From positions 1 through 13,417 of the IMG/VR virus record IMGVR_UViG_2526164690_000043: a DNA stretch of 13,417 nt. One strand, written 5' to 3'. Both the position numbers and the translations under genes were made by a program. The stretch's first letter is position 1; the number at the start of each line of letters is the position of its first letter. Below, in pieces: positions 1 to 13,417 of this stretch. Below the pieces are notes generated by a model that was not told the DNA's origin, made no database searches, and saw only the letters and a list, made by a program, of their open reading frames with translations. This DNA comes from a virus (Duplodnaviria; Heunggongvirae; Uroviricota; Caudoviricetes).

Positions 1-7246: not shown

Positions 7247-7519
7247 ATGGTACATGACCGCATAGCGGAAGAGCTGGAGGCGAAAGGCTTTTACCGGAGA
7301 GCGTCGGCGCGATGGGGTGAAGTCATGCAGCTGGTGGAGACAGACAAGGAACGGCATCACATCACGATGCGACGGCTGGAATGTTGCAGGAAGGCACAGA
7401 GGCCACCGGAGCCACCGGATAATTACGGAGACCTGAAAAAGGCAGTCGATCGCACTTATGCCGAAATGGGGATAGATGGTGCTGGTGATGAAATATGGCG
7501 CAATTACCAGGACAGCTAA
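7247..7519 (+). CDS. PerC/Pch-like small transcriptional regulator (tentative)
   Basis: Start taken at ATG 7247 (MVHDRIAEELEAKGFYRRASARWGEVMQL...) just after a GAGGGGTGGGG tract. The IAEELEAKGFYRRAxxRWxEVM motif resembles PerC-family activators as recalled; this is not verified. Confidence 0.5.
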   Translation: MVHDRIAEELEAKGFYRRASARWGEVMQLVETDKERHHITMRRLECCRKAQRPPEPPDNYGDLKKAVDRTYAEMGIDGAGDEIWRNYQDS

Positions 7520-7526
7520 TCACACA

Positions 7527-7549
7527 GCCGGAGAAATCCGGCTTTTTTT
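7527..7549 (+). terminator. Rho-independent terminator
   Basis: GCCGGA-gaaa-TCCGGC hairpin followed by seven T residues, 8 nt after the stop of the PerC-like gene. Confidence 0.7.
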
Positions 7550-7644
7550 GCACCAGTTGAAACGGTATGGCGCATTACCGGGTTTTCGTCACGGTCTGGC
7601 ATAGTTACTATCTGAAACAAACAGACACAACAGAGGAAAAAACA

Positions 7645-7986
7645 ATGCCGATGAAATTTGATGAGATATTAAAACAGCGTGATAAATACCATGCTGACAA
7701 CATGGAGACGATGAGCATCAATGATTACCGCGCATTCCTGGAGACGGGCGCACTGATTGAAAAGGATCAGCATGGTTTTGTGAGATGTGCTCTATCCGGT
7801 GAAATGCTGGCGGTAAATCCTGAACAGATAGATGCATTGATAGAATTTCTGAAAGGGATCAGGACTGAGCACGCATACAGCCGGAGCAATCCGGTCTTTT
7901 TGTCATTTTTTGTAAATTATTTGTTCGTGGTTGTTCCACGTTGTTCACTGACAGGATCGGCATATTTTACCCGAACTGAATCATGA
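7645..7986 (+). CDS. Hypothetical protein; 3' end uncertain
   Basis: ATG 7645 with GAGGA 7 nt upstream. The open frame runs through a terminator-like hairpin and T run at 7881-7911, and its last ~35 residues (FLSFFVNYLFVVV...) look like translated T-rich non-coding DNA. The real product may end near 7868 if a 1-nt indel lies around 7852-7857. Confidence 0.45.
   Translation: MPMKFDEILKQRDKYHADNMETMSINDYRAFLETGALIEKDQHGFVRCALSGEMLAVNPEQIDALIEFLKGIRTEHAYSRSNPVFLSFFVNYLFVVVPRCSLTGSAYFTRTES
7881..7911 (+). terminator. Second terminator-like hairpin, near-identical to the one at 7527
   Basis: CCGGA-gcaa-TCCGG followed by TCTTTTTGTCATTTTTT. It shares the ACAGCCGGAG-AATCCGG core with the 7527 hairpin. 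Confidence 0.45.
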
Positions 7987-8004
7987 GTATTCTCGCCCGT
8001 GGTG

Positions 8005-8153
8005 CCAGGACGCTGGGGCCACTTTCCCGCCTGTTAATGTGCTCGCCAATATTCATTACCAGGCGGGAAAACGATCGGTGCGATTGCTGATTTCCTTATG
8101 AAAAACGGTTGAGTGTTTGCCGCGTCCTGGAGTTCCTTACTTAACCCCAGGAC
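8005..8153. promoter_or_regulatory. Structured leader upstream of the capsid operon: nested inverted repeats plus a GGTGCGAT motif
   Basis: Outer inverted repeat CCAGGACGC (8005-8013) / GCGTCCTGG (8122-8130), with another direct CCCAGGAC at 8146-8153. Inner perfect 11-bp inverted repeat TTTCCCGCCTG (8023-8033) / CAGGCGGGAAA (8060-8070). GGTGCGATT at 8078-8086 matches the motif repeated at 2741-2835. Confidence 0.35.
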
Positions 8154-8160
8154 TTTTTTT

Positions 8161-9318
8161 ATGCCGAGAATAATCGAATTACGCCAGCAGAAAACCGCCA
8201 TTAAAAATCAGATGCGCGACATGCTGGAGAACGCGGAAAAAGAAAACCGCAGTCTTAACGATGCTGAGGGCGCAAAATTTGACGAATTACGCGCTAAAGC
8301 TGAATCCCTCGATAAAGACATTTCCCGCCTTGAAGCCATTGCAGACGAAGAGCGCAGCAAGCCAGGTAAAAGCAGTCAGACCACTGACCCCGCAGAACTA
8401 CGCAACTACATTCTGACAGGTGAAACCCGCGCATTAAGTACAGGCGTTCCCGCTGATGGTGGTTATACCGTTATCCCTGAACTGAACACCGAAATCATGC
8501 GAATGCTGGCGGATGAATCCACCATGCGCCGCATCTGTACCGTGAAGAAAATCAGCAGCAACGAGTTTAAGCAGCTTGTTTCCGCTGGCGGTGCGACCGT
8601 TAACCACGGTGAAGAGGGTAAGGCACGCGAACAGACCAGCCCCCCGCAGATTAACGAGGTGAGCATTAAGCTGTATCCGGTCTATGCGTACCCGCGCACC
8701 ACACAGGAAATCGTGGATTTTTCCGATGTGGACATCCTTTCATGGCTGACGGGTGAGATTGGCGACACCTTCACGGAAACCGAAGAAAGCGATCTGGTTG
8801 TGGGCGACGGTGACAAAAAAGCAAAAGGTTTTTTATCCGTACCCCGTGCAGAGAAGAACGACAAAGAGCGTGATTTTGGTACGTTGCAGGTAATTAAACC
8901 TTCCGAATCTCTGGCGTGGACATCTGCGGACCCGCTGATCGACCTGAAATTTGCATTACGTAAAAATAACCGCAAAAACGCGGTCTGGGTGGTTAACTCC
9001 ACGACGGCGGCAAAACTTCAGAAGGTGAAGAACGCGAACGGTGATTATATCTGGCGCGACCGTTTACAGGCGGGTGATCCTGATACGTTGCTGGGCCTTC
9101 CGGTCGAATATCTGGAGTTTATGCCTGATAACGTTATTGCCCTGGGTGACTTCAAACGCGGTTACTACATTGTTGATCACGAAACAGGTGTTCGCACCAG
9201 ACCGGACAACCTCACAGAGCCGGGCTTCATCAAAATTTTCACGCAGAAATATTTAGGCGGTGGCGTGGTGGATTCGAACGCGATCAAGATTCTGGAACTG
9301 CCACAGGACGACGATTAA
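8161..9318 (+). CDS. HK97-fold major capsid protein
   Basis: Start taken at ATG 8161 (MPRIIELRQQ...); the ORF track's GTG at 8113 lies inside the inverted-repeat leader. Coiled-coil-like N-terminal region (ELRAKAESLDKDISRLEAIADEE) followed by a ~280-aa body typical of HK97-family capsid proteins. Confidence 0.88.
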   Translation: MPRIIELRQQKTAIKNQMRDMLENAEKENRSLNDAEGAKFDELRAKAESLDKDISRLEAIADEERSKPGKSSQTTDPAELRNYILTGETRALSTGVPADGGYTVIPELNTEIMRMLADESTMRRICTVKKISSNEFKQLVSAGGATVNHGEEGKAREQTSPPQINEVSIKLYPVYAYPRTTQEIVDFSDVDILSWLTGEIGDTFTETEESDLVVGDGDKKAKGFLSVPRAEKNDKERDFGTLQVIKPSESLAWTSADPLIDLKFALRKNNRKNAVWVVNSTTAAKLQKVKNANGDYIWRDRLQAGDPDTLLGLPVEYLEFMPDNVIALGDFKRGYYIVDHETGVRTRPDNLTEPGFIKIFTQKYLGGGVVDSNAIKILELPQDDD

Positions 9319-9328
9319 CAGCATACAG

Positions 9329-9357
9329 AAGGGGCTTAAAAGCCCCTTTAGTGTTTT
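9329..9357 (+). terminator. Hairpin with a weak T tract between the capsid and protease genes (possible attenuator)
   Basis: AAGGGGC (9329-9335) / GCCCCTT (9342-9348) stem followed by TAGTGTTTTAT. Confidence 0.35.
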
Positions 9358-9371
9358 ATGGGTGAAAAATT

Positions 9372-9930
9372 ATGAAGAGTATGGAAATCCGGTCATACGG
9401 AAATCACCACCAGCGCCAGCAACACGCTGACAGGCTACGTTGTTCGCTGGGATAAGCTTTCAGAGCTGCTATGGGGGGAGTTTTACGAAAAATTCCAGCG
9501 GGGAGCGTTTACTGAATGGCTTGCGGCGGGTAATGACGTTCGCGGCCTGTATGAGCATGACCACAGCATGTTGCTGGGGCGTACCCGTTCCGGCACGCTG
9601 AAACTGGAAGAGGACGAAACAGGGTTACGCTTTGAACTGACCCCACCGGATACCAGCACAGGGCGGGACGTTATCGAACTGGTTAAACGTGGTGATATAT
9701 CCGGCATGAGCTTTGGCTTTCGTTCCCGTAAGGATGTATGGGATACCACAACAGATCCATGCGTGCGCACCGTGCTGGTTGCGGAACTGTACGAAATTAC
9801 CGTCACATCCGTACCGGCTTACCCTGATTCCGGCGTGGAGCTGGCCCGCCGCTCCCTGTACGAGCAGCACCCCGAAAAAATGCCGCGTGCGGATAATCGC
9901 CGCTGGTGGGCGGATTTAGCGGGGGTGTGA
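9372..9930 (+). CDS. HK97-family prohead (maturation) protease, interrupted by a 1-nt indel near 9399-9403
   Basis: ATG 9372 gives MKSMEIRSYG, then the frame runs to a stop at 9453-9455. The adjacent frame continues (H)TEITTSASNTLTGYVVRWDKLSELLWGEFYEKFQRGAFTEWLAAGNDVRGLYEHDHSMLLGRT...GMSFGF... to the stop at 9928-9930, the recognisable protease body. Removing one base from the GG or AAA run at 9399-9403 joins the two pieces. Confidence 0.8.
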
Positions 9931-9931
9931 T

Positions 9932-11146
9932 ATGTGGCCTTTTCAGAAGAAAAAAAAGAGCAGCGCTAGCATGACGCTTGATGAGTTTATGGCGCTGGCT
10001 GGCACATCGAACACGGGGGCGGGTGAGTACGTATCATCGGGGACAGCGGAATCACTGCCCGCCGTCATGAACGCCGTCACGGTCATCTCTGAGGCGGTGG
10101 CTACCATGCCGTGTTACCTGTACCTGGTACGCAATGAGAAGGGGAAGGAGGCCCGAGAGTGGCTTGATTCTCATCCGGTCGATCACATCCTCAACGAGCG
10201 CCCGAACGCATGGCAAACCCCCTACCAGTTTAAGCGAATGATGATCCGCCACTGCCTGTTAAACGGTAATGCTTATGCGGTGATTCAGTGGGGGCGTGAT
10301 GGTTTTCCGGTGGCTTTACATCCTTACCCGCCGCAGTCGGTGAACGTTGAGCAGACAGGTGAGCATAACTGGCGCTACTGCATCACTGACGCCTACACCG
10401 GAAACACCCGCAACTATTTACCGTGGGAGGTTCTCCACCTTCGTTACTCCACGGATGACGGTTTTATGGGGCGCTCACCTGTAACCATCTGCCGCGAATC
10501 GCTGGGGCTTGGGCTGGCCCAACAACGCCACGGCGCGAGCGTGATGCGTGATGGCATGATGGCGGCAGGGGTTATCACGTCAGGCGAATGGCTGGACGGC
10601 GTGAAGGGCAAACAGGCATTAGCCGCACTGGAACGCTACAAAGGGGCCAGAAACGCCGGAAAAACGCCCATCCTTGAAGGGGGTATGAGCTATCAGCAGC
10701 TGGGCATGAGTAATCAGGATGCTGAATGGCTGGCCTCCCGTCGCTTCACCATTGAAGACATCGCCCGAATGTTCAACGTCTCGCCGATTTTTCTGCAGGA
10801 ATACAGCAACAGCACCTATAGCAATTTCAGCGAGGCAAGCCGCGCATTTCTCACCATGACGATGCGCCCGTGGCTGGCGAACTTTGAGCAGCAGATAAAA
10901 AACGCCCTGCTGGTGGCCTCGCCTGTACCTGGTATCCGGTATCAGGTGGAGTTTGTACAGCGCGGACCTGTTACGGGCCACACCTGGCGAACGCTTTGCC
11001 ACCTATGAACGCGGCATCAAATCCGGCGTTATGTGCCCGAACGAAGCCCGCGAACGTGAAGGGCTGTCCCGCGTGATGGTGGTGATGAGTTCAGCCAGGC
11101 ATGGAAACAGGAAGTAAAAATCAGCGAGGGAGAAAAACCGGAATGA
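9932..11146 (+). CDS. HK97-family portal protein, with two compensating 1-nt indels near the 3' end
   Basis: The open frame from ATG 9932 stops at 11006-11008. The +1 frame encodes the expected portal C-terminal sequence ...YSADLLRATPGERFATYERGIKSGVMCPNEAREREGLS, and the original frame resumes as PRDGGDEFSQAWKQEVKISEGEKPE with a stop at 11144-11146 that overlaps the next start (ATGA). The breaks are at a TTT/G site near 10952-10955 (extra base) and a CCC run at 11068-11070 (missing base). Confidence 0.82.
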
Positions 11147-11481
11147 ACATAGGGCGACTGCGTGACAGGGTAACGATTCAGACCCTGAAACAGACCAGGG
11201 ATATAACCGGCGAAATACTCGAAACGTGGGTGGACGGTCACACACTCTGGGCAAGCGTGAACATGATCAGCAGCAAGGAGGCCATTTCATCGGGTGCAGA
11301 ACTGGCGACTGGAACGGTAAGGATATGGATACGCTACAGGAAGGACATCAACGCCACCAGCCGGATAAAGGTCAATACGGGGCCGCTGGCGGGGCGTGTA
11401 CTGAATATCATCGGGCAACCGCTGCCGGATGCCGCCAGGACACGCCTTGAAATTCTTTGTCGTGAGGGCGCGGAAAAATGA
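11143..11481 (+). CDS. Phage head closure / head-tail adaptor protein (Phage_H_T_join-like)
   Basis: ATG 11143 overlaps the portal stop. MNIGRLRDRVTIQ...TLWASV...IRYRKDI...RIKV...LNII...LEILCRE fits the head-closure family pattern. The ORF track's 11101 start lies inside the portal 3' end. Confidence 0.75.
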   Translation: MNIGRLRDRVTIQTLKQTRDITGEILETWVDGHTLWASVNMISSKEAISSGAELATGTVRIWIRYRKDINATSRIKVNTGPLAGRVLNIIGQPLPDAARTRLEILCREGAEK

Positions 11482-11774
11482 CAGAAGAACTTATCACCCT
11501 GGAAGAAGTGAAACTCCATTGCCGCATCGATGGCGACGAGGAAGACCAGTTAATCAGCGGATACATTGCCGCATCGCTTGAGGCGTGCCAGATACATATA
11601 GGCAGGCGCTTTGATGACGGGCTGGAGTTCACGCCGGCCATAAAGATTGGCTGCATGATGTTTATCGCTCACCTGTACGAGAATCGCCAGCTGGTAGCGG
11701 ATAACGCAAAAACACGCGTACCCATGACGATAGGCGCACTCTGGACGGCTTACCGTGATGTGGGGGTGTACTGA
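11478..11774 (+). CDS. gp6-like head-tail connector protein
   Basis: 98-aa ORF with an ATGA start overlap. The N-terminal ITLEEVKLHCRIDGDEEDQLISGYIAAS is characteristic of the gp6-like connector / DNA-packaging family. Confidence 0.75.
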   Translation: MTEELITLEEVKLHCRIDGDEEDQLISGYIAASLEACQIHIGRRFDDGLEFTPAIKIGCMMFIAHLYENRQLVADNAKTRVPMTIGALWTAYRDVGVY

Positions 11775-12213
11775 TGCCGTGGCAACCATTAAGACGATGT
11801 ACAGAACCAGGCTGTAACAGGCGCGTTAAGTCCGGCAAGTGTGAGGAGCACAGGCGGGCGGCATGGCGTGCAGAGGATGCCAGACGAGGACACCGCCGCG
11901 CGCGTGGGTACTCCAGACAGTGGGAAAAATACCGCGCCATGTATCTGAGTAAAACCCGTTATGCGTGCGATGCCTTGAGAAGGGGATATATACGCCCGCC
12001 GTGGTGGTGGATCACATTATCCCGATTAATGGCGGTGATGATGTTCTCTTCTGGCCCGAATGGAACCATCAGCCATTGTGCCAGGCGTGTCATAACCAGA
12101 AAACGAAGTGGCTTGATCCGGCAACAAAAAGCAAGCGTGCCGCAGGTGGATTTCGTGAAGAGGAAGAACGGGCCGCTAACCGCAATAACTGGATGTATGA
12201 CGCTGATGAATGA
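11774..12213 (+). CDS. HNH endonuclease (terminase-associated), interrupted by a 1-nt indel at the A run 11951-11954
   Basis: The N-terminal part (MPWQPLRRCTEPGCNRRVKSGKCEEH...RGYSRQWEKYRAMYLSK) is in one frame; the HNH core (NPLCVRCLEKGIYTPAVVVDHIIPINGGDD...WNHQPLCQACHNQKTKW) is in the -1 frame, ending at 12213. AAAA to AAAAA at 11951-11954 joins them. The ORF track's 201-aa read-through from 11774 is an artefact of this shift. Confidence 0.8.
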
Positions 12214-12379
12214 GCGGGAACAAAACCGCCTTATCCGTGGACTTATAAGGCAGCGTGACGCATGGAAGACACAGGAAACAGGGCATAAAGATAAAGCGTC
12301 AGGACGCGCAGAACGCATCACAGCGAAGCGATTAACCGACCGTGACCGCGAGGTTATGGAATGTTTCCGCAATCGCTGA
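12206..12379 (+). CDS. Hypothetical small protein between HNH and the small terminase
   Basis: ATG 12206 overlaps the HNH stop; 57 aa (MNEREQNRLIRGLIRQRDAWKTQETGHKDKASGRAERITAKRLTDRDREVMECFRNR). No recognisable family. Confidence 0.4.
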   Translation: MNEREQNRLIRGLIRQRDAWKTQETGHKDKASGRAERITAKRLTDRDREVMECFRNR

Positions 12380-12501
12380 TGAGGCTGTATGACGGGGTGG
12401 GGGGCGTTTTCAGGACAAACCCGACCCCGCCGGGCACCGAACGCCTCCTCAAATTTTTATGCACGGGAATTTTTTGAAAAATAATCTGGCGAAAAATAAG
12501 C

Positions 12502-12858
12502 ATGGCAAGACCACCGAAAGCCCCCGCCTACCTGAATGACATCGCCGTGAAGCAGTGGCGGGAAAAATCGCGGCAGCTTGCGGAACGGGGAGACCTTACC
12601 CCCGCCGACTGGAGTAATCTGGAACTGTATTGCGTCAATTACTCGATATACCGGAAAGCCGTCGCAGACCTTGCGGCGCGCGGGTTCAGCATTGTTAACA
12701 GTCAGGGTGGCGAGAGCAGAAACCCCGCATTAAGCGCAAAATCCGACGCTGAAAGAGTGATGATAAAAATGGCCTCCTTGCTCGGTTTTGACCCGATAAG
12801 CCGCCGTAAAAATCCACCGGAAACAGAAGAAGAGGACGAGCTTGACCGCCTGGAATAA
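12502..12858 (+). CDS. Terminase small subunit (P27-family-like)
   Basis: 118-aa ORF; WSNLELYCVNYSIYRKAVADLAARGF...NPALSAKSDAERVMIKMASLLGFDPISRRK matches the pattern of P27-type small terminase subunits; acidic C-terminus. Lies directly upstream of the large subunit. Confidence 0.8.
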   Translation: MARPPKAPAYLNDIAVKQWREKSRQLAERGDLTPADWSNLELYCVNYSIYRKAVADLAARGFSIVNSQGGESRNPALSAKSDAERVMIKMASLLGFDPISRRKNPPETEEEDELDRLE

Positions 12859-13417
12859 GTACGCAGAAGACGTAAAAACGGGCAAAATTCCGGCCTGTAA
12901 ACGGCTGAAACAGGCCGTTAAACGGTACTTTTCGGACCTTGAAAGCCCCCTTTACACGTTCGATCGTGAGGTTGTGGAGCGGTTTATTGCCTTTTCCAGG
13001 GTGTGCCCGCACGTAAAAGGGCCGATGCGTGGCAGACCCATTGAGCTGGAGCCGTGGCAGCAGTTCGCCTTTGCGTGCATCCTCGGCTTTAAGGTTAAGG
13101 CCACCGGACGGCGCAAATACACGAGCGCCTTTATCGAAGTGCCGCGCAAAAATGCGAAATCCACGACCGCCGCGATTCTGGCTAACTGGTTTCTGATTAT
13201 GGAGAACGGTCAGCAGGATATCTACACCGCAGCGGTGAGCCGTGACCAGGCGCGGATCGTCTTTGATGATGCGCGTCAGATGTGCCTTTTATCCCGACCG
13301 TTACGCAGGCGGGTGAATATTCAGGCGCATAAGGTGATACACCCGAAAAGCAACAGCCTGTTAAAGCCGCTGGCAGCAAAAGCGGCAACCATCGAGGGAA
13401 CAAACCCCAGCCTTTCC
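12842..13417 (+). CDS. Terminase large subunit, N-terminal part (runs off the window end)
   Basis: Open frame to the window edge. EPWQQFAFACILGFKV...SAFIEVPRKNAKSTTAAILANWFL...YTAAVSRDQARIVFDDA contains the deviant Walker A (PRKNAKST) typical of large terminases. There is no in-frame ATG or GTG after the upstream stop (12797-12799); the only candidate start is TTG 12842, with GAGGA upstream. Confidence 0.8.
   Translation, partial: MTAWNKYAEDVKTGKIPACKRLKQAVKRYFSDLESPLYTFDREVVERFIAFSRVCPHVKGPMRGRPIELEPWQQFAFACILGFKVKATGRRKYTSAFIEVPRKNAKSTTAAILANWFLIMENGQQDIYTAAVSRDQARIVFDDARQMCLLSRPLRRRVNIQAHKVIHPKSNSLLKPLAAKAATIEGTNPSLS

Follow-up and report, generated by a model that had tools for sequence, protein, structure and literature searches.

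A conserved structured leader RNA heading the capsid operon of EcCIEDL933-like PICIs, a candidate cis-acting switch

Gene content and promoter region of the capsid operon

The window, by which we mean the whole stretch of 13,417 nucleotides analysed here (IMG/VR record IMGVR_UViG_2526164690_000043), carries the following genes.

1-1230, plus strand: tyrosine integrase (int)
1595-1783, plus strand: AlpA-family gene of 62 aa (PF05930, E = 3e-18)
4366-4665, plus strand: DUF4222 protein
Plus strand: AAA_25 protein, occupying the place of the DUF927 replication gene of EDL933
Plus strand: SSB gene
7238-7519, plus strand: PerC homologue
8161-9318, plus strand: HK97-type major capsid gene, the first of the regulated operon (Pfam Phage_capsid, E = 1.1e-60)
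After the capsid gene, plus strand: prohead protease, portal, head completion protein and connector
Plus strand: 201-aa ORF, occupying the place of the HNH gene of EDL933
Plus strand: small terminase subunit gene

Judged from its sequence, the whole window is an EcCIEDL933-like capsid-forming PICI (OI-51/CP-933C). Pfam matches, together with the annotation of EcCIEDL933, revealed the gene set that defines such islands (int, alpA, primase, own capsid, protease, portal, connectors, HNH, TerS and TerL), a definition that also demands the absence of tail and lysis genes. Window positions 7502-8399 showed 98.6% DNA identity with EcCIEDL933, which lies in the roxA-phoQ interval of E. coli O157:H7 EDL933 and is the prototype capsid-forming PICI (10.1101/2022.09.08.507074). 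The roxA-phoQ region of EDL933 corresponds to O-island 51, alias CP-933C; publications on OI-51 name the 99-aa protein RgdR and the PerC homologue PchE. The EDL933 copy of the capsid gene is annotated as capsid in RefSeq.

The region between the accessory genes and the capsid operon, as well as the int-alpA intergenic region, contained the following signals.

7880-7911, plus strand: terminator-like hairpin (7880-7895) with a T-run, detected by a terminator scan, which ends the upstream replication/accessory genes
7909-7917, plus strand: TTTGTAAAT box (hereafter TGTAAAT box), a conserved DNA motif whose distance to the downstream -10 is fixed
7921-7950, plus strand: three 10-bp-phased direct repeats TTGTTCnnnn, between the TGTAAAT box and the -35
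7966-7993, plus strand: putative sigma-70-type late promoter, with -35 TTTACC (7966-7971), a 16-nt spacer and -10 TATTCT (7988-7993)
About 1250-1312, minus strand: early-region GTTGTTC array of six copies with a 10-bp period, int-alpA intergenic, in the orientation opposite to that of 7921-7950

Numerous E. coli genomes matched the query over 7874-8400 only, and others over 7500-7901 only. Since these matches begin at about 7874 or stop at about 7901, the terminator-like hairpin at 7880-7895 marks the recombination boundary of the capsid module, and the leader described below travels together with the capsid gene among E. coli genomes. At one related locus (L070) the gene preceding the control region is divergent, and therefore the capsid operon must have a promoter of its own. 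A second terminator-like hairpin was located directly 3' of the capsid gene (9328-9349), showing that read-through matters to the capsid operon.

A homologous leader was found upstream of 174 of the 232 related capsid genes with enough upstream sequence; these leaders correspond to 119 distinct sequences, which were reduced to 38 representatives. Promoter positions were scored on the 38 representatives after alignment at the first hairpin of the leader (H_A). Within the -10, T-12, A-11 and T-7 were present in 38/38 sequences and T-10 in 35/38, and the TTT at -34 to -32 was kept in 38/38, 38/38 and 37/38, respectively, giving a -35 consensus TTT(A/T)C(A/T) located 16 nt upstream of the -10. The spacer motif TTTTCATGTA was likewise conserved. 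From the positions of the -35 (7966-7971) and the -10 (7988-7993), we infer that the transcript starts at about 7999-8001, in the first bases of H_A.

Further upstream, the TGTAAAT box, which occurs only once in the window, begins 80-82 nt before the invariant -7 T in 37/38 representatives, whatever intervenes. The repeats at 7921-7950, whose unit is the same as that of the six-copy array at about 1250-1312, may be binding sites through which an island-encoded protein regulates the late promoter. The pattern TTGTTCN4TTGTTC had 8 matches in the window against 1.6 expected, a number reached in 0/200 shuffles. In the vB_KppS-Ant record a different repeat unit (TTCATG/C-like) was observed at both the early and the late site, and this joint change of the unit suggests that one island-specific DNA-binding protein may serve both arrays. 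As a guess, AlpA is the obvious candidate for binding them.

Structure and conservation of the leader RNA

The leader of the capsid/packaging operon extends over roughly 160 nt and is made up of the following parts.

7999-8022, plus strand: hairpin H_A, with outer stem GUGGU/GCCAC, inner stem CCAG/CUGG and loop GACG
8005-8013, plus strand: segment A (CCAGGACGC), the 5' inner arm and loop of H_A and also the 5' arm of the 9-bp repeat
8023-8070, plus strand: hairpin H_B, containing the 11-bp repeat of the initial annotation (-22.6 kcal/mol), which directly abuts H_A
8071-8121, plus strand: variable linker
8122-8130, plus strand: segment B (GCGUCCUGG), with A or C as alternative partners
8124-8160, plus strand: hairpin H_C (8124-8134/8143-8153) and U7 (8154-8160), -14.1 kcal/mol, ending at the capsid start codon
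8146-8153, plus strand: segment C (CCCAGGAC), in the 3' arm of H_C, holding the capsid Shine-Dalgarno AGGA (8149-8152)

An initial annotation of this DNA had described nested inverted repeats forming a structured leader before the capsid operon. A repeat search recovered the perfect 11-nt inverted repeat (8023-8033/8060-8070), which extends to arms of 17 nt with one mismatch (8023-8039/8054-8070, 94% complementary), as well as the 9-nt repeat that encloses it, complementary at 9/9 positions (8005-8013/8122-8130, CCAGGACGC/GCGTCCTGG). The direct copy of the 8005-8013 arm that had been reported next to the capsid gene was also present, at 8146-8153 and 7 nt from the capsid ATG, which is placed at 8161 and not at 8162. 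What had been missed was a third inverted repeat of 11 nt with one mismatch (8124-8134/8143-8153) followed by T7: it makes a terminator-like hairpin, and the direct copy is its 3' arm. When 7987-8160 was shuffled with its dinucleotide composition preserved, 14/5000 sequences contained a perfect inverted repeat of 11 bp or more and 3/5000 contained two of 9 bp or more. The RNA folding that the initial annotation had proposed as a check was carried out on 7987-8165 and gave z = -4.2, with 0/200 shuffles folding equally well. It has to be noted that the minus strand of this single sequence folds about as well (z = -4.1), so the assignment of the strand rests on comparative data.

H_A, H_B and H_C jointly make up the minimum-free-energy fold. 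H_A is the first element of the putative transcript, has -15.6 kcal/mol on its own and is contained in the minimum-free-energy folds; the interior of H_B is variable. The sole Shine-Dalgarno-like sequence, AGGA at 8149-8152, is located 8 nt ahead of the AUG, in the 3' arm of H_C. Since H_C is followed in this lineage by U7 and then by the capsid AUG, the hairpin and U-run together look like an intrinsic terminator: there are seven G-C-rich pairs at the base of H_C with U7 after them, and the minus strand has no T-run. All window-type copies carry U7 or U8 after H_C, with U8 in EDL933. The Rfam 15 collection, including phage antisense and immunity RNAs, gave no match in the whole window at gathering thresholds, and permissive thresholds over 7800-8300 yielded only noise (best score 16.8 bits against a threshold of 245). 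A search of the window for tRNA and tmRNA genes was negative, and no further copies of A or B, or complementary copies, were found elsewhere in it beyond chance.

Comparison of the homologous leaders revealed a common plan, consisting in order of H_A, the adjacent H_B, a pyrimidine-rich linker, GGUUUCACGUC (B), a loop, ACGGAAACC (C), about 5 nt and the AUG. Most leaders have GUGGCA-CUCA-GACG-UGAG-CCGCCAC as H_A. The C segment of the common plan, ACGGAAACC, carries a Shine-Dalgarno-like GGA, and in every leader type a Shine-Dalgarno-like GGA, GAGA or AGGA lies within the 3' arm that pairs with B. H_A, H_B and H_C were recovered by RNAalifold, with compensatory changes in 17/24 pairs. A covariance model was built from 36 representatives, leaving out every window-type sequence, and it found exactly one match per locus at the majority-type loci (96/96), each ending at the capsid ATG. 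When the model was applied to the 13.4-kb window, the only significant match was at 7993-8103 on the plus strand (23.2 bits, E = 2.4e-5; next-best match, E = 1.6); on the window leader the model aligned the 5' half (H_A, H_B) correctly and misplaced the 3' part.

Among the 96 distinct majority-type leaders, 96.8% of cells were paired against 36-48% with partners slid, percentages that lean towards the structure of the model, to which the alignment was fitted. In these 96 leaders 13 pairs change on both sides, a number reached by 0/500 shuffles. Most of this signal comes from H_B, in which 10 of the 11 base pairs change on both sides yet stay paired. H_A was kept in all 96, with 99.8% of cells paired and 3 of its 9 pairs changed on both sides. 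H_C had 0 double changes in the majority type; since its sequence hardly varies, covariation is evidence neither for nor against this hairpin. G-U cells outnumbered A-C cells by 106 to 10, and this excess points to plus-strand RNA as the conserved entity, rather than to DNA sites or to the minus strand. Unlike the window type, the majority-type leaders lack the U-run behind H_C and continue directly into the capsid AUG, so termination at this position would be specific to the window lineage. Altogether, the existence of a structured leader ahead of the capsid operon is borne out by hairpins with compensatory changes in distant relatives and by their place downstream of the invariant -10/-35 pair. 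A lack of conservation in homologues had been named in advance as evidence against the repeats, and the repeats are conserved.

Regarding distribution, nearly all E. coli copies of the window-type leader were at least 94% identical, and E. coli chromosomes and IMG/VR contigs yielded more divergent islands, with capsids 63-75% identical. Satellites bearing the leader occur in Escherichia, Shigella, Klebsiella and Salmonella records. No phage in the phage collection matched the window-type leader, and the majority type appeared in only three deposited phage records: the satellite-sized vB_KppS-Ant (16.5 kb), a Salmonella fragment of 3.8 kb and a Klebsiella record of 106 kb. Phages that could be recognised as full-size (about 37 kb and larger) had capsids at most about 40% identical. 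A scan of the genome collection with the capsid returned only 5 loci, and inspection by eye revealed no leader in the upstream regions of Symbiopectobacterium. The conserved phrog_1957 ORF (74 aa), located just upstream, was considered as a cognate regulator and rejected, since its linkage to the leader is inconsistent: it is absent from the fetched flanks of 81 of the 174 leader-bearing loci.

Competing pairings and the proposed switch

Segments A (8005-8013) and B (8122-8130) can form 9/9 base pairs, and this helix overlaps H_C over 8124-8130. A:B and H_C thus share an arm and are mutually exclusive, as the alternative helices of terminator/anti-terminator leaders are. In the majority type the A:B helix is formed by the loop and 3' arm of H_A (GACGUGAG), complementary to UUCACGUC in B, and 768/768 of its cells are paired, as compared with 24-69% when the helix is slid. 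One of its columns changes from U-A to G-C in 11 sequences, and in exactly those same 11 the H_A partner of that column shifts from A to C; a loop change from A to G yields G-U in 2 sequences. In the EC416-type leader the helix gains pairs at its opposite side (UCAG with CUGA). At the variable column the window lineage carries C-G, and it forms its 9-bp A:B helix in a different register, through the 5' arm and loop of H_A, with C rewritten to match B. Both A and B are invariant in all 30 distinct window-type leaders, including one (L066) whose linker, equivalent to 8071-8121, differs at about 27 of 51 positions (about 47% identical). The complementarity of A and B is therefore kept in every lineage and leader type though both sequences and pairing register differ, so that A, B and C have changed together in several lineages, though in few independent events. 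The covariation behind A:B consists of one covarying column plus this re-registration at the level of lineages; a pattern scan of viral contigs for new states of the A:B columns returned only the two known states and chance matches.

The order in which the segments emerge has an effect on the predicted folds. When the RNA stops at 8131 or 8142, A:B is part of its minimum-free-energy fold. Addition of C shifts the preference to H_A plus H_C (-66.2 vs -55.3 kcal/mol), the OFF fold being about 11 kcal/mol more stable than the ON fold. These calculated energies are compatible with a kinetic switch.

The best explanation of these observations is, in our view, that the leader RNA acts in cis as a switch for the capsid/packaging operon that it heads, with a terminator and Shine-Dalgarno sequestrator opposed to an anti-terminator; we give this reading a probability of roughly 0.6. 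Transcription from the late promoter would produce an RNA that opens with H_A, followed straight after by H_B. In the default OFF state these two hairpins would form first, and the emerging B and C would then pair as H_C, which would hide the capsid Shine-Dalgarno; in the window lineage U7 should in addition release the transcript at the capsid AUG. Such a state would stop the resident island from making heads. In the ON state, A would be freed from the inner stem of H_A and pair with B, so that H_C would not form, the Shine-Dalgarno would be free, and both transcription and translation of the capsid gene could go ahead. Because A must leave the inner stem of H_A before it can pair with B, H_A would act as an anti-anti-terminator. 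The A:B helix might be favoured by a protein bound to the almost invariant H_A, which could be a protein site, in the way Com acts on the Mu mom leader, or by altered elongation of RNA polymerase loaded at the activator-dependent promoter; another option would be a protein-mediated processive antitermination that makes the RNA alternative redundant. Our guess is that the trigger is a factor, or a change in RNA polymerase, appearing only after induction by the helper phage.

Among the functions that the initial annotation had offered for the repeats, antitermination or translational control fits best, since pairing of the 9-bp outer repeat would exclude a hairpin in which the Shine-Dalgarno is buried and which ends in U7. 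A late-promoter activator site does not fit: the activator-like DNA motifs lie upstream of the repeats, at 7909-7950, and the repeats show the asymmetry of G-U over A-C expected of plus-strand RNA.

Other explanations have to be weighed against the switch. The leader could be a static structured 5' untranslated region, in which H_A and H_B shield the 8-kb late mRNA from 5'-end-dependent decay or form a processing site (e.g., for RNase III), and H_C only tunes capsid translation or read-through to a fixed level. The probable start places H_A at the extreme 5' end, the three hairpins constitute the minimum-free-energy fold with H_B as the best-supported helix, and the search for a trigger came up empty, all of which would agree with such a role; nevertheless we consider it unlikely, since it leaves unexplained the 8-9 bp complementarity between B and A in all four leader types, including the co-ordinated changes of A, B and C, as well as the presence of a complete terminator, U7-U8 included, right in front of the first gene of an operon whose expression is required. 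Distinctly improbable, in our judgement, is a processive antitermination in the style of lambda Q and PR'-6S RNA-tR', with a helper or island factor loading at the late promoter and carrying the polymerase past H_C and later terminators, and A:B being secondary. The layout of promoter, leader of about 160 nt and intrinsic terminator directly before the first gene is the one expected, as at PalpB-tB with P. aeruginosa AlpA (PMC7969949), the promoter spacer TTTTCATGTA is unusually conserved, and a further terminator-like hairpin follows the capsid gene (9328-9349). On the contrary, 7999-8025 contains no -10-like (TAnnnT-like) pause element, no Q-like protein or Q-family Pfam match was detected among the island ORFs tested, the island AlpA (62 aa, PF05930) is unrelated to the 21Q-like P. 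aeruginosa AlpA, and most relatives have no U-run behind H_C. We would give a similarly small chance to a satellite-specific sensor RNA of a new class, with H_A read by a helper or host factor or modifying RNA polymerase like the put/EAR RNAs; if true, capsid production would be licensed at the RNA level only with an active, tail-supplying helper.

The lack of a terminator in the majority-type leaders, which continue into the capsid AUG, also makes it very unlikely that the leader, terminated as an RNA of about 160 nt (from 7999 to about 8160), works in trans as a small RNA, for instance with Hfq bound to the terminator hairpin and the U tail. The promoter, the folded body and the Rho-independent terminator ending in U7-U8 would suit this role, and this form is common to many small RNAs of EHEC islands (PMC4104026), but the window has no other complementary copies beyond chance and the supplementary files of that Hfq study (PMC4104026) list no small RNA adjoining these genes. 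Nor was a small RNA for CP-933C found in the literature searched; Esr41 was rejected as the leader product because it belongs to OI-43/SpLE1. That the repeats work as DNA, either as operators of a looping regulator or as a packaging (cos/pac) or replication site, seems scarcely credible. Co-evolution with a binding protein would likewise give co-ordinated variation, and the single-sequence fold is equally good on both strands; however, the comparative data are strand-asymmetric (106 G-U vs 10 A-C), the stem sequences vary while the pairing stays, and the repeats lie downstream of the putative start. Furthermore, the virion-derived vB_KppS-Ant record starts 22 nt before terS and has the leader at an internal position (12088-12298), which suggests, assuming that the ends of this record are the physical ends, that cos is near terS and not in the leader, and its origin-like iterons are located elsewhere. 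The least probable reading, to which we attach next to no weight, is a leader-peptide attenuator in which translation of a short ORF from the ATG at 7983 opens H_A. An ATG is kept there in most leaders, many of which have a 10-codon ORF ending inside H_A, but it is missing in 30 of the 119 distinct leaders, the ORFs range from 4 to 44 codons, no Shine-Dalgarno precedes the ATG at 7983, and this codon falls within the spacer of the promoter (-17 to -15), ahead of the probable start.

Relation to known regulators and biological meaning

The leader belongs to a known kind of regulator, in which it forms a new family. No earlier description of the element was found in the literature searched, and control of the capsid operon is not described in the PICI and OI-51 literature searched. 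With trp-type attenuators and riboswitch platforms it shares four segments whose pairings are mutually exclusive (H_A 5' arm-A, A-B and B-C) and a final helix predicted here to be terminator-like and to hide the Shine-Dalgarno. In contrast to them, it has no conserved leader peptide, no recognisable ligand aptamer and no Rfam match, and in most of its relatives the final helix would sequester the Shine-Dalgarno only.

In phage Mu, a hairpin of the mom leader hides the Shine-Dalgarno and start codon of a late gene, and the small protein Com opens it by binding to a neighbouring hairpin just upstream. Sensing through H_A could plausibly follow this model, with the difference that opening would here take place via the long-range A:B helix; no Com-like zinc-finger protein was identified. 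The put element of HK022 is a cis-acting antiterminator RNA whose mechanism requires no alternative pairing. The leader resembles it in having two directly adjacent stem-loops at the 5' end of a terminator-containing phage operon, but a put-like RNA was rejected, as a cmsearch of the whole HK022 genome with the leader model (default filters) gave no match at E up to 10. With the lambda PR'-6S RNA-tR'/Q system the leader has in common a late promoter, a leader of about 160-190 nt and an intrinsic terminator before structural genes. Unlike lambda, the PICI region has no sigma-dependent pause element and no sign of a Q-binding element, no Q gene was found among the island ORFs tested, and the anti-terminator pairing is carried by the PICI leader itself.

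The P. aeruginosa AlpA-PalpB-tB system (PMC7969949, PMC9371919) likewise has a terminator immediately before the first ORF, and its AlpA binds an element in the promoter spacer, which in the PICI promoter is a conserved segment. The island AlpA was rejected as an antiterminator of this type, since it shares the name alone and is a PF05930 excisionase-like protein. Its sole PDB relative was 8c3t_A, and the chains of P. aeruginosa AlpA, which has a helix-turn-helix around residues 126-142 and a 21Q-like fold (PMC7969949, PMC9371919), were unmatched at E up to 1. The arrangement of same-sense A and C segments, both complementary to B, is also that of P4 immunity (seqA-seqB/CI-seqC) and of the P1/P7 c4 RNA. 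In P4 and P1/P7 the pairing governs premature termination and translation of an early or immunity operon via a processed trans-acting RNA. The PICI element, by contrast, heads the capsid operon and has no Rfam similarity, phage antisense RNAs included. P4-like satellites share AlpA/Vis and primase genes with PICIs (PMC10111431).

The control region of the capsid operon can now be tested as a unit composed of an array of activator-type DNA repeats that the alpA region also has, a promoter whose key positions are invariant, and a leader RNA. Capsid-forming PICIs build their own heads and borrow only tails from helper phages. The conserved leader RNA is predicted to be able to prevent the capsid gene from being transcribed as well as translated. 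A genuine switch would keep the resident island silent and time head production to the late phase of the helper, and it would add a new family of cis-regulatory RNAs, widespread in satellites that move between species.

Sequence surrounding the predicted late promoter

In 37 of the 38 representative leaders compared, the TTTGTAAAT box (7909-7917 in the window) starts 80-82 nt upstream of the last T of the -10 element, a distance that is fixed although the intervening sequence belongs to two unrelated types. One leader subtype, found in L124, in L241 (vB_KppS-Ant, a related element; 12097-12125) and in many other related capsid loci, contains a G+C-rich hairpin with a T-run that follows the direct repeats, precedes the -10 element and overlaps the -35 position. 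The terminator-like hairpin that corresponds to it in the window subtype (7880-7911) is located upstream of the TGTAAAT box.

Comparison with EDL933, the E. coli O157:H7 copy of a related island, revealed the lack of one G at position 7862 of the window, with GATCAGGGACTGA changed into GATCA-GGACTGA. As a result of this missing base, the conserved 74-aa phrog_1957 ORF has no stop codon and is extended across the terminator and the late promoter up to position 7986. The listed 139-aa ORF (7567/7645-7986) is therefore an artefact of the indel at 7862.

Possible origin and distribution of the capsid leader

The 3′ end of the covariance model, corresponding to the capsid start (CAUGAAA), was placed on an internal UUAUGAAAAAC at 8096-8106 of the window. 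In addition, the GATTTCCTTA sequence (8089-8098) recurs in the window as GAGTTCCTTA (8130-8139). An insertion or duplication downstream of a more ancient start site may account for the 3′ half of the window-type leader, which comprises segment B (8122-8130), the terminator and a new MPRII... start.

The leader with hairpins H_A, H_B and H_C was absent altogether from roughly one in four related capsid genes (L169-L220, many loci), whose upstream regions are mostly A+T-rich. As a separate observation, vB_KppS-Ant carries dense GTGAACA/TGTTCAC iterons in both orientations at 11720-11960, downstream of the primase gene and clearly apart from the capsid leader; these iterons are presumably the replication origin of the island.

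Genes downstream of the leader and accessory genes

A further hairpin was found between the capsid and protease genes:

9328-9349: strong terminator-like hairpin, 9 bp with a T-rich tail, 10 nt past the capsid stop codon and ahead of the protease gene

This hairpin is a possible partial terminator that would set the ratio of capsid protein to downstream products. The protease, portal and HNH-region genes of the window contain many single-base indels with respect to EDL933, at the following sites:

9365, 9397, 9943-9967, 10956, 11069, 11951 and 12492

Several short ORFs apparently take the place of an intact protease gene, the portal ORF encodes 358 aa vs about 403 in EDL933, and the ORF of the HNH region exceeds the annotated EDL933 gene in length. 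These differences reflect either decay of this island copy or indel errors in the assembly.

Regarding accessory genes, the DUF4222 99-aa ORF (4366-4665) is the counterpart of RgdR (ECs1581), described in the literature as activating the type III secretion genes of the LEE, and the PerC-family ORF (7238-7519) is that of PchE of O-island 51. EC416 (L002) carries a ProQ/FinO-family gene in place of the PerC ORF.

Direct-repeat arrays at early and late sites

Three arrays of direct repeats were identified in the window:

7921-7950: GTTGTTC repeats, 10-bp-phased, upstream of the capsid promoter
1250-1312: six 10-bp-phased copies of GTTGTTC, in the opposite orientation to 7921-7950, directly past int and upstream of alpA
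1513-1565: second 10-bp-phased array, GACACAA-type

In vB_KppS-Ant, the repeat unit differs from that of the window at the early and late sites alike. The existence of repeats common to the early and late regions, along with the change of the unit at both sites in vB_KppS-Ant, suggests a single cognate DNA-binding protein for both early and late control.

Follow-up and report, generated by a model that had tools for sequence, protein, structure and literature searches.

The stretch of DNA analyzed here (the window; 13,417 nucleotides of the IMG/VR virus record IMGVR_UViG_2526164690_000043) encodes proteins with Pfam matches to an integrase, a RepA-type helicase, a major capsid protein, a prohead protease and a portal. 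Further matches are to a head-completion protein and a gp6-like connector (two head-completion proteins in all), an HNH protein, TerS and the start of TerL. There were no tail genes among the window's Pfam matches, and both tail and lysis genes are absent from the closest complete relative, a 15.4-kb island sited between roxA and phoQ in E. coli O103 RM8385 that is 99.65% identical to the window. The window and the RM8385 island have the gene content of a capsid-forming PICI (cf-PICI), with an integrase/replication backbone, head genes and packaging genes in ~15 kb, and the window is an EcCIEDL933-type cf-PICI of E. coli. EcCIEDL933 is the cf-PICI prototype (2022 preprint). According to the same preprint, cf-PICIs make their own small capsids, of a size that fits a single island copy, and package only their own DNA via their own packaging genes, HNH, TerS and TerL; a mutational analysis of the EcCIEDL933 packaging genes is also reported there. 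Cohesive cos ends, seen as cohesive-end concatemers, have been described for the Klebsiella cf-PICI KpCIDSM30104 (2025 preprint). In the literature searched, which included the 2022 preprint, we found no nucleotide-level cos position for cf-PICIs.

The packaging genes lie at the right end of the window. The stretch from HNH to terS (11774-12860) was present in 514 of 5426 complete E. coli genomes, and the copies in O157:H7 strains were 98% identical. Compared to the RM8385 island, the window has twelve single-base indels (positions 2639, 6191, 7861, 7895, 9364, 9397, 9944-9967, 10956, 11067 and 11950) that break the prohead protease, portal and HNH genes. The HNH gene is split by the loss of 1 nt in an A run at ~11950 and is intact (441 nt) in RM8385. 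These indels look like homopolymer or draft-assembly errors. If the frameshifts in HNH, protease and portal were real, this copy would be unable to cut its own cos. The region discussed below is unaffected, because no indel falls between 11950 and 13210.

A 122-bp gap (12380-12501) separates terS from a small ORF that overlaps the HNH gene at its end. An initial annotation made from the sequence had put this gap forward as a candidate cos or packaging site. The gap is indeed intergenic: the small ORF ends with a TGA at 12377-12379 and terS starts at 12502. The three strings that the initial annotation had quoted from it, two G/C-rich arms and the element they flank, are each present once in the window: GACGGGGTGGGGGGCG at 12391-12406, TTTTCAGGACAAAC at 12407-12420 and ACCCGACCCCGCCGGG at 12419-12434. 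The genes and the predicted parts of the gap are as follows.

11774-12213, plus strand: HNH endonuclease gene of the packaging module (Pfam HNH on 11965-12213, E 4e-8)
12197-12379, plus strand: small ORF of 60 aa, overlapping the end of the HNH gene (hypothetical in the RM8385 annotation)
12391-12416, plus strand: conserved upstream block, GACGGGGTGGGGGGCG plus TTTTCAGGAC, kept across genera and with equivalents in phages
12417-12431, plus strand: variable spacer that takes in most of the right G/C-rich arm (conservation 0.39; no covariation with the G block)
12438-12447, plus strand: predicted 10-nt cohesive end, CGAACGCCTC, aligned with the run-off-mapped SfI cos TGCCCGCCCC
12448-12461, plus strand: most conserved block of the gap, CTCAAATTTTTATG (0.93 at 12452-12461; invariant T run)
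12462-12484, plus strand: putative TerS binding site, CACGGGAATTTTTTGAAAAATAA, a GC triplet and T tract assigned by analogy with HK97
12502-12858, plus strand: terS, P27-family small terminase (Pfam Terminase_4, E 1e-23)
12842-13417, plus strand: 5' part of terL, running off the window (Pfam TerL_ATPase)

The small ORF had no Pfam match. The gap lies between the HNH gene and terS and adjoins terS, which is the position of the cos site in phages with HNH-dependent (HK97/SfV-type) packaging.

We examined conservation in an alignment of the region upstream of terS, with one genome per species from ~30 species of different genera, including Klebsiella, Aeromonas, Citrobacter, Serratia, Xenorhabdus, Erwinia and Pectobacterium. 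Across these 30 loci, 23 of ~125 non-coding columns were invariant and 30 more were at least 90% conserved, far beyond chance. The conservation is concentrated in two blocks. Mean pairwise identity was 0.80 at 12392-12401, fell to 0.39 at 12422-12431, the lowest value in the gap, and was 0.75-0.93 over 12432-12481, with its peak of 0.93 at 12452-12461. By comparison, the small ORF upstream scored 0.04-0.55 and terS coding sequence ~0.75, such that the blocks at 12392-12416 and 12432-12484 are at least as conserved as terS itself across ~30 genera. The left block follows the pattern GGGGTGGGGG(A/G)GG-TTTCAGGACAAA and is followed by a variable spacer of ~15 nt; the right block reads GGCACC(G/A)CCCGCCCCCTCAAATTTTTACGCACGG(T/C)(G/A)ATTTTTTTGAAAATAAAAC. 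Of the two G/C-rich arms in the initial annotation, the left one (12391-12406) is therefore conserved, and the right one (12419-12434) is mostly variable spacer.

The arms contain an inverted repeat (12393-12402 with 12420-12429) that is 90% complementary over 10 nt. The repeat showed no covariation: 63.5% of alignment cells could pair, which equals the value obtained when the partner was slid by +1 or +2 columns. Folding of the gap strand was no better than that of shuffled sequences (z = +0.36). Given the slid-partner controls and the shuffle folding, we rejected a hairpin or cruciform formed by the two arms. A second inverted repeat, between the G block and the cohesive-end region (12400-12408 with 12440-12448), likewise showed no covariation.

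To place the conserved blocks among characterized packaging sites, we compared them with phages that carry related terminases. A tblastn search with the island TerS identified related TerS proteins (35% identity) beside an HNH gene in SfV, SfI, SfII, SfIV and ST64B, Shigella and Salmonella phages with a P27-family TerS. In this group, as in the island, cos lies between HNH and terS. The HNH-terS gap of SfV and ST64B reads GGGGAGGGGCGGG-TCAAATC...GGAC-TGCCCGCCCC-(A/C)TCG-T tract-ATACCCGCGAAAAATG, and the order of its parts is that of the island: a G-rich block, a spacer of ~30 nt, a C-rich 10-mer, a T tract, a GC-rich triplet and an A/T tract. Run-off sequencing of SfI virion DNA had revealed a 10-nt gap, TGCCCGCCCC, which was taken as the cohesive end (PMC3636060). 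In a MAFFT alignment, this 10-mer stands opposite CACCCGCCCC in Klebsiella and opposite CGAACGCCTC at 12438-12447 of the window. The C-rich 10-mers themselves differ, TGCCCGCCCC in the SfI group, CGCCCGCCCC as the family consensus and CGAACGCCTC in the window, as do the sequences at the putative TerS site, ATACCCGCGAAAAATG in the SfI group and ATGCACGGGAATTTTTTG in the island. The SfI group also differs in spacer sequence and in comprising complete phages with their own tails, and in the island an additional small ORF separates HNH from cos.

HK97 provides a second mapped reference. Its cut is well defined and leaves a 3' overhang of ~10 nt (10 and 12 in two HK97 papers). The architecture of its cos, GGGCAGGGGGGGGG-ATCAAATC...GACCGCCGCCAAA/GTTTG...CTAACCCGATTTTTTT, is the same as in the island, and the HK97 cut aligns 1 nt further on than the SfI end, at 12448/12449. 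Thus, the SfI end and the HK97 cut both fall at 12438-12448, with equal block order and spacing. Cutting in HK97 and HK106 is HNH-dependent, and both phages share several features with the island: a homologous TerL (the island protein is 32% identical to HK97 gp2, E 2e-13), a cut ~50 nt upstream of terS, a G run ~45 nt upstream of the cut, a C-rich cohesive end, and a TerS site made of a GC triplet and a T tract at +15 to +29. G blocks were found at equal distance in SfV, ST64B, HK97, HK106 and the Klebsiella phage ST101-KPC2phi6.3, and the whole cos signature recurs in ST101-KPC2phi6.3, Pasteurella Pmp7 and Moraxella Mcat17. The proposed island cos is related to cos sites whose positions in other phages had been mapped before, and the kind of site is well known.

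Further evidence on the position of the ends comes from a Klebsiella relative. LR881103.1, deposited as "Escherichia phage vB_KppS-Ant", is a linear record of 16.5 kb whose assembly used a Nextera XT library made from K. pneumoniae DSM 30104 lysate DNA (source paper). It encodes capsid, portal, HNH-side genes, TerS, TerL, integrase and primase. Its ends match the K. pneumoniae ATCC 13883 island exactly (200 nt checked per end), and on account of its gene content and its identity to that island, LR881103.1 is the packaged cf-PICI KpCIDSM30104. In the ATCC 13883 island the two ends map 69 bp apart. The 69 bp absent from the record, GAACACGAGGGCGCCAGGCACCACCCGCCCCCTCAAATTTTTTCGCACGGTGATTTTTTTGAAAATAAA, are centered on the CACCCGCCCC...T-tract core; the 3' end of the record reads ...GGGGTGGGGGAGGTTTTCAGGAC and its 5' start is 22 nt before terS. 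At its right end, the record still carries the equivalent of the G block and TTTTCAGGAC. These data suggest that the physical ends lie within the 69-bp stretch, downstream of the G block. A loss of a few tens of bases per end would be the behavior of a transposase-based library at true ends, and a circular or permuted molecule would have closed on assembly. In principle, the 69-bp gap could be an assembly artefact and not a drop-off at the ends.

Two annotations of this record deserve mention. The source paper calls vB_KppS-Ant a filamentous ssDNA prophage, and a gene of 2.3 kb that follows terL bears the annotation of a tape-measure protein, which seems doubtful for a tail-less satellite.

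Another line of evidence emerged from natural variation among the islands. The 80 E. coli islands sampled from IMG/VR fall into two lineages that are 82% identical to the left of the gap and 89% to the right, and four of them (L050, L059, L061 and L096) are hybrids of both. Three hybrids have type 2 sequence and then type 1, and one has the reciprocal order. In all four, the parent type switches between the informative sites 12441 and 12459, a 17-nt interval that straddles the predicted cut. The cleanest hybrids, L061, L096 and L050, are nearly of one type per side over 900 nt; L059 is mosaic further to the left. An interval of 17 nt is too short for ordinary homologous recombination to favor, and the pattern is consistent with the joining of cos ends or with break-induced exchange at them. 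Common descent is possible for the three same-order hybrids, so the recombinations that arose independently number at least two and perhaps only two. The hybrids suggest that cos is a seam for exchange between the HNH/head side and the TerS/TerL side.

The block conservation, the gap in the virion-derived record, the alignment with the SfI and HK97 sites and the hybrid breakpoints all indirectly support the initial annotation in placing a cos site just upstream of terS. We conclude that 12380-12501 very probably holds the island's own cos, where its own terminase cuts and begins packaging, and consider it likely that the gap is a cos region built as in phages with HNH-dependent, HK97/SfV-type packaging. 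Based on the alignments, we place the predicted top-strand cut at 12447/12448, to within a few nucleotides; it most likely lies ~15-30 bp downstream of the G/C-rich motifs highlighted in the initial annotation. The conservation, the homologous layout, the 69-bp gap and the hybrid breakpoints were observed, and from them we infer where exactly the nicks fall, the polarity of the overhang, which bases TerS binds and what the G block does.

We considered three other explanations for the gap. The first, closest to the initial annotation, is that the G/C-rich arms (12391-12406 and 12419-12434), as an inverted repeat around TTTTCAGGAC, are themselves the site of recognition and cleavage. The 90% complementarity of the arms over 10 nt, the strong conservation of the left arm and the G runs upstream of the cut in HK97, SfV and ST64B are in keeping with this idea. 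However, the arms pair no better than slid partners or shuffled sequence, and most of the right arm overlaps the stretch where conservation in the gap is lowest. In the alignment, the SfI and HK97 cuts stand opposite 12447-12448, and the hybrid breakpoints lie at 12441-12459. Furthermore, the right end of LR881103.1 still includes both the G block and TTTTCAGGAC, so the cut lies downstream of them. We therefore regard cleavage at the arms as highly improbable; the cut and the probable TerS site are both downstream of them.

The second explanation is that the gap is mainly an expression signal for terS and terL, such as a promoter, terminator, leader RNA or translational operator, with cos elsewhere in the island. 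The gap is directly upstream of terS and contains an A/T-rich palindrome, TTTTTTGAAAAA, that might serve as an operator for a protein or bend the DNA. A scan of the gap, by contrast, identified no terminator-like site, no promoter-like site on the plus strand and no Rfam match; with no stable conserved stem and no known RNA family, it has the character of neither an intrinsic terminator nor a structured RNA. Moreover, the conserved blocks are arranged as at the mapped cos sites of three phage groups, and an expression signal would leave the gap in the virion record and the hybrid breakpoints unexplained. We consider this explanation highly improbable. Finally, a pac site with headful packaging is scarcely credible: pac phages too have TerS recognition sites beside terS, but HNH-associated terminases of the island's type are cos systems (HK97, SfI), cf-PICI DNA reportedly forms cohesive-end concatemers, the size of the capsid fits one copy of the island, and headful DNA would assemble as a closed circle, whereas the virion-derived LR881103.1 is linear with a discrete 69-bp gap and is not the circularly permuted, terminally redundant DNA of a pac element.

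Returning to the cos reading, we asked where TerS might bind. The minimal TerS site of HK97 spans +15 to +29 from the cut, CTAACCCGATTTTTT, and combines a C:G pair read by Arg128 with an A/T tract whose shape matters (PMC11331095). Counted from 12448, positions +15 to +29 of the window are CACGGGAATTTTTTG (12462-12476), in which a T6 tract again follows a GC triplet; this putative site is conserved at 0.75-0.86. By analogy, 12462-12484 is probably the TerS binding site. The assignment is by analogy only, because the island and HK97 TerS proteins are not similar in sequence and the match between their folds is weak. BLAST detected no similarity between the island TerS and HK97 gp1, and a comparison with PDB chains gave no sequence match. 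With an AF2 model of the island TerS (pLDDT 70), the top five PDB fold matches in Foldseek were all HK97 TerS chains (6z6e, 8pop), at weak scores (E ~0.8-1.1, TM 0.43-0.62).

The N terminus of the island TerS reads MARPPKxP (12502-12525); across genera, R3 and K6 are nearly invariant and P5 and P8 invariant. This recalls the basic N-terminal arm of HK97 TerS (K4, R5 and R7), which lies in the DNA minor groove (PMC11331095).

These comparisons suggest a working model for island packaging. After excision and replication, the P27-family TerS of the island would bind the GC triplet and T tract upstream of its own gene, at ~12462-12484. TerL, aided by the HNH protein, would then make staggered nicks ~15 nt further upstream, leaving 12438-12447 (CGAACGCCTC) as a 10-nt cohesive end. 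Packaging would proceed rightwards from terS into the island's small capsids and stop at the next cos. The packaged DNA would begin, at its left end, with the block at 12448-12461. The block at 12391-12416 would be at the right end, ~30-55 nt before the predicted cut, and because packaging would run rightwards from terS to the next cos, the G block and TTTTCAGGAC would be the last to enter the capsid. They may have a role in termination or in the TerL/HNH side of the reaction, making this block a candidate for a cosQ-like or TerL/HNH-side element.

The logic of the proposed site is shared with lambda cos (cosQ-cosN-cosB), which likewise has an upstream termination element, a nicking site and a downstream TerS-binding region by the terminase genes. 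Lambda differs in its 12-nt 5' overhang, Nu1-type TerS and IHF sites and in working without an HNH protein, and we know of no sequence similarity between lambda cos and the island cos. Other satellites are also packaged from a cos site, including P4, SaPIbov5-type cos SaPIs and Rpp-type E. coli PICIs. These either contain the cos of the helper or redirect its TerS; by contrast, the island has its own cos, TerS, TerL and HNH.

The proposed map bears on packaging specificity. The cos region of HK106, the experimentally used helper, is nearly identical to that of HK97. Compared to the island cos it has the same layout and a different sequence, with CGCCGCCAAA as cohesive end and CTAACCCGATTTTTT as TerS site, and each terminase would therefore package only its own DNA. 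These differences probably account for the mutually exclusive packaging that the 2022 preprint describes for EcCIEDL933 and HK106, and they fit the suggestion in the initial annotation that an island-specific cos would explain selective packaging of island DNA. The four-part map of G block, 10-nt end, T-rich core and probable TerS site makes this selectivity directly testable and can be compared side by side with the differing HK106 site.

More tentatively, the upstream G block could be an element common to HNH-dependent cos sites, and the ends of different cf-PICIs could anneal or recombine at cos; these readings are possible, if somewhat doubtful. In the first, a G block and (T)TCA-rich motif ~30-55 nt upstream of the cut would be read by the conserved TerL-HNH pair, acting like lambda's cosQ or as a docking site for HNH, and co-resident elements would be told apart by the 10-mer and the TerS site alone. 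In the second, cos would be the preferred seam for shuffling HNH-side (head) and TerS/TerL-side modules between satellite lineages.

The blocks of the gap also provide a short signature for locating the packaging origins of such satellites, examples being vB_KppS-Ant and Pasteurella Pmp7, both deposited as phages. The Pasteurella "phages" Pmp7 and Pmp8 (10.7 kb and 15.3 kb) have a TerS that is 65% identical to that of the island, and in Pmp7 (OR544138.1; positions 520-682 of locus L128) the cos signature reads GGTGGGGG...ACCGCCCCCCC...AAATTTTTACGCAAGG.... Both are probably cf-PICI-type satellites.

Finally, one island has lost the core of the region. In Shigella flexneri SFBU1023 (CP182556.1; ~1500-1506 of locus L005), ~90 bp are deleted between two CCCCGCC repeats. 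The deletion corresponds to 12432-12521 of the window, and the entire cos core is missing along with terS codons 1-7. This island is a natural cos-minus, terS-minus derivative and should be immobile.
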